Assembly: GCA_020536535.1 (NCBI GenBank)
Contig: JAHLWZ010000854.1
Location: 1-64,000 of the forward strand
Source of the DNA: Pelomyxa schiedti
Taxonomy: Eukaryota > Protista > Evosea
DNA length: 64,000 bases
Reading direction: 5' to 3'
Shown: positions 1 to 64,000 of the stretch, piece by piece
Layout: the number at the start of each line of letters is the position of its first letter
How positions within the stretch are numbered: the first letter of the stretch is position 1
Translations under genes and position numbers: made by a program
Notes under the pieces: generated by a model
The model's database searches: none
Told to the model about the DNA's origin: nothing
The model's input: only the letters and a program-made list of their open reading frames with translations

Positions 1-17
1 CTTCGCTCGCATACCAG

Positions 18-251
18 TTGTCATGGGGTCTCACAGCCGGATTCTGTGGGTGCCTGTCAACAGTGTCCACCATGGTAAATGAATCCATTGGTGGGAACAT
101 GCCAATGAGCCGGGCGTATCCCTATATCACAGGAACAATGATACTTGGGGTAATACCCTTTATAATAGGCAATTTGGCAACACAGTCAACACCCAGCAGT
201 GGCTCAATGGCTTCTGCACTCAACATCAGCAGTGTTATTATGTCTGCGTAG
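18..251 (+). CDS. FEX: Last exon of a fluoride exporter (FEX, CrcB/Fluc family); gene begins upstream of the window
   Basis: GLTAGFCGCLSTVSTMVNE matches the CrcB/FEX GxxGxxSTxSTF motif and is followed by a TM helix; preceded by a cag acceptor. Confidence 0.8.
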   Translation: MSWGLTAGFCGCLSTVSTMVNESIGGNMPMSRAYPYITGTMILGVIPFIIGNLATQSTPSSGSMASALNISSVIMSA

Positions 252-1115
252 GAAAACTCCACACAATAGAGGGAAAAATGAATTTCGATGATTGTAAAAC
301 ATACTTTTACAGCGCTCGTTAGTTGCAGTAAAATGACAGGGTGTGGGGTGAAGTGTCATACAGATGAGCCCGGGGGGGTGAGAGAGTGGAGGTGCAAAAA
401 AAAAAAAAAAAAAAAAGAAATTATAGTACGAGAAAAGCCAGTTAAAGCAATAGCCTAGATGCAACACATAAATTGTGAGAGTTTCTCTTTTGTGTACTTT
501 AGCAAGTACACGAGCTTTAGCTCTGTGGACACTCTGCGGACTCTGTACGAATCTCGACTCTCGAGATCCAATGCGTGATGGAATTACTGGAATAAGGCAG
601 CGACAATCTTATGCGCATTGATTCTGAGGCAATCTTGACTGAGAATTGGACAACAGCGTGGCTTCGAAGCTAACCGCACCTAACCGCACCAAATTAATTA
701 TCCTTTGAACAAGTGCAACCCAAGCACGAGAACAAGCAAGAGAACCTTTACACTCTCACTCTCTTTCGTTCTTTTCCCTCTGTGGGGCTTTATTCTCTTC
801 CCACAGAAGCTAACACTTTTTTTTTACCTTTTTTATGGAAAGATGTAAGGTGTTCAAGGTAGCAAGACAACTCTTCACATGATGTGAAGTAAAGTGCTTC
901 AAGGCAGGTGGGTGTGACTTCAACTGGATTGCTACCAACAGGTGTCACACACACTACTACAGTGTTGTCCCCTTTAGCTAACAAACAATCACGCGCACCA
1001 TACACCATAACTTCAGATTTTGCTGTGGTGACATTACGGGAAAAACAGAAAGCACCGTTTTCAATTTTCGACAAGTGGCTGAATAAAAAAAATAAAAATT
1101 CCAGACCACCACATG

Positions 1116-2961
1116 TCACATATGAATGAGAATGAGGGTGTGCACTTCTGTAGTGCAGATGTTGTATGTGCCGAGGCCCCTGTTGCAAACAGAAAGAGTC
1201 CAGCCAGGTTGAACTTCCAGCACCTCAGAGAAGTGCACAGTGTTCCAATAAGAATTTGGATTGTAGATGAATGCCTGAGCGTATGGAATGCCATTGACCT
1301 GAAGTTCTGCCCACCCAGAGTTGCCACTGCTGCAGCTTCCTGTGATCCGAACAATGGCCAGATAGAGCCCAGCCCGTGAGATGGAGACAGAAGAGCCACT
1401 CTCAACCCTCGCAAGGGCAGAACAACCATGCCTGAATTGCCACTTGTAGCATTGGTTTGGTGAGGCTGCTGCACTGCATGAAAAGGAAATGTAAGAGTCT
1501 CCTGAAAGTGGCCCAAGCACTGAAAGTTCCGTGGCTACACCGTACTGTGTTGGATTGTAGCTGTTGAATGAAACTGTGAGTTGGGTGTTAGGAACCTGTA
1601 CCGGAACCACCTCGGAAATGATGGCAGAGTTGGAGTAGCTGTTGCGTTCGTTCATGTAACACTGTGCAATTGAAGAACCGGCACAGTTCAATTGCACATA
1701 GCCACCAGTTGAAGACCCCGTCACCCTCACCAGAACGAGGTACGTTCCCTGGGGCTTGATTGTGATGATTTGGTTTGCCACAGTGAAAGGTTCGCACTCT
1801 GCCTTTTGGGTCCAGTACCAGCAGTTCCCTGAATTGGTTGTTGAAGAACACTGCAATACAGGAACTGTGTCTCGAAGGGGAAGAAGGAGGAGAGATGATG
1901 TAGAGGAGAGCTGGTGATCATAGCCATCGCCTAGGGAGTTGTTGTAGATACTCAACTTTGTTCCAGTGGTAGCCTCAACTACTTGGTTGAAAAAAATTTG
2001 GTTGACGTATCCACTAGGTTCATTGCGCCAATATTGGGCAATTGAAGACCCAGAGAGGTAGATATCAGCATGGCCATTATTCCCACTACTTGATACGCCA
2101 GGAAGTCTCACAAAGCAAAGGAATCTCATTGTTTGGTTGATTGATACTTCGTTTCCTTGAATAGAAAAAAGAGAACTTGGTCTTCTGGCGCTGTTCCAAT
2201 TCCAATGTGACCCAGATGAACCACCCCCAGAGGCACAGGTAAATGTGATTCCTTCTGGGATGAAAATACTCTCACTTGGAAACAGGTTGTAGAACTGGGT
2301 GCATCCCAAGTAGTCGGCTGCTTTTTTAATCTCCACCTTCATTTCTTCAAGGCCAAAGAAGTCTGCCTCATAGAGGAGCTCTCGCACCAAGTGTTCCTTT
2401 CCTTTTGGAATCGACACAAATCCACGCCTCAGGAAATTCAACACATAAGCAAAGCGCTTTCCATCCGTGTCAAGAAAGAAGCAGTCATCGCTATCTCGCT
2501 GAAGGGGATGCTCACCACTGAAAAGAGTGACAAACCTGGACTTGCCATATTTTTGGAGGGTTTTTATTGTTGTGTCATATCTGACTCCTCCCACATTCAG
2601 CTTCACAACTTCACCAATTCCCAGCTTTGTCTCGCCGGCCCCCTGTTTGAAGTACATAACATACATAGAAGTTATTCTTCAAAAAGCAACAAAAAACAAA
2701 ATCTTGTGGGTACTAATAAGGGTCAACCTCGTCACAAGGAGACCTTGAGGATTTTCCAGTGGCGAGTGACACCCAGTCCCACTCGGTCTTGAGCCTCGCC
2801 CTCTCCTCCTCCACCAGCGCCATCATCTTGTCGCGCTTGTCCGCCAGCTCAGCCATGTCTCTCTTTTTTACTTCCTCCAGCTCCGCCTGGTCCCGCTGCT
2901 TTTGTTCCGCCATCTGCTTCTTGATGGCCGCGAACGCCGCGTCAAGCTGCTCCATGTCCAT
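1116..2961 (-). CDS. KCTD-type BTB/POZ protein with an N-terminal coiled coil and three tandem C1q/TNF-like beta-sandwich repeats
   Basis: VKLNVGGVRYDTTIKTL...FFLDTDGKRFAYVLNFLRRG...EADFFGL is a KCTD/BTB_2 domain. Coiled-coil first exon near 2770-2961. Three roughly 120-aa repeats share G.YL..VR.TG, SIAQ and SEV.(E/P)V motifs. Splicing between 2645 and 2770 not resolved exactly. Confidence 0.85.
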
Positions 2962-3037
2962 TGTTGTTTACCTTTGCGAGAAAACTTGGTTGTATTTCGG
3001 CTAAAACGTGGTTCTGGAGAACAAAACAAGGATTTGA

Positions 3038-5212
3038 ATGGACATAGGCGATGTGATCAGGAAAATAACGTGCCCTTGTTGTTCCTCTTTCTTTCGTGAC
3101 CCAAGGTGCCGTAAATTTGGAATATGTCCTTTAAACCTATTCGTGTTTCCAAACGTCCTCACGCCTGACTCACACCACCAGGCTCCTGCCGTGTTTGCAC
3201 ACTTTGTGCCTCGAGTGCATCACTCGATGCGCGCAATATTCGCCCGGACCTCGACCTCGGCGACGAGTCCCACCCCACCAACATCAACAGTGACGTGCCC
3301 TGTGTGCCACTCTCAGGTCCTTCTCCTCCTACAAAGCAACAACCGAAAAATCGTCAGGCCACTGTCCCCCAGGGGGGTGCCCTGTCGACTGCTGGACGAG
3401 CACCCTGCTCGTTGTTGGGGGTGGGTCACAGCCGCAATGCCCCACAACTGCCGCCGCGCCTCCGCCCGAGTGTTCTGAGTGCGGTTCGCACGACGCCCCG
3501 TGGTGGTGCACATCATGCAGCGCGTTCCTGCATCCACATGAGGAGTTGCTACTGTATTGCAACACTGACAAGTCACCGATTTGTCGTGGCTGCACGTGTG
3601 TGCCTTTTTCTCTTTTGTTAAACACCAAACATTCTATCAGGAAGATCGACCACAAAAACCACGACTTCGTTGTTGTCAGTGACCTGAGCCCAAAGTTCAA
3701 GGAGAACATTTCATCACTTAGTGCCAAGTTGTCATTGCTTCTGGAGAAGGTTTCACTGTCTAAACTCACCGCAATTGTGCGTTCTCGTCCGAATTTATTG
3801 TGAAATGACATTTAAACCACAAACAACAAGGGGTGTTGCAAAAACGCAGAAGAAGCTTCAGAGAAAGTCAAGTCAGAAATACGAACTGAATTTGCCAAGA
3901 TTGTTGCTGTTGTCAATGCCAGGGAGGCTCAACTGCTCTCAGAAGTGAATACAATCACAGAGACTTCCAAAAAGGCATTGTTCTTGTCCCGCGCAATTCA
4001 CACTGACCCTCTTTCAAGACATTCCAAGAAAGCATTGAAGGATGCGACAACAAGACGAAGGTTTTACAGGAGACACAAGAATACGCACAACAGGCAACAA
4101 CGAAGTTCACTGACCTCCAACTTGTGGCTGTCAATGGCACTCTCACACCTCGTCTCAAAAAACTTTGCGATTCTGGTGCTGATACTGAGGCTCTCACACC
4201 AACCGAATTGAAGGCACGTTGCAGTTGCTCTAACCGACTTTGGTTTTTATGCTAATCACTGTACCACCTACGCAACAACAAACAGGTGAGTTTTGAGTGC
4301 GATTCAGATACTATTTGTGAGACAGTTTCATCCCTTGGGTGTCTTGTTCACAATTCATCGGGATGCGGTCTAATCGCAAAGACAACAGCACCTACCACGA
4401 TGAAGACACTCAGACAACTTGCCGCGCCAACGATGGTGCCCTCGATCACACCCCGTCAGGCAGTCAGGCTGTTTGTTGACAACGCAACCGGGAAAGTGTA
4501 CTGGGACAACGGCTTCAACCGCCCACAACTGACAGAGTTCGAAAGCATGACCAGCTTCGTCAACAACACCAACCCGAGACAGTTCACACTCAAGGACGTG
4601 CCCGGCTGCCCCGAAGGCACGTTCCTGGCGGTGCACAACGGCCACGTGTACTGCAACCCAATCAACGAAGCCACGATGACCAAGGTGCGTGTGAGTGACG
4701 GGTCAACAGCAGCAACTGCCCGGCTCCCAAACGCCGGCCACTCTGGCCTGTCGTCGTGGGACTGGCATGGATACAGTGACATGTCCTGGTATGTCGATGC
4801 AGGGGGTGTGCTGTACGTGATCCACGCACCACCAGACAACGGCAACATACATATCACGAGGGTGGACCCCGACTCCCTCGCAATCTTGCAGACGTGGGTG
4901 GTGCCCCGCGTCAAGACACGGACTGGCTTTGCATTTGTTGTGTGTGGGAAGTTCTACTTTGGAAAGTCATGCCGCAGCCAGGAGATCGACGGGGTGTTTG
5001 ACACCACAACTGGTGTTTATGATGACACTTACAGAAACTCACTCCCATCATCACGTGGCGGGTGCGTAGTTCTGACATCGTGGATTCCGTCAACAAACCA
5101 GCTCCTCATCATAGACTTCCCTCCTGAGGGCACAAGGTACCGCTTTTTCATCTTTGACAATGCTGTTGTAAACACACGGGGACAATACCCACAAAGCCAC
5201 AACAACGCCTAA
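3038..5212 (+). pseudogene. TRIM-like RING-B-box-coiled-coil-olfactomedin gene, copy 1; 5' part disrupted, OLF exon 4286-5212 open
   Basis: Colinear with copies at 17161-19497 and 41447-43805. Has a frameshift inside the RING exon (in-frame TGA 3291-3293), a 1-nt loss near 3366-3377, and an in-frame deletion at 3530/3531 fusing B-box1 to B-box2 (SAFL|HPHEE). Confidence 0.7.
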
Positions 5213-5310
5213 TACCACTCGTCAACACCAGTCAGAAAAAAAAAATTGTGAACAGATACGAGATTCACAAGCTTGGCAATCAAAAAAAAAAAAACTCTTC
5301 GGGTGGCGCA

Positions 5311-5708
5311 ATGTCGGGGCCTTTGGACTGGAACCGAGACAAGCCCGTCGTCCGTACGCGGTTCCGGGTCTACCCTCCGTGGCGGAAAGCCAAGGGCATA
5401 GGCGACATCGCCGTGGACCTGGCCCACCAGTTCGGGTTCGGCCTCGTCCCAACCGAGTTCTGGTCGCCCGACACCATCCGGACGCCCGTGGTGGAGTCCG
5501 AGGAGGCCATGGCCAAGGCCAGGCGCCTCGAGCAGCAGCTGCGACAGCGCCAACAGCAGCAGCAGCAGCTGCAGCTGCAGCAGCAGGAGGCTTCGGCCGA
5601 AGCCGCCGCCCGAGAGGCAGGCCACGAGCAGCAGGCACAGCCAGGGGAGACAGGGGGCGAGGATGGCGCCGCGGGGCTCGAGAGGCAGCAGGAGGAGGAG
5701 GCTCCTGG

Positions 5709-5750
<42 letters not shown>

Positions 5751-7143
5751 GCAACCAGGGGGGTGCATCTGGGAACTACTACTGTCTGATGATGTACATG
5801 AGAGGAGTCTCCCCGACAGTGCGATAGTCCGTGGACCTGCTGCTACTGCTCGCACAACTAGTGCTGCTGATGCTGATGCTGCTTCTGATGCTGGCGACGG
5901 CGGTGGTGATAGTGTGGGTGCTCATACCAATTCTGATGATGGTAATGCCGCTGGTGACAATCATGAGAATGATAATGTGAGTGCTGATAATACTTCTGGC
6001 GATGGCAATGTCGCTGTTAATAACGCCCGTGCTGATAATTCTGCCGATGGCAATGCCGAGCCTATTAATGTTGCTGGTCCTAATGTCACTGACTCAGGTG
6101 CTCTTGTCAATGTTTCCCTTATTTCTGGAGATAGGACTGTTGATTCAGAGGTACTCACAGCCGCACAATATGACATTGGTGACATTGAGAATTACTTTCA
6201 GTATGAATTACCGGACGACGGTATCCCATGCCCACCCAAGAAGATTAAGCAAGGTAGTGATACATCTAAGTCAGCGAAGCAGCGGTATTCAAAATGCGTG
6301 GGAAACCAAATAAAACAAGACTTCAAATACGCGAACTGGGACGTTCTCAGTGACCCAGCTGTGATTCCGTATATCTACTAGCTCTCCTCACTGAAAACTC
6401 ACTCAATGGCTGTAGGCCATGCTCTAGTATCCGATCCAAGTTTCTTTTCGAACATCCCCAGTTCGATGATGCATCAGAGGACGAGAATGATATTTCAGAT
6501 GATTGTCTTAAACAGTGGGATATTGAAGATATCAAAAAACAACAGCAGATGCTGTTTCAGCACCACCTACATATAAATGACCAAGCAAGCATCCAAGCAA
6601 CTCAGCCCGCTATTTCTACCTTCCAGTCCGCATCTCCGGAGCTTCTTGCACTGGCTCAGCAAGTTTCGAAACGCCTAGAGGCGGAAGGATTCATCACCAG
6701 AGACTCCAACAGAATTCTCCAAGCGGTATTCTAGCCAATCAACGTTTTCACTTTAATTAGTTTTTGTAGGCGCCAAGAGCAGGGGGCCTTCTTGTGGAGA
6801 ATATCTTAGGTTCCATGGAAATACTCACTTCACTTCCAGATAGTAGGAGTCCGTTCATATCTGTTGATAAAGCGATGCCCCGAAGGCATGCTAACATTTC
6901 CTCTTTTCCCCTAACAAAAAACCAAGAGGCTTGACTTCAGCGTGGGAGAAACAGGAGGAGCTCCTAGACCAGTTTGCTGAGCTGCCCTTGTATGAACCGC
7001 AGACGAGTAAAAAAACACCAAAGAGCAAACTGCCCAAAAAGAGAAAGCCCCTTGGGCCCCCAAACACTCAAGGTGGGACAGCAAGTAAAAAAGCCCGAAA
7101 ACTTAGAAAACAAAAATCTGAAGACTTCCAAAAAAAAAGCTGA
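5311..7143 (+). CDS. Hypothetical protein with Q/E-rich and D/N-rich low-complexity tracts and a basic C-terminus (multi-exon)
   Basis: Long ORF from ATG 5311; can be joined through short GT-AG introns (for example about 6350-6381) to open frames at 6382-6724 and 6931-7143; no recognisable domain. Confidence 0.55.
5710..5748 (+). repeat. (GAGCAG)n coding repeat encoding EQEQEQ
   Basis: Direct tandem hexamer visible in the sequence. Confidence 0.9.
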
Positions 7144-7204
7144 AGATACGAAAAAAACAAAAATTTTTCTTTTTTCCCTTACTATCCTCACACTCTATCA
7201 ACTG

Positions 7205-10200
7205 TCATGAGCGAAAATTCACAACACAGTCGTCACTGTCACTAGAGTAGTCAGAATCGAATTTCTCCTTTTTGATTTTGACGGTGCTTGGGCGTCGCCT
7301 TGCGGATGTGGTTGTAGTTGTACTTGTTACATGATTTGCGTGGAATTGTTCCTCTTCTTCCTCTTCCTCTTCCTCCCTCTTGATTTCTTTTTTCACTACA
7401 ACTGCGTTTCTAGACTGGGATCTAGAGGGAGTCCTGGGGATGTATACTTTCTCTTCCTCACTTTCGCTTTCACTCTCACTCTTGATTTCTCGTTTTATGG
7501 TAGCCTGAATAGGAATCGGGGAGAGAACGGGCTGACAACCAGTGGCCTCAAATTCTTCTTCACTCTCCTCATCTCCTTGCTCGTTTTCAGCACCTCTGCC
7601 TTCCTCTTCACCCCCTTCATCATCTGCTTCCATCATTTCCAATTGGGCAGGATAACTGCGGGGAGTGCCGGATTTTTCCAGTAGGTCACTGACATCCAGT
7701 TCATTAAGGCTTCCAACAAGAACATCCTCTTCACCGCTGCCTCCGCTCAAGGCCCCATTTTGCCCCTCTTCATCACCTTCACATTGATGCCAGGAGTTGT
7801 AAATGTCTTTCACATGTGTGTGACTGGTCTTGAGAAGGTAGGGATCAAACGGGAAGAAGTTCAGTTCTGGTTGAAGTTGCCTAGGAAGTGCTGATGCTGA
7901 AGCAGCTGCTACAGTAGAGATTATGTTGACCTCACTCAGAGCTTGTTGCGTGCCGATTTGAAAGGCCAGTTTTTGCTCTTCCTGTAGCATCTGGAGCATC
8001 TGGGGTGACGGTAGGAGATACTCCTTCAAGGAGGCACTGTTGCACAACTTGAGGTGGGCCACAGTTGTAAGGAACTCTCCGCCAACGGAGTCATTACACA
8101 CCTATTGCACCGTCAAAAATACTTTTTGAAAGTGGTCAAGTACCGAGAGGGGTCTAAGGGGACTATGACATAGTTCCTCAAATCCCATAGTCATGAATAT
8201 ATCCCGTTGGGCTTTTTTGGTCAAGGGTGAAAGGAACTTGCTGTACGTGAAGCAGAAAATGTAGAAAACACTCTGTGTTACTAGATAGTACAGAGTATGT
8301 GCTCCAACTTGGGTGCTTGGTCCCTTAAAAAATGTTGGTTGCAAGTAAAAGCAATGTTGTGCTTACATGCCCCTCGGCGTATTCAATTGCCCAGTCTATC
8401 AGGGTTTCAAGTGTTTTTTGAACCACAGATCTTGGCAAGTATGCAGCTCTATTTATGTTGAGGTCAGAAAAAGAAAGAGAATTTGGGTTTAAAAATAAAA
8501 AGAGGTGAGTGTTGGTAAGGCCGGCGCTCTTTCACCAAATCTTGGCACACCCCCACTAGTAATTTCCTCGTAAGAGGAACATTACTGAAAAGAAAAAGCA
8601 AAAAAGAAAGTGTATTCCCTCCTCCCTACTGGTGCTGTGCATCCACAACTTTCTTTTTTCAGTTTTTTCCTTTCGATTTCTTTGGAAAGGAAAAAACCTA
8701 GAAGGAATGTGTGATATGCTACACCATTGGTAAATGGAGGAAACTTCACTGTTAAAAGAGATAAGCGGAAAACCCACCATACAGGGGGAAAAACTCGGTA
8801 CGGGCTCGGGAACTAGGTCATTCCCCGTCTAAAAACACCCAAAGACCTTACAACCACTTCAGGCTATAAGGACATCAGTGGTCTTTGGGTGTTATTAGTG
8901 GCACCACCGTGCCTTGGGGATCACAACGGGACATTACATTTGTAACAACTGTTACAACTTCCTGGGATAGAAGGGGTTGCTTATTTGGTGCACGAAATCA
9001 ATTTCGGCCCACTTGCGGGAGAGAATTGGGAAAGAAGATAAACCTGGCAACAAAGGAAGCCAGATAGGAGCAATACATCGACTTAAACAGGTCCGGAACC
9101 TTGGTGTCGGTAATGATACTATTCAGAAGATGTTGCAAGAAAGTGTTTGCGTAAGAAGGGTCCAGACTACAAGCAACAAACATTATGAATTGGACGTACT
9201 TCGATCTGTTCATAACTCAGAAAGCAAACCAAAGGAAAGTAGAATATACCGGTACGTTGGAAGAATAAACTTTGTGAAGGCCTTTAACAGAATACTGAAT
9301 ACGTTGTGGGAATTTTGGTCGTTGGCAGGGAGCACTTTCTTGAGAAACGAAAAGAATACATCCATCAAGGAATCCAATTTGTCAGCAGTTTGTTGGTTTT
9401 CAGCAGCATTCTCGTCTTGCCCCTCAGCAGGTTGAACATCAAGGGCAAAAACCAGTTCTTTTGAGTGATCATCTTCCTCTTCGGGGAGTAATTTAATCAA
9501 TACCTGGACATCTGTTAGAAAGACAATTTTTGTTTCTCCACTCACATCAAGTTGAAGCATTTTGTGCACTGCCGTCATAATAACAGGTTCACATAAGTTT
9601 GGTGCAACTTCGAGAACTTGGAAGAGGTTTTGTAGGAAGTGCATGTGGGCAACACCATCAACACTGATCAATGGGAAATGCTTGGGAATGTCGTTCGATA
9701 GTTGTATTGAGCTACGATATCAATCACTCACAAGGAAGTGGCCAGATATCACTAACCTGAGTGGAACAAGAGCAATCAATCGCGATATTGCCACCCTAAC
9801 AATCTCAGCAACCCGTTGTGACAATTCAATGTCATAGGTTTTATCTGTTGTGTGTGAAAAGCATGGTTGCTCGAGCTACAATCATACCCTCTTTGCTTGC
9901 TTTCTTTGGATATAAATTTGAAAGAAGCATTCTAATCATAGGTGTGAGATGTCCAGTGTGTGAGGTTACAAGGTTAAGGCAACACTCGATCAATTCGTCA
10001 ACAACCTAGAAGGGCTGTCAAAAACGACCTGCAATCCTCCTTGATACCGTTCTATCTGATGCAAAACTTGTCTTAAAGATAGCTGTTTGTAACTCGTAAT
10101 GGTCTTCGGGAGTAATTAGAAGAGCACAGTTTTTCAAAGCTTTTAGCCAAAGCACTAGTGCATCTGGTTGACCTCGCAATAGTTGGGTGACAATAACTCG

Positions 10201-10948
10201 GTATCGTGTGGAGTCACCCTGTTGAAAATAAGAGACAAAGAAAAAAAAAAAAACTAAAGGGAAAAACCTTCTTTTTTGATTCTATAGCCTCCCGAATGTA
10301 ATTAACAAGAATTTCAATATTTCGTTTCATTTCAGCTTCTGGATTTGCAGGCTCCGTAGTTGAAGGGTTTGAGGGTGTGGATGTGGTGGCAGATGCAGCG
10401 GATGTGCTTGATTTTGGGGAAGTTGCTCTCCCTGGAGGATTTACAGCCGAGCTACGGGATGCGGGTGGTGAACCTTGCTTTGAAGGCGCGCGTAGAAGGT
10501 TGCCATTTGAAGCAGTTGTATTTCCGGGATGGGTTTTGGAAGGAGTGACAGGGTGGGGTGTTATTGTGTGAGTGGTGACAGGGTGATGTAGTGTGTTACC
10601 AGTGCTCGATGCCTGTAGTAATTGCGGGGTTGGCGTTACAGACCTTACGCAAGTAGGCGGCCGTAAGGGCGCACTGCCACGAAGATGCGACGTAGTCCGA
10701 GGAGAGCTCGGTGGGGACCGAGAAATTGAAGGCGGAGGGTCTGGCATCGAAGGTGGGGGCACGGATGAAGCACGGACCAGGGTGTAGGGGGAAGCTAAGA
10801 TGGGGCTGTTGTTGTTGTTGTTGTTGTGGTGTCCGCCGCTCGTCCGCAACGCGGCAGTGGATGAAGCCACATGCTGGGCCGGCACAGCGGAAATGTTGGA
10901 TGACGAGGAAGTTCGCGTGACGCGTGACGTTAGTACGGAAGATGGCAT
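7205..10948 (-). CDS. RRN3: RNA polymerase I transcription initiation factor RRN3/TIF-IA with a long S/P/T-rich N-terminal extension
   Basis: Motifs SKYVQFIMF, YLASFVAR|AAYLP, YYLVTQSVFYIFCF and FFPFDPYLL...IYNSW are characteristic of RRN3; many short introns; probable ATG 10948. Confidence 0.9.
8515..9012 (-). ncRNA. Candidate structured RNA inside the 595-nt RRN3 intron (8449-9043)
   Basis: Nested long-range helices (9005-9012/8515-8523; 8983-8990/8533-8540) and internal stems (8829-8847/8880-8898; 8661-8674/8685-8698; 8558-8586); wobble pairs work on the minus (sense) strand. Confidence 0.55.
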
Positions 10949-11315
10949 GGCACTGGCACTGGCACTGGCAGTAGTAGCAGATCTGAGTGACGCAGATGCG
11001 CGCGAAGGCACGGTTCCTGCATTCGAGAGGGTGAGAGGGCAGATCTCGTGCAAAGAACCACAACACAAGCAAGCAACAAACAAACAACGAACAATGGGAC
11101 GGCGAAAGAGCTGGGAGGCGTGATGAAAAGGGGAAAAAAAAGAAAGAAAGAAAAAAAGCACGACGCACCTCTCATGTCGCGTTTTGGAGTTGCACGGCAC
11201 AAATTAAAAAAGAACAAGATTTTTTTTTTTTGATCGCTTTTAGAAAGGGTTCTAATGTGCCAAACGGGGAAAGGAAGCAAACAAATAACCCAAAAAAAAA
11301 AAAGTAGAAAAGTAA

Positions 11316-12565
11316 ATGGCGGCCAACTACTGGAACTCAACACACCACAAACTGTGTTCATTCACGAGGGACCAGATCTCCTCTTCAAAGGCACGACTAT
11401 ACGACTTACGGTGGATTAACGAGCGAGAGTTACTTTCTCTCGATATATTTTTTGCTACTTGTAGGTTGGCGTTTGTTTGTTTGTCTTGTTGTATGCTTCG
11501 TTGACTCTTTCTTTTGGCTTGGTTTTGATTGGCATAGACATAAAGGATGTGGCTAAGAGAGTGGCATTGAGGCAAAGAGTTGTGGCAACAGCCATTGTGT
11601 TTTTCAAGCGATTTTTCCTCCAGTGAGTGTCTGCTGCTCTTTTTACTTGTTTTTACGACGTTGGGACATGACAGTGTGCACCAGAAATAGTTTTGCTTCC
11701 TTCGACCCATGGCTTGTGGCTCCCACTTGCCTCTACCTTGCTTCTAAAGTTGAAGAGTGTACAATACAAGCAAAGAAGTTTGAAAATAAGCTTAACTCCG
11801 GTATGAAACTACAATTTTGCACAGACGTTGACTGTGATGCAAGGTCATTACACATACTCCCCTGACCATATTCTTGGTTTGCTTCCTTTTCTCTTTGTTC
11901 AGCCTTTGACTGTATATAAGACATGGAATTTACTGTAATGCAAAATCTAAGTGGTCATCTAATAGTCTTTCATCCATACCGTGATTTACAGAGGTTTGGA
12001 TGTTTGACTATCGAATCCTCGTTGTTTTTTCACAATCATCTCCTTTAGTATCCTTGAAGATATGTCTGATGGCAGACATTTTCCTGAGGATTTAGCCCAA
12101 CTGGCATGGTGTGTAACTTGTCTTTTTATCCTTAAGGTTCATTGTGCCATGACAGGGCTATTGTGAACGACTCATATTGCTCAGATGCTATTCTGATGCA
12201 CGCACCATACGAAATTGCCATCGCTGCCATCTTCATTGCCGGGTTTGTCCGTAATATCGACCTTATCCCATGGCTGACTCGCCTACGCGTCGATTTAAAG
12301 CCTGTAATTATAATGAGCCAATTTGTCTGTTAATTCTTATAACTCACAGATCTGGCAAGTAGTGGAGATGATAATGTCTATGTATGAAGTGGGATCACTG
12401 CAAATACAACCCACTGGGATTGTCTTAAAATTCCCACAACTTGCCTACCATGACAAACTTGTATCTGTTACTGCAGGTGCGCCTTATCCTCTCTTTCAAT
12501 CCACCACTCACAAAGGTCCAAAACCCAGACAAGAAAAAACGATAACGATAATTTCACTGAAGTAG
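11316..12565 (+). CDS. CCNC: Cyclin C (Mediator kinase module)
   Basis: [11 protein letters not shown]-terminus; [17 protein letters not shown]; [19 protein letters not shown]; IVNDSY...PYEIAIAAI. Confidence 0.93.
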
Positions 12566-12833
12566 ACCCTCAACCTATCTCAGTTGTGTAATATTTACCC
12601 CGGGCATACCACCCCAACGAGTTTTTCCTCCTACTCAAAACTCACACAAACACTAGCACATAGCATGCCAGTGTTACCTTTTCTTTAGAAAAAAGAAAAA
12701 AAACAAACACACCACATTTAAATTTTGAACAGGTACATCAAATTCAACCGCCCGTTCCGTTCTCCGAACTGAACGTACACGTTTAAGTACTTTCAAGAGC
12801 AATCGTCCAACAATCAAAAACTACCCGTCGCCC

Positions 12834-13740
12834 ATGGGTCGCATCGTAGCCAAGCCAACAGCAGCAGCGGCGTCCAGCACCTCCACGCCCTCCTCGTCGT
12901 CCCCGCCGCCCCCGCCGTCAGCAACCGCAGCAACAGCCACAGCCAGCCTGCGAAGCCTAGCCAAGGCCACCCCCTCGCCGCCCCCGCAGCCAACGCCCAC
13001 GCCAGGCTCCCCGACGCCACCGCCCCAGGCCGTGGTGGGGCCCCAGCACTGCCTGGTCGCGAACACGGGCAGCCAGCCCCGCAACGCGCTTGTGACGGGG
13101 TACCAGAACGACGGGGCCGGGGAGCTCGCCACCGCCATCGCGCACACCGACCAGGGCGACGTGTTCGGCAAGGCGCAGAGGAGCGCGTGCTGGTTCCCGT
13201 ACAATGGCGGCGAGCACACTACTTCGCGTTTCTCTTGGTATGCTTGTATTGGCTATTGGCCGTTGTGTTGCTGTTGTTGTTGTTGCTGTTGTTGTTGTTG
13301 CTGTTGTTGTATTGTATTGTATCATACATCTCCAATATTGATATACCCCCCTCCCTTGCCTTGGTTATTTAAGGCCACTACTCCCACTCTAACAACCAAC
13401 CGAACCCAACAATGCAATGCTGCTGTACACATACAATCAACCAAGACATAAATACTATACACAATAGCGAATATACGCGTTTCTCGCATTTGGCGCACAA
13501 CTCACTCATCCCTGAACAAGGGTGTGTGGCTCTGCGTATAAGCTTGAAAGAGCTAGTGGGAGTGCACGGCCACCTCAGGGAACTGTATCACAAAATACTA
13601 ATGGCCAGGTGATATTCGCCGCTGTGGCACACACGAGCCATGGTGATGTGCCTGCAGAGTACAGAAACGGCACATGCCTCTATCCCTATGGTGGTAGGGC
13701 TCTCGCGGCTACAGCTTTCTCATGGGTACTGTGCCTCTGA
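12834..13740 (+). CDS. DM9-repeat (DUF3421-like) lectin-type protein with a P/S/T/A-rich N-terminus; intron about 13239-13520
   Basis: Two repeats, GYQNDG...AIAHTDQGDVFGKA...CWFPYNGGE...FSW and FAAVAHTSHGDVPAE...CLYPYGGR...FSWV, resemble the DM9 consensus. Confidence 0.65.
13265..13320. repeat. Intronic (TGT/TGC)n microsatellite
   Basis: Visible trinucleotide run inside the DM9-gene intron. Confidence 0.9.
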
Positions 13741-13898
13741 TGGGGAATTCTGATTAATTTTGAAATTGTAAAGCAAAATATGAAAAATGAGAAAGCTAAT
13801 AAACCAAAAAAAAACTTTCTTTTTTCACAAGGTGTTGTAGTGCAACAAGTAGTGTTGGTGGTATAGTTGTTGGGGTTGTTGTGGTTGAGTTGCGGTTG

Positions 13899-14978
13899 TT
13901 AGGAGCAGCACTTCTTTTTCTTGGTGTCAGTTTGGGAGTTTGTAAGTGTGAGGGCGGAAATTTTGTCTTGTCTGACTGGGGGTATTTTGGGTAGTCTCTT
14001 GGCTATTTAGTGTAAGGTGTCGGAAAGGCATTTTGGTTTAAGATAAATAGAAAAAGTACGGTTCTGACCTATGGCAACAAACAGTTCATTGACATTGGCA
14101 TTGCTTTTGGCGCTAGTCTGCATTGAGAAAGAATGTTAGACAGAGGAACAAATAAAGGTGTCCTACCTCCATAAATAAAATGCCATTTTCGTCGGCATAT
14201 TGCTGGGCCACCTGTTTGAAGTTATTGAAACTAGAAAGTCGACAAAGCTCTTACAGCGGTGTCAACTTTTCGTCTCGGGGCAAGGTCAGATTTATTGCCA
14301 GCCAAGCTTATTACAATATTTGGGCTGCCTTGGCGCTGTAGTTCTTGTACCCACAACTTGGCTTTGCCAAAAGATTCCTTCAATTGTATTCAGAAACGTA
14401 ATGTGTGAAGTGTTTTGAGAAATACCGCGTTGGTGATATCACTATTTTTTTCAACATTTTATTGGTGAGTTAAATGATAAGGTATAACTGAAGGCAATGC
14501 ATACTAAACAACAATCGCCGCCTGTGCGCCACGGTAATACCTTACATCCAGCTCAACAGAAAGATGATTTGTTGAAATACATACATTGGAGCAAGTGCAT
14601 GGTATCTCTCCTGACCAGCCGTATCCTGCTTGGCCTTAGAGTGTACGGAAGCTATTTGTGGTGCTTACCCATATTTCAAATTTGACTGTAGTATCATTCA
14701 CACAAACGGTTTGTGTTAAAAATGCAGCTGTGAAATACAAAGTCACCAAAAGACAGTAAAATAAGGGGACTCTTACCTCCAATCGTACTTTCTTGGTAAT
14801 CCAGAAACTGACCTTTTACAAAACGTAACACCAAACTCTATGCGAGTACGTGAGTGTTGTTTCACGTGTGACTTCATTGTGGGAGAGGGAAAAAAGGTAC
14901 CGATTTGCCCACGGCAGATTCGCCAAGCAGAACAAGTTTAAACTGAAAAATGTTGTTTGCAACTGCTGCTTGTGCCAT
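13899..14978 (-). CDS. RAB5: Rab5-family small GTPase
   Basis: Spliced reading gives [15 protein letters not shown]|[55 protein letters not shown] and a C-terminal KKKCCS prenylation motif. Confidence 0.93.
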
Positions 14979-15334
14979 GGTCTGGTGTATTTGTTAAATT
15001 GTTTTCTTTCGGTGATGTGATGGGGTTTGGTTTTTGTTTTGCTGGTGTACCCGAGCGCGGCGCACACTTTTTTGTTTCTTTTTTCTTTCCGATTCTTGTG
15101 GATTCCGTTGGTGATCACAAGCCAACCAGATCCACACTCCGATTCTGAATCATCTCCTCCAAGAAGCACCCTATGGAGAGGATTCACAACGCTGGAGATA
15201 GTGTCGAACAGTTGTTCCCAGGGGGAGGAGGGGATTTCCCGATAAAGCTCGGTTTCCTTGTTGATTCCACATGGAAGATCACATCTTCTTCGAGGAACTG
15301 CCGGAATTTTCGAAACTGCGAAGAGAAAAAAAAG

Positions 15335-17118
15335 ATGCAGTCTGGCACGTCAACGTCGTTGCTGGCGGCAGTAGGTCTACTGTCGGTTGTGCTGTTGGCA
15401 CGGAATTGTGGGTGCGTTGGTATTCCAGACTCTGATGGATTTCCTTCCTACGACGAACGAGTGCAACTGCAATTGGCAAACAGGGCACGCTGCGACCCTC
15501 AGGTTCTATTCCCATTTCTATTTCCTTTGGAAAATTTTTCATGATTGGTAGTGGCCCAAATTAGCATTAACAAAGCTTTGTTGCCCATTTGACAGGTGGA
15601 AATGGAACAGTGTGGCAGTTCTTGTGCTGATGCTGCTTGTTATACACCAATCTTTCCACTCAAGTACAGTCACTCACTGGGACACGGAGCCAGGTTCCAT
15701 GCTGCTCATATGGAAACAAACAACTACTTCTCACATCCTTCTGCTTGTACATTGGAGCCTGACTTACCTGATATATATCCTGGATCGTGTGTTGCAGAAA
15801 AATGTAAATCCTCCAATGCTGATATCCATCCTCCCACTCTCTTCCTTGAAGTTGCACTGATGCCGCTGCTTCGTGCAGTTGCGTTGGAGGCACTCTGGCT
15901 TGCAACCCAACTTGCACCGATACATGGGGAAGGATAGCGGTAGGTACAACGATTAATTCCTGATATCAACTTGGCCCTAAGATGTTCACACCCTCTGGTG
16001 GTTCTGGAGAAATCATTGTATCAATAGCTGGCCAGGTACCAAGAAATAATTTCTTTTCCAAAATTTACTAATAGTTGATGTTAAGTACGGGTTTTATCTG
16101 TGGCTATATGAGCCCACAGGTGACAGTACCTGCCAGTTTACTATGCAGAATGGCCACAGGTGCGCCTTTGTATTAAAAGAAATCTTCCCACTGTTATAGA
16201 TGGTTACTTCTGAAATCTGGTGACGGCGTGGGATTTGGTGTTTTTGGAAATGCTGTTGGCGATTTTGGTGCCTCTGATGAATCGGAACTTTCTTGGTGAG
16301 AAACCAAACCCCAAACTTTTACTTTCTAAAGGAAAAAATAAGGATACCTTCCGGTACGCACTGGCCAAATGAAGATAATAGCTCGAAGTACTGTGGTGTT
16401 TCCTCTTAAAGAAACTTACATATTACAGTATTGAACTTTGGGCAAACTGGTATGATGCTGGGGGAAGTGAGCCTACTTTCTCGCAAGTAAACGTAGATGG
16501 AATATGCTACGATATGGAATTGCAACGTGGGGTACGCTCCAATGGAGCTTACATGGCCATTGTACCTCTTGGAGGAGATGATGATTGCCATCGATATTTC
16601 TTCTTATTTAGTGATGGAACTAACCTCACATCACCGTATGCTTTAAAAAGTATTAATAAATACAAAAACCAAATAAAAATGTAAAAAAGCATTCCTTTTA
16701 CAAGCAAAAAGGTACGTTGCACACCCAACAGAGGGATCACTCACATTTGGCAATTGTGGTGACGACTATGAAAGTTCAAGACCAGACTTTGGTGAGAACT
16801 GTATGGCAGGTGAGAGTATTTCACTTTTTATCTAGATAGGATATCTATATACCTTTATGTAAGATATGATTGATTGCGCCTTCACTCACAATCCCTGCAG
16901 AGCCAAATGGAGGTGGTGGTGGAGTGAACGTAGCTGCCGCAGTTGCAGTGCCAATAGTGCTTCTCGTTGTAATTCCTGCTGCAGTTGCTGGTGGATGGGT
17001 GGGATTCAGAAAATTGGTGGTGAAGAAGCCAATTATTCCTGACGAGATATCAGTCTCCTCGTTCAAAGAGGGATCGAAGGAGGCTGCCACTGTTGTAAAA
17101 GAGAAATTACCTTTCTGA
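15335..17118 (+). CDS. Type I membrane protein with an extracellular Cys-rich CAP/SCP domain
   Basis: Signal peptide; ERVQLQLANRAR...ARFHAAHM...YFSH...GEII...LWL...GHR CAP motifs; C-terminal TM helix VAAAVAVPIVLLVVIPAAVAGGWVGF. Confidence 0.75.
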
Positions 17119-17160
17119 AAAATTTGTTTGCCATTTTGCAGTGAGATTTTTTTTTTTTTT

Positions 17161-19497
17161 TTACAAGGCACTGCCCATCTCAGTCACATTGTCAAAGAAG
17201 AAAAAGCTGAATTCTGGTCGGTCAGAAGAGCGGTCAATGACGAGGAGCTGGCTTGTTGATGGAATCCACGACGTCAGCCTCACGTACTTGCCGGATGTCG
17301 GGAGTGAGTTTCTGTAAGTGTCATCATAAACACCAGTTGTGGTGTCAAACACCCCGTCGATCACCCTGCTGGCGTATGTGTTGCCAAAGTAGAACTTCCC
17401 ACACACAACAAATGCAAAGCCAGTCTGTGTCTTGATTCGAGGGACAGTCCACGTCTGCAAGATTGCGAGGGAGTCGGGGTCCACCCTTGTGATGTGTATG
17501 TTGCCGTTGTCTGGTGGTGCGTGGACCACATACAGCACACCCCCTGAATCAACATACCAGCAAATGTCCGTGGCTCCACCCCAGTCCCACGTTGATTTGC
17601 CAGTGTGGCCGGCGTTTGGGAGTGGTGCAGTTGCGACTGTTGACCCGTCACTCACACGCACCTTGGTCATCGTGGCTTGGGTGTATGGGGTGCAGTACAC
17701 GTGGCCGTTGTGCACGGCCTGGTATGTGCCGCCGGGGTAGTGGGGCACGTCCTTGAGTGTGAACTGCCTTGGGTTGGTGTTGCCGACGAAGCTGGCCATA
17801 TTTTCGAACTCTGTCAGTTGTTGACGGTTGAGGGCGTCGTCCCAGTACACTTTTCCAGTTCCGTTGTCAACAAACAGCCTGTGAGCATGACGCGGTGCGA
17901 TCGAGGGCACCATTGACCCCAGCTGTTTGAGTGCCTCCTTCATTGCGGTTGCTGCTTTGGGAATAAGAGTTGATGTTGAGTTGCGAACAATGCGCCCAAG
18001 TGATGAGATTGTTCCACAAACGGCAGTTGAGTCACATTCAAGTCTCACCTGTCCGATTTTGAGTCATTTTACATTTTTGTGGAAACATATACCTTGAATT
18101 CACTCTCGGCACCTGAGTCGCAAAGGTTTTTGACACGAGAAGTGAGAGTGTCATGGACAGCCACAAGTTGGAGGTCGGAGAACTTCGTTGTTGCGAGTTG
18201 TGCGTATTCTTGTGCCTCTTGTGCAGCCTTCGTTTTGTTGTCGCATCCTTCGATGTGTTCTTGGAATGTCTTGCGGGATAAGTGAGTGAAGTTTGGGAGC
18301 AGAGGATAAAAACAGCCCACTTTTTTCGCGGTTTCAGTGATTGTCTTCAGCTCCGATAGCAGCTGTGCCTCCCTGGCATTGACAACAGCAACAATCTTGG
18401 CAAATTCAGTTCGTATTTCTGACTCCACTTGTTTTGAAACTTCATCTGCGGTTTTTAAACACCCCTTTGTCGTTTGTTTAAAACGCCAATGATGGAAATG
18501 GAAGACACACAATTGCGGTGAGTTTCGAATGTGAAATCCTCTCCAGGTGCAATGACAACTTTGAACAGAGTGTGGCTACATTTTCCTTGAATTTGGAGCT
18601 CAGGTCAGAAGAAAACACGAAATCGTGGTTCTTGTGGTCAATCAATCTGATAATGGTGTTTTGATGTTTGTGTAACTGCATAAAGGGTGGTCTCAAGGAA
18701 CACACGTGCAATCACGGCAGATCAATGACTTGTCAGTGTTGCAATACAGTCGCAGTTCCTCATGTGGATGCTTGGAACAAAGTGACGGTTTGGGTGCAGT
18801 GGGTGTGACAGTTGTCTGTGCCCTGAGTTGATCCACAGTCACAACCTGCATCCATGTTAACGAATTGGTACATAACCAGGTGGGGGCGGGAGACAGAAAT
18901 AGACATTGTGAGAAGCAGTCCTCCACGCACGCGAGTGGTGAGCCTTGTCGTCGTCGCACAGGAATACGCTGCACGACGCGCACCACCACGGGGCGTCGTG
19001 CGACCTGCAGTCTCCGCACTCGCGCGGGGGCGCGGCGGCCGTGGTGCCTGGCGGCTGTGATGCGCCCCCAACAGCCGCAAGTGGAACCAGGGCTAACAGG
19101 CTGGTCTTCCATAAGTCCACAGGGAACCCGCCGCTGGGAATTGGTGCCTGTTTGGCGTTAGCACTCGTTTTTTTGCAACTGCAGCAGTGCACAGACGGAC
19201 ACCTGGGAGTGACACACAGGGCACGTCATGGTTGATGATGAGGGCGACGAAGCAGTGGAAGACGTGGAATTAGGCGTAGAGGTTCCTTGTGAACATCGAG
19301 TGATGCACTCGAAACACATACTGTGTAAACACGGCAAGAGCCTGGGGAAGAAAACAAAAAAAAAAAAAAAAAAAGGGCTTAGAACCCCTTCCTTCCCGAG
19401 TACGAGATCAATGGTCTCTGCTGACTAACCTTGGATCACGGAGGAACAAGGAGCAGCGCGGACAAGTTACTTGCGCTATCACTTCCTTCTTGTCCAT
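17161..19497 (-). CDS. TRIM-like RING-B-box-B-box-coiled-coil-olfactomedin protein, copy 2 (apparently intact)
   Basis: RING (CPRC...LLPCLHSMCFEC...CPVC), B-box1 (CGDC...CASC...C...HH), B-box2 (CSKH...C...C..C...H), coiled coil; last exon has OLF motifs LPNAG, WGG.TD, NGNIHITRVDP..L.I.QTW, AFVVCG, FDT.TG. Confidence 0.85.
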
Positions 19498-19806
19498 TTG
19501 TTCGGCGTTGACTAGGTCTACGAATGAAAAACCAAGTTGAAGGCCATAGTGCCTCCCTTACCGGTGATTTATTGGTTCCTCCACAACCTCTTTGTGCGCT
19601 CTGCACCCTTTTTTTTTGGACACCCACCTCAATCACTGGTGCCAGCGAGGATGTCATATTACATTCGCAGAAAACCCTTCCTGAGACTCAAAAAGGACTT
19701 GACAGATTCGATCCGTTCCCTGCAAACCCAAAATCAAGCGAAGTGAGGCGTCTTCAATCGAAGTGCGCACCGGGAGCGACGAACGTCGGAGGGGAGTAAG
19801 AGTGGG

Positions 19807-22705
19807 ATGAAGTTCGGCAAGCAACTCAAATTCTTGGCGAAGGAGCAGTGGAAACAGTACTACATCGACTTCTCCGCGTTGAAACAGGTTTCGTCTGCAT
19901 GGGTCGCCACCAAGGTGCTAACTGTAACCACAGATCTTGAAAGATTTGAAAAAGACCGCCGAGAAAGAAAACAGGTTCTTCTATGCCCCCCATTTTTTTT
20001 GTCAGTGAGTGCGATACCTGCGGCGTAGTAATTTCCCTTATGGCGTTTTCAACACCATCAGATGCACAACTGTTGTTAAAGAGAAGGTAGTGGAGGGTTC
20101 TGAGGAAGGACCAAAATCGGTGGAAGAGGTGAAAGCCAACATTACACCGCAAGAAGAAGAACACTTCTTGTGAGTCCTATGTTTGTATCACGCCATTTCT
20201 GCTCTCTTACGCTCCTAGGAACAATTTTGTTGAACAAATACAAAACATCGAGTCTTTTTTCAGGTTTCAACCCAGAAAACAAATAATATGAACACCACCA
20301 ACTTAAAAACCAAAAGGCAGAAATTCGATACAATCGTAGAGATGTTCAAGCAAATAGAGGGGGATGGGCAAGGAGTCCCAGGAAATCTGGCTTTATTTAA
20401 AAAGAGAGTACATGATATGCTCATCCTTGTTGAGGATTTGATTGACTTTTGTCATCTAAATTCCGTTGGTTGCACAAAAATTCTCAAGAAGGTGGGTTCT
20501 AGTTTCTCTCAAGGTTGTTCTTTCTCAAATTACATCTAGTTCACCCGGCATACGACGTTCTCTCAGCGTGATTCATACGACGACCTTGTGAAATCCCAAA
20601 CATTTGTGGCTAATGTTGTACTATGTTGGGAATTCTCCTTACTGATATGCAAGCAGATTGCTGTACTAGAAAAAGTTCGCACATCTGCTAAGAGGATTTA
20701 TGTGACAGCAATACATAAGGCAACACAGGAGTCCAACGAAAAAATTCTACAAGAACTCGAGCAATCTGTGCAAGCAGCCCATTCGTGGAAAGTAGCTTCT
20801 CCCTCACTGCGATTGTTCTCATAAATTCGTAATTAGCTGAATACTATTCTATTCCAATTCGATGAACACGTGAATAAGGCACAACTTGTATACAAGGTGT
20901 ATAATATAAAGCCACTTCCTATAGCTGTTGCCCTTATTATAGGGCTCATCCTCTATTTTATTCCAATATTTGCTGCTGACAAACAACCAGAGCAACGCTG
21001 CTTTGCCTTGCGTACTAATCGTTTCTCTTGAGAGCCTTGGTCTCACCAATTTTTTAGTTGTGGTCTCCATTATTCTGTGGGTCAGTGAGTGCTGGCCACT
21101 CTTCCTCACTGCCATTTTTATTCCTTTCCTCGTTACTATCTCATACTGTGTCTACAACGATAACAAAACGGTGATGAATCCGACACAAGCAGCTGGTTTT
21201 GCCTTGAATGCAATGTGGTCCTCCATTATCTTTCTAATGCTCGGCGGTTTTTCCATTGCTGGGGGTTTAAAAAAGTGTCTCTCTTATCTTCCTCCATCTT
21301 TTTTTGACTCCTTTTGCTAGATATGGAATTGATCAAAGAATAGCTTTTTATGTACTTAAGCAAAGACTATTTGCAACTCCAATGTATGACCTCTCTCTTT
21401 TTGAATACTGACTTCTCCAAAGGCGGTTTGTATTTGGATTGGAGGTACTTGCTCTGTTTTTGTCTATGTGGATTTCGAATGTTGCTGGGCCAGTCATATG
21501 CATGACAGGTATGCTTCATATCACTCTCACAAGCTTGTCTAATTCTTCTAAATAATAGTCAGTCTCCCTGTCATTCGTGATCTTCCTTCCAATTCAAGAT
21601 TTATCAAATTAATCCTTCTGTGCATTGCTGCTGCCGGAAACGCCGGTGGTATGACAACTCCAATGTAAATTTCGTTTCTTTTCCTTTTGCACCCTGTTGA
21701 TTTTTGTTTCCAAACAGTTCTTCGCCACAAAATGCTGTAGCTATCCAGGTTCCTTCTTACTTCCAAAACCAGAGGAATTTAAAACAAAAACAGACCGTTA
21801 ACGGATTGAACCCCCCTCAAGATATTAACTTTGCTCTCTTCTTTATTATCAGTCTCCCAACTGCTGTAATTATGACTATTTGTGGCCATTTCTTGATAAT
21901 GTTTATGTAGTAGCTCTACTTCGTCGTATTTCGCCTCGCCTAACAATTTGATGACTTAAGGTACAAGCCAGATATTAAAGAGCTTCCTCAAATTCACACT
22001 GATGTCAGTGAGCCCATCCCCATCAAGGGTTATCTAGTTTTATTGGCAGGAATCACGTCAATCATTCTGTGGTTTTGCAGTCAGTGGTTAAATCCATATG
22101 TTGGAAACATTGGAATACTTAGCATCATCCCGATTTTGTTGTTCTTTGGGACCGGACTGCTTGGGAAAGAAGAATTTGACAATTTACCATGGAATTTGAT
22201 GATTCTACTTGCTGGTGGTTCAGTGTTGGGAAAAGCTGTACAGAAGTCAGCATTACTTACACTAATTTCCGATTGGTTGCTGGACAAGGTATCTCACAAA
22301 AAAAAAAAAAACCTTTTGCTCCCTATCCACTCATTTGCCTCACAGATCGACACCAATAATGTCTATGTAATGCTTGTGATATTCAACATAATCATGATGA
22401 TAGTGGGCGGGTTTGTCTCCCACACAGTGTCAGCCCTCATTCTGCTGCCCCTGTTTGCCCAGGTTGGTGACACCTTCGGGCACGCCAAGGCCCTCGTCAT
22501 GTGCGGGGTCTGCATCTGCTGCGGAAGCATGCCGCTTCCCATATCCTCGTTCCCAAACCTCAACTCCATCAGCTTGCAGGACGAGCACGGCGACCCCTAT
22601 CTCACCACGCTGGACTTCATCAAAGTCGGCGTTCCTCTCACCCTCGTCGCCTTTGTGTGCAGTATCTCCATCAACTATGGACTGTGCTTGGCCTTCAACT
22701 ACTGA
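19807..22705 (+). CDS. SPX-domain low-affinity phosphate transporter (Pho87/Pho90/Pho91-like, SLC13/CitMHS)
   Basis: MKFGKQL...W..YYIDF..LK SPX start; LNSVG..KILKK; SSPQNA; LPW....LLAGG..LG; VSHTVSA; LPISSFPN. Confidence 0.92.
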
Positions 22706-22863
22706 TTCAATCACACCCATTCGCATCATGCATCATGCATCACACAGCACAAAACCCAAACACAAACAAAGCACAAGCCATGCAATCAACTCATCAGTCA
22801 CACAGAATCACCCCCCATTCACCGATTTCACCAACAACACCGAAACTCATCAAAAGGGAAAAA

Positions 22864-25154
22864 ATGAAACGGCGAGTTGTGTATTGGGCTGTGGTTTTAG
22901 CTCTTGTTGTTTGTAGTTGTGGGTTGGCTGATAGCTCCTCTGTGTTTGGTTATATTTCATTGAGCAGTGACTGGGCTACTCAACACCCATCAGCTTCACT
23001 ACAAGTATTTCTCCTATGGTCCCTATTTCTCAAAACAAATTTGGTGTCTCTGCAACCACGAAGGTTTCTGTGTTTGTACTAAATACCACGGATTCCGGAA
23101 ATGCCGACCCTTTGCATGACGAAGCTGTATATTACACTCCACCTTTTGCAAAGTACAGCACCGTGAAGGTGTCACAGTGCACTTATGCAAGTGGTGATTC
23201 TGCATCTGTGCAGTGCTATTATACAATTGACCTTCCGGATTCCGCTGCCAATTACAGTGTCGTGGCATTTGCAGACGAACTTGCAGATGGAGTTATGCAC
23301 ACAGAGAAGCTGGTCCCAGTAGGGTGGTGTGCAACAGAACCTTCTGGACCTTATAAGATTTTGACTGTTGGAAGCAAAAAGTATCGTTAATTCTCTTATA
23401 CTATTCTACTAAACTCCCCTTCTCTTCTAGAGTTGATTTCGAGTGCAATATTCCACTGTATTCCATTTCTGCGTGGCCTTCTGAAACTACCAGGCATGGC
23501 AATGGTGTGCTGTATTGGCAATCTGGGTTTCACGTACTTCACACGTGGGGAACTGCAGAGGTGTGGATTGCAGGTACAGCATTCCAAGGCTTATATTCCA
23601 CAGGAGCGTGGTGAAGCTTACGGATTCTTATTGGCTCGTTATATTGTAGAATTTTTCCAGTTCTACTTTTTGGAGAGAAACGTGGATGGCGTGTCCAACT
23701 ATAACAACATCGTTCTCCCATATCTTGAGTCATACATGCAAGTAGGAACCATTGCCTTCCTTGCCCTATTTTTATTTTTCGGTAGGTACCTCAGGTAATG
23801 CAAGAGATAATGGACGGCATTATCAGCGGAATGTCTGCTTCTGGGGAAGATATTAGCGTCGTATCACTCAATAGGAACTTTTCCACAATTGTACCTTAAC
23901 ACGAAATGAGAATCCCCTTGTAATATCCGCAAGGACATTTTAGCTATAAATGCCTACCTTGAAGCATCTGAAGTGGTTTCCGATCCTTGTGACAGCTTGG
24001 CAGAACATCCACCCCGAAAAATAACTCCAGCTTGTACTCAAGCGACCCTGTGGGGTCCCAGAACAACTTCTGGAGAAATTATTCATGGACGAAGTACAAC
24101 TCCCTCGCCTTACCGTTCTTGTACTTCTAAACATTGAAGACATGGATGGGGAACTGGATATTCGCAGAGTCACAATAAATCATTTGTTGATTCATGCCAC
24201 AGAACCAAGGTATCAGCAACACTGAAAAACTGCATGTGACCACTTCTTCAGTAGTGGCTATCGTACAGTTTCAGTTATGTGGCCAGGTTATGTTGGTACA
24301 CTATCAGGAGTCTCCGAGTCTGGGATATCCATCATGGAAAATGCCGCCCGGTTTTCGGCCAATTATACATGTATAAAGGGTTGGCCTGCTGCATGGATGA
24401 TCCAAGATGCACTAGAAACCTTCAATCCCTCAATCACCTCCACTGAAGCCCTGGAATGGATGGAGAGGTTAAAAGAATATGAAATTACGACTTCCTCATT
24501 TATTCTCCAGTAATTACATGGATGCCGCGGGTGGAATTTCTCCAGGTGGAAGTATCCTTGTTATTGCCACTCCATATTCTGGAACGGAGGTTTTTTAAAT
24601 TTATTCATCCTTCTAAGTTGAAGAATCAAAAGCACGCGCCATCCTATGTTCTTGAAGCAGATAGATATGGACAAGTGATGCGCACTCCAGGTCAAGTCAG
24701 TCCCTGGGATACGAATGCAATCACTGCCTCCAATCACTTTTTAGTGTATGGGGCAAACCAGCAACTCAATAAGAATTTTGGTCAGAGTGCCTCATTCTCG
24801 TCACTTTGGAGATACGAAGCCTCCAAGGTACCACGCAATCCATACCTATTTTTATCTCGATAACCGGAAACAATAGAATTTGATATCCGCATGGTCCCGC
24901 ACAGGCCAGCAAGCAGATGTGGCCTCAATGGCCCGGCTTTTGCAGACAGTAGCAGAAGGAGAAACAGAGCATTCCATTATCTGGGAACCCTCAACCAGTA
25001 AGTTCCAAACCCACAAGCCCATCAAACAACACTCACGCTCGAATTCCAAGGACAACTGAGTATCGGAATTGCCGCAATGGAACCGGTTATGTGGGACGCA
25101 CCATTCACAGACTGGACCACATTCGACTTTGACTCCTTTTTCACCCAACAGTGA
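22864..25154 (+). CDS. Secreted or lysosomal Ntn-hydrolase (peptidase C45 / acid-ceramidase-like)
   Basis: Signal peptide; ERGEAYG.LL; ACTQATLWGPRTTSGEIIHGRNMD (nucleophile Cys plus GRN.D); WPGYVGTLSG; ASNHF. Confidence 0.75.
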
Positions 25155-25669
25155 TCACAGTCATCACGCCAATCTGCCGCTGAACATTGTTCTTTCTTTT
25201 ATCTCGCTCGGAGAAAAGTGCACCCTAATTTGATTTCGGCACAACCCGCTGAAGCGCCGTGACGGAACGATGCAGGGAGCCGAGGTCGTAACAAATAATG
25301 AGGGGGGGAGCAGGGTAATGATGCCAAACGATTGGCACCACGCTGCGCCCTTATTTTGTCTTTGTTTAAAGGCATTTTTTTTTATTTTTTGAATAACTCT
25401 GTTACAGGAGGGAGGGTGTGCTGCACAGGCGAGCGGATCTAAGACTTGGACACAAGCATCAAAGCAAAGACATAATGACAATGTAGGTGTCAGTGGAACG
25501 GTGTTTTTTTTTTTTAACCGCTTTTTTTTCCCCTTGAAGCAGGGAAGTGCTCTTCCACCGCACTTACTGTGCCGACAAAACAAGTGTGTTTCAGTGCCAA
25601 CACAATCTCACTAATGATGCTAGAGTTGCTGTTGAGTTGCACTCAAACAATGCGCCTGACTCAAATGGC

Positions 25670-28600
25670 ATGAGTGGCGGCATTTCTGAAGCGGTTCCAC
25701 TTACTCTTGCAACATTTCCAATCCCACGTACTTCCCTTGAAGAAGAGGAGGCACCCCCGCCTCCCCCACCACCTCGGCATCACAGAAAAGGACATAGAAG
25801 TGTCAAAACACATCAGGCACCGCCCCAGGACTTACAGAATAGCCCTCCCGTTGTGGAAACAACTTCCCAAGAAAACGGTGTGAATACTCAGCCATACAGC
25901 AATGTCACTATATCACCCAAAATGGAAGAGCTGTATGGTATACTAGTAAGCGGTGACGCAAACAGCCAACTTGAAGTGTGAATTACTTTTAGCTGCAGTA
26001 TTATGTGGCTTATTTAGATTCAGGTCTTACGATCCTTCATTGATTGTGAAGAGAATAAAGAATTGTCGGCAATATTTATCATCAAAGGAATTCAACCACT
26101 ACTGGCTATTATGACATGTGGACAGGTGCGTCCATCAATAATGGAAAACATCCTCACTTTTAGCAGCCCATCCCTCAGGAACTTGCACTCACAATTCTTT
26201 CTCAATTGATTATGGAGCCTGAAAATTCCCGTTTAATCATTTTGAGTCCTGTGATTGACACCCTTTGTGCATCTCTATGTATGTTAATGCATTATTCCTG
26301 TTTCTTAGTCACAAATAAAAAGCAATGACTGCCCACCAAAGCCTTATTGAACGAAATTTGCAGTTGCTTGTCAAACTCTCTGAAATGTGGGATGAAAGCC
26401 ATGCTGAGGCTTGGTGTTCAGGACTCCCGACTCTCATTACATCCATGCGGAATGCGCCTGTCATGCACCCTGATACTCTCAAACTATCTCTATCACTATT
26501 CCTGAGTTTGTAACTCTTTCCTATCCTATGTTTCAACCCAACCACAGGCCTTCTGCAACCAAGTCATTCTGCTATACATAAAAATTTTTGTATTGAAAGT
26601 GGGGTACCCGTGTTTTTGGATCTTCTCAAGCTTGACCCCAACACAATAACAAGTGCCTTGAGAATACTCACCAGCCTCACCAAAGTTGAGGAATTTACTC
26701 TCAAGCCTTTGATATGTGAAACTCTTATTGTGTCAGGTATACTTTAAGTTTTCTTGTGCCGCCTACCCAACCTTCTAAAGGCGTCCTTGGAACGATTTCG
26801 GATGTCATTGTCAAACATAACCAAGAAGAAGCAGTTACAGAAATGGTACTCGAACTGCTCATGCAAATTGTGAATTTAGGGTTGGTTTTTTTTCTACAAG
26901 AATTGTCAAATAACTGGACCAAAGTGGGCAAATTGATAATGAAATGCTTGCAATTAATTTGGTTTCAATCCCCTGGTCAAAGTTACCTGCTCAACAAATC
27001 AACCTTGCACAACAAATTTACACCGATATTGCAAGCAATCCAAGTGTAACTTCGATTTACCCCATTTTGTTTTGTTCAAGTATTATCAGATGTTGAAGTC
27101 CATTAGCTTTAGTGGCATTATACCAGTGATATGTCAACTGCCAAGTACAGTGGCAAAAAAAGATCATGGTAGTAACCTACCACTAAGTGTTCTGCTTCTT
27201 ACAATTTCACAAGAATTTATGGCGTCATGGATTAAACTAATGACTACAATCGCCAGAGATGAACAACTGCGATTTGAAATACGAATAAACTCTATAGAAC
27301 CACAAATCAAGGAAATTGATTCATGCTGTCCACCACATCTTGCTGATGACCTAAAACAGTATACTGACAACATGTCTTGTGTAATTCAAATCTACAAGGT
27401 GCAAATCTGCCATATTCTTGCCTTTGCGGAAAGAACTGGTAGAATCTCTCACTAAAGATTACGTGGAACTTGGGGATTCTAATGATCAAATTATCGACCT
27501 GGTGATGGAAGACCAGCTCCACCCACAGCCCTCAGATGGGACAACAATATGGAAGTCATTTCAAACACCTACAGTTCCACATAATCCAACTGAAGCCCGA
27601 ATAAGGAGTATTTCCAAGTCAAGGGTGCGTTTTTCTGTACTTGCTGAAATTTTATTTTGTCCTGCAGGCAAGTCTCATGGCAGAGGCGAGCACTCAGAAC
27701 AATAAGCGTAAGTGTGTCATTTCTGAGTTATGGACTACAGAAAAGCAATATATCAAGTCACTGGAAACATGTCTCCTTTGTTTTTATGAGCCCCTTAAAC
27801 GCGGAGGTTGTGCCTTGCCCCACTTAATATGTCATTAAATTCACCACGACCATAGATTATGGGTGTTCCCCAGATGACCTACTTCATCTGTTTATTACAC
27901 TACCAGCTCTGGCAGAGGAAGGAAAGCTCTTTCTTGATTCTCTTTCAGAGAGAATGGAAACGTATGACAACGCAACACTCGTTGGGGATGTATTTATTAG
28001 ATATTTTTCTAAATCTCCGTTAGCAAGACTATATTCGGTATGAATTTCCTTCCTCGACCCCTCTGAACTTCTCAAGGAATACATTGTTTGGCATGACAAA
28101 GCAACAGCTGTATTCCACAATCTGCAAAAAGTGGGTTTAACCTTGCAAATGAGCGGATTAGTAATCTTGTACCAAAAAAGTTGCCCGCCTTCACTGCTTG
28201 GATGCGTCAGATGGGAACCAGTGAAGCTACCAACCATATGATACTACCAAGCTACATGATAATGCCTGTTCAACGGTGAATTAATTTGTATTACGTCAAT
28301 CTTTTTATACTTGATAGACTACCAAGGTATCTACTTTTATTAAACAGCTTGTTGGAAGTTACACCTCCTTCACATATTGGTACATATTCCATCACAATTT
28401 TCATCTGATTACAAAATACAAAACAAAGACAGAGAGAATATAGCAAAAGCTCTGCGGATAATTAGAGACCTTGCAGACACCATCAACACCCGTAAGAAAG
28501 AAATTGAAGCGTATCAAAAGATGGAAGCCCTATCCGAAAAACTTCAAGATGCCCCTGTGGAATTCGACGGTGTTGTAATTCCTGGAAGATCGTTTGTTCA

Positions 28601-29367
28601 CGAGGGTCCCCTTACTTACCTGAAAAAAAATAAATTTCTCCACGACGGATCATCTCTGGAGCCGTGCTACATGTTTTTGTTCTCAGATATTTTGTTGTGG
28701 ACAATAAAGGTTTCTTGGCAGAACTATTCCTTTCCCTAACAGAAAGAAACAGATCAAAAATCACTACAAGTTTATAAGAGTACTACCACTTGAATCGGTC
28801 AAAGTATTTGAAATGAGCTCGAATGAGATCAACTCAGGGAGATTCAGTGACACCATGTTACGCCTACTTTGGAGCAATAAGGATACCTTCGAGGTTTTCC
28901 ATACCATTTGCTAAACCTCAAATTGAGTGACACCATGCCACTAAAAGGAACAAGAAGCAATTCTCTCAGCACCCAATGATATCGAGAAAGAATCGTGGCT
29001 GAAGCTCTTCAGAGACGCCGTTAATGCCCACAAGAGGCAATCCCTCAGGCAAAACATGGGTGCACCATCTCAGTCCGCAACTCCCCATCCACAACCACCT
29101 CCGCAACAACCTCAGCATCAACCCCAACAACCGGCCGTAAATATCCCAATCCCAATCCCGATACCAATACCAACGCCAATCCCGGCACAACCGCAACCAA
29201 ACCCACAAGTACAAATCACACCAGCAAGTAGCACAACACCACCCACTCAGCGGCATCGCCACCACCCTCCACCACAACCACCGCCTCCTCCCCCTGCCAA
29301 ATGGACAGCTGCTTCCAAACCTACACTAATTCCTGCGGCTGTTCCTGATGCCGCCAAAGCATTGTAG
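25670..29367 (+). CDS. RhoGEF (DH-PH) with an N-terminal helical-repeat region and a Pro-rich tail; start may lie further upstream (about 25270)
   Basis: KRKCVISELWTTEKQYIKSL; LPSYMIMPVQR|LPRYLLLL..LL..TP; PH domain GRSFVHEGPL...YMFLFSDILLW. Confidence 0.88.
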
Positions 29368-29441
29368 TAGCCACACCACCCAAAATCACACCTACTTCGT
29401 GTATCTCTAGCCTTTTTGGAAAAGGGGAAAAAAATGATTTA

Positions 29442-32400
29442 TTAGCTTTTTCGAGAAGTAACGTGGACTTGGGAAGGATGGTGATGAGAATACATAATGG
29501 TCCTGGAGGTAGAGGGTTTATCTAGGTTCGATTTGCGGGGGCACCCTCGTCCAAGAGGTTGGAGAGAGCAAGTGGGTTTGTGGGTTGGATTACACTCAGG
29601 GCTTCCATCGGTTGTTTCCTTCGGCGTTTGAATACTTTTGTCTTTTTGGGAGAAAGGTGTTAGTGAGGATAAATAAGCCGGGTCAGTTACCTTATCAGGC
29701 GTGTAGAGTGGTGATGGGGACCTGTGGGGAGAAAATCTTTCTGGTCTCACAGACTTGCGCTGTGGATGGTTACTATGTGAAAGGGAAAGTGTGCTTACTT
29801 TAGGTCTTGGTTCTGGGACTTGAGTGGGTAATGGTGCCGGGGGTAGGGAATGCCGCTTATGGGGTTTCCGTTGAGATGCAGACTGTATGGAGTGTACTTG
29901 CACTTGGACTTGTACTTCTTGGCTCTTGGTCTGCACGGCTTTGGAGGTACAGGACACGCTATCTTCCACTCGTTGGGTTTCAGGGGGTGACTCGGAGGCA
30001 TTATCTTCCTCATAGTGAGTAACATGTGGTGGTGATGTTGGCAAATCAACTGCATGGGATGGTGGTGACGCAGCCACCGCAGCCGCCGCTGCAGCTGCTG
30101 CAGCGGACGCGGAGGCAGATGTGGATGCAAGTTTTTGCGTAGCAGTGTTCAAAGCGCTCTCCAATTCCGTGCATCTACGTTGGGCGTATTCCTGGGCTTG
30201 CTGCGCCAACCTTGTTTCATGAGATGCTGTCTCGAGTTTTGTTGATAGTTGTTGCTTCAAAGTAGATAGTTGCAGAGCGTGCTGTTGTGTAAGTAAGACC
30301 ATCTCTTCCTGGAGTTGGGTGCTGTGGGTGTGCATTTCATTTGTTCTATCTTGTTCCTTTGAGAGGTCTCTCTTGGATTGTTCAATGGTTTGCTCTGCCA
30401 CTGTTATCTGATTGACGAGTTTTTCTTTTTCACTGGTCAGCGAGTCAGTTGCTGCTTTGTACTGGGCTTCGAGGAGTTGCATTTGAACTTGATGCTTTTG
30501 GTGTTCTTCCTGGAATTCTGCTTGAAATTGTGACGTCATTTTAATTTGTTCCGATTTCCATTGCTCCTGAAGATCCTAAAAAAAAGAGTTACAACGAGTC
30601 ATTGCTTATAGAGATTACAGAATTCTGTTTAAGGACACGTTCAAGTTCCGCTTTGGCAGTATCCTCTGCTGCTCTTGTGCAGTCCAGCTCGAATCTAGTC
30701 CCTCTCTCCTGTATAAGAATATCCCCCAGCTGTTTATTCTCAGAGAAGAATAGAAATTTTACTGTATACCCGGGAAACAAGTTCTTTCTCCCGCTGATCA
30801 GCTTCCTGTAGTAACTGCCTCTCCGTTGTGTAGTTTCTCTGGAGTGTTTGCTGTTCTAAGCGTAGTGCGTTCCATTTATCTTCCAGCTCCACACAGTCAG
30901 AAGAAAGAGGTAGCAAACACGGAAACCTCTGCAAGCGATTTCTCCAATGTTTCAACATGTCTGGTTTTGTCGGTAAGCTCGCTTTGTACGGCTGCAATCT
31001 GTGTTGTTGCCCGTGACACTTCATCACGTAGCCGGCTTACACAATCCTTCTGGACTGCCACTTCTTTAGATTCTCGATCTCTCAGCTCCTCTGCAAGTTT
31101 CTGCACTTGTGAGAAACCCAAAAACCAATGAAGGTTACAGAACTGTCTGTGCTGTCAAGTCGTTAACTTTGGTTTGAAAAGTCTGTGTTTGTTGTCTGTA
31201 CAGGGCCTCGGCATCTTCATTTCGTTTATTCGAACAGACAATTTGTCCTCTAAGTGTGAACAACTTTTTCATATCAGTACTTAAAACTAACGGGAATGCC
31301 TACGTCGCTTGTCAAAGTAGACACTGCGCTTTGAAGATCCAAGACTCTGAGACTTTTAAGCTACAGAAAAGTGGGAAAACGAACTTCGACTGAGCTAAGT
31401 TCAGTTCGTCTTGAAGGAAGAGCTTCTCCCTTACAATAGTACCAGTAAACTCAATCAGAGCCTGAGTGTTATCTAAGGTAGTTTGTATGGCCCCCTTGGC
31501 TGTGGAGATCTATCAATTTTGTTAAGATTGACTTCAACAAGATGCACATACCACATGGTTTTGTGAGAGAGTAAGTTCCTCTAAACTTTGAATTGCGGCA
31601 GTGAGACGACTGGTATTTGCAGATGTTTCTTCCAGTTTCTTTGTTTTGTCGGATAACTCCTGCTCTAGTAGACAGAGGTTTTCATGTAAGGCCGAAACTT
31701 TGGACCGTGCTTCAGAAAGAACTTGGTCCGAGTGCGCAATTCCCTTCATCGCCGTTAGGTGTGGCCAATAAGACGGGTGTGTACATCAGCACACATGGTA
31801 TTCACGCAACTCAGTTGAGTAATTTTCTCTTGCTATTGGTCAAAGAGGGGCGGTTAGGGAATTCCAGGTGACCAACATGAAACATACAAGAAGCGACTGC
31901 GATTTAGAGTGCATTTCCGTGGTACTTTGTTGTTCTCTGCGTAGTACCTGCTAATTTGAGCAAAATAAGGGAAAAGAAGTTGTTAACTTGAAGTTCAGTA
32001 TTTAAAGTCAATTCGTTTTGCTTAAGCTGCTCCACTTTAGCTTGCAGAGACGCTCCTAAATCGGTGCAGGCACGAAGTTTTCCCCCAAGTACTTCTAAAT
32101 AACGGTGAAAGAAGGCGGGGAAAAAAAGTCAGAGGTAATACCTTCTAATTCCCTCGAGTGTGAAAAGGCCTCCCTCAGAGATCGCAGTTCAGATACAGCA
32201 CTGTCTCTCTGGCGACATGCTGGGTTTTTATTTGTTTAGGGGTTCCTCGAAAGCAGTGTAACCTGTTCGCAAATCCATCGAGTTTTGAAGTGCCTCTGTT
32301 AATTTTTGTTGTAATTCTTGAATGTCATGCAACATGATGGACCGCTGCGTTTTCAGTGCCAAAAAATCTAACAAAAGAGATAAATAGGCAAGTTATAACC

Positions 32401-32850
32401 ATGGCTTGTAGGTGATCAACCTGATTCCTCTGGTGATATTGTGAGGAACGAATAGAGTGAACGGAAAGTTTACCTTGCACCACTTTCCCCTGCAAAAGGC
32501 GTAGCGACTCATCAACAGCATCAGACAATGACCTTGTTTCAGTGATGTCAAACACCACTTTGTTGAGTGCTTTCTCCTGATCAGTAACCAGACATTGTAA
32601 CCGTGATTTCTCTGCTTGCAACCGAACAATATTTTCCCTCTGTGACAACTTTTCTCTTTCGCTGTCGTGTAGCTTGCTCTCCTACAAACAAAAAACCGTA
32701 AACATCGGGCAGTGGTGAGCATTTTACCAATGACTCTATGGCGGCTCTGCTAGAAACTTGGTGCGTGATAAGCTCCTCAGCAGCCTTCTTAAGATGATCG
32801 TAGGTGCTGGATCCCTCCCTTTTATTGGTTGTAAGATTTTCAAGATCCAT
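29442..32850 (-). CDS. Long coiled-coil protein with a disordered S/P-rich C-terminus
   Basis: Successive minus-strand exons rich in E/Q/L/K heptads separated by short GT-AG introns; ATG 32850. Confidence 0.65.
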
Positions 32851-33141
32851 AGTGAGCAGATCACTGTTGTTCAAGCCAAAAGAAAAGTGATCTTTCAAAC
32901 AAAGAAAAAAAAGTCGTTGTGCGTGCCGGTACATTATGTAGCTAGTTACACATGTCAATCCATTAGCATTTTGTTTAAATTTTTATTTGGGTTTCCAGCT
33001 CTTTTTTTTTTTCGGCAAACGCTCGTAGCGCTTTTCGTAGCTCACCGAAACAAGACATTATGTAAATAAATAGTTCTCCTTTTTACACGGTATCTACACT
33101 CCTTTCACTGCAAACTGCCAGTTTTCCCAGCTGCATCCTCA

Positions 33142-34917
33142 CTACTTCGCTTCTTCGTCCTTGCTTGCTGGAGCATTTACGGCACCAGCTTTTGCTTGTC
33201 TTCGCCGCTCGATGACGTTCTGTGCGATGTACCAGCAGCCCTGAGCTACTCCGCACAGTGCGATAACACACCCACATGTGGCATATGGTGTCTTGGGAGA
33301 GGCTTGTTCCAGGCTGGCAAACCCTCCGGCTACAAGCGGAAGGATCGCGGAGCCGCTGCTGACCACAGTTTCATTTATTCCTGCGAATTTGCCCTTGGCG
33401 GTCTCGCTCATCCTGAGGCTTACAATTATGGAGGACTGGATGGCAAATGCCGCACAAGCCCCAATTCCAACCCCAAATGCGAGGACAGCATACGCTTGTG
33501 GGATGAAGGCGATTCCCCAAAGGCCTATCGTCTATTAGATGAGACGGATTCACATAGGATATACATACACAAAACTAGAACGCCTTCAACTAGGAACATT
33601 AGCCAGAGCCGGTATAACCACGCTGTAGTCATTCCAAATATCACAAACATGACGGTTTGCACTGAAAACAATGTACACATAAAGACACCCAAGTACTGTT
33701 CAGTACTCACTAAGTTTCCAATGTGGATGTTGTACTCCTACAACTGAGTTACTTCGGCATATTTCTATTAACAGCAAACCTTGATAAGATGAATAAGCTG
33801 ACTATTGAGTGTAGCAAGTATGCCGTACACACAGAAGTTAAGCATGTAAACCTAAATTAGATGATGAGTGATTTTTCTACTGAGAGGAAAAATATTACCA
33901 GGGGCAAGAACTGTGAATTCAATTTCTTCATCTCTGCAGATTTCTGAACTTCCTCTTGCGAAATTTTCATGTCAATTACAATTTCTTGTATCTCAGGCTT
34001 CATTGTATAGTCGTCCGGATTTGTCTGGGTGCTTGCATCCTTGGTGCGGCGAGTATCTTCACTCTGAGTGGAATCTTCCGGCTTGGGATCACTAAGTTCC
34101 TTACCGCTCGTTCCGTCCAGTACCTTCTGGGTACAATCTTCCTTCTCCTTGTGATTTCTCGCCTCTTCCAGAGATCGCCTCTCCTCGAGCGATAGCCTCG
34201 GCCCAGATTCGTTGATTGCCATGACCGGCTCTTCATCCAACTTCAAGTAATGGTGACCTGGGAGTTCGGCTAACTCCTTTGGAAGTTTACTGTCACCAGT
34301 GTTTGCTCCAAAGGGATACCAGAACATAATGCTACCGGCAACGGCGGCTGGAACAGCGAGCGAATATTTCCCACCGGCATATTGGAAGATATAACCAGCA
34401 ATCATATATCCAACTGATTTACCAACACTCCAAAATACAGCGAAGCGGGACATGTCCCTGTTCACGTTGTTCTTATCCACCTCCTTTGCCACAGTGGCCT
34501 GCACAGTTGGCCAGTAAGTAGCACTCGTAAGTCCACTCAATATAACAGCGAGTACGTAAAGCCACACATTTATGCCAGACACCAGCAAAAGTACCGCACA
34601 TGCTGCTGCAAACATCAGAGAACTGGCACGAACCATCCAGTGTGGCCGCAGCTTATCAGATAACATTCCCAAGAAAGGGGAAGTTGTGGTTGTTATCGTA
34701 GCGCTTGTTGCTTGAATGATTCCAAGCTGCAGTGGTGATGCCCCCATGCTGTATGCCAGCAATGAAATGCACACCCAGAAGTAAAAGTTGCTGCAAGGTA
34801 CTTCAATTAAATAAAGCCGTTGTTGTTAATTGTAAAATTTAAAAACCCAAACCTGAAGTTCATCATGGCACTCGATACACAATACAACCAATACCGTAGT
34901 CGTGCACCGCACTTCAT
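33142..34917 (-). CDS. Major facilitator superfamily transporter
   Basis: Multiple TM helices; LGMLSDKL motif A; large central loop; second half with GKFAGINE...ILPLVAG. Confidence 0.88.
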
Positions 34918-35337
34918 TTTTTTTTTCTTGTTGAAGTTGTTTCGTCTTCTTGTTTGCCTTCTCACTCTGATGGTTTTTCTTTTTATTGTGTTATTATCTT
35001 TCTTTGTTTCGTTGTGATCTTAAATACTGTTGAAAATCTTTAGCGTACGGGGAACGGAAAGAAGACTTCCAGAGGCAAAGAACACACAAATTCCAAATAG
35101 AACTCGTTTGATTTTGAATTCAATCGTTCTAGAACGTGTTTCCTTATAATTCCTCCAGGTTCTCAGTCTCATGCCGACTTCTCACTGGGGGTCTCTTCTC
35201 GTTGGTGCGTCGCTCAGTGCTTTGGTTTTGTAACAGAAAACTGAGAGTCCAAGATTGAAGGGTTGGCAGTTCTTCCTTGAATCCATACTGACACCAGTAG
35301 TGAGCAGCCACTTAGTTCCGCATTTTTGGTACCCATA

Positions 35338-36563
35338 ATGGCCACAACTACGGCCACCACAGCCAAGGCACAAGTTCTGGTCGTTTGTTGTGCTGGAATT
35401 TTGCGGCGTTCCCACAATGGCGCCGCGACGACACAAGCAGCTTGTGCATCATCTCCATCGATTTCGCAATGGGCACGATCGGGCCGACGCTGGCGAGAGC
35501 GTGGGCCGACGAGTGGGTGTTTGGGCCCAGCGTGGTGGACGACGCAGTGTTCGAGGTTCCTCTGCAAAAGAATGCTGCACATGCCAAGCGGAGAAGTGCC
35601 TTCGTGTGTGTCAGTGTGTCATCTACCACAATGGGAGTCGTGGCCTACTCTGTGTTCTGGTGCGGTTTGACGGTGTGCGGGTGTGTGGGGCAGTCGAGGG
35701 TGCTGGTGAGGAGCAGGGGCGCCATGGGTTCCAGTGACACCGGGTTCGACTATTCGGTTCTGAACCTCGGTGACACTGCGGAGTCGCCGCGGTTTGCTCT
35801 TTTTACGGCGCCCGGGATGAGTTCTATGAGGTGCAACAGGAGCTGGGTTGTGGGTATTCGGATGGAGAGGGAGAGGGATGCGTTGTTTGTCAGGAAGCTT
35901 CTCTGCTCTCCAAACAAACGAGGTGAATGCCTCCTTTGTGGATTCAACAGGCCGGGAACGATTCCGGACAACAGTGGAATTTCGGGACGAATAAGGAAGG
36001 TTAAATTCTCGCCACTGAGCGACGGCGTTGCAATGGTGCTAAACTATGATAGTCTAGTGAGCTTTGTGGACTTGGAAGCAAGCTTCACAACAAATACATT
36101 GGTGACAACAATCAATATTGTGTGTGGAGAGATACACCCGCGAGGTGTGATGTGGCTATCTTCTGGAACCCCATGTACTCTTCACGGAAAAAAATCCAAA
36201 TACCACTTGGTACCGTACCAACGTCGCGAACCCATTACTTCTTTCCCAACATTCCCCTTTCCCGTCATAGTGAAACCAGTTGGAAAGAACCATGCCTTTG
36301 TTTCTGAAGAATTCGAACCCACACAGTTCCAAGTCTATCACACAGACAACCTGACAGCCCCATCACTGTGTGTTCCATGCACCTGGGTCCATATCACCAG
36401 TTCATCAAGCCTCATTCTTTCAACACAGGGAAGTTACACACCTTATCAGCATTCCACATCAACCCTCCAGTTCACTCTTCATGATGGCATCTCTGGCTTG
36501 AAAGTTGGTGACTTCAATATCCTGTTGCCTCCTGATGTTATGTTTGACAAAAACCTTCGATAA
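35338..36563 (+). CDS. Intronless lineage-specific family protein with an apparent frameshift near 35480 (possible pseudogene)
   Basis: AKAQVLVVCCAGILRRS...SPSISQWARS in one frame continues as GPTLARAWADEWV in another; beta-rich C-terminus resembles in style the 38.6-45.4 kb family. Confidence 0.55.
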
Positions 36564-36811
36564 CTATCTGAAGCTCCTCAATCACATACAAGCAACCTGG
36601 TGGTCAGTCAAGGACAAGTAGCGACTCTCATGTGGTTTGCCAGGTACACAGAGTGTCTTCCAGGAACGCAAAACGTGTTTGCGTCTTCCCCTTTTCCTTT
36701 GATCAAACGAAATCAGTCTACAAACCGACACTTCTCCTAATTCCCTTTAAAACGGCACCAAAGGAAAAAAAAGAGAAAACAAAACACTAGGTGTGGCCAT
36801 TGGCGACAACA

Positions 36812-38567
36812 ATGTCAGCAACAGTAAGCGGAGGCACGGCGGCAGTAGAACTACCTAAACCCAGCATGCTGGGAATCGACCCTGCACACCAGATGATCCT
36901 CGACCGTTGGTCGGGAGCCAGTATCGACCGGGCCGTGCGCCAACTGGCACGCAGGGCCGCCGCGGCATTGCCGCCTTTGAAGGGAACTCCTCCCACAGGT
37001 TGGGTTGTTTGTTTGTCCCGTTTAAGTGTCTAATTCTGCTGTACTCCATATTCAAGCTGCTGCACTGACGATACCAGACAGTTCTGTGGAGCCAACTCCA
37101 TACCCAGTGGTCGATGCACACATTCACGGTGTGGACTTCCTGCAACACGTGCGTTCTGCTTGTGAATACTTTATTAAACCAATAAAATTTCACTACAGAC
37201 GGATGGATTCCGCAGCCTTGTAACCAAGATGCGCGAAAATAATGTTACGCATTCAGTTATTTTTGGTCTTCCAGTTAAAAAGCGCTTTGACCGGGCTGAA
37301 ATTCCTCCGGGTGCTCTAGCCGATGCACGTAGTACTGGTGAAATAAACACAAAAATATTACCTCAATTTCAACAATATAAGGAAAAACAACAAAAAAACA
37401 TGACAAACTTCTAACTGATCGAGAACCTAGTTCCCTTGGACTTCCACAGATTGAAGGAACTCTATGGGCCTTCTTACTACCTTTCAGACGACTCCAAGTT
37501 CCTTCTCTGCCTGTTTTCTTCTCTGACCTCTTTATACAGGTGCTACTATTACTCCTACACTGATGATATCATTGAACAAGAAATTTGTGATCTTCACAAT
37601 ACTGTTGATGAACAGAAATTCATTCCACTCCTCGTGGGCTTTAACCCCACTGATATTGATGCTGTTGAGTATATCCGATCCCGTTTTGAACAGAGACCTG
37701 GCTTTTGGAAAGGTGTTGGTGAAGTTTTATTGCGACATGATTACCTCACAATGCTCACTCGTGAAGAAACCGCATGTATACAACAACTAAATAACGCAAA
37801 CATATTAACAATAGTAAAGCGATTGCACATCCCGCAATGGATCCAATATTTGCCTTCTGTGAAGAGAAGCGCTTGCCATTGCTTATTCACCAAAATATCT
37901 CAAACGTCACGGTTATCTCGTATGCTTGTTTCCCGAAAACACTTGCTTTCTTTTTTCTGACAATGCAAAGGTCATCACTGCCAACAGAAATTCCCCCTGC
38001 CAGCCCCGAGAACATGAGGTATTACTGGGAACTCAAGCAGGCACTTGACAGTTGCCGACATCAGAAATACCATTTCCCAGTTGTCTGGGCTCACATGGGA
38101 ATCTCCCTTGGACTTCATGTTAAACAATACGACCTTTTCTTGAATACACGAGTTTTTCCTCTGGTTTTTTCCCTTCTTGCTGTCATTTGTCATTAACCCT
38201 TTGGGAATTGCAAAAGTATGACAACTTGTATGTGGACATAAGCTGGATTGTGTATGACGATGTAATGTGTGATTTGTCTGATAAAGATAATCCAAAGGTA
38301 ACGTTGGAAGTGGTCAGTCTTATCATTAATACCAAATGGCAGGTGAAACCAGAATGGGTGAATTTCTGCTGCGCTCATTCCGACAGGATCATGATAGGGA
38401 GTGATCTGACTGGCCACTGGGAGGAGGCCAAGGGGAAGCCCGAGCAGTACTATGCCAAAACTATCCGGAGGTATCACATGCTTTTGGGCCAAGTGGCGGA
38501 AGTATCGCCGCAAGCAGCTTACAACATTGCTGAAGGAAATGCAAAGAAAGTGTTCAACTTCCCTTAG
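36812..38567 (+). CDS. Metal-dependent amidohydrolase (Amidohydro_2-like TIM barrel)
   Basis: VVDAHIH; GVGEVLLRHD; LLIHQN; VVWAHMG; NLYVDISW; DRIMIGSD. Confidence 0.88.
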
Positions 38568-38658
38568 TCCCACGCGGTAAGACAAGAACCATTTTTACCA
38601 CTAAAACAGTTGATCCAAACAATTTTCTGTTGTCCTGTTTGAGATTTACACCACTCTT

Positions 38659-39984
38659 TTACCACAAGAAACTCCCAGGTCGGTCGATCCCATGTATAGT
38701 CCAACCAGGAGCCAGAAACTGAATGCACGCAACAGTATCCCCTGATGATCCCTCAATCAATTTAAGTCTCTGACCACCGGATGCAATGATCAACACGAAA
38801 CCACCACCCGTGGCAAAGGTGCATAGCTCAATATTTTGGAATGTCCTGAGAATGGAATTCTCGTCGCGGCAGTCCCGTATCTCAAGTGACTTTCGGGCAT
38901 TGGAGTGAATTGCAAATAGTGAAGCACTCACTTGGAGGAGCACACTACGAGGAGTGATTTCATCATGGAGTTCCTTTGTCACACCGTTGGGTTGCACGGA
39001 ACAAGCTCTGGTTTGATTGTCATCATCGAAGGTCTCAACAATGAAGAGGTTTTCACCAGCTTTATTCTCCATGACAAGAAAATCATCAACCGTATCACTT
39101 GCTTCAAGTACTTCCAGTGCCCGAAAGTTGGTTGGTAAACTGGTTAGTCCTTTGGTCAAGTACATCTGAGCAACATCAAGAACCAGAAACTGGCCACTTT
39201 GCTGATCTTCCTTGTTCACAACCAACATGGCTGCCTGTGATGGCAGAATTTTGCTGAAGGTCAAAGATTTTATTTCAACATCAAATCCCCCAGCTTCTAT
39301 ACATGCACGACAACCTTCGCTGGCCAGACTTTCAACAACAAATGAAACACTGTGCTCCCCCGATGTAGCCTCAACATACCATCTCCCATTCACACAAAAG
39401 TTGTCATCGTCATTGCCCGGGGGGAGCTCCCGCCGCTTTCCGCTCGCTGTATACTGGATATACTGTCTTCCATCGTCACTCACAAAGACGCGGTCCTTGT
39501 CAATCCAGATCGTGAAGCTCTGCGGCGAAAACAAGGTCTCTCTGTCAACGACAGACACCGCGGTCGTGACTCCCATCAACAAGGGCGAAATTCCGAATCT
39601 GACAACACACCGCTGCACAGTGTCATTCTCGTCGTCGTCGTCGTCGTCGTCGTCGGCGCCCGCTCCTTCTTCCACCCAAGCGTCCACGACGACCCACCTT
39701 GTGCAAGACACCACGCACGAGTCCCACAATTGCATGGCGAAGTTCCCGCCGAACACCCTCGCCGGCGAATTCCTCCCGCACCGCTCCGACTGCGCTGCCA
39801 GCATTATGGCAGCCATTTGGTCTTGTGCCCTCACGCCCTCTGCCAGTGTGATGGTCCCAAGCCACCGTGGTCGCGTCGGTGTCGCCACTGGTGGCGTCGT
39901 TTCCGTCGAAGACCTTTGATCAGTGTCGATGTAGTTTGTCCTCGGTCTTGACTGTGCCGGTTCCTTCGACGCATCTCGCGACAT
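38659..39984 (-). CDS. Intronless lineage-expanded family protein, paralog A (conserved N-terminal module plus divergent beta-rich domain)
   Basis: 441-aa ORF; shares RPRWLGTITLAEGVRAQDQM...RCGRNSPARVFGGN...LWDSCVVSCTRWV with paralogs B and C. Confidence 0.85.
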   Translation of the reverse strand: MSRDASKEPAQSRPRTNYIDTDQRSSTETTPPVATPTRPRWLGTITLAEGVRAQDQMAAIMLAAQSERCGRNSPARVFGGNFAMQLWDSCVVSCTRWVVVDAWVEEGAGADDDDDDDDENDTVQRCVVRFGISPLLMGVTTAVSVVDRETLFSPQSFTIWIDKDRVFVSDDGRQYIQYTASGKRRELPPGNDDDNFCVNGRWYVEATSGEHSVSFVVESLASEGCRACIEAGGFDVEIKSLTFSKILPSQAAMLVVNKEDQQSGQFLVLDVAQMYLTKGLTSLPTNFRALEVLEASDTVDDFLVMENKAGENLFIVETFDDDNQTRACSVQPNGVTKELHDEITPRSVLLQVSASLFAIHSNARKSLEIRDCRDENSILRTFQNIELCTFATGGGFVLIIASGGQRLKLIEGSSGDTVACIQFLAPGWTIHGIDRPGSFLW

Positions 39985-40048
39985 TGCTTGGACTTTTGAT
40001 GACCCCTTTTCGTGGTTAAACTAGGACAAGGTGTCGCTTTTTTCGAAG

Positions 40049-41344
40049 TCAAAAACAGGCAGGTTGCTGTTCGACAGCACTGACATACCAACCACGAGCA
40101 AGGAACTTGACACACGCAACAGGTTTCTCTGATAATGCTTCGATCAGGTACAGATCCCCGCTGAGTGGTATGAGCAGTATGAAACCACCACCTGTGAGAT
40201 AGCTGCAGGGTCCCATATTTGTGACCATCCTGACCATGGAAAGCTCCTTGGTTGTGTCGCTGGCGTCCCAGATCTCAAGTGGCTTATCGGGCCCAGCATG
40301 GATCACGAAGTGCGATGCATCCAGTTGGTGCACCTTCAACAGAGTTGAACTGTATAGTTTCTTGATCACTCCGTTGGGTTGCACAGAATAAAGTGTGGTT
40401 TCATCATCATTGAACGTCTCCACAATAAACACGGTTTTGCCATCTTTATGCTCCAACATAAGACAATGGTCAGAAATATCATCGGGACCAAATACTTCCT
40501 GTGCACAAAAATTGGTCGTGCTCAGGATTTCCATTTTTTTGGTCAGGAACATCTTCTCCACATCAACCACAACAAACTGACCACTGTGTTGATCTTCGCT
40601 GCTCTGTACTATGATCACTGCTTGTGATGGAAAAACAGTGCTGAAGCTCATTACGTTGATTTCAGTATCGCTTCGCGCCCCAACTGGGAAACGGACCGTA
40701 TCATACGCCTCTGTCATCAGGTTTACAATTGTAAATGAAACGCGGTTATCCGTCACTCTGGCTTGCATGTACCACTTCGCGTTCACACAATGATCCACTA
40801 GATCATTTCCGGGCAGCTCCCGACGCACTCCGTTTGCTGTATCCTGAATGTAGTGTCTTCCATATTCGTCGCTCACAAACACGCGGTCTCTGTCGATCCA
40901 AGAAGTCGAACTATTCTCGGCAAACATGTTGCCTATGTCCTCAACAGACACCGCGGTCGTGATTCCCATCAGCAACGGCGAAATTCCGAAGCGTATCAAA
41001 AAGCGCCGCTCCGGCTCCGCCCTGTGTCTTTTCCCTTTTTTCTTCACCCCACCGTCCACGACGACCCACCTTGTGCAAGACACCACGCACGAGTCCCACA
41101 ATTGCCTGGCGACGTTCCCGCCAAACACCCTCGCCGGCGAATTCCTCCCGCACCGCTCCGACTGCGCTGCCAGCATTATGGCAACCATTTGGTCTTGTGC
41201 CCTCACTCCCTCGGCCAGTGTGATGGTCCCAAGCCACCGTGGTCGTTCCGTTGTACTACTAGTTGTTGAACTTCGATTGGTGGCTCTGTTATCGACGTCG
41301 TCTGCCCTCAGTCTTTTCGGTGTCCGTTCAGCTGCCTTCATCAT
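40049..41344 (-). CDS. Intronless lineage-expanded family protein, paralog B
   Basis: 431-aa ORF, tandem with and alignable to paralog A over its full length. Confidence 0.85.
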   Translation of the reverse strand: MMKAAERTPKRLRADDVDNRATNRSSTTSSTTERPRWLGTITLAEGVRAQDQMVAIMLAAQSERCGRNSPARVFGGNVARQLWDSCVVSCTRWVVVDGGVKKKGKRHRAEPERRFLIRFGISPLLMGITTAVSVEDIGNMFAENSSTSWIDRDRVFVSDEYGRHYIQDTANGVRRELPGNDLVDHCVNAKWYMQARVTDNRVSFTIVNLMTEAYDTVRFPVGARSDTEINVMSFSTVFPSQAVIIVQSSEDQHSGQFVVVDVEKMFLTKKMEILSTTNFCAQEVFGPDDISDHCLMLEHKDGKTVFIVETFNDDETTLYSVQPNGVIKKLYSSTLLKVHQLDASHFVIHAGPDKPLEIWDASDTTKELSMVRMVTNMGPCSYLTGGGFILLIPLSGDLYLIEALSEKPVACVKFLARGWYVSAVEQQPACF

Positions 41345-41446
41345 CAGAAAACGAAAACGTTGGCGGTTTCGGCTTCGTCACATTTTGGTTTTTTGATTGC
41401 TTGATGTTTTCAACTGTCAGAAAGTGTCTTCGCTTGTGGAGGTGTC

Positions 41447-43805
41447 ATGGACAAGAAAGAATTGATCGCACAGATAACCTGCCGTTGTTGCTCCTCGTTC
41501 TTCCATGAACCAAGGTTGAACTGCCGTTTTCTTTTCCCAAGTTGACGCCCACAAGGCTCTTGCCGTGCTTGCACACCTTGTGCCTCGACTGTGTCACACG
41601 CTGTTCCTCGCGTACCACAAGCACGACAACCCCGACCGGCGTGTTGCCCACTTTTTCCGTGACGTGCCCCGTGTGCCACTCCCAGGTCAGCGATGTGCCC
41701 TTGTGTGCTTTGTGGGTCAAATAACTCAACAAAAGCAAACGCCAAACAGGCCACAGTCCCACCCGGCGGATTCGCAGTCGACGTCTGGAAGAGCAGCCAG
41801 CTGGATACGCTGGCGCCAATCATAGCAGGTTGCGGGCCACAATCGCCGCCACCAGGCACCACGGCCACTCCCCCGCCCGAGTGTGCCGAGTGCAGGGCTC
41901 ACGACGCCCCGTGGTGGTGCGCGTCGTGCAGCATGTTCTTGTGCAACGACGACATGGCGCACCACTCACGTGCGTGGAGGACGGCTTCTCACAAGGTACT
42001 TCTTGAAAAAAAAAAAAAAAACAATTCCCTCAACCTTATTCACTCCATGCGTGGATGTGGATACAGGTTGTGACGGTGGATCAACTCAGGACACAGACGG
42101 ACGCTGTGTCTCCCATGTCGTACAAACCGGCACTGTGTTACAAGCACCCGCAAGAGGAGCTCCTGTTTTATTGCAACACTGACCACTCGCTGATTTGCCG
42201 TGATTGCACGTGTGCCACTCTCTGTCTTCCTGTGCTTTTACTTAATGGGCGGTATACATCGTTCAGGTTGGACGACCACAAGAACCATGACTTTGTTGTC
42301 TCCATTGACCTGAGCTCCAAATTCAAAGAGAACATTGGTTCACTCTGTTCGATGTTGGTATCGCACTTGGAGAAGGTTTCGCTTTCGAAACTCACTGCAA
42401 TTGTATGTGCCGTCCCTTCTCGTGGGACTTCTTCCATTCTTGTTCAATCTATTAGCCATCCTAAGACAATCAAGGGGTGCTGCAAAAACGCTGAAGAAGT
42501 TCAAGAAAAAGTGGAGTCAGAAATACGAACTGAATTTGCCAAGATTGTTGCTGTTGTCAATGCCAGGGAGGCACAGTTACTCTCGGATCTTAAGGCAATC
42601 ACAGATTCCGCAAAGAAGGTATGTTTCTGCTGTCGGGCCAGAGCCATCACGATGTTTGATGTCCCACTGACAATTTTTACACTTCAAGACATTCCAAGAA
42701 AACATTGAAGGATGCGACAACAAGATGAAGGTTGTACAAGAGGCACAAGAATACACACAACTGGTAACAACGAAGTTCACTGACCTCCAACTTGTGGCTG
42801 TCAATGACACTCTCTCATCTCGCGTGAAAAAACTTTGCACTGACGTTCCAACACCCAATAATTTGAAAGTATCAAGACTTTTCTTCTGTTTGAAAGCTGC
42901 TCACAACCAAACAATAGGTGAGATTTGACTGTGAGTCAGCTGCTATATGTGGAAAAATCTCTTCGTCACTCGGACGTCTTGTTCACAATTCAGCAGCAGC
43001 AGGCACCCTTATTACTGCCAAATCAACACTGATGATGAAGACACTCAAACGACTTGACACATCGATGGTGCCCTCGGTCACACCCCGTATGGCACAGAGG
43101 CTATTTGTTGACAACGCAACTGGGAAAGTGTACTGGGACGGTGGCTTCAACCGTCCACAACTGACAGAGTTTGCAAACATGGCCAGCTTCGTCAACAACA
43201 CCAACCCGAGACAGTTCACACTCAAGGACGTGCCCGCTTTCCCCGAGGGCCCTTACCAGGCCGTGCACAACGGCCACGTGTACTGCACCCCGTTATTCAC
43301 ACCCACGATGACCAAGGTGCGTGTGAGTGACGGGTCAACAGTCGCAACTGCACCACTCCCAAACGCCGGCCACTCCAGCAGCTCAGCGTGGGACAAATGT
43401 TGTTACTCGGACAACTGCTGGTATGTTGATGCAGGGGGTGTGCTGTATGTGGTCCACGCACCACCAGACAACGGCAACATACACATCACGAGGGTGGACC
43501 CTGACAACCTCGCAATCTTGCAGACGTGGGTGGTGCCCCGCGTCAAGAAGACCACTGGCTTTGCATTTGTTGTGTGCGGGAATTTCTACTTTGGCAAGGC
43601 ATCGAACAGCAGGGAGATCGACGGGGTGTTTGACACCACCACCGGTGTTTATGATGACACTTACAGAAACTCACTCCCGACTTCGGGCACGTTCATTCTT
43701 CTGATTTCTTGGATACCATCCACAAACCAGCTCCTCGTCGTCGACTGTCACCCTGAGAACTTCGATAATTGCTACGTTTTCCTGTTTGACGATGTGGCTC
43801 TGTGA
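41447..43805 (+). CDS. TRIM-like RING-B-box-B-box-coiled-coil-olfactomedin protein, copy 3 (apparently intact)
   Basis: Exons join in frame through GT-AG introns at the same positions as copy 2; OLF exon 42918-43805. Confidence 0.85.
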
Positions 43806-43829
43806 GAAAAAAAAAAACCCACAACATTT

Positions 43830-44125
43830 TCCAGTGACCTGGCAGAGTGAAAGACCGTCTGGTGGCCAGTAACGATCATATTAGAAGTGTGAGTGCCTCA
43901 CAAGAGGCACCCTCCACGGTTTATTCAACGGATTGTACTGATAAGGGTATGACTGTAGTCCCATATCTCTGTGTGCGAAGGGAGAATAGTGACTCTAGAC
44001 AGAACGCCAATTTCTGGTCCATTAGGATCTCCTTGGTGATTCCATTGGTTACACAAAACAGACTCTGGTTACCCAAGCTCCCAACTATGAAGAATTTTTG
44101 AACAAAAGATGTCTTCAGCATCTCA
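43830..44125 (-). pseudogene. Decayed C-terminal remnant of another member of the intronless family
   Basis: FFIV...LFCV.NGITKEI...SLFSL, then frameshifted EIWD and F.LPG.W-like pieces with stops, colinear with the C-termini of paralogs A-C. Confidence 0.5.
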
Positions 44126-44174
44126 TGGTTATTTCGCGTTTCTTCAGAGAAATTTTCAGAACATCAAAGTGCAT

Positions 44175-45407
44175 TCAACACATGGAACTCCCGTGTTGGT
44201 ACATACTTTGGATCACCCAACCAGGAGCAAGAAACTGGATGCATGCAACAGTATTCCCCTATGATGCCTCCATCAATTTGAGGCCCTTACCCTCAGACAT
44301 AACAAGCAATATGAATCCACAGCCTGTGAGGTAGTTGTAGCCTGCAGCATTTTGGAGGATCCTGGGTGTGGGCTTCTCCCTGAGAGTGTCAAAGTAGTCC
44401 CATATCTCAAGTGAAGCTCGTTCCCGGCAGTTAATTGAGTAAAGTGACGCACTCACTTGGAATAGGACACTGCCGCTGTAGGTGCATCTGTAAAGTTTCT
44501 TTGCCTCTTGGTTGGGTTGCACAGAAAAAACCCTGGTTTGGGCATAGTTGCAACTCTCTACAATGAATATACTTTCACCAGCTTTGTTCTCCATCACGAG
44601 AAAAGAATCCACTTTTTCATTGTGTACTGGTGGTGGTGAGGCAAAGCTTGTCGTGTGCAGAACTTCCAGTTTTTTCGTCAAGTACATTTGAGCGACATCA
44701 ACAACCACAAACTGACCACGAGTGGGATCCTCCTTGCTCTTGACCATTATCACCGCCTCTGATGGAACAGTGCTGCTGAAGTTCATTGACTTGATTTCAA
44801 CATCAAAAGTGCCGTCGAGAAAGCAGACTGGAGGCTCTTCCTCTCTCTTCAGACTTGCAATAACCAAGGAAACTCCATGATCCTCTGATGTGGCTTGCAA
44901 ATACCACTTCTCGTTTACACAAAAGTTTGGTTCATTGCCCCGAGACAACACCCTATCTTCCCCAGTTGTTGTATCACGGAGGTACCTGTTTCCCATGGCA
45001 TTCACACAGACACGATCCTTGTCAATCCAGCGTGTTGCACCGTAAGCTTCAGCAAAGAGCGCCTCCTGTGGTGCAACAAACACAGCAGTCGCGATTCCCA
45101 TAAGCAAAGGCGAAACCCCAAATCTGGTAATACACCGCGCCCACGGTCCTCCTCCTTTGTTTGCCACCAACGAATCCGAGATGACCCACCTTGTGCAAGA
45201 CACCACGCACGAGTCCCACAATTGCCTGGCGACGTTCCCGCCAAACACCCTCGCCGGCGAATTCCTCCCGCACCGCTCCGACTGCGCTGCCAGCATTATG
45301 GCAGCCATTTGGTCTTGTGCCCTCACTCCCTCGGCCAGTGTGATGGTCCCAAGCCACCGTGGTCGTTCCGCTGTGGTACATGTCGGGGAGGACGTTTCGT
45401 CCCCCAT
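44175..45407 (-). CDS. Intronless family paralog C with a premature TAG at 44259-44261 (truncated by 27 aa or a young pseudogene)
   Basis: After the TAG the frame continues GNTVACIQFLAPGWVI..., matching paralog A GDTVACIQFLAPGWTI, to TGA at 44175. Confidence 0.8.
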
Positions 45408-45500
45408 CAGCTGATTTCCAGGAAGGAATTCCACGCAAAACCAATTCACATTTAAACATTAAAATTATCAGGGACAGGCGTGGTGCTGGGGAAAGTACTA

Positions 45501-46442
45501 CTATTGCACTTCATTTTCGATAGGACGCTCAGTCCCTGATTGGCATCCGTAGCTAAAGAAGTGAGACCTTGTTATGCATAAACGAAATAACAAGGAGTTT
45601 ACATGGTCAAGCCTCTCTTGTGTTCCAGTAATGCGCATCCTCAGCCCACTGGGAGCCACCAAGTTGGTCGCGATCTTCATCTGCGACTCTCGGACCCTGT
45701 GGAATCCGCGCCAAGTCACAGAAGCCACAAACTCCGATGTGAAGCTGCAATCTCCAGAACCGCCTGTTCCTGCAACCAATGCAGTTCCTCGGACGGGCTC
45801 CAGTGTAACCAGCTTATGGGTTTCGCAAGACAGGGCAACAGCAGCCAAAGGGCCGAATATGTCAGCACAAGTGTCAGGGTCTTCAAGCAACCCATAATTG
45901 CGCAGCATCCATGCCACCCTCTCGAACTCGTGGCACTCGGCACCACCAACAGAGCTCCGCCCAAAGTCCACGTCGAATCTCTTTAGCCTCAGCTCAGGTG
46001 GCTCATCGCCGCCACAATCTTCGTCGTCTGGCCAGAAGTCCTCCCCCTCCCAGGGACCATATTCGGCAGTGACTGCAATAGCAACATTGCCCCACCAGGA
46101 TTGCCCCAGGCCGTCTATCTTGACACTGATCACTCTGGCGTTACCATGTGAGTTGTGTAGGGGCTCTTCAGTACAGTCACTTGGATCGGCAGGGTGTATT
46201 GGCTCACGATAGAAGACTGCGTGTGGGAATCCTGAGGATATCCACTGGTACAAAGAGCTCGTGAGGTAACGTGACACAGGCGGTCGAGGCCGGAACCACG
46301 TCGTCGGGTTTGCACGGATCACCTCGTCCCACAATTTGCACACGCGGCGCAGTTGCATCACCCTCCTCGCTTCTTCGTCCAACCTGGCGAGGACATTACA
46401 GACGATAAAGGGGCTCGTCCCTATGGCTGCATCGGTACTCAT
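45501..46442 (-). CDS. Intronless F-box-like protein
   Basis: PFIVCNVLARLD...VMQLRRVCKLWDEVI resembles the F-box motif; probable ATG 46442. Confidence 0.65.
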   Translation of the reverse strand: MSTDAAIGTSPFIVCNVLARLDEEARRVMQLRRVCKLWDEVIRANPTTWFRPRPPVSRYLTSSLYQWISSGFPHAVFYREPIHPADPSDCTEEPLHNSHGNARVISVKIDGLGQSWWGNVAIAVTAEYGPWEGEDFWPDDEDCGGDEPPELRLKRFDVDFGRSSVGGAECHEFERVAWMLRNYGLLEDPDTCADIFGPLAAVALSCETHKLVTLEPVRGTALVAGTGGSGDCSFTSEFVASVTWRGFHRVRESQMKIATNLVAPSGLRMRITGTQERLDHVNSLLFRLCITRSHFFSYGCQSGTERPIENEVQ

Positions 46443-46591
46443 TATCAGAGAATTCAGTCTTCCCGTAACACTGTTCCGCTCCACCCTTTCACAGATCACG
46501 AGATCTCTGTGGTTGCACCTTTTTTTCAGTCCCAATCTAGCTAGAGTCGTTCTGGTGTTGCACAACACGCCGTTTGTTTTTTCACAACAAA

Positions 46592-48418
46592 ATGGGGGCT
46601 AGGCACAGGGGCGTTGTTGGTCTATTGTTGGTCTCTTTGAGTGTAGTGTTGGCTGGTGAGGGTCATTTTTGGCAGCTGACGGACTTGCACCTGGACCCCT
46701 GGTACCAACCTGGTGCCGACGTGGAAACAAAATGTACGTCTTCGCTCCTTTTTGTTTGGCGATTAATAATGCCAACAAAAATAAAAAACCGGCGGCTCTA
46801 ATTTTCCAAATCAATACAAAAGGTAGGAACTTTACAGACACAAGTAATCCTAAGGCGGGGTTGTTTGGGGATTACCATTGCGAATCATCGACTACTTTGC
46901 TTGATTCCTGGCTGGATTTTATGCGGAGGTAGGCATTTCCTCGCATTGCACAGAAGCCTCGAGGTGAGATACTCATTTGGGCATTTCACAGTGAATATGG
47001 TGATGTAGAATATGTCTTCTGGACTGGTGACTCTTCTCCCATGAATGAAAAGTGATTTCCATTTTGGAGAGGTTGAGTGTGAGGCACGGCAATTATTAAT
47101 ACTCCTTTCTACAGTTACCCGCTACCCAGTGACGACCTCCAAATGTCACAACAGCGAGTCTTTGATATTGTGCAAATCCTCACCGACAGTATCCAGTCTA
47201 CATTTGGACCCAACAACTATACCACAATTCTTCCATGTCTTGGAAATCATGAAGTTCGCGTATAAGTGAATATACTGATTTCTAAGCAATCCTTTAGGTG
47301 TGGCGTCCAAGTGTTTTCTATGGTCCAGAAGACAACAGAACCATCAACATACTACATACCATAGGAACTATGTGGGAGGTGTGAGAAACCGGTTTTAGGT
47401 AATAGAACTTATCCTGTGACAGCCATGGTTCCTGGATCAAAACGCCCATGACGACTTTTTCCAATACGGGTTCTACTCATCCCTTATCGAACCAGGGTTG
47501 CGCTTGATAAGTCTCAATACACTATGGTGCGATTCTGGGAATGTCAGATCCTGGGCACACAAGAATGGAGATGGAAATGATGTATGCCTGTAGAACTCCA
47601 GTGTACCTATTGACTCTAACATAGATCATGTTTTCATGGTTGGAAGGAATCCTTGCGCAATCCCTATCTGATGGGGAGGCAGTATGGGTAATTGGGCATG
47701 TTCCAATGAGCGCACCTAATACTATTCCCTATTGTTCTGATCAGTGGAACTCTCTCATCCTTCAATATGCTAGTATCATAAAACTGCAAGTCTATGGTTC
47801 ATATTTGGCCTATAGTTATTCTTGCCCCAACTAGAGTAACATCGCACAGGGCACACTCACTCTGATTTTTACACTGTCTTCAGTGATAAGCTGGGTACAC
47901 CCAAGAATGTACTTTATGTTTGTCCATCTCTTACCCCAGAGTCTTGGCATAAGGTGGAGCGTCGGCTTTCAAGATAATTTGCTCAATACTCTCAGGATGG
48001 TGCAAATCCAGGTGCCCGTATTTACACATATGACAAGGAAACCAAAGAAATCCTCGATTACACACAATACTACTGCAACCTTACCAAAGCAAATGAAGGT
48101 ACAGAACTCCACCCAATTGAGCAACACCAAAATTACCTCTTCAACACTCCGGTTCTTAACCTCTGTACAGAGGGGTTCATAACCTGGGAAGTTGAGTACT
48201 CTGCCCTTAGTGATTACCCTCTCAAGTCACTTGCTCCCAGCGAATGGCAATCACTCACTGATTCCCTGGAGACTGATACTACACTGTTTGAACAAGTCTG
48301 GCAGCACTATCACATTGAACATGCCTCAGAATGTGACGAGGCTTGTAAAGCAGACTTTTTGTGCCAGCTCGAGAAACCCACAGAAAAGCAATATGTGGAA
48401 TGCAAGGAAAAGTCCTAA
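46592..48418 (+). CDS. Acid sphingomyelinase-like metallophosphoesterase (SMPDL3-like)
   Basis: Signal peptide; FWQLTDLHLD; FGDYHC; WTGDSSP; GNHE; IGHVP; GHTH; NPG.RIY. Confidence 0.9.
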
Positions 48419-48488
48419 ACAAAATCTGCATTCAAAAATCACTCCTTTTTTCTTGATTTCCATGAATGACTCGTCATCACATTCCAGG

Positions 48489-49212
48489 GCGTCATCGACG
48501 GCAATTACCAGCAACGAACCTCTAAATCTGTGGTGGTCGTGCCACTGTGCAGAGGAGGTTGGGTACTCCGCATTTTTTTCGTCTCTCAGAGACCAAGGCA
48601 CAATTTCCCCTGTTATCAGGGAGATGAAAAAATGAGGAGTACCCAACCTCCCAGACGAGAGGCTGAACAACACGGAGCTTTGGGCCTGCGCCGCCTCCCT
48701 GAAATGCCCCAGTCCCGAGAGAATGGGGGCAGAGAACTTCGCCGCAGGCCCTTTCAGAAGGTGATGGATTATTCCCATCTGAGAGGGACACACCCCTATG
48801 ACGGAGCATGTTCCCTCCCAGGAGCAGGCAAACTCCCAAGGCTCCCCCCTGGGAGTTGCCTGCGAAAACAGATTTGGAGGGAGTTAACCCAGGGCGCCCC
48901 CCTGGGGCACTCCCTCCTGACATAACTTAGAGTCTGAACAGCAGAGGCTCCCCCTCTGTGTCATGACTCGAAACGAAAGTGGACCAGGCGCCCCCTGGCC
49001 ACAAAATCCCTGTCTCACACACGTTGGTTTTTCTTGCCTGAGCTGCCCACAAGGAGCAACCCAGAGAAAACCTGTGGACAGGGAGCATTGCACGATGGAT
49101 AGGTTGATAGATTGGATAACCGTGACTGCATTTGAGCTCGGTCACAGAAGGTCAAGTACTCCTCGAGGAAAAGAGCTTTCAGGGCAGGCCAATAAGAGAA
49201 CAGTTTTTTTTT
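48489..49212 (+). ncRNA. Candidate large structured non-coding RNA with four C-rich-loop hairpins
   Basis: Dense inverted repeats (48554-48651, 48682-48751, 48824-48863, 48876-48917, 48941-48959, 48979-49002, 49007-49084); closing helix about 48489-48521/49101-49129; plus-strand G-U pairs; T9 run at 49204-49212. Confidence 0.6.
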
Positions 49213-49277
49213 GGTACGGGATTGTGGGAATAAAAACATTTCGTTTTCTGTTCTCCTTTTCCGTCTTGTATCAAATA

Positions 49278-50318
49278 ATGAAGACAATCACCGTGAAGCC
49301 TTTCCGGGTGCAGTTTGCTGTTAGTAGGGAGCCTGTTGTTCTTTGTCCCTTCGAAGTGCCGCCATCGTCAGTTGCCTTGACCGACTCATGGTCTTCGCTT
49401 CCCATGGTTGCAGCCCCCACTGTAGCCTCGCCATCGGCAGTGCCCCTCTTCGACCTCTCATCCCTCCCTGGCCCACTGATTTCGGCCGTCATCGACCAGC
49501 TGGCCTCCTCCCCGCGCGACCTCCTCGCCCTGGGCCGCACCTGCCGCCCGCTGGCCGGCCGCACCCGCTCGCAGGACCTCTGGCGCCGCGTCTTCTCGCA
49601 GGCCCAGAGCGCCCGCGCCTTCTGGCACGAGGAGCAGCGGCGCCCGGCGGAGCCCTGGTTCTGCTTCGTGCTGCGCATGGCCCACGCCCCGCGCCACTCG
49701 CGCCTGCTGCTCGCCGCCCTCTGCATCTGCCCCGGGGGCAGCGGCGTCGCGACCCACCCGCTGGCGGCGAAGGGGTGGCCCGAGGGGCTGCTGGAGAGGC
49801 TGCCGGGGTTTTACTTGTCTGTGCAGCATCCGGTTTGGCCCGATTCTGGGGAGCCCGGAGAGATTACGGGGTTTGAGGATTTGTACAGGACGGCGTATAA
49901 GTAAGGCTTGTTTGTGTGCCACACATCTGTCATCACTGTTTTGGGTGGACTTGTTTAAAGCTTGTGTCTATGGGGAATTGAATGGCCAACTGACTGAAAA
50001 AACCACCAGTTGTGTGCTTCATAAAAAGCGCATAGAGTTTGATTGTATTCTGGAATACATTCTATTTCACGCTGCTGAACGTACTACCTGTGACATCATG
50101 GCCAATTCGCCTGCCAAGGTAAGAACCTTACCCACAAATTATTGACTAACTTTTTGTTACGCACTAAGGAAGAAACCATACAGAAATACCGTACTTTCAG
50201 TACAATGTTGGCTGATGTATGTGCATATCGGAACCGTGTGGAGAATTGTGAGGCAATACAGAATATCGCTGATAGGGTTTTATCCCGAGCCATGGAAAAA
50301 CACCACCTCACGTTTTAG
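49278..50318 (+). CDS. F-box protein
   Basis: LSSLPGPLISAVIDQL...DLLALGRTCRPL...DLWRRVF; short introns after about 49900 and 50118; TAG 50316-50318. Confidence 0.75.
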
Positions 50319-50355
50319 TTGTATAAGAAGAAGGAATAAAATTATATTTGTTCAA

Positions 50356-53300
50356 CTATTCTTTCTTGGACATGTAGGTTTTGCACACATTCATCAGTGA
50401 ACCTTTTCGAGCTGTCATCATTCCACGGAACTCTGGAGACTGTATGAGCGCGGTCCGCTCGGAATTTATCACTGAAGTGAGGGTTATTCCAGAATGACAA
50501 GAATCTTTGAACACACTTTTCAATAGAAGCCATTCGCGTGTCTGCTCATTGTTTGGGAAACTGACAGGTTCGGGCATGAAGGGAGGATAGGGAGACACTC
50601 CAGCTTTGTTGGCTACTATAATATTATACCCTGTTGTGGCGTTTGTAGTGCTGTCGACAATTGCTTCAACAAGGAAGAAGCCATCTGGAATTTATGTTAA
50701 AAGGAATCATACTTGACTGTAACCAATACGTACGAAGGAAGTGCGAAGTGAGCAGTTTTGGAGTAAATAAGTCCTTGGGGTTTGTGGGGTCACGCTCTTT
50801 AAAAATTACAGAAACCTTGGAATGGTAAAATTAGAAAAAAATTTTAAATATTTAATTGATATTAATTTATATGAAATTAATAAAATAACAAAAGCGCACC
50901 ACATCATTCCCGATATGCCGTTTTCTTTCCACACGTTGAAGATCATCAGGTTGGAAAGGTAAGTATGTGCAAACCTTGAAATGATGTTTTGAATTTGGGT
51001 AAAAAATAGAAAACGTACATGATACATTATCTCGTAATCTCTGAATGACGTATAAACAGAAAATTTCCCTGTGGAACCGGCTGTTTATTCACCAATGAGA
51101 TGCGTGAGATCCGGAGACTGAGGGAAAATACTTTTTACATCAAGACCAGCTCGGTACTTGGTCCAGCCTTCTAATGTAACTTTAGTCCCAAGGAAATCGA
51201 GAAACTCCTGATAACGTGGGGATGCATCAGTTTCCACTTAAAGTGCATCAGATGAAGGCATAAGGAAATGAGATACTACAATTACTAAATATGTCGTTTT
51301 CATCAATTTGGTTTGGCTTCACCCACAGAACGCCAATCTTGTACGCACGCACACAGCTTCTTTCTTCAAAATTGAGTAAATCTTTGGATAATTCTGTTTG
51401 CGCCTTGACACGAACTAACTTGGTGTCCCTGGTAAAAATAAGTTTAAATAACACTGGGGAGGCCATACTTCAATCGAAGAATGGATGAGCCAACAAACCG
51501 GGCAGACTCGGTTGAGGGTATCAAAGCTCTGTCTACTCCCTATCACTAGCTTTAATTATTCTTATCACAAGAAAAAAGATTACCTTTTTCGAAATAATCA
51601 GCACTCTCCGAGGTAAAACCTCTTTGCTTTCTACTTGTTGAATTGCAGCAATAATGGGTGATCCTTCTGATATACAACAGAATATGTCATGGGCTGCAGT
51701 GTTTTAGTCCTTGACGCAAACAGAGGAAAAGCATACGCTGCCCGTAAAAGAATTCCTTATAAAATAAGAAGTACCGATGAGGATCGATGAAGCCAAAAGG
51801 TTCTATTTCATCCCGCTTTGTGGATGTCACACTTCTGGCATCATACTCAACTGAAAACGCACCTCCTGCTGGTGTGGTACATGCCACATCAATTGCAGGT
51901 ACACCGTACTTTTCTATGTTCGGTTCTGTCCCCTGTGATTTGATAAATGCTTGGGCTATCAAGTCAATGGAAGGGAACGGACTGTCCAAGTTTCATGTGG
52001 GTAGGGAGAGCTTGTCCAGTGATCAACAAAGCCAGATCCCCAAGCTAAGTTTTCCATAGATCTAATTGCTGTCACCAAAGCAGCACGATCATGAATTATT
52101 CTGAATTGGTTCTCAGAAAATAGTCTAGCAAAAGATAGGTACTTGCTAGGGAGAGCTGGCACAGTTTCACCAGAGCCAGTTGATGTCTGAAAAAGAGCAA
52201 GGTTTTTGCGGAGTTTTGTTGACATGGCCCCAACAGGAATTTCTGGTGAAGACGGGATGTTAGTGGATGAGAAGGGAGCATGGCAAAAATTACCAGATAT
52301 AATATTAGAAATATTTTTGAGTTTAAACATCGGCTCAGCTGGTTTAGCTGGCTGTGGTACTGGCATTGGTTGGTCACGCTGTGGAATGTTAACGAGCGCA
52401 AATCGTGGGCATTCTTACAAGGGTGGCACCAGTTCCCCATGATTCCATGGCAGCACCCAAATGCCCTGTGTGCTTGAATGTAATGGGGTCGGAGATAGCA
52501 AAGTCCTAAGTGGACTAAGGGAAAAGGCAGCAGAATGAATACATACATCTTTTTTAGGCTTTCTTTTTGGTGCGTCTTTATGGGTTGTCACTGGGTGGGG
52601 ATGTGATGTAGGTGCTGGTGTTGGTGTTGATGTTGATGTTGATGAAAATGTTGATGTCGATGTCGATGTCGATGTAGCGGCTGGTGTTTGTGTTGCTGTC
52701 GGTGACACCGGTGGTGCTGGTGTTGGCGTTGGTGATGGCGTTACAACTGATATTGATGGTGATTGCGACGGTGATGACGAAAGTGTGGGCGATGAGGTTA
52801 CTGTTATTGTAGGTGTGGATAATGGTTGGCTCTGCGCATTTGTAGTGGTCCCCGAAGATGGAGGAGCGGGAGCAGCAGGAAGTGGCTTTCCAGGTACGAG
52901 ATGAATGTGCATTGGCTTCTGAGCTGTTGGAGGTAGAGGAGGAAGTTGTTTGGAGGGGTGACTGATCCCAGATGTGCTCTGTGTAGGGGGAGTTGCATTT
53001 TCTGCTCCTTCTTCACCTTTAAACATTCCGATAAATTGACGTGACTGTCCAGTTTTCCTTCCAATGGAATTGAACCAATTTGGGGGGCGCTGCGGAGCAG
53101 ATTGATTTGTAGATTGCCAAGAGTGACTTTGTGCAACATCCAAGTAGGCAATGGATTGAATCTGAGACTGTGTTGGAGTAGCTTCTTGGGCTGATTGACC
53201 CAAATTTTGGAGTTTTAATTCTTCTTCCTTTGAGGAAACTTGAGATTCATCGGTGGGCTGCATAACGCCTTCATCATTTACAATAGACGCACTCTGGTCA

Positions 53301-55297
53301 ACTTCAACTTCACTTTCACTGTCACTATCAGCATCAAACTTCCAGTCCCCTTCGGCAGTTTCATTGTCACTGTCACCTTCCGGGGAAGAAATGTAGGGCA
53401 AGCATGTAGGATCGCTCTCAGGTGTGGGTTCGTAAACTCGAGGTTCAGGAATACACACTGAGGCTGCAGCGGTGGAATGTGTATGAATTGGTATTGGGGG
53501 TAAAGGTTTGGTTTCACTGGGCTCTTTTTTCGGTGGTGCTGCCATGGCAGACTCCGTTGACTGCTGAATGACAGGAGAAGCTGTGGCTACTGTATATTCA
53601 GTGCCACTCCCTGCCTGAGTTACAGTGTCCAAGTGAGGTGAAATGGATGACTTCTGTGAGGTGGTATGTGTTTCTATATGCATAGAACTACAAGACATTG
53701 GAAGTGCTTCTAAGGTGGAGTTATTGCTCGGTTCAACACTTTTTTATTGTATTGGGGTGCGTGGTCGGGTTACCTTGGGAAGGTTGTGCTTGCTCTCTAG
53801 GTGGTAGTGTAAGCCGCTCCTCTATACTATTGATGACTTCCAATGTGTGCTGTTCAGTTTGCACGGTAAACGTATCTTCCAAAGGAAGTGGAGTGACTTT
53901 CATTTCCTTTGGGGGTGGGGAAGGAGTTCTCCTGCGTGAAGGCAACTGTTGGGGAACCTGTTCGGTGGCTGCCGGATTTGTTGATGCCTTAGGCACTTGT
54001 TCTCGAGGGGGTAAAGCAGGAGGATGTCGAATGGATCGCTCTTCAATTGTACTTGAATTGTCTTGAGTCATGTCTTGTTCTGCTGGTACCACGTTTGGAG
54101 GAGGAGTTGGTGGATGAGCTGGTTTTGGTGGTAAACCGCCAGAGGATCTCAAACCCGAAGTAGTTGTATTTTGGGGTGCATTGGGTTCTGTGGCAGAGGT
54201 GCTGGGTTTTGGTGCTGGGGTGGGTGGTGCCGGTTTTGCATCAGTTGGAGTTGGAGGCTTTGGCTTACTTAAATAAACCGAAGCATTAGAGTTTGGAATT
54301 AACATTGCTGGTGGCTGTGATTGTGGAGGAGGGGGTTTGAGGTGGGGTGCAGAGATAACGCGGGGTGGAATTGTGGGTCTTGGAGGTAAAGATGGCCTAA
54401 TTTGTGCAGACTGGGTTAGGGGTGTTGTTGGTGTTTGGGGTAATGCTGGACTGTGAGTTGGTCTTGGAGGCAATACTGGTTTTGTATTGGGGACAGTGTT
54501 TGAAGTGGGGGTTGGTGTATCTAAAGGTGTTTTGGCTGTGTCCTGCAACGGTAATGTGGTATCTGCTATTGTGTCTGTTGGTGTTGATTCTGACTTGAGC
54601 TTCAAGATGTTATACTTCTAAATTTGTAAGAAAAGGACAATTACATCTGTGAGGTTATCTCCCAAGTCCAAGTCAGACCCAGAAGTACCCTGCACTCGAT
54701 AAGGGAATAACAAAACGGGGAATAAAGGGTACCTCAGAGAAGCTTTCCAATAAACTTACTGTACAAAGATGAGGATTCACAGAGTAATAATAATAGCATA
54801 CGTGTTACAATTTTTTTTTTCACCTCTTCCCGTTTTTCCAAAAGCAGGCGTGCTTGGGGAAAACTGAGACACAATGGTTTGGCTATCAAAATTGCGTTAG
54901 TGAGCTCCTCGAGTCGCTGTCCATTTACTCCCTTTTGACAGCATTACATTAGACGTCCTCCTTTTGCATTGAAACATGTGTGGAAGGGGAAAAAAAACTC
55001 ACAACAAAATTTTGAGCGAGAGGACTGAATGGTGGCCCCAATGAGGTGACCCAAGCAACAACCTGCGGAGCCGTCCACGAAGCAACAGGCAACGTACCGT
55101 GTATACTCATAGACACAACGTTGTCTCAGATGCCCAGATCTCCTTTTCGTGTTGTCTTGTTGCCCAACCAACGAGGTATCACGAGCCTCTTTTTTTTCGT
55201 ATTTTGTGTTAAAGGATTCCGGTTCCACGGAAAAAACTTCGGATCTTGATTTGATTGGCCATTCGAATGTGATGCGTTTATGTTTGGAAGGTGACAT
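50356..55297 (-). CDS. Rap/Ran-GAP domain protein with an N-terminal SAM-like domain and a very long Pro/Ser/Thr-rich linker
   Basis: YKIGVLWVK..Q..E..IFSN; EFLDFLG..V.L.GW..YRAGLD; EIMYHV; ERKRHIGND catalytic motif; SAM-like WTAPQVVAWV..LG...GVNG..L..LT. Confidence 0.88.
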
Positions 55298-55400
55298 AAT
55301 TTCCCGGTCGCAAGAGTGTTTTGGCTAGGTGTCATGTCAACTTGTTTAGTGGGAATCTCATTTTTATTATAATTACAAGCGGCAGTGTGTACAATTTCAT

Positions 55401-57346
55401 TTACAGGGAGGAGGAACTTGGGGAGATCTGTGTGGATGATGCTTTGGAGGACTGTGTCTTGGTGGTTTCTGGGGTGTGGGGGCTTTTGTCTTTGTCAGTT
55501 ATGGATAGACTGGAACCTGTTTCAATTGCTTGGTTACATGTGAGTATTGCTCATTTTTTGTTTGTTTGTTTTGTTTGTTTGGTTTTGGGTTGCTTTGATT
55601 GGGGGCATACCGGGAATAGTTACACTCTCTACAGTGGTTGTAGTTGTTGTCGTGGTCGTCGTGGTTGTTGTTGTGGTTTTTGTGAGTGTTGGCGTCATGA
55701 GCGGTGTATAGATAAGGGGTGGTGTCTGAAGGTAACTTGCGTGAAGAACGTTTTTATCTTCCTGGGCACAGATCAAACACTTGATTTAACCTTTTGTAGA
55801 TGAACCTGATTGGGATCACGAACATTGAGTGCTGCTGCCCTCCTCCTCACGGCAGGGGACGCGGTAGCGGTAACAGCGATCTTTTTCTGTATTCTTTATT
55901 ACTTTCTCTTATATGCTCATATTGAAGTCAATTATTACTAGAGATGAAGCAACTCCATTTACCTCATGACAGCAACAAGACCCACTTGATTGATATACAC
56001 TTGATGCAGATGAAGTGGCCTCCCATGAACTACCCCCACCAATACTAACACCCGCTACACTCCCATTTTCCCAGCTGCGTTGAATTCGACTCTCATGGGC
56101 ATCTGTAGCAATATCCACGACAGAGCCGCTACATCCTTTCCCATTGCCCATGCTGCTCTCTGTTGGTCTTGAACTCCCTGCTGTGCTTCCTCGGTAACTT
56201 GATACAGAAAAGTCATCTCCTACTCGGTCCCGCCTGCAGGGACCACAGCACATCAGGCGTCTGTTATTGGAAAACCCCTAGTGTAGACTTAATCATTAGG
56301 TTTCAACTGATGATAGTACGTGGGTTTGCTGCATTTCCTCAGCTTTTTCTCTCTGCATCATTATGTAATCATAAGTGGTCATATGTTTTAAAAAGGCTGG
56401 GTTGTAGATAAGTTAAGCATTACAACATGAAGAATCTACCTATATTTACATGAAAGACGAAGAGCTGCCCAAGTAGGTACAATGCAGGAAGGTCAAGCAC
56501 AGTATAGAATCCTATGACAGAAATATACGCATAGTGATGAAACCAGCTCCCATAAACATATAATACTATTTCACAATAAACCAAAATGATAACAAATAAA
56601 AAAACCAATACATCTTCCCGTGAGTCTCTGTCTATCAACTAAATATTCAATTCCAAGGGCAACACCAGTCAAAAAGTCTATGATGGCTGATAAAAAAACG
56701 CAGGACAGAAAAAGAAAAAATAATCTGTGGCAGTTTCAATTTTTCTTAAGAGGAACTAGGGTTGGGGCAAACCTATAGTTCTTTCCTCCTATGCAATTAT
56801 TTAACCAGATGCAGTGGTGATCAAAATTTGCAACACATTTATTACAGACCTTGCAGTGTTTACTTTTTTCATTCCTGGTTTTCAATATTAATTTTATCCA
56901 CTTTCTACAAGATACTTACACGACTACTCTACATATAATGCAGTAGTTATCTTCATTTATAACGTGAGTGCCTGCAGGAACTTCTGTTTGTGATCCCTGA
57001 GTGATAGCCCCAACGACAACATTAGGATCAACGGGATCGGACAACGTTACTGTAATGTTTAGTGCACAGCGTACATGGTGAGTGAGATAAAATAAATAAA
57101 AGCATACATTTTAACATCAGACTCAGAATCACGCAAAGCAGTGAACCAACAACCTGGATGGAAAATGTAAGAATGAAGACTTGGAAGAGAAGCCATAGAG
57201 ACCAGTGCCAAGAATATCAAGCAGGGCAGAGGGAGTAGAGCATCCTTGAAGGCAAAGTAGCCACAACCAAAAAACACCATCAAAAACCACGACAGCACTT
57301 GCAGAGGGTGGAACGGCCACCTACACCCGTTCTTTCGCACGGTCAT
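55401..57346 (-). CDS. DHHC protein S-acyltransferase (ZDHHC1/11-like)
   Basis: RKNG..WPFHPLQ N-terminus; [28 protein letters not shown]; MTTYDYI. Confidence 0.92.
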
Positions 57347-58130
57347 CGTGCGCGCTACCGCACCACAATCAGGAAAGGAAAAATTTCGACTTTGATCAAA
57401 ACACAGAAAACCGGAATCAAAAACGCCGAGGGTACGGCTATGCCTTGGAACCCAGCTGGAACAAAACGAAAAACATAAAGTCCATGAGGGTGCATGGAAG
57501 CCAAAGAACCAGCGTTTTTATGCTATTTGAGAGTTACGAGGTGCATCACGTTGTCAGGCGATAAAGGACTTGAACGGAGGATGTGGTCCTCACGAATTTT
57601 GAGTTCTAGGCGCCCTTTTTTGTGGCTGTGTGGCACAGGGGATGGAAGGAGAAAAGAAAACTCACATTTTGTAGCTGGAAACATTGTTGGACGAGTCTGA
57701 CAGTAACTTTTTACAGCTTCCTCTCCTAAGAGAAACCAGGCAAGTTCCATTCATTCTCCAGTTGAACCAAGGAGAAACATAGAGGCTCTGCTGACATTGG
57801 TTTGCATAGCTATGGTTGGCGAGTGTCAATCCCATTATTTCCCTTTTATGTTGGCTCAAAAAATCAAGACTGAGGGGCAAGGAGATCGCAGCAGATCGTC
57901 CCTACATCTCATGACACCTGCCGTGCCTCTTCGACCACGAAACGTGTTTCATTTCTTGATTTCTAACTTTTCTCTTCGCAAAAAAAAACCGAACTTCGTC
58001 CTTTTATTTTTATCAGTACCGAACTGAAACCAAAAGACACCCAAATTCAAACAGCCATTTAAAAAAAAGCAAAAAAAACCCGCACAACAAGGTCCCCAAC
58101 ACCTTAAATCAGCCCAATAATAAACCCAAA

Positions 58131-61100
58131 ATGTCTGACGATGGAGGTGAGCCCACGAGCGTACGAGCAGTAGTCGACAGCATCAACGAGTCGTTGGCAA
58201 ACAGCATACCGTCACTGGTATTGATGCTCATCACTCTGCAGGAACAAAACAAACCCCCTCCTCAAGAATTGACTGAAGTCGTGGTAAGTTGAGTGTGTTT
58301 TTCAATATATATATAAAAAAAAAAAGCACAACAATGCACTGTAGTTACGTGTTACTTGGCTTTGGTTTTTTTGTTTTTTTTTATTTTTATTTTTTGTTTT
58401 TTTTGTTTCGACTCTCTTCTTATTCATTGAGTAGCAAGGTGTTTCTGGTGCTGCAAAAGTTCTGGCTGATGTGGCGCTTGGGCTGGCCAATGAACAATAC
58501 GGGGACTACCCTGATATTCAAAAGGAAATTATTGACGCTGCTTCAAGTATATTTCCTTTTTTTTTTTTTTTTTGGTCAATACACTTTCTCACTCTGTTAC
58601 CCATTTAAGGTGTTTCTCGATGTGTGGAACAACTCAATCAGTCAGTCGTCCACTTGAAAGGTGGCAACATAAAGGCAGGATATTCTATTTTGATGGATTC
58701 CTGCAAAGTAATTGCTGGGGAGTGTATCAATCTTTTAGCTATAGTTTATGGAGCAGCTTTCAAAAAGTAAATCCTTTTTCCCTTACTATGTAATAACAAC
58801 TGTTGTTCCATTTCAGAACACTCTATGACGCAAAGAAAGCTCAAGCTAGTGCTTCTCTGATTGACGCAAGTAAGGCACCTACCGATCCTCAGAACTTCGC
58901 AGATAAGGTTCTTTTTCTGCGTAACTACTTCCGTTCCTTACTTTGAACAGGTAAGTGACTTAGCCAGTCGGGCTGGAGAAGTGGCACAGCAACTGAAAGA
59001 TGAGATGGCTGACGAACCAAGCGAGATCCGCAAGCAACAGCTCGCAGAGGCCGCAGCAAAACTGGAGCATTTAAGTGATGGTGTTATCGAGCAGTGCAAC
59101 AACTACTTGGGCGATTTGGACAATGCCACTGCCTGTGAGAACTTTAATTCTGAACTGGACAACTTAACGAAAGCTCTAGCAAAGTAGTCCTGTCACGTTT
59201 TTCCCCTATTATTTACTCTATGACAGTGCCCAAGTGCCTGTCCTGGAGGCCCAAATTGAAATACAAGAGCAAACAAATGCTAAATCCGTTGAGACGGTTA
59301 CTCCACCACCTGTCAGTGTTGCTACAGAAACGCCATCAGCAATGCCGCATCAAGCACAGTCTGTTCCTGCTTAGTGGGTCTTTATGTTTTCTTTCCTTCT
59401 CCTTATGTGGTACAGCTCTGCGGAAGATACCCTTGACCAGCTATTGGGAAATCAATCAAAAGATATCGATTGCTTGTTGGACGCTCTGAGAGATTCCGAT
59501 CCTGAGGTTTCCTTTCTTTTTTCGCAGCTTCTCTAACAGCTGAACAGGCCACAGTAGCTGTTCTCAAGAAGATGAATGAACGTAACAAAGCGATGTTGAA
59601 CAGTGCTCGAGAGGAAGTTGCCGTGTGCAAAAATCCAGCAAAGGGCAAAGAGGCAACCGTTATTGCCAATAATATTGAAGCTCTTTTCCCTACGATTTTG
59701 CAAGCTGTCCGAACTGCACTTACTGAACCAAGTACTCACACTCCCCTCTTCAGCTCTTTTTTTAATTCTCCTCGACTAATATTAACTGTTTATTCTCTTA
59801 AACAAAAAGCCAATGCGGCTGCCAAGAAGCCTGTAGAAAGCAAGTGTGCCGAAATGAAAACGGCGATAAATGCCTTGGCTGATGCTATCGATCATGCCAA
59901 GCATGACCCTGCAAAACCTGCACCTCCCCCTCAGTCACACTGGGAGTCAGTCCCAGCCGCCCCCGACGTTAAATCAGAGTACCTTTTTAATACATTGCCT
60001 ATGCATTAAATCTAGCTCCAGGCAAGCCGTAATTGCAGATCACCTCAAGAAAGACTGTGAAGATATTGTAGAGGCAGCCCGTACGAAAAATAAACCTGTA
60101 AGTAGATGTTATTGTCCTTACAAACCTAATCCAATCAAGGCGGAAGAAAAAGCTCTGGAGCAAGCTAAGCAAGATCAAGCGGAACTTGCACGAGTCTGCA
60201 AGAATGCGGCCGCACATACCAGAGATGCACAGGCGAAGGACGAGATGGAGGTTCAAAAGCACCTAAGCCACCAATTTACTAATCCCCTCTAGACTGCCCT
60301 CCACGCAGAACAAGACCTTGCCTTCCCTAAGCTTAAAGAAAAAGTTCAAGCTCACATTGCCTCTCCCAGTGAAGCGAACATGGCACAACTTACAGAAGCA
60401 GCGAAGTCTGTTATAGCTTCAGCCCATAATGTTGCAGAAGCATCCTCGAAAACTCCAGCAGATACTATGTACGAAAGTGCTAAAGAGGCCAAGAAGGCAC
60501 TAAATGATGTCAAGAAAGCAGCAAACAATGGGGTAGGCTCCTTTTTGTTTCTTTTCCTTCTCATTGATTTGGTTTCCAGAACGTACCCGAAACTCAAAGT
60601 GCTGTCCTTAATGCAAAGAGAGAACTCAATGATTTTGTAGACCGGTCTATTCAAGTTGCAAAAAGGCTTCGAAACCCGCAAGTAAGCTCCCTTTGTACGC
60701 TTTTGGCCCACCTTTCACTCTTTAAAGGCACAAGCTGCTAGCCGAGTTGAGGTTCATGAGTTGGAAGCTTTACTGCCGGAGTTGTCTTCCAACTGTGACC
60801 GTTTTGCAAATGATCCAACAAACCCACAGACACACAATGACCTCATTGACACAACAGACAAAATTGAGGTTATTACGTGCCCTTCCCACAACCATACCAA
60901 CTGGAATACTAGAGAAAAATGGAGAGCTTGAAGGCAACAACAAAGGCAAATCCAATTCACCTTGCTAAACAAACATCTGCGGATCTTGGTGACCTTGAAG
61001 TTTGTTGCTGTTTTTACTGCCCTCACCAAACAAACTCCTTCTTAAGGCTGCTATCGCCTGCAAAGATAAAAAGGAAGTAGCAAAATACGCGAAAAAACTT

Positions 61101-64000
61101 GTTGACCACAGTGGAAAGCTTGTTGATGAGATTCAAAATCAGGCGCAAGTAGCTACTGGCCCATCTGCTGCTGCATTGCAGGTTAGTCCCCTCACTCTAC
61201 TTGCCTGGAAATTGAAAGGCTTACGCAATGCAGAAAATTTCCAATGACATCACCAATGCAGTGCCTGCACTGATCAAAGCTGCCGACCAAGTGTGTTATG
61301 CTAATGTACTACTTTTGTGTAATCTCTTTAAGGTTTCTCGTGGGATCCCGTCTAATACTGACCAAACAGCACAAGTGTTACACAGTGCTCTAAATAACGT
61401 TGCTGACTCTGTCGATAATGATGGGGCTCCCACGTTCTGGATGGTTTGTTTCACTTCTGAACAACCTGTCCCTAAAACCCTTATTTTCCAACTCAAAAAG
61501 TCCCCTCCAGCTGCAGATGAAGATACACTTGACCTTCTTGGGGATGCCGAGTCTGCTCTCGATGACCTTATTAATGCCGCCCGTGGTGCTCCAAGAAAAC
61601 CTGGAGGTGAAGTTGATCCGACTCAGGTGCAGGAGAAGCTGCCGGAAGTCATTTCTCACTTAGAGGAAGTTGCCCAAGCAATTCAACTTCCGGCTGAGGA
61701 AGAAGTTTATGTCCAAGGAAAAGTGTTACAGGACCTTTATAAAAACATGGAGCAGGCTGCAATAGCCAAGGATCCCTCTGTAAGATTTCCTTCCATTTTA
61801 AGCACAAGTAATATTTTCAGAGCATTGTGGCTATTGCGAAAGAACTGGCGGAGAATCAACCTAAATTCCTTGCCGCTGTCAAACATTGTGGTGATAGTTC
61901 ACCAGCAGAGGCAGCCAAAATGACGAAAATGGCCGAGTCACTTGATGGACACTTGAAGGCTTCAATAGAAAGTAATAATCCCTTCAAAATGCTTTCACTC
62001 TTGCACTAAAAACCTGCTTTAGATTGCAAGGCTTGCCTGGCTGACCCAAGTGAGGCCAATAAAGCACGTGTTAAAAAAGCAGCCCATGATGCAGAAAATG
62101 CAATTCAAATTGTCCTTGACACGGCTACACCCGAAGCGGAGGTTGCCCTTCAAAATGCAATGGAGGATGCAAGGAAAGCTCTTGCTGAACTTCAGAGAGC
62201 GAAACTCTCCAAAGACCCCGCGGCAGTATGTACTTCAGTTTCATTTACTATAACTAACTCGTAAAACAGCTCGCTGCCGCAGAAGATCACCTTCAAGAGG
62301 CGATAAGAGCAGTAATGGCTCGTGCAGAGATGCTGAAACGGGCAGGCGGACCCGGCGCTTCTGCTGGACGCAGAAAAATAGCTGATGCACTTAAGGCTCT
62401 GAACAATTTGTTGCCTCTACTGCTTGCTGCATCAACCAACATGAAAAAAGACTTCAATGACCCACGGGCTGAAGCAGGTCTGTTTCTGTGTGAAGTCTGT
62501 AAAACTTATTCCCCCCACAGAAGTTGTGAAGGCAATGAATGAAACAGACAGGGCACTGAAAGACTTGGAGGATCTCCTTAATTCTTTGCCTTTATCTAAT
62601 ATTGCAAAAGAGGTTGTCATGGTTCCTACGTAGTTGATTCCTTACCCTCATTTATAGAAAGACGTCCTGAAAGAGATTTCGCATAACGTAGCCAAGAATG
62701 ATGCCCCAGTTACGATAACTCTTATGCATAAAACAATCTCATTTCGAAAATTAGGCAGCGGTTGCCGCTGTTAAAGACTTAGCGGCAATGCAAGCCAAAG
62801 TTATCCAATCCGCAAGAGCAGCCATAGCAGAGAGGCCTGCTGATTTTACTCCTGCACAGACTGCTAAAGTAGAAGAAGCAACAAGACAGTTGGAGGCACA
62901 GCTGCCGACTCACATCAATGCCGTGAAAGACGCACTCAGGGGCAATACAGCAGGTTCTTATTTTCCTCCATCTATTAAAACGTAATATAATCCAGAGGCT
63001 GTTGAACGGGTGCAAAAGAGTGAGGAGGTCTTCCAAGCTGCCTTGGACTCGTTGAAGGAGGCGTTCATTGACCCTGCTGTTGCTCAACAAACTCAAGCTG
63101 TTGCAGGTGCTAAGAAACATGCCGTAGAGTTTTGCGAGGCAGTTGGTTGTTCCCTTTTCTAAAATTATCCCTCTAACAAAAAACCCAGGAACTCAAAATG
63201 TCCCTGTTGTGAAGATGTCTGTTGCAGCTCTTCGCCAAGACGTGGCTGGCCTGAAAGCCAAACTCATGGGGTCACCTGGTTTCCCTTCTGTTTGTTTTTA
63301 CCTTTCTTATTTGGTTGTTCTAGCCTCCCCTGCATCCTCTTTTGTCCAGCACCTTGACGACTTGGTTGGACAAGCCGAAGCAATGACAGCCAAGCCAATT
63401 GACCCAGTGGCACTTGGCAATATTGCAGAGCAGATTAAGGCAAATTGTTTTAGTCTCACAATCACTTCTAATGCAGTTATTAGGATACCACTCAGAAGAT
63501 AAATGACATGACAGAAGCTCCTCGAGTTAGTCCTGCTGCAGATGTAAAAGCCAAGGCACGCACTGTTGTCTCTGCTGCCAAACGAGCAGCTGCCCACAAA
63601 AAACCCGATCTGACTGGACTTCTCGATGCCAGCAAATCACTTGCCAACGCCATGGGTTCTCTGGCTGCCAACTCCAGATCAACAGCACGGTCTGGGGTCG
63701 ATGGAACAACAAATCAGCGTGCACTTGCTGCAATGGCATTGGATGACCTGCTTGCTGGCCTCGAAACGCCAACAACCACTGCCGCAGCTCCCGCGCCTGC
63801 TCCAGCTACAACGGTCAATATTGCCGATCTTCTTAGAGACATCGAGGTACCCGAACCAAAACCAGCAGCCAAGCCTGCCCCTGCCAAAACAGCAGCAGCT
63901 CGCCCAGCCGCGGCTCAGGCCCCACCTAAAACTCTTGGAGGTAAGTTGTTGATACTTCTGTTCCCAATGCTTATCATTGTCCAACAGCGGCCATTCATGA
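58131..64000 (+). CDS. Large vinculin/alpha-catenin/talin-like helical-bundle protein, runs off the window end
   Basis: Many exons of Ala/Lys/Glu-rich amphipathic helices with Pro-rich linkers; N-terminus SLANSIPSLVLMLI...LANEQYGDYPDIQKEIIDAA resembles amoebozoan vinculin-family proteins. Confidence 0.65.

Follow-up and report, generated by a model that had tools for sequence, protein, structure and literature searches.

A TRIM-type gene family with C-terminal olfactomedin propellers in the amoeba Pelomyxa schiedti

The genome of Pelomyxa schiedti holds a family of about 15-20 genes in which a RING, B-boxes and a coiled coil (together RBCC) are followed by an olfactomedin (OLF) domain. Our analysis centred on one member in a 64,000-nt stretch of contig JAHLWZ010000854.1 (positions 1 to 64,000 of the forward strand, hereafter the window) and was extended to the genome. 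We think it likely that the family encodes cytosolic TRIM-type RBCC-OLF proteins whose propellers bind targets through their top face.

Full RING-B1-B2-coiled-coil TRIMs are regarded as an animal trait, and olfactomedin domains have been studied as extracellular, calcium-binding animal modules. The TRIM literature consulted here reports only TRIM37-like genes outside animals, Dictyostelium having one (PMC3503706; PMC5758549). Pelomyxa is an anaerobic amoeba that feeds on bacteria and is hard to manipulate experimentally.

Gene structure and family size

The gene at 17161-19497(-) corresponds to the public Pelomyxa schiedti model KAH3745893.1 (P0006; 644 aa), which maps exactly onto eight exons separated by GT-AG introns of 44-88 bp (Table 1). 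Whole-protein steps used this model and all others proceeded exon by exon. Pfam searches of the whole protein returned a C3HC4 RING (aa 12-66; zf-C3HC4, 21.7 bits against a cut-off of 21), B-box2 (aa 169-207, E 1.8e-11) and OLF (aa 412-619, E 4.7e-26), and together with the exact exon mapping they bear out the order RING, B-box1, B-box2, long coiled coil, OLF that an earlier note on this DNA had proposed. Searched exon by exon, the 295-aa last exon alone matched OLF at E 7.9e-27 and a B-box was found at E 1.4e-7, the B-box1 and RING matches being weak; the OLF profile (PF02191) scores 92-95 bits against a gathering cut-off of 23.9. Public GenBank names for these proteins are automatic, either 'TRIM71' or 'Olfactomedin-like domain'. 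We rejected TRIM71 orthology because KAH3745893.1 has no Pfam match to NHL or filamin domains and ends in OLF. The protein begins with its RING and its highest 19-residue Kyte-Doolittle mean is 1.4, so that by this simple hydropathy check, as opposed to a dedicated predictor, it has no secretion signal, in agreement with the earlier note.

Table 1. Exons of the focal gene (codon-level boundaries, +/-2 nt) and its paralogues in the window
Feature	Coordinates	Strand	Content	Basis
Exon 1	19426..19497	(-)	aa 1-24: start codon and first RING Cys pair C12, C15	exact KAH3745893.1 mapping; invariant ligands in alignment A3
Exon 2	19203..19337	(-)	aa 25-69: remaining RING ligands C27, H29, C32, C35, C63, C66; Ser/Thr-rich insert between ligands 6 and 7	
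Exon 3	18902..19147	(-)	aa 70-151: linker and B-box1 C113, C116, C125, C128, C133, H140, H149	
Exon 4	18705..18842	(-)	aa 152-197: first part of B-box2, C173, H176, C185, C193, C196	Pfam zf-B_box E 1.8e-11
Exon 5	18511..18645	(-)	aa 198-242: end of B-box2, H201, H204, and start of long helix	modelled helix 209-319
Exon 6	18321..18464	(-)	aa 243-290: coiled coil including predicted dimer dyad near residue 268	
Exon 7	18090..18269	(-)	aa 291-350: end of coiled coil and return helix 322-342	
Exon 8	17161..18045	(-)	aa 351-644 and stop: ~55-aa linker, then five-bladed OLF propeller	
Paralogue P0169, 634 aa	41447..43805	(+)	same 8-exon RBCC-OLF layout	exact mapping
Paralogue with single B-box	3038..5212	(+)	RING, one hybrid B-box, coiled coil, OLF (OLF exon 4286-5212)	tblastn alignment to KAH3745893.1

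Two further copies lie in the window. P0169 is 66% identical to the focal copy in its RBCC half and 71% in OLF. In the other, an in-frame deletion of ~42 residues plus one intron joins the N-terminal half of B-box1 to the C-terminal half of B-box2. The earlier description of three window copies with two B-boxes each therefore holds for 17161-19497 and 41447-43805 and fails for 3038-5212, whose B-box is a single fused one. Just beyond the window a fourth copy (C854:70187-72443) brings the number on this 72-kb contig to four. Across the genome, OLF matches number at least 23 and are spread over 15 contigs, of which the largest exceeds 418 kb. Exons for B-box1, B-box2 and the coiled coil lie upstream on the same strand at no fewer than 14 of 22 OLF loci; at those with the upstream exons, the OLF exon is 49-78% identical to that of the focal copy. 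Public full-length RBCC-OLF models number six, and the genome contains at least 150 B-box matches.

Two readings would remove the family from Pelomyxa or split its genes. Single cells taken from a polyxenic, polyeukaryotic culture were amplified to obtain the genome (PMC8887013), and the locus might in principle belong to an animal or bacterium in that culture; this is scarcely credible given four copies on one contig, the spread of OLF matches over 15 contigs and the short GT-AG introns in both mapped copies. The locus was also found in three DNA runs, although these are recorded as one sample and so are not independent replication, and no close match exists outside Pelomyxa, where identity reaches at most 46% for OLF and 30% for RBCC. 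A second reading, that annotation has merged separate adjoining RBCC and OLF genes or that the OLF exon is expressed separately, is also very improbable. Spliced reads were not obtained at the locus: the three runs covering most of it (X1-X3) are DNA, because their contigs continue through introns, and the sole RNA-library contig (18907-19134, with adapter sequence at its end and possibly carried-over DNA) is uninformative on splicing because it is confined to exon 3. Three public models (P0001, P0003 and P0009) hold OLF alone, and an in-frame Met sits 24-53 codons into the OLF exon. However, the OLF-only models lie on contigs of 1.2-1.5 kb or, for P0009 (locus L013), downstream of detected RBCC exons, and purifying selection acts on the ~44 conserved residues that precede the first Met (dN/dS ~0.45). 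Conserved coding begins directly at an AG/GTG acceptor in 13 of 14 paralogues and at AG/GTC in the 14th, with no upstream ATG in 10 of the 14. The shared exon order and strand at 14 or more loci argue in the same direction. At one locus (L009) a single ORF reads through from the final coiled-coil exon into that of the OLF, and a ciliate encodes B-box-CC-OLF in a single uninterrupted ORF. These features suggest that the RBCC and OLF exons are co-transcribed.

The RBCC scaffold and the OLF propeller

The nearest RBCC proteins outside Pelomyxa are animal TRIM-NHL proteins and TRIM33, with 25-30% identity over 80-97% of the region and E down to 1e-25. All zinc ligands of the RING, B-box1 and B-box2 are invariant across the Pelomyxa paralogues and animal TRIMs (alignment A3); Pfam evidence for B-box1 is weak, but its ligands share this invariance and tandem B-box structures match. 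The best structural match to the RBCC model was the KAP1/TRIM28 tripartite motif (E 2.6e-10 over 340 columns), followed by TRIM72 and the TRIM5alpha B-box/coiled coil. The model contains a single helix of ~110 residues (209-319) and then a return helix (322-342). A homodimer prediction for aa 165-350 gave an ipSAE of 0.59 against 0.00 for the best control, with antiparallel contacts whose residue numbers sum to ~537, agreement between runs in at least 89% of contacts and partner pLDDT of at least 84. In the benchmark for this score, 21 of 30 solved microbial homodimers and none of 23 solved single chains reached the mark; the eukaryotic figure was 17 of 29, so the pass may reflect memory of solved TRIM structures. 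Based on this model, we predict an antiparallel coiled-coil dimer as in animal TRIMs.

The earlier note had allowed that the last exon might match NHL or another propeller better than OLF. We rejected this: in addition to the Pfam result, PDB sequence matches to the exon were OLF chains only (best noelin, 3.7e-23), and the top 50 PDB matches to its AlphaFold2 model in Foldseek were all OLF, with TM ~0.8 by target. The model has a pLDDT of 90.3, and its strands fit five four-stranded blades. Noelin binds calcium through D356, E404 and D453 (PMC6857237). Aligned to these positions, the focal OLF has C163, F211 and S260, and the three window copies have C/S/C, F and S, confirming the substitutions previously read by eye. 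A Cys occupies the noelin C409 position in most Pelomyxa copies, and the opening stretch of the OLF exon, modelled with pLDDT <50, contains two conserved Cys.

The same three acidic ligands are missing from the Myxococcota OLF relatives, which share the 'DIC' motif. Because these nearest relatives are secreted or lipoprotein forms, we rejected the idea that the Ca-free site is a cytosolic adaptation and regard it as inherited. The 'Ca-free cytosolic propeller' of the earlier note is thus retained for its ligand loss, and that loss is no sign of adaptation to the cytosol. From their sequence, the proteins would be located there.

Origin of the propeller and comparable proteins

The closest OLFs outside Pelomyxa are secreted Myxococcota proteins with 40-46% identity, represented by MSP62909.1 (P0014) and loci L028-L030 from a profile scan of genome contigs with the 8-sequence alignment A2. 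A tree groups the Pelomyxa OLF with the Myxococcota type at SH-aLRT 91. An AU test did not reject placing it on the animal-type side (p 0.335), which leaves identity, E-values, the shared ligand losses and that one branch as the grounds for bacterial-type kinship. As the nearest known relatives of this Ca-free type are secreted Myxococcota proteins, a bacterial source is probable: the propeller would have passed from bacterium to amoeba and there been fused to a TRIM scaffold. The view that OLF is mainly an animal domain has to be given up here, since bacterial OLFs exist and are the nearest kin; the proposal of a non-animal host, now assigned to Amoebozoa, was right.

OLF is found on related scaffolds in other protists. 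The rhizarian Mataza sp. D1 (P0021) has a BTB-BACK-OLF protein whose OLF falls in the same group as that of Pelomyxa, and a ciliate (P0104) encodes B1-B2-CC-OLF, with no RING, on a gene-sized chromosome with C4A4 telomeres. The ciliate B-box/coiled coil and that of Pelomyxa share only 20% identity. When the 150 best OLF representatives were examined by phmmer and motif search, RBCC occurred in Pelomyxa proteins only, plus the one ciliate protein with B-boxes. The ESM Atlas, searched by features and shape, held no large cluster joining RING or B-box with OLF, a result that does not show absence because small clusters cannot appear there. Our literature search returned no paper that links olfactomedin to TRIM or B-box in such a protein and none citing the ciliate assembly, and the Pelomyxa genome paper mentions neither olfactomedin nor ubiquitin. 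In the papers searched the class is thus undescribed, as the earlier note supposed, although its proteins were already in GenBank under automatic names.

Among known systems, the animal TRIM-NHL proteins (TRIM71/LIN-41, TRIM2, TRIM3, TRIM32) are closest in layout, with the same RING-B1-B2-coiled coil before a C-terminal beta-propeller and the best RBCC sequence matches; their target-binding NHL propeller is six-bladed, whereas the amoebozoan proteins carry a five-bladed OLF and no filamin domain. TRIM5alpha and TRIM21 (RBCC-PRY-SPRY) share the B-box/coiled-coil fold, the antiparallel dimer (predicted here) and a C-terminal recognition domain with variable surface loops. Their C-terminal fold differs, and the lattice, antiviral role and proven positive selection belong to them. 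KAP1/TRIM28, despite its match to the whole RING-B1-B2-CC model, is only ~17% identical in sequence, works in the nucleus and has PHD-bromo at its C-terminus. TRIM37-like genes place a TRIM-type gene in Amoebozoa, the Dictyostelium copy (PMC3503706; PMC5758549); they have a single B-box and MATH (absent from the Dictyostelium gene), in contrast to the two B-boxes, OLF and large family of Pelomyxa.

Animal olfactomedins (noelin, myocilin, latrophilin, gliomedin) have the same Pfam domain and five-bladed fold, and noelin and myocilin likewise carry a coiled coil ahead of OLF. They are secreted or extracellular, with core Ca2+/Na+ and a conserved disulfide (noelin C227-C409), whereas the Pelomyxa proteins lack a signal peptide by hydropathy, have all three acidic ligands replaced and are 20-31% identical to them. 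The bacterial Myxococcota proteins share the ligand loss, but they have Stig1-like Cys-rich repeats before OLF and N-termini resembling signal or lipoprotein sequences, and contain no RING, B-box or coiled coil. The Mataza and ciliate proteins, also from protists, place a C-terminal OLF on a ubiquitin-system adaptor or TRIM-like scaffold; the former has a CUL3-adaptor-type N-terminus in place of RBCC, and the latter lacks the RING present in Pelomyxa.

Paralogue variation and proposed function

Differences among the paralogues are concentrated on one side of the propeller. Across 14 paralogues, entropy was 1.25 in the top (BC/DA) loops, 0.51 in the bottom loops and 0.62 in strands (p ~2e-6), the faces being set by strand order and anchored on one published loop, not by coordinates. 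In the closest pairs, dN/dS was ~0.9-1.6 in top loops and 0.14-0.36 elsewhere at similar dS. The loop that varies most corresponds in the alignment to the noelin 'switch loop', located on the top face and used by latrophilin-3 to bind FLRT3 (PMC6857237). Since it is the binding face of olfactomedins on which the copies chiefly differ, target choice probably lies with the propeller. The earlier note had suggested a cytosolic receptor-ligase using OLF as other TRIMs use PRY-SPRY; the top-face variation is what a recognition module would be expected to show, and the receptor-ligase function itself is something we infer.

The variation could also be drift in a recently expanded, weakly constrained and decaying family with no particular recognition role. 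Top-loop values near 1 are equally compatible with relaxed constraint and positive selection and are not clearly above 1, disrupted or shortened copies occur at several loci (L018, L019, L022 and, for its second OLF, L012), and the copy at 3038-5212 has its fused B-box. We nevertheless consider decay unlikely: the remaining propeller and RBCC are under purifying selection (dN/dS 0.14-0.36 at dS 0.2-0.3), bottom-face loops are as conserved as strands, and the variation sits on one face that includes the ligand-binding loop of animal OLFs. A different doubt concerns the RING, which may have E3 ligase activity by its sequence. If it were catalytically inactive, the proteins would be genuine RBCC-OLF fusions whose role would be that of oligomeric adaptors, perhaps of an autophagy-receptor-like or sequestering kind. 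The Ser/Thr-rich insert of ~27 residues between ligands 6 and 7 is disordered in the model (pLDDT <50), Pfam RING scores lie at or below gathering thresholds, inactive RINGs are known among some animal TRIMs (PMC11992055), and the ciliate relative contains no RING. Yet all eight RING zinc ligands are present and invariant in Pelomyxa paralogues and animal TRIMs, helices flank the RING core on both sides in the model as in dimerising TRIM RINGs, and the region matches TRIM2 RING structures including RING-E2 complexes. We therefore judge an inactive RING to be unlikely.

In the reading we prefer, that of target-binding TRIM-type proteins, a ubiquitin-charged E2 would be brought in by the RING, and dimerisation, antiparallel as in animal TRIMs, would fall to the two B-boxes and the ~110-residue helix. 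A target would be bound by the top-face loops of the five-bladed OLF, which takes the C-terminal place of the NHL or PRY-SPRY of animal TRIMs. A Ca-free bacterial-type OLF may have been acquired and later joined to the TRIM scaffold, and duplication may then have diversified the top-face loops, yielding paralogues with different specificities. A bolder version, which we offer tentatively and consider doubtful as a whole, would make these proteins diversified sensor ligases of the cytosol with an OLF head from Myxococcota-like bacteria and top-face loops selected on microbial, viral or endosymbiont targets. They would then amount to an innate-immunity-like system that arose outside animals, and OLF would have been adopted independently by other protists to receive E3 substrates (BTB-BACK-OLF in Rhizaria, B-box-OLF in a ciliate).

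For the distribution of TRIMs, the relevant result is that B-boxes are greatly expanded in an amoeba whose TRIM scaffold can be aligned with animal ones over its whole length. For olfactomedins, the finding places a Ca-free, bacterial-like OLF in a protein without a secretion signal, and ubiquitin-system scaffolds bearing OLF occur in three distant protist lineages. The combination of a conserved framework with variable top-face loops provides a direct hypothesis on the OLF ligand surface, one also relevant to myocilin and noelin.

Architecture of the focal protein

The window begins at the first base of a 72,443-bp contig and takes in 64 kb of it; the eukaryotic assembly totals 52 Mb. In an HMMER scan, the 295-residue last exon of the focal locus, 17161-19497 (-), was identical to residues 350-644 of a 644-residue public protein, P0006 (KAH3745893.1, "E3 ubiquitin-protein ligase TRIM71 [Pelomyxa schiedti]"). 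This protein maps to the minus strand from 19497 to 17164 in eight exons with zero mismatches, and its seven introns are 44-88 bp long with GT-AG ends. Pelomyxa gene models were made with Augustus and refined by PASA/EVM using single-cell transcriptomes (PMC8887013); we ran whole-protein analyses on the public model P0006 and all other analyses on single exons. Pfam searches per exon and on P0006, together with the exact mapping, bear out the RING, two B-boxes, coiled coil and olfactomedin (OLF) domain that the earlier note had read here. The zinc ligands of the RING and both B-boxes were all invariant in an alignment of five Pelomyxa paralogues and 20 animal-type TRIMs, and a simple hydropathy check of P0006 revealed no hydrophobic N-terminus or membrane-like segment, in agreement with the claimed absence of a signal peptide. 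An insert within the RING varies in sequence between paralogues.

Features of the focal gene, its paralogues and protist relatives
Feature	Location	Strand	Description
RING C3HC4	aa 12-66 of P0006	-	Pfam
RING insert	aa 40-60; window 19215-19295	-	Ser/Thr-rich, low confidence, between Zn ligands 6 and 7
B-box1	own exon	-	Pfam matches weak
B-box2	aa 169-207 of P0006	-	Pfam E 1.8e-11
OLF	aa 412-619 of P0006	-	Pfam E 4.7e-26 (P0006), 7.9e-27 (single exon)
Two Cys, OLF exon start	aa 355, 361; window 18030-18045	-	conserved; stretch modelled without confidence
Cys, noelin C409 position	aa 566; window about 17398-17400	-	in most Pelomyxa copies
P0169	window 41447-43805	+	eight-exon layout as in focal gene
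Shortened copy	window 3038-5212	+	about 42 residues and one intron lost
Deletion in shortened copy	window 3440-3560	+	in frame; removes B-box1 second half, linker, one intron, first Cys of B-box2
Fourth copy	contig 70187-72443		presumably P0170 (656 aa)
Two OLF exons back to back	L012 1297-3168 (contig C575)		second split over two reading frames
RING/B-box1/B-box2 ORF, then Sel1-repeat ORF	L031 (C966:3000-6200); L033 (C926:35000-38000)	same strand within locus
Ciliate chromosome	L024 1-2117		2.1 kb, gene-sized, 58% GC, C4A4/G4T4 telomeres at both ends
Tandem ciliate genes	L023 116-2032 and 2215-4083		B-box-coiled coil-OLF, GCA_003202625.1

Searched by sequence against every PDB chain, the last exon matched only OLF domains, led by noelin (3.7e-23) and followed by myocilin, latrophilin and gliomedin. 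An AlphaFold2 model from a 56-sequence alignment (mean pLDDT 90.3) has strands that fit five four-stranded blades, and its best 50 Foldseek matches in the PDB were all OLF structures (TM approximately 0.8 by target). These searches rule out NHL or another propeller as a better fit, and the OLF assignment stands. Separately, at the Cys positions conserved in Pelomyxa, one of which corresponds to the animal OLF disulfide, Myxococcota relatives carry Asn or Gly.

Outside Pelomyxa, the closest proteins to residues 1-345 were animal TRIM-NHL and TRIM33/TIF1 proteins, with 25-30% identity over 80-97% of the region and E values as low as 1e-25 against 5.8 billion database sequences. The model of this tripartite half (RBCC; pLDDT 81) contains a RING, two B-boxes and a single helix spanning residues 209-319, followed by a return helix, and best matched the KAP1/TRIM28 tripartite motif in the PDB (340 columns, E 2.6e-10), with further matches to TRIM72, the TRIM5alpha B-box/coiled coil and TRIM2 RING-E2 complexes. 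A homodimer predicted for residues 165-350 scored an ipSAE of 0.59 against 0.00 for the best control, with at least 89% of contacts agreeing between runs and partner pLDDT of at least 84; 21 of 30 solved homodimers but none of 23 solved single chains attain this mark, and for eukaryotic proteins a pass may stem from the predictor's familiarity with solved structures. Predicted contacts pair residue i with approximately 537-i, so the two helices run antiparallel in the coiled coil and the dyad falls near residue 268, an arrangement found in TRIMs. The prediction supports a likeness to TRIM dimers, and the binding itself is putative.

Gene unity and the paralogous family

Whether the RBCC and OLF exons form one gene or two has to be judged largely from genomic patterns: the three sequencing runs covering most of the locus come from DNA, and the only contig from an RNA library falls within exon 3. 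B-box1, B-box2 and coiled-coil exons precede OLF in the same order and strand in at least 14 of 22 fetched OLF loci, most of the remainder being cut by contig ends, and six full-length public models span 634-656 residues. Conserved coding of the OLF exon starts directly after a conserved AG/GTG in 14 paralogues (AG/GTC in one). In 10 of the 14 there is no ATG between the upstream stop and this start; the first ATG follows only after a further 24-53 codons, and these codons are conserved (dN/dS approximately 0.45). At another locus, L009, one reading frame stays open from the last coiled-coil exon across the intron and through the OLF exon, and, independently, a ciliate encodes B-box1-B-box2-coiled coil-OLF, lacking the RING, in an uninterrupted 638-residue ORF. 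The recurrent order and strand, full-length models, shared exon start, L009 frame and ciliate ORF together argue for a single gene.

The earlier note ascribed two B-boxes to three window copies. This holds for the focal gene and P0169; in the shortened copy the reading frame passes from the first half of B-box1 straight into the second half of B-box2, leaving a single hybrid B-box. The contig carries a fourth RBCC-OLF copy past the end of the window, its OLF more diverged (57% identity); this is presumably P0170, a protein encoded on this contig but outside the window. Genome-wide, we counted at least 23 OLF matches, at least 14 of the loci having B-box/coiled-coil exons upstream, and 309 B-box candidates in the 52-Mb genome yielded at least 150 matches; Dictyostelium, by contrast, has one TRIM (PMC5758549). 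Other spot-checked B-box loci contained RING-B-box1-B-box2 ORFs followed by Sel1-repeat ORFs, or long B-box1-B-box2 ORFs without a recognisable C-terminal domain, and the OLF and Sel1 subfamilies share only 23% identity in their RBCC. The second OLF exon at L012 is probably a broken duplicate.

We aligned 14 near-full-length paralogous OLF exons and classed positions by model strand order, with BC/DA loops as top and AB/CD loops as bottom. This assignment was anchored by the noelin 'switch loop' AGYNNMYHYAWGGH, a connection between blades 2 and 3 that has been placed on the top face and through which latrophilin-3 binds FLRT3 (PMC6857237); it aligns to residues 146-159 of the focal OLF. Among the 14 paralogues, mean column entropy was 1.25 in top loops, 0.51 in bottom loops and 0.62 in strands (Mann-Whitney p approximately 2e-6), and Nei-Gojobori dN/dS for the closest pairs was 0.9-1.6 in top loops versus 0.14-0.36 in the rest of the propeller. 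Because dS was alike in both partitions, the conserved blocks do not simply reflect recent gene conversion. Taken over the whole class, a top-loop dN/dS near 1 could come from relaxed constraint or from positively selected sites interspersed with constrained ones.

Origin and calcium site of the propeller

The best OLF matches outside Pelomyxa (44-46% identity, E 1e-45 to 1e-53) were metagenomic proteins and one Myxococcales MAG protein with Stig1-like Cys-rich repeats ahead of OLF; the best animal match had 31% identity. A prokaryote scan, one genome per species, found three loci, all in Myxococcota MAGs (Polyangium, Myxococcales, Polyangiales; 40-41% identity), whose ORFs have signal or lipoprotein-like starts by eye. 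In a maximum-likelihood tree, copies from Pelomyxa fall into a single clade (SH-aLRT 100) nested in a 26-row group (SH-aLRT 91) with Myxococcota proteins and a BTB-BACK-OLF clade including the rhizarian Mataza sp. D1, while named animal OLFs occupy the other half. As an AU test did not reject Pelomyxa on the animal-type side (p 0.335), placement with the Myxococcota-type group is likely, not proven, and any direction of transfer would follow from it only by inference.

The Ca2+ and Na+ ligands of noelin are D356, E404 and D453 (PMC6857237). At the aligned positions the focal OLF has C163, F211 and S260, and the other window copies have S or C at the first, F at the second and S at the third, confirming the earlier note's judgement by eye that the ligand positions are replaced. 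Myxococcota-type proteins have 'DIC', then Y/F/W, then Y/S at these positions, and acidic residues are kept at most of them in animal OLFs and in a set of metagenomic OLFs that follow MopE-like or Stig1-like Cys-rich repeats. Since secreted bacterial OLF proteins show the same pattern, the Ca-free site does not speak for a cytosolic adaptation; by alignment, it is a trait of this OLF group, those proteins included. Four apparently bacterial metagenomic proteins, P0041, P0068 and P0085 (MopE-like repeats + OLF) and P0050 (Stig1-like repeats + OLF), score like animal OLFs (Pfam E approximately 1e-70) and keep the first two Ca-ligand positions, whereas only two of them have an acidic residue at the third. 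Bacteria may accordingly have two OLF types.

A candidate receptor-ligase family

BTB-BACK-Kelch proteins are substrate adaptors. Their layout is mirrored by an independent fusion in a rhizarian: the BTB-BACK-OLF proteins P0021 (from the rhizarian Mataza sp. D1, MMETSP) and P0023 have a CUL3-adaptor layout with OLF in the usual place of Kelch and group with the shorter OLF proteins P0017 and P0040 (SH-aLRT 97). The rhizarian fusion and the ciliate B-box-OLF genes together raise the plausibility that OLF serves as a substrate receptor in protists.

Topic literature searches and the Pelomyxa genome paper yielded no description of a TRIM-OLF or intracellular OLF, and that paper mentions neither olfactomedin nor ubiquitin (PMC8887013). 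The architecture thus appears undescribed, as the earlier note proposed, although the Pelomyxa RBCC-OLF proteins themselves are already public and auto-annotated. The best-supported account is that the gene encodes a putative TRIM-type ligase that would act as a dimer in the cytosol and bind putative targets through a bacterial-type OLF head, and that it has expanded into a family whose members differ in their top faces. With RBCC-OLF, a known TRIM scaffold gains a new C-terminal class, in an unexpected lineage.

Follow-up and report, generated by a model that had tools for sequence, protein, structure and literature searches.

The closest described systems are the fish finTRIMs (PMC2657112) and, probably, primate TRIM5alpha, multi-copy RING-B-box-coiled-coil (RBCC) E3 ligases expanded by duplication, in which positively selected sites are concentrated in the loops of one binding surface of a C-terminal B30.2/PRY-SPRY domain, over a conserved scaffold. 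The olfactomedin (OLF) domain, a five-bladed propeller, is studied almost only in animal proteins such as noelin (Olfm1), myocilin, latrophilins and gliomedin, which are secreted or membrane-bound, glycosylated, mostly disulfide-clasped and calcium-binding, and whose ligands are poorly known. In these proteins a coiled coil precedes the OLF domain and the top face of the propeller is regarded as the likely interaction site, although in Olfm1 orthologues the top face is also the more conserved face (PMC4463452, PMC4488277). Recognition families under diversifying selection are best known from animals and plants, with few described in free-living protists, and apart from one incidental mention we found no paper on olfactomedin in Amoebozoa. 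Here we describe a family of TRIM-like genes of the amoeba Pelomyxa schiedti that end in an OLF domain, the loops of which change unusually fast on what is, judged by strand topology, one face of the propeller.

The analyzed window is a 64,000-nucleotide stretch (positions 1 to 64,000, forward strand, of contig JAHLWZ010000854.1, assembly GCA_020536535.1), which contains three terminal OLF exons belonging to three such genes (Table 1). The exons are open frames whose Pfam PF02191 scores lie far above the cut-off of 23.9 bits, and one of them lies on the minus strand rather than on the plus strand that its bare coordinates suggest. In gene 3, RNA contigs from single-cell transcriptomes show that the gene is transcribed and spliced, joining exons 42475–42615, 42686–42868 and 42918–43337, that is, the putative coiled-coil exons to the OLF exon, with the frame open across exons. 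The B-box profile PF00643 matches the B-box 2 exon with 26.4 bits against a cut-off of 24.1, whereas B-box 1 is weak (17.6–21.1 bits). A cysteine/histidine-rich RING-like pattern is visible across two exons, but the Pfam RING models score 20–22 bits, below their cut-offs, because the domain is split by an intron and the exons were searched singly; the assignment to TRIM-like ligases is made with some caution for the RING and the coiled coil. The AlphaFold2 model of the terminal exon of gene 3 (pLDDT 83, pTM 0.81, residues 1–37 disordered) predicts 19 strands plus an N-terminal strand, and the best Foldseek matches are the OLF domains of noelin and myocilin (TM 0.75–0.8; 0.75–0.82 to OLF crystal structures when normalized by target length). 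A profile built from the family also hits noelin and myocilin structures, with E=5e-28 (noelin, E=5.5e-28).

Table 1. Positions in the window of the three OLF exons, of gene 3 and of the variable loops in its terminal exon (residues are numbered within that exon; selected sites have a posterior above 0.95).
Position	Strand	Feature	Residues	Selected sites	Supporting evidence
4286–5212	+	OLF terminal exon of gene 1 (gene starts at 3038)			PF02191, 100.1 bits; alignment; start codon
17161–18048	-	OLF terminal exon of gene 2 (RBCC exons upstream, up to about 19500)			PF02191, 94.8 bits; ORFs with RING and B-box motifs
41447–43805	+	TRIM-like-OLF gene 3, start codon (first half of RING-like pattern, ITCRCC..FHEPR) to stop			Frame reading; RING and B-box Pfam hits on exon ORFs
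41994–42064	+	Intron of gene 3			RNA contigs, GT..AG
42210–42266	+	Intron of gene 3			RNA contigs, GT..AG
42403–42474	+	Intron of gene 3			RNA contigs, GT..AG
42616–42685	+	Intron of gene 3			RNA contigs, GT..AG
42869–42917	+	Intron of gene 3			RNA contigs, GT..AG
42918–43805	+	Terminal exon of gene 3: disordered linker of about 50 residues, then predicted OLF five-bladed propeller			PF02191, 84.2 bits; AlphaFold2; Foldseek
43089–43097	+	Patch 1, loop from N-terminal closing strand to A1, top face	58–60		Site 60, P(omega>1)=0.91
43140–43157	+	Patch 2, widened here to the whole B1-C1 loop	75–80	80	Mean entropy 1.98 bits
43236–43259	+	Patch 3, D1-A2 loop	107–114	107	
43287–43304	+	Patch 4, B2-C2 loop	124–129	126, 128	
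43374–43418	+	Patch 5, long D2-A3 loop	153–167	157, 163	Homologous to the B-10/C-11 loop
43464–43472	+	B3-C3 loop, moderately variable, not in the original prediction	183–185		
43542–43553	+	Patch 6, D3-A4 loop	209–212	211, 212	
43596–43616	+	Patch 7, B4-C4 loop, variable	227–233	none with P>0.95	
43680–43700	+	Patch 8, end of D4-A5 loop and start of strand A5	255–261	259, 261	
43746–43775	+	Patch 9, B5-C5 hairpin tip, with length variation	277–286	277, 281, 283	

The assembly (52.4 Mb in 5337 contigs; PMC8887013) gave 28 matches to the family and holds 14 intact full-length OLF exons, four partial ones and several broken fragments, with four copies on a single contig (C854). A word search of 5.8 billion proteins returned only seven proteins, of which two sit on contigs of the same lengths as two contigs of this genome, and the rest are probably from it too. 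As the assembly pools seven cells, some of the apparent paralogues may be alleles; two copies, L016 and L003b, are 97% identical.

The original prediction, that differences between the three OLF exons are concentrated in about nine short patches within an almost invariant framework, is confirmed. In the three copies 50 of 62 patch columns vary, against 23 of 181 columns outside, and columns in which all three copies differ number 26 in the patches and 1 outside. A runs test gave z=-4.4, with none of 20,000 permutations as extreme, and nucleotide identity is 92.3% in the scaffold compared with 59.1% in the patches. The pattern holds in 15 paralogues of the same genome. The scaffold is, however, not invariant at silent sites (pS 0.17–0.30), and within the patches the variation sits mainly at single hypervariable positions such as residues 126, 212, 259 and 277, next to conserved ones such as Trp-158.

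The patches lie in the D-A and B-C loops of the propeller or at the strand ends next to them, and these loops form its top face, whereas the A-B and C-D loops of the bottom face are conserved. Variable and conserved loops alternate strictly along the strand order, with a mean entropy of 1.03 bits in top loops against 0.37 bits in bottom loops (p=1.4e-5), and no selected site lies in a bottom loop. This assignment is based on strand topology rather than on coordinates and is anchored by two published landmarks. Cys-220 aligns with the noelin cysteine of the bottom-face disulfide, the cysteine of the AFIICG motif, and patch 5 aligns with the B-10/C-11 loop, which caps the top of the central cavity in solved OLF structures (PMC4488277).

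Codon site models reject neutrality, with a likelihood-ratio statistic of 88 for M2a against M1a (p=8e-20, omega2=3.7, p2=8.8%) and of 108 for M8 against M7. The result survives the use of a separate tree for each recombination segment (16.3, 30.9 and 28.8) and the removal of gapped columns (82), and two clades analyzed apart both show it (23.8 and 48.6) at overlapping sites (Fisher p=1.2e-6). The models are our own implementation, with branch lengths fixed up to one scale factor, and null simulations with this code gave statistics of 0–3.7, although recombination and multi-nucleotide mutations can inflate tests of this kind. Of the 13 sites with a posterior above 0.95, 12 fall within the patches of the original prediction (p=3e-7). 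Overall, about 8–12% of codons evolve with omega of about 3–4, whereas the strands and bottom-face loops are under purifying selection (omega about 0.1). Taken as whole segments the patches have a Nei-Gojobori pN/pS of only about 0.8, ranging from 0.3 to 1.8 in close pairs, because they contain conserved residues, and an excess over 1 is seen only in a few close pairs and at individual sites.

Gene conversion between paralogues is also detected, as the original prediction had suggested, but in tracts of about 300–480 bases that move several loops together and homogenize the scaffold rather than in patch-sized units. A triplet (3SEQ-like) test gave p=5e-12 (corrected 1e-8), and one copy, L011, is 77, 93.5 and 75% identical to another, L006, across three segments. 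The PHI test was significant on all positions (p<0.001), which may result from correlated changes within codons, but not on third positions (0.21) or on the scaffold alone (0.20), and was not used as evidence. Silent divergence is 0.33–0.44 at or beside the patches, remaining high within two codons of them, against 0.21 elsewhere (p=7.5e-4), and the RBCC exons stand at 0.29–0.40; the scaffold value is about half that of the rest of the gene. Codon bias does not explain this local difference, as GC3 is 0.65–0.70 in scaffold, patch flanks and patches alike. The combination of a homogenized scaffold with selected sites that escape homogenization, and with raised silent divergence next to them, appears comparable to MHC-type and other multigene families in which concerted evolution is opposed by diversifying selection, although fold and cellular role differ and the comparison here is between paralogues rather than alleles.

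Taken together, these exons probably represent the target-binding ends of a lineage-specific family of TRIM-like RING E3 ubiquitin ligases. We infer that the top face binds the substrate, which the RING then ubiquitinates, and that the family is a germline-encoded repertoire tracking fast-changing ligands, although no ligand, ubiquitin-ligase activity or immune role has been shown. The ligands are most plausibly non-self proteins of viruses or of the intracellular or ingested prokaryotes that this amoeba lives with, which would be analogous to the B30.2 loops of TRIM5 and finTRIMs, except that the recognition module is an OLF propeller instead of a B30.2 beta-sandwich and the host is an amoebozoan protist instead of a vertebrate. 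Diversity would arise by duplication, point substitution under selection and inter-paralogue conversion. P. schiedti lives in an obligate consortium with two bacteria and a methanogen (PMC10579272) and must distinguish, tolerate or control intracellular prokaryotes. A more far-reaching possibility, which remains tentative, is that an amoebozoan has independently built a cell-autonomous immune repertoire of the TRIM5/finTRIM style, in which about 20 or more RING E3 ligases use the top face of a cytosolic OLF propeller as a variable sensor for viruses or for the prokaryotes living in its cytoplasm, with diversity maintained by positive selection together with block-wise conversion.

Relaxed constraint on surface loops could in principle produce a similar picture, as the patch-wide pN/pS does not exceed 1, patch 7 is variable without a significant site, and the loops of solved OLF domains also differ most between family members (PMC4463452, PMC4488277). 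This explanation is unlikely, as the nearly neutral model is rejected in every partition and in both clades with omega of 3–4.4, the bottom-face loops are equally exposed yet conserved, and the same codons, for example site 259, change even between the closest pairs. It is also possible, though considered improbable, that the paralogues have specialized on different endogenous substrates, such as other fast-evolving host families or transposon or retroelement proteins, or that they take part in self/non-self recognition between amoebae rather than in defense. The selection signature does not identify the ligand, many TRIMs are likely to have housekeeping substrates, and another three-copy family of unknown function is interleaved with the genes at 38659–45449. 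Recurrent change at the same sites in independent clades and between the closest pairs fits an ongoing arms race better than a one-off specialization, but none of our results argues directly against this alternative.

The term antibody-like, used in the original prediction, can be retained only as an analogy, since we found no evidence of somatic diversification in the pre-assembled contigs, which cannot show rare variants. A targeted mechanism, in which somatic or nucleus-to-nucleus hypermutation or templated conversion from OLF-only fragments makes variants within one multinucleate cell or population, is considered very unlikely, although the pre-assembled contigs cannot decide this. OLF-only fragments and pseudogenes do lie beside intact genes (C575, C342, C143, C4 and C812), and the same sample holds a read-level variant of copy L003 that differs by one base at the selected codon 259. 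However, every variant examined is a stable assembled locus, patch trees largely follow scaffold trees, and the raised silent divergence in and near the patches is equally explained by conversion that spares selected sites.

The family also appears to differ from the animal OLF proteins in other respects. The protein starts with a RING-like sequence, and no obvious signal peptide was seen on inspection of the sequence, without the use of a predictor. The buried calcium site appears not to be conserved, although the third ligand was not formally checked. Asp-171 is kept, but the residue aligned with the noelin glutamate preceding the AFIICG motif, which is likely a calcium ligand, is phenylalanine. 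The OLF fold would act here as an intracellular, rapidly adapting binding module, and its top face is the most variable surface.

The three stretches translate into open frames of 295-308 residues, the second of which lies on the minus strand, and each matches the Pfam OLF domain (PF02191) at 84-100 bits against a cut-off of 23.9. The three copies are about 70% identical in protein. The original prediction, that differences between them concentrate in nine short patches within an almost invariant framework, was confirmed as a real pattern that is far from chance: in the OLF part, 50 of 62 columns inside the patches vary compared with 23 of 181 outside, the columns where all three copies differ number 26 in the patches and 1 outside, and a runs test gives z=-4.4. 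Nucleotide identity is 92.3% in the scaffold and 59.1% in the patches.

The window is part of contig C854 of the Pelomyxa schiedti assembly, which comprises 52,367,397 bases in 5337 contigs and was co-assembled from seven micromanipulated cells (PMC8887013), so that alleles and paralogues may be mixed among the copies described here. ORFs upstream of each OLF exon carry RING-like and B-box motifs. When the exons were searched one by one, Pfam gave a B-box above its cut-off (26.4 against 24.1 bits), whereas the RING hits are weak, at 20-22 bits, because the domain is split by an intron. Gene 1 appears to have an in-frame deletion that fuses the first half of B-box 1 directly to the second half of B-box 2 (CSECGSHDAPWWCTSCSAFL joined to HPHEELLLYCNTD), leaving one chimeric B-box. 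For gene 3, contigs from single-cell transcriptome runs show five GT..AG introns, and one RNA contig of 687 bases joins three exon segments, indicating that the presumed coiled-coil exons and the OLF exon belong to one spliced mRNA and that the OLF exon begins exactly where originally predicted. The frame is open across these exons. The coordinates of these and other features are collected in the table below.

Coordinates of features in the window and, where a contig is named, elsewhere in the assembly
Feature	Coordinates	Strand
Start of gene 1	3038	
Gene 1, region with the apparent B-box deletion	3038-3600	
Start of gene 3	41447	
Gene 3, GT..AG introns	41994-42064, 42210-42266, 42403-42474, 42616-42685, 42869-42917	
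Gene 3, segments joined by the 687-base RNA contig	42532-42615, 42686-42868, 42918-43337	
Gene 3, start of the OLF exon	42918	
Linker, first 50 residues of the OLF exon	42918-43070	
Residue 215 of the OLF exon of gene 3	43560	
One-base variant of paralogue L003 (DNA run X2)	about 43690; L028/C575:2186-2212	
OLF-only partial copies and fragments	L003 (contig C575) 2369-3281; also C342, C143, C4:418077-418836, C812:97496-97883	
Second three-copy family of single-exon ORFs	38659-39984, 40049-41344, 44259-45449	-
ORF with BTB_2 domain	1116-2666	-

A six-frame search of the genome gave 28 matches. Of these, 14 are intact full-length OLF exons, four are partial copies, and several are broken fragments with stops or frameshifts. 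Two of the partial copies are cut by contig ends, and another, L003b, is a rearranged OLF-only copy inside contig C575. Contig C854 carries a fourth copy just beyond the window. The OLF-only partial copies and fragments with stops or frameshifts lie next to or near intact genes; on contig C575 a fragment starts 84 bases after the stop of a complete gene, leaving no room for RBCC exons. These could be decaying copies or donors for gene conversion. A word search of 5.8 billion proteins returned only seven proteins, two of which sit on contigs whose lengths (1539 and 1206 bases) equal those of two contigs of this genome, and the rest are probably from it too. The expansion is therefore lineage-specific at this level of similarity. 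In the DNA runs, the summed depth over scaffold blocks is tens of times that of unique flanks and the differences from the window cluster at the patches, which fits many copies sharing scaffold words, although it is not a measure of copy number.

To determine where the variable patches lie in the fold, an AlphaFold2 model was built on the paralogue alignment (pLDDT 83, pTM 0.81). The best Foldseek matches of the model are the noelin, myocilin, latrophilin, and gliomedin OLF structures. Residues 1-37 are predicted to be disordered; the linker between the presumed coiled coil and the propeller has pLDDT below 50, is rich in Ser/Thr/Ala and variable in length, and has a GC3 of only 0.37, compared with 0.65-0.70 in the propeller part of the same exon. 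The predicted strand order gives five blades of four strands, with the N-terminal strand closing blade 5, and the loops then alternate strictly. Every A-B and C-D loop is conserved (DNATGK, NG, SDGST, AGG, DPDNLA, CG, TTTG, PSTN), with the exception of the moderately variable C1-D1 helix loop, whereas every D-A and B-C loop is variable, these being the nine predicted patches plus residues 183-185. The faces were assigned from this topology and two landmarks rather than from atomic coordinates. Cys-220 aligns with the noelin cysteine in the AFIICG motif; the intramolecular disulfide is numbered Cys227-Cys409 (PMC4463452) and has been placed on the bottom face (PMC4488277). Patch 5 aligns with the long B-10/C-11 loop that caps the top entrance of the cavity (PMC4488277). 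With this assignment, mean entropy is 1.03 bits in the top loops, 0.37 in the bottom loops, and 0.48 in the strands (top against bottom, p=1.4e-5).

Selection was examined with a Goldman-Yang site-model program of our own, applied to 15 sequences and 243 codons, with branch lengths optimised under M0 and then scaled. Under M0, omega is 0.43. Comparison of M2a with M1a resulted in a likelihood-ratio statistic of 88 (p=8e-20), with omega2=3.7 on 8.8% of codons, and comparison of M8 with M7 in a statistic of 108. Six data sets simulated under M1a gave statistics of 0-3.7 and recovered the input parameters. Thirteen sites have a posterior above 0.95, of which 12 lie in the predicted patches (hypergeometric p=3e-7) and the thirteenth, residue 80, is in the same loop as patch 2. 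Eight lie in top loops, five at strand ends adjoining top loops, and none in bottom loops.

Because recombination can inflate such tests, the analysis was repeated in three ways. With a separate tree for each of three segments the statistics are 16.3, 30.9, and 28.8, all with p at or below 3e-4, and without gapped columns the statistic is 82. Two clades analysed separately give 23.8 and 48.6, and their candidate sites overlap (Fisher p=1.2e-6), with sites 60, 80, 107, 157, 212, 261, 277, and 283 appearing in both. Multi-nucleotide mutations may also inflate omega. Site 259 differs even between the closest pairs (L002 against L019b, L005 against L008, and L016 against L003b). At exactly this codon, contigs of the DNA run from the same sample hold a variant of paralogue L003 in which a single base change turns Asp into His, which may be an allele, an unassembled copy, or a cell-to-cell difference. 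Patch-wide counting gives a pN/pS of about 0.8, compared with 0.3 for the scaffold, and selection therefore acts on particular positions and not on whole patches.

A 3SEQ-like triplet test with exact p-values finds strong mosaics among the paralogues. The best is L009 or L011 carrying an L006-like tract over codon columns of about 100-258 (p=5e-12, corrected 1e-8), and L006 and L009 are neighbors on one contig. Across three segments, L011 is 77, 93.5, and 75% identical to L006, and 93.5, 87.5, and 90.6% identical to L009. The tracts are about 300-480 bases long and carry several loops at once, so that conversion, which the original prediction had offered as a means of shuffling the patches, reshuffles blocks of loops rather than single patches. 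Trees from patches and from scaffold recover mostly the same clades.

Silent divergence varies along the gene. At four-fold sites of identical codons it is 0.33-0.44 in the patches and within two codons of them, compared with 0.21 further away (Spearman rho=-0.29, p=0.0015; Mann-Whitney p=7.5e-4); in the RBCC exons it is 0.29-0.40, with pS 0.45-0.50 and pN/pS 0.33-0.40. GC3 is uniform across the OLF domain at 0.65-0.70, so codon bias does not explain the local contrast. The simplest reading is concerted evolution of the scaffold, with selection preserving old divergence at and next to the selected codons, although a local mutational process cannot be excluded.

Taken together, the genes encode a B-box and weak RING-like motifs upstream of a predicted OLF propeller, gene 3 is expressed, the loops assigned to the top face are under recurrent positive selection, and paralogues exchange tracts. 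From this we infer, without a demonstrated function, that the RING recruits a ubiquitin-conjugating enzyme, the coiled coil dimerises, the OLF top face binds the target, and the repertoire tracks fast-changing ligands. P. schiedti carries two bacterial symbionts and one archaeal symbiont (PMC10579272) and feeds on prokaryotes; these organisms and viruses are the obvious candidate ligands, but this remains a hypothesis. The closest functional analogue is the finTRIM/TRIM5 group, in which positively selected sites sit in the B30.2 loops that form the binding surface (PMC2657112), whereas the selected sites described here lie in an OLF domain. The term "antibody-like" in the original prediction should be read only as an analogy. 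No paper on OLF domains in Amoebozoa was found beyond one incidental mention, and the contributions of our analysis are the selection tests, the face assignment, and the conversion analysis. Animal OLF proteins share the fold but are extracellular, and in Olfm1 orthologues the top face is the conserved face (PMC4463452). The residue aligned with the noelin glutamate just before the AFIICG motif is phenylalanine in gene 3 and tyrosine in some copies. If this glutamate is a calcium ligand, as presumed, the buried calcium site of animal OLF domains is probably lost.

TRIM-OLF gene 3 is interleaved with a second three-copy family of single-exon ORFs, which are 396-441 residues long, 50-53% identical, and without a Pfam match, and two expanded families of unknown function therefore share one cluster. 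The window also contains an ORF of 516 residues that combines a BTB_2 (KCTD-type) domain, at 67 bits, with a long repetitive C-terminal part that has three similar segments and a faint Ig_2 hit.

What the first reader, a model, noticed from the sequence alone, without database searches (positions are those of the whole stretch)
48489..49212. About 700-nt intergenic, densely folded element with four hairpins sharing an AGG-C(U/G)CCC-CCU apex
Seen: the spacer between the SMPDL3-like stop (48418) and the F-box ATG (49278) is far longer than its neighbours and extensively paired. Stems: a perfect 16-bp stem GGAGGTTGGGTACTCC 48554-48569/48636-48651, extended inward and capped by two small hairpins; GGGCCTGCG/CGCAGGCCC 48682-48751; long-range TCTAAATCTGT 48521-48531 with ACAGATTTGGA 48868-48878; CCCTGTC...GACAGGG enclosing GGTTTT...AAAACC (49007-49084); and an interrupted closing helix about 48489-48521/49101-49129. 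Four consecutive hairpins (48824-48863, 48876-48917, 48941-48959, 48979-49002) have different stems but the same apex, GG-CUCCC(C)-CC or GG-CGCCC-CC. Wobbles work on the + strand, and a T9 run follows (49204-49212, Pol III terminator-like). Inference: a conserved loop on unrelated stems points to selection on an RNA structure, such as a multivalent protein-binding scaffold or sponge, kissing loops with GGGAG/GGGCG tracts (48486, 48619, 49081), or an IRES-like leader. I could not match it by eye to snRNA, SRP, RNase P/MRP or ribozyme consensus motifs.
Basis: partly seen in the sequence, partly recalled or inferred. Interest (0 to 1): 0.82.

Follow-up and report, generated by a model that had tools for sequence, protein, structure and literature searches.

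The report
Abundant unknown structured RNA gene
The "spacer" is a stand-alone gene on the opposite strand for a heavily expressed, about 530-base folded RNA that encodes no protein, has two diverged sister copies in this amoeba's genome, and matches no described RNA family.

Summary
The strand, the borders and the terminator in that reading are wrong.

- **What it is:** a gene on the minus strand, 49164 down to 48627 (531 nt plus a U6 tail).
- **Expression:** single-cell RNA-seq contigs cover only 48639-49164, at depth 100-330. Both neighbouring genes have zero depth. A template-switch-oligo junction puts the RNA 5' end at 49164 on the minus strand.
- **Copies:** the 52-Mb genome holds exactly three. 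Their ends are 82-92% identical and their interiors 44-51%.
- **Promoter and terminator:** each copy has TCCCAYAATCCC at exactly -65 to -54, a Dictyostelium-type DUSE. This genome's U6, RNase MRP and U2 genes carry it at the same distance. Each copy ends in a T6-T9 run, as U6, SRP and MRP do and U2 does not.
- **Fold:** a roughly 45-bp closing helix rich in conserved G-U pairs, a single-stranded UAUCCA tract, and exactly four hairpins with GG-GGGMK-CC apexes on covarying stems.
- **Known families:** Rfam gives no hit. Canonical SRP and MRP RNAs lie elsewhere, and there is no telomere template.
- **Rejected readings:** it is not a MITE or SINE, not an mRNA leader or IRES, and not coding.

Function is unknown. 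My best guess is a stable, probably Pol III-made RNA-protein particle that presents four repeated protein-binding loops. An earlier scan note (s1-383119) reports a bulk-expressed unknown RNA elsewhere in this genome. I could not tell whether it belongs to this family.

The parts
48627..49164 (-). Transcribed region of the RNA gene: 531 nt starting GAGGAGUACUUG, plus a U6 tail
   Evidence: RNA-seq contigs cover 48639-49164 only. The template-switch-oligo junction lies behind 49164. Homology with the two paralogues ends at the same borders.
49218..49229 (-). DUSE-like upstream promoter element TCCCACAATCCC, at -65 to -54
   Evidence: It sits at the identical distance in all three copies. CCCAYAA lies at -59 to -66 of U6, RNase MRP and U2 genes in the same genome. 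DUSE lies about 60 nt upstream of Dictyostelium ncRNA genes (PMC7919456).
49189..49212 (-). Second conserved upstream block: an A-run followed by a TTATTGG-type element at about -31
   Evidence: It is conserved in register in the three copies. TATTTTCGAGG-type elements at about -31 occur in U2 and U6 genes.
48627..48632 (-). T6 run directly after the last paired base; a Pol III-type terminator
   Evidence: The paralogues have T9 and T7 at the same place. U6, SRP and MRP genes here end in T8-T11, and U2 genes have no such run. No internal T run exceeds 4.
49113..49164 (-). 5' strand of closing helix P1 (RNA nt 1-52). It includes most of a 31-nt block (RNA nt 23-53) identical in all three copies
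48634..48677 (-). 3' strand of closing helix P1 (RNA nt 488-531). It includes a 19-nt block identical in all three copies
   Evidence: P1 duplex energy is -43 to -47 kcal/mol in sense against -30 to -38 in antisense.
49085..49112 (-). Conserved single-stranded tract with two or three UAUCCA repeats, followed by YKUGCAWU
   Evidence: It is unpaired in the consensus and in the single-sequence folds. The motifs are shared by all three copies.
49007..49084 (-). Long irregular hairpin D1. Its sequence varies between copies but its position is kept
48982..49000 (-). Pentaloop hairpin H1 (loop GGGCG)
48930..48969 (-). Pentaloop hairpin H2 (loop GGGAG) on an extended stem
48876..48917 (-). Pentaloop hairpin H3 (loop GGGCG) on an extended stem
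48824..48863 (-). Pentaloop hairpin H4 (loop GGGAG)
48763..48820 (-). Two variable hairpins (RNA nt 345-402)
48682..48751 (-). Long 3'-proximal hairpin, with compensatory changes between copies
   Evidence: (I9).
48554..48582 (+). Inverted partial duplicate of the gene's 3' end, including a T7 run. It lies outside the transcript and occurs only in this copy
Evidence: (I1).

Best explanation
Window 49164 down to 48627 on the minus strand is an independent gene for an abundant noncoding RNA of about 530 nt. It is one of three diverged paralogues in this amoeba's genome.

**Shown**
- The RNA is made at high level while both neighbouring genes are silent in the same library.
- Its 5' end is the G at 49164.
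- Each copy has a DUSE-type element at -65 to -54, a second element at about -31, and a T6-T9 run at the 3' end. This matches the snRNA-type genes of the same genome, and the T run matches the Pol III ones.
- The two ends pair into a roughly 45-bp helix with invariant G-U pairs.
- The interior keeps its architecture while its sequence drifts.
- Each copy carries exactly four hairpins with the apex GG-GGG(A/C)(G/U)-CC.

**Inferred**
- It is transcribed by RNA polymerase III.
- The 3' oligo-U and the closing helix protect it, with La-type binding.
- It lives as a stable RNA-protein particle.
- The four identical G-rich pentaloops, and perhaps the UAUCCA tract and the invariant internal loop of the closing helix, are repeated docking sites for a protein. 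That would make it a multivalent scaffold or sponge.
For: **Expression and strand**
- contigs from RNA run X4 cover only 48639-49164 at depth 100-330. The 2 kb on the SMPDL3-like side and the 1.3 kb on the F-box side have zero depth.
- The letters behind 49164 are the reverse complement of the Smart-seq template-switch oligo (identified from my own knowledge of that oligo). This puts the RNA 5' end at 49164 on the minus strand.
- The C811 paralogue is expressed in the same library.
- Sediment and freshwater metatranscriptomes hold near-identical pieces.

**Copy number**
- Searches find exactly three copies.

**Promoter and terminator**
-, together with PMC7919456.

**Structure**
- sense z = -9.7, -5.8 and -7.3; antisense z = -6.2, -4.2 and -4.9.
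- 132 consensus pairs with 91% of cells paired, and 60 G-U against 10 A-C cells. Mirrored onto the antisense strand, pairing falls to 78%. In the interior, 20 pairs changed on both sides, against 3-9 when the partners are slid.
- four apexes per copy at matching positions.

**Noncoding**
- tblastx conservation is equal in all frames.
- no ORF is shared between copies.
Against: - No protein partner, localisation or phenotype is known, so the scaffold function is pure inference.
- The 5' end rests on one contig, and the 3' end is not mapped (the last RNA contig ends at 48639 in a Tn5 adaptor).
- Pol III is inferred from the T run only. A 530-nt Pol III product is long, and T4 runs occur inside.
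- With three sequences, covariation has little statistical power.
- No relatives outside this species were retrievable. One metagenome pattern scan was blank and the other gave only chance hits.
Confidence: 0.6

Rival explanations
1. Precursor of small RNAs. The roughly 45-bp, nearly perfect closing helix is cut by a Dicer-like enzyme, and the conserved arm sequences are the functional products. The interior would be a processing platform.
For: The helix is a long duplex with blocks identical in all copies: 31 nt on the 5' arm and 19 nt on the 3' arm.
Against: - RNA-seq contigs cover the whole interior at high depth, so the full-length RNA is stable.
- The four interior apexes are as conserved as the helix.
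- The identical 31-nt block runs into the single-stranded tract.
- No small-RNA data were available.
Confidence: 0.12
2. A very divergent member of a known Pol III scaffold class, such as Y or vault RNA bound by a TROVE protein, a 7SK-like RNA, or telomerase RNA.
For: It shares general traits with those classes: an external snRNA-type promoter, a U tail, a conserved terminal stem with a variable interior, and small paralogue families as in Y and vault RNAs.
Against: - No Rfam model hits any of the three copies, even at E up to 5-10.
- At 520-530 nt it is 1.6 to 5 times larger than those RNAs (sizes from my own knowledge).
- No template for TTAGGG or for the GGGATT arrays is present.
- Three diverged, co-expressed copies argue against telomerase RNA.
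Confidence: 0.12
3. Mobile or repeat-derived element: a MITE with terminal inverted repeats, a SINE, or a solo LTR.
For: The ends are inverted repeats, GAGGAGTAC ... GTACTCCTC (I6). A partial inverted duplicate lies next to the gene at 48554-48582.
Against: - There are only three copies.
- The copies include the upstream promoter at a fixed distance, which retroposition would not carry.
- I saw no target-site duplication, though flanks were inspected by eye only.
- The interior shows compensatory change, and the helix is strand-asymmetric through its G-U pairs.
Confidence: 0.04
4. Cis-acting part of a neighbouring mRNA: an IRES-like leader of the F-box gene or a 3'UTR of the upstream gene.
For: It lies between the two genes. 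An in-frame ORF (48963-49904) runs from inside the element into the F-box gene.
Against: - RNA coverage stops at 48639 and 49164, and both neighbours have zero depth.
- The RNA is on the opposite strand.
- The paralogues have unrelated neighbours.
Confidence: 0.02

Closest known systems
Dictyostelid DUSE-driven ncRNA genes, especially Class I RNAs (PMC7919456)
   Same: It is an amoebozoan noncoding RNA. It has a CCC-containing DUSE about 60 nt upstream, starts with G, pairs its 5' and 3' ends into a stem, ends in a T run, is abundantly expressed and has several paralogues.
   Different: Class I RNAs are 42-65 nt, with a short stem and an 11-nt motif. This RNA is 517-531 nt, with a 45-bp closing helix, four pentaloop hairpins and none of the Class I sequence motifs.
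Y RNAs and vault RNAs (small Pol III RNA paralogue families)
   Same: It has an external snRNA-type promoter, a U tail, and a terminal stem conserved between paralogues with a variable interior. It comes as a few co-expressed paralogues.
   Different: It is four to five times longer. There is no Rfam hit. The conserved Ro-binding helix sequence and the internal A/B boxes were not seen. Repeated identical loops are not a feature of Y or vault RNAs.
7SK RNA
   Same: It is an abundant Pol III-type scaffold with repeated short motifs on hairpins, 5'/3' end pairing and a U tail.
   Different: 7SK is about 330 nt, is known only from animals, and uses GAUC motifs. There is no model hit here, and HEXIM-type partners are not known in amoebae (from my own knowledge).
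Bacterial CsrB/RsmZ-type protein sponges
   Same: The same short G-rich motif is displayed in the loops of several hairpins with unrelated stems, which implies multivalent capture of one protein.
   Different: Those are bacterial RNAs with GGA loops and many more sites. There is no homology; the analogy is one of design only.

Membership tests
DUSE-dependent snRNA-type ncRNA gene (Amoebozoa) | A [A/T]CCCAYAA element about 60 nt upstream of the transcription start | tested here: met
   TCCCAYAATCCC lies at -65 to -54 in all three copies. U6 has it at -65/-66 in 5 of 6 genes, MRP at -63 and U2 at -59 to -64. The definition is from PMC7919456.
Pol III-transcribed gene | A run of T directly at the 3' end, and no long T run inside | tested here: met
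   The three copies end in T6, T9 and T7, and the longest internal run is T4. U6, SRP and MRP genes here end in T8-T11, and U2 genes have none. Polymerase identity itself cannot be tested with these tools.
SRP RNA (7SL) | A match to the SRP covariance models (Alu and S domains, helix 8 motif) | tested here: not met
   There is no hit at E up to 10. Six canonical SRP RNA loci of about 280 nt lie elsewhere in the genome.
RNase MRP / RNase P RNA | A match to the covariance model (P4 pseudoknot, CR-I/CR-V) | tested here: not met
   There is no hit. The canonical RNase MRP RNA is at C811:110023-110515. RNase P was covered only by the Rfam scans of the three loci; its canonical copy was not sought.
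Telomerase RNA | A single-stranded template of about 1.5 telomere repeats; normally a single-copy gene | tested here: not met
   No 7-9-mer of (CCCTAA)n or of the GGGATT/AATCCC arrays occurs in any copy. There are three diverged, expressed copies. The true telomere repeat of this genome was not established.
MITE / SINE | Many dispersed copies with target-site duplications; for SINEs, no upstream promoter carried along | tested here: not met
   There are three copies only. The upstream promoter is conserved in register. No target-site duplication was seen, by eye only.
Y RNA / vault RNA / 7SK | A match to the family covariance model; a size of 80-330 nt | tested here: not met
   Rfam release 15 gives no hit on any copy. 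The copies are 517-531 nt. Protein partners cannot be tested with these tools.
mRNA leader / IRES of the F-box gene | Transcribed on the plus strand, contiguous with the coding region | tested here: not met
   RNA contigs end at 49164, with zero depth over 49180-50500. The template-switch junction shows a minus-strand 5' end.
Protein-coding exon | A frame-specific conservation pattern, or an ORF shared between paralogues | tested here: not met
   tblastx scores are equal in all frames. The longest ORFs differ between copies.

The most novel reading that the evidence does not exclude
This is the founding member of an undescribed class of abundant amoebozoan Pol III RNA-protein particles. It would be a half-kilobase RNA whose four invariant GGG pentaloops capture four copies of one protein, or come together through their G triplets. 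It would act as a cellular sponge or assembly platform, comparable in design to 7SK or CsrB but unrelated to both, and it would be widespread enough to appear in sediment, freshwater and peat metatranscriptomes.
Probability: 0.35. Interest if true: 0.8.

Novelty: categorically new. Interest (0 to 1): 0.66.

Why it matters
Almost all known abundant Pol III-type RNAs (7SL, U6, MRP, P, Y, vault, 7SK) were defined in animals, yeasts and plants. Amoebozoa outside Dictyostelium are nearly unexplored.

This is a well-delimited gene: promoter, start and terminator are all identified. Its RNA is large, very abundant and under clear structural selection, yet it fits none of those classes. It has a repeated-loop design that normally signals multivalent protein capture.

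It is directly testable by northern blot, pull-down with mass spectrometry, and knock-out. The three natural paralogues already act as a mutational series that marks the functional parts.

It also shows that a DUSE at fixed distance plus a T run can be used to mine this genome for further unknown RNA genes.

Tried and rejected
- **Rfam:** the gathering scan of the whole window and the E-value scans of all three copies gave nothing, apart from weak miRNA-model hits on the palindrome at 48553-48651. That palindrome lies partly outside the transcript.
- **tRNA or tmRNA:** none.
- **Metagenome scans for relatives:** a 20-mer from the 3'-side block (plus-strand sense) gave 0 hits. A 19-mer from the other block gave 43 hits, mostly on long contigs that include human-gut metagenome assemblies. 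None carries the second block, so I treat them as chance and did not examine them further.
- **Viral contigs:** 0 hits.
- **Earlier findings by sequence:** blank.
- **Literature search for an amoebal RNA of this kind:** nothing specific.
- **Telomerase-template idea:** rejected.
- **SRP and MRP identity:** rejected.
- **Plus-strand reading, T9 as terminator, the 48489-48521/49101-49129 closing helix, and kissing partners at 48486 and 48619:** rejected, because they lie on the wrong strand or outside the transcript.
- **The two 'skips' in DNA run X1 (48681 to 49111 and 48711 to 49112):** these are the paralogues aligning only at the conserved ends. They are not deletions or splicing.
- **Left out:** I did not run the formal pair-count tool, because it needs a 601-character typed structure string. 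The same counts were made in a script instead.

Full report
**1. The observation**

The 724-nt stretch folds far better than dinucleotide shuffles on both strands: z = -7.8 on plus and -8.7 on minus. So the structure is real. Which strand matters, where the element begins and ends, and what it is had to be worked out separately.

**2. Copies elsewhere in the genome**

The window is contig C854 of a 52.4-Mb genome in 5,337 contigs. An earlier agent's note calls the organism an amoeba, and the promoter findings below are consistent with an amoebozoan.
- A DNA search of the genome found two further partial matches, on C811 and C1061.
- Pattern searches with up to 3 mismatches for three conserved blocks found these three loci and no credible others.
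- A pattern for two neighbouring apex motifs occurs 7 times, all within the three loci, against 0 for the control.
- Flanking genes are unrelated, and tblastx conservation is equal in all frames, so the conservation is noncoding.
- The copies are 82-92% identical at the two ends and only 44-51% in the interior.
- Blocks of 12, 31 and 19 nt are identical in all three.

Three copies rule out a high-copy MITE or SINE.

**3. Expression, strand and ends**

Twelve public runs were listed as holding part of the stretch, ten of them on record as RNA. I laid four of them on 46500-50500.
- Run X1 is genomic. Its long contigs span the whole stretch at even depth.
- Run X4 is a single-cell RNA-seq library. 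It covers only 48639-49164, at word depth 100-330. It has zero depth over the upstream gene (46500-48509) and the F-box gene (49180-50500). This is therefore not DNA contamination, and the element is not part of either mRNA.
- Behind 49164, an X4 contig continues with CCCATGTACTCTGCGTTGATACC. From my own knowledge this is the reverse complement of the Smart-seq template-switch oligo ending ...ACATGGG. That oligo marks the 5' end of the RNA. The RNA therefore starts at the G at 49164 and runs on the minus strand.
- The other border of coverage, 48639, is a Tn5 adaptor, so the 3' end lies a little further on.
- X4 also holds the C811 paralogue, shown by the loose end before 49112.
- A sediment metatranscriptome (X5) holds a 239-nt contig with 1 mismatch and 3 gaps.
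- A freshwater metatranscriptome (X6) holds a 168-nt piece with 2 differences, plus a piece resembling the C1061 copy.

Detection in small and environmental RNA libraries suggests a very abundant RNA.

**4. Gene anatomy**

Read on the minus strand, the three copies begin GAGGAGUACUUG and are 531, 521 and 517 nt long. They end ...CUCCUC followed by (A)T6, (A)T9 or T7.
- TCCCAYAATCCC lies at exactly -65 to -54 in all three, although the sequence between it and the start has diverged.
- The same core, CCCAYAA, lies at -65/-66 of five of six U6 genes examined, at -63 of the RNase MRP RNA gene, and at -59 to -64 of five U2 genes in this genome.
- This matches the Dictyostelium upstream sequence element (DUSE). 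That element has three consecutive C, lies about 60 nt upstream, and is used by both Pol II and Pol III ncRNA genes (PMC7919456).
- A second block at about -31 (TTATTGG, CTATTCGG, CCATCAGG) resembles the TATTTTCGAGG-type element at the same place in U2 and U6 genes.
- The T run at the 3' end matches U6, SRP and MRP genes (T8-T11). Five of five U2 genes lack it and have A-rich sequence instead.
- Inside the three RNAs, no T run exceeds 4.

I infer transcription by Pol III. This is not shown.

**5. Structure**
- Each copy folds better in sense than in antisense. MFE is -271, -227 and -230 kcal/mol in sense against -222, -211 and -212 in antisense. The z-scores are -9.7, -5.8 and -7.3 against -6.2, -4.2 and -4.9.
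- The consensus fold has 132 pairs with 91% of cells paired.
- It contains 60 G-U cells and 10 A-C cells. The same pairs read on the other strand give 78% pairing, with 10 G-U and 60 A-C cells.
- The interior has 20 pairs changed on both sides, against 3-9 when the partners are slid by 1-2 columns.

The architecture is shared by the three single-sequence folds:
- a closing helix P1 of about 45 bp between nt 1-52 and nt 488-531, with an invariant asymmetric internal loop and several invariant G-U pairs
- a single-stranded tract with two or three UAUCCA repeats
- a long variable hairpin
- four hairpins whose apex is always GG-GGG(A/C)(G/U)-CC, at nt 170/211/264/317, 181/228/280/332 and 174/220/273/327 in the three copies, on stems that differ and covary
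- a variable region
- a long 3'-proximal hairpin with compensatory changes

That segment is an inverted partial duplicate of the gene's 3' end, including a T7 run. It lies beyond the terminator and is absent from the paralogues.

**6. What it is not**
- Rfam release 15 gives no family at gathering score in the window. At E up to 5-10 nothing relevant hits any of the three copies.
- Canonical SRP RNA (six loci of about 280 nt) and RNase MRP RNA (C811:110023-110515) lie elsewhere.
- No template for TTAGGG or for the GGGATT arrays is present.
- No ORF is shared between copies.
- It is not the leader or UTR of a neighbouring mRNA.

**7. How it probably works**

Shown: this is a stand-alone, strongly expressed, structurally constrained RNA gene family with snRNA-type promoter elements and a T-run end.

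Inferred:
- Pol III makes the RNA.
- The U tail and the long closing helix stabilise it.
- The parts kept invariant through heavy divergence are protein contacts. These parts are the P1 internal loop region, the UAUCCA tract and the four GGGMK pentaloops with their two closing G-C pairs.

Four identical loops on unrelated stems is the design of multivalent binders such as CsrB/RsmZ or 7SK. I therefore favour a scaffold or sponge RNA-protein particle, at about 0.6 for the whole statement and less for the specific function.

Rivals are a small-RNA precursor using the 45-bp helix (0.12), a very divergent member of a known scaffold class (0.12), a mobile element (0.04) and a cis-acting mRNA part (0.02).

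**8. Novelty and caveats**

I found no described family that fits. The nearest in gene organisation are the DUSE-driven RNAs of dictyostelids, but those are ten times smaller and share no motifs.

Caveats:
- The 5' end rests on a single contig.
- The 3' end is unmapped.
- Only three sequences support the covariation.
- Organism names were coded.
- No relatives outside the species could be fetched.
I could not determine whether it is one of the two paralogues or a different family.
- Note s1-611444 describes this same stretch with the GGGAG/GGGCG reading, which my strand analysis supports.

Noticed in passing
genome-wide (G000); window 49218-49229: The 12-mer TCCCAYAATCCC occurs 389 times in the genome, against 8 for the reversed control. 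In the 30 sampled sites, some lie shortly upstream of ATG codons and others inside repeated, coding-looking sequence. It may be a general promoter element beyond ncRNA genes.
   Followed up: partly
G000:C811:110023-110515: The RNase MRP RNA match spans about 490 nt, unusually long. It has a DUSE-like ACCCATAAG at -63 and a T11 run about 13 nt after the model's end.
   Followed up: partly
genome-wide (G000): (TTAGGG)4 occurs only twice. The reversed control (GGGATT)4 occurs 11 times, so GGGATT/AATCCC arrays are the commoner of the two. I did not check whether either is the telomere repeat.
   Followed up: no
window 48554-48582: A 28-nt inverted duplicate of the RNA gene's 3' end, including a T7 run, lies 48 nt beyond the terminator. 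It may be a remnant of a tail-to-tail second copy. It is absent from the paralogues.
   Followed up: partly
window 48822 and 48815: RNA runs X4 and X6 carry G>T at 48822, and X6 also carries C>A at 48815. X4 holds both forms at 48822. These are probably strain or allele differences.
   Followed up: no
window 39722, 41094, 45214: The same 17-mer, ACGAGTCCCACAATTGC, with identical downstream sequence, recurs three times on the plus strand. The repeat was seen in sequence only; its overlap with ORFs was not checked.
   Followed up: no
genome-wide (G000): Spliceosomal RNA genes are highly multicopy: about 20 U6 loci and about 30 U2 loci. All examined loci carry a DUSE-like element near -60.
   Followed up: partly
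window 48963-49904: An ATG-initiated ORF of 313 aa runs in frame from inside the RNA gene into the F-box gene. The part upstream of 49278 overlaps the minus-strand RNA gene and its promoter, and is most likely not translated.
   Followed up: partly
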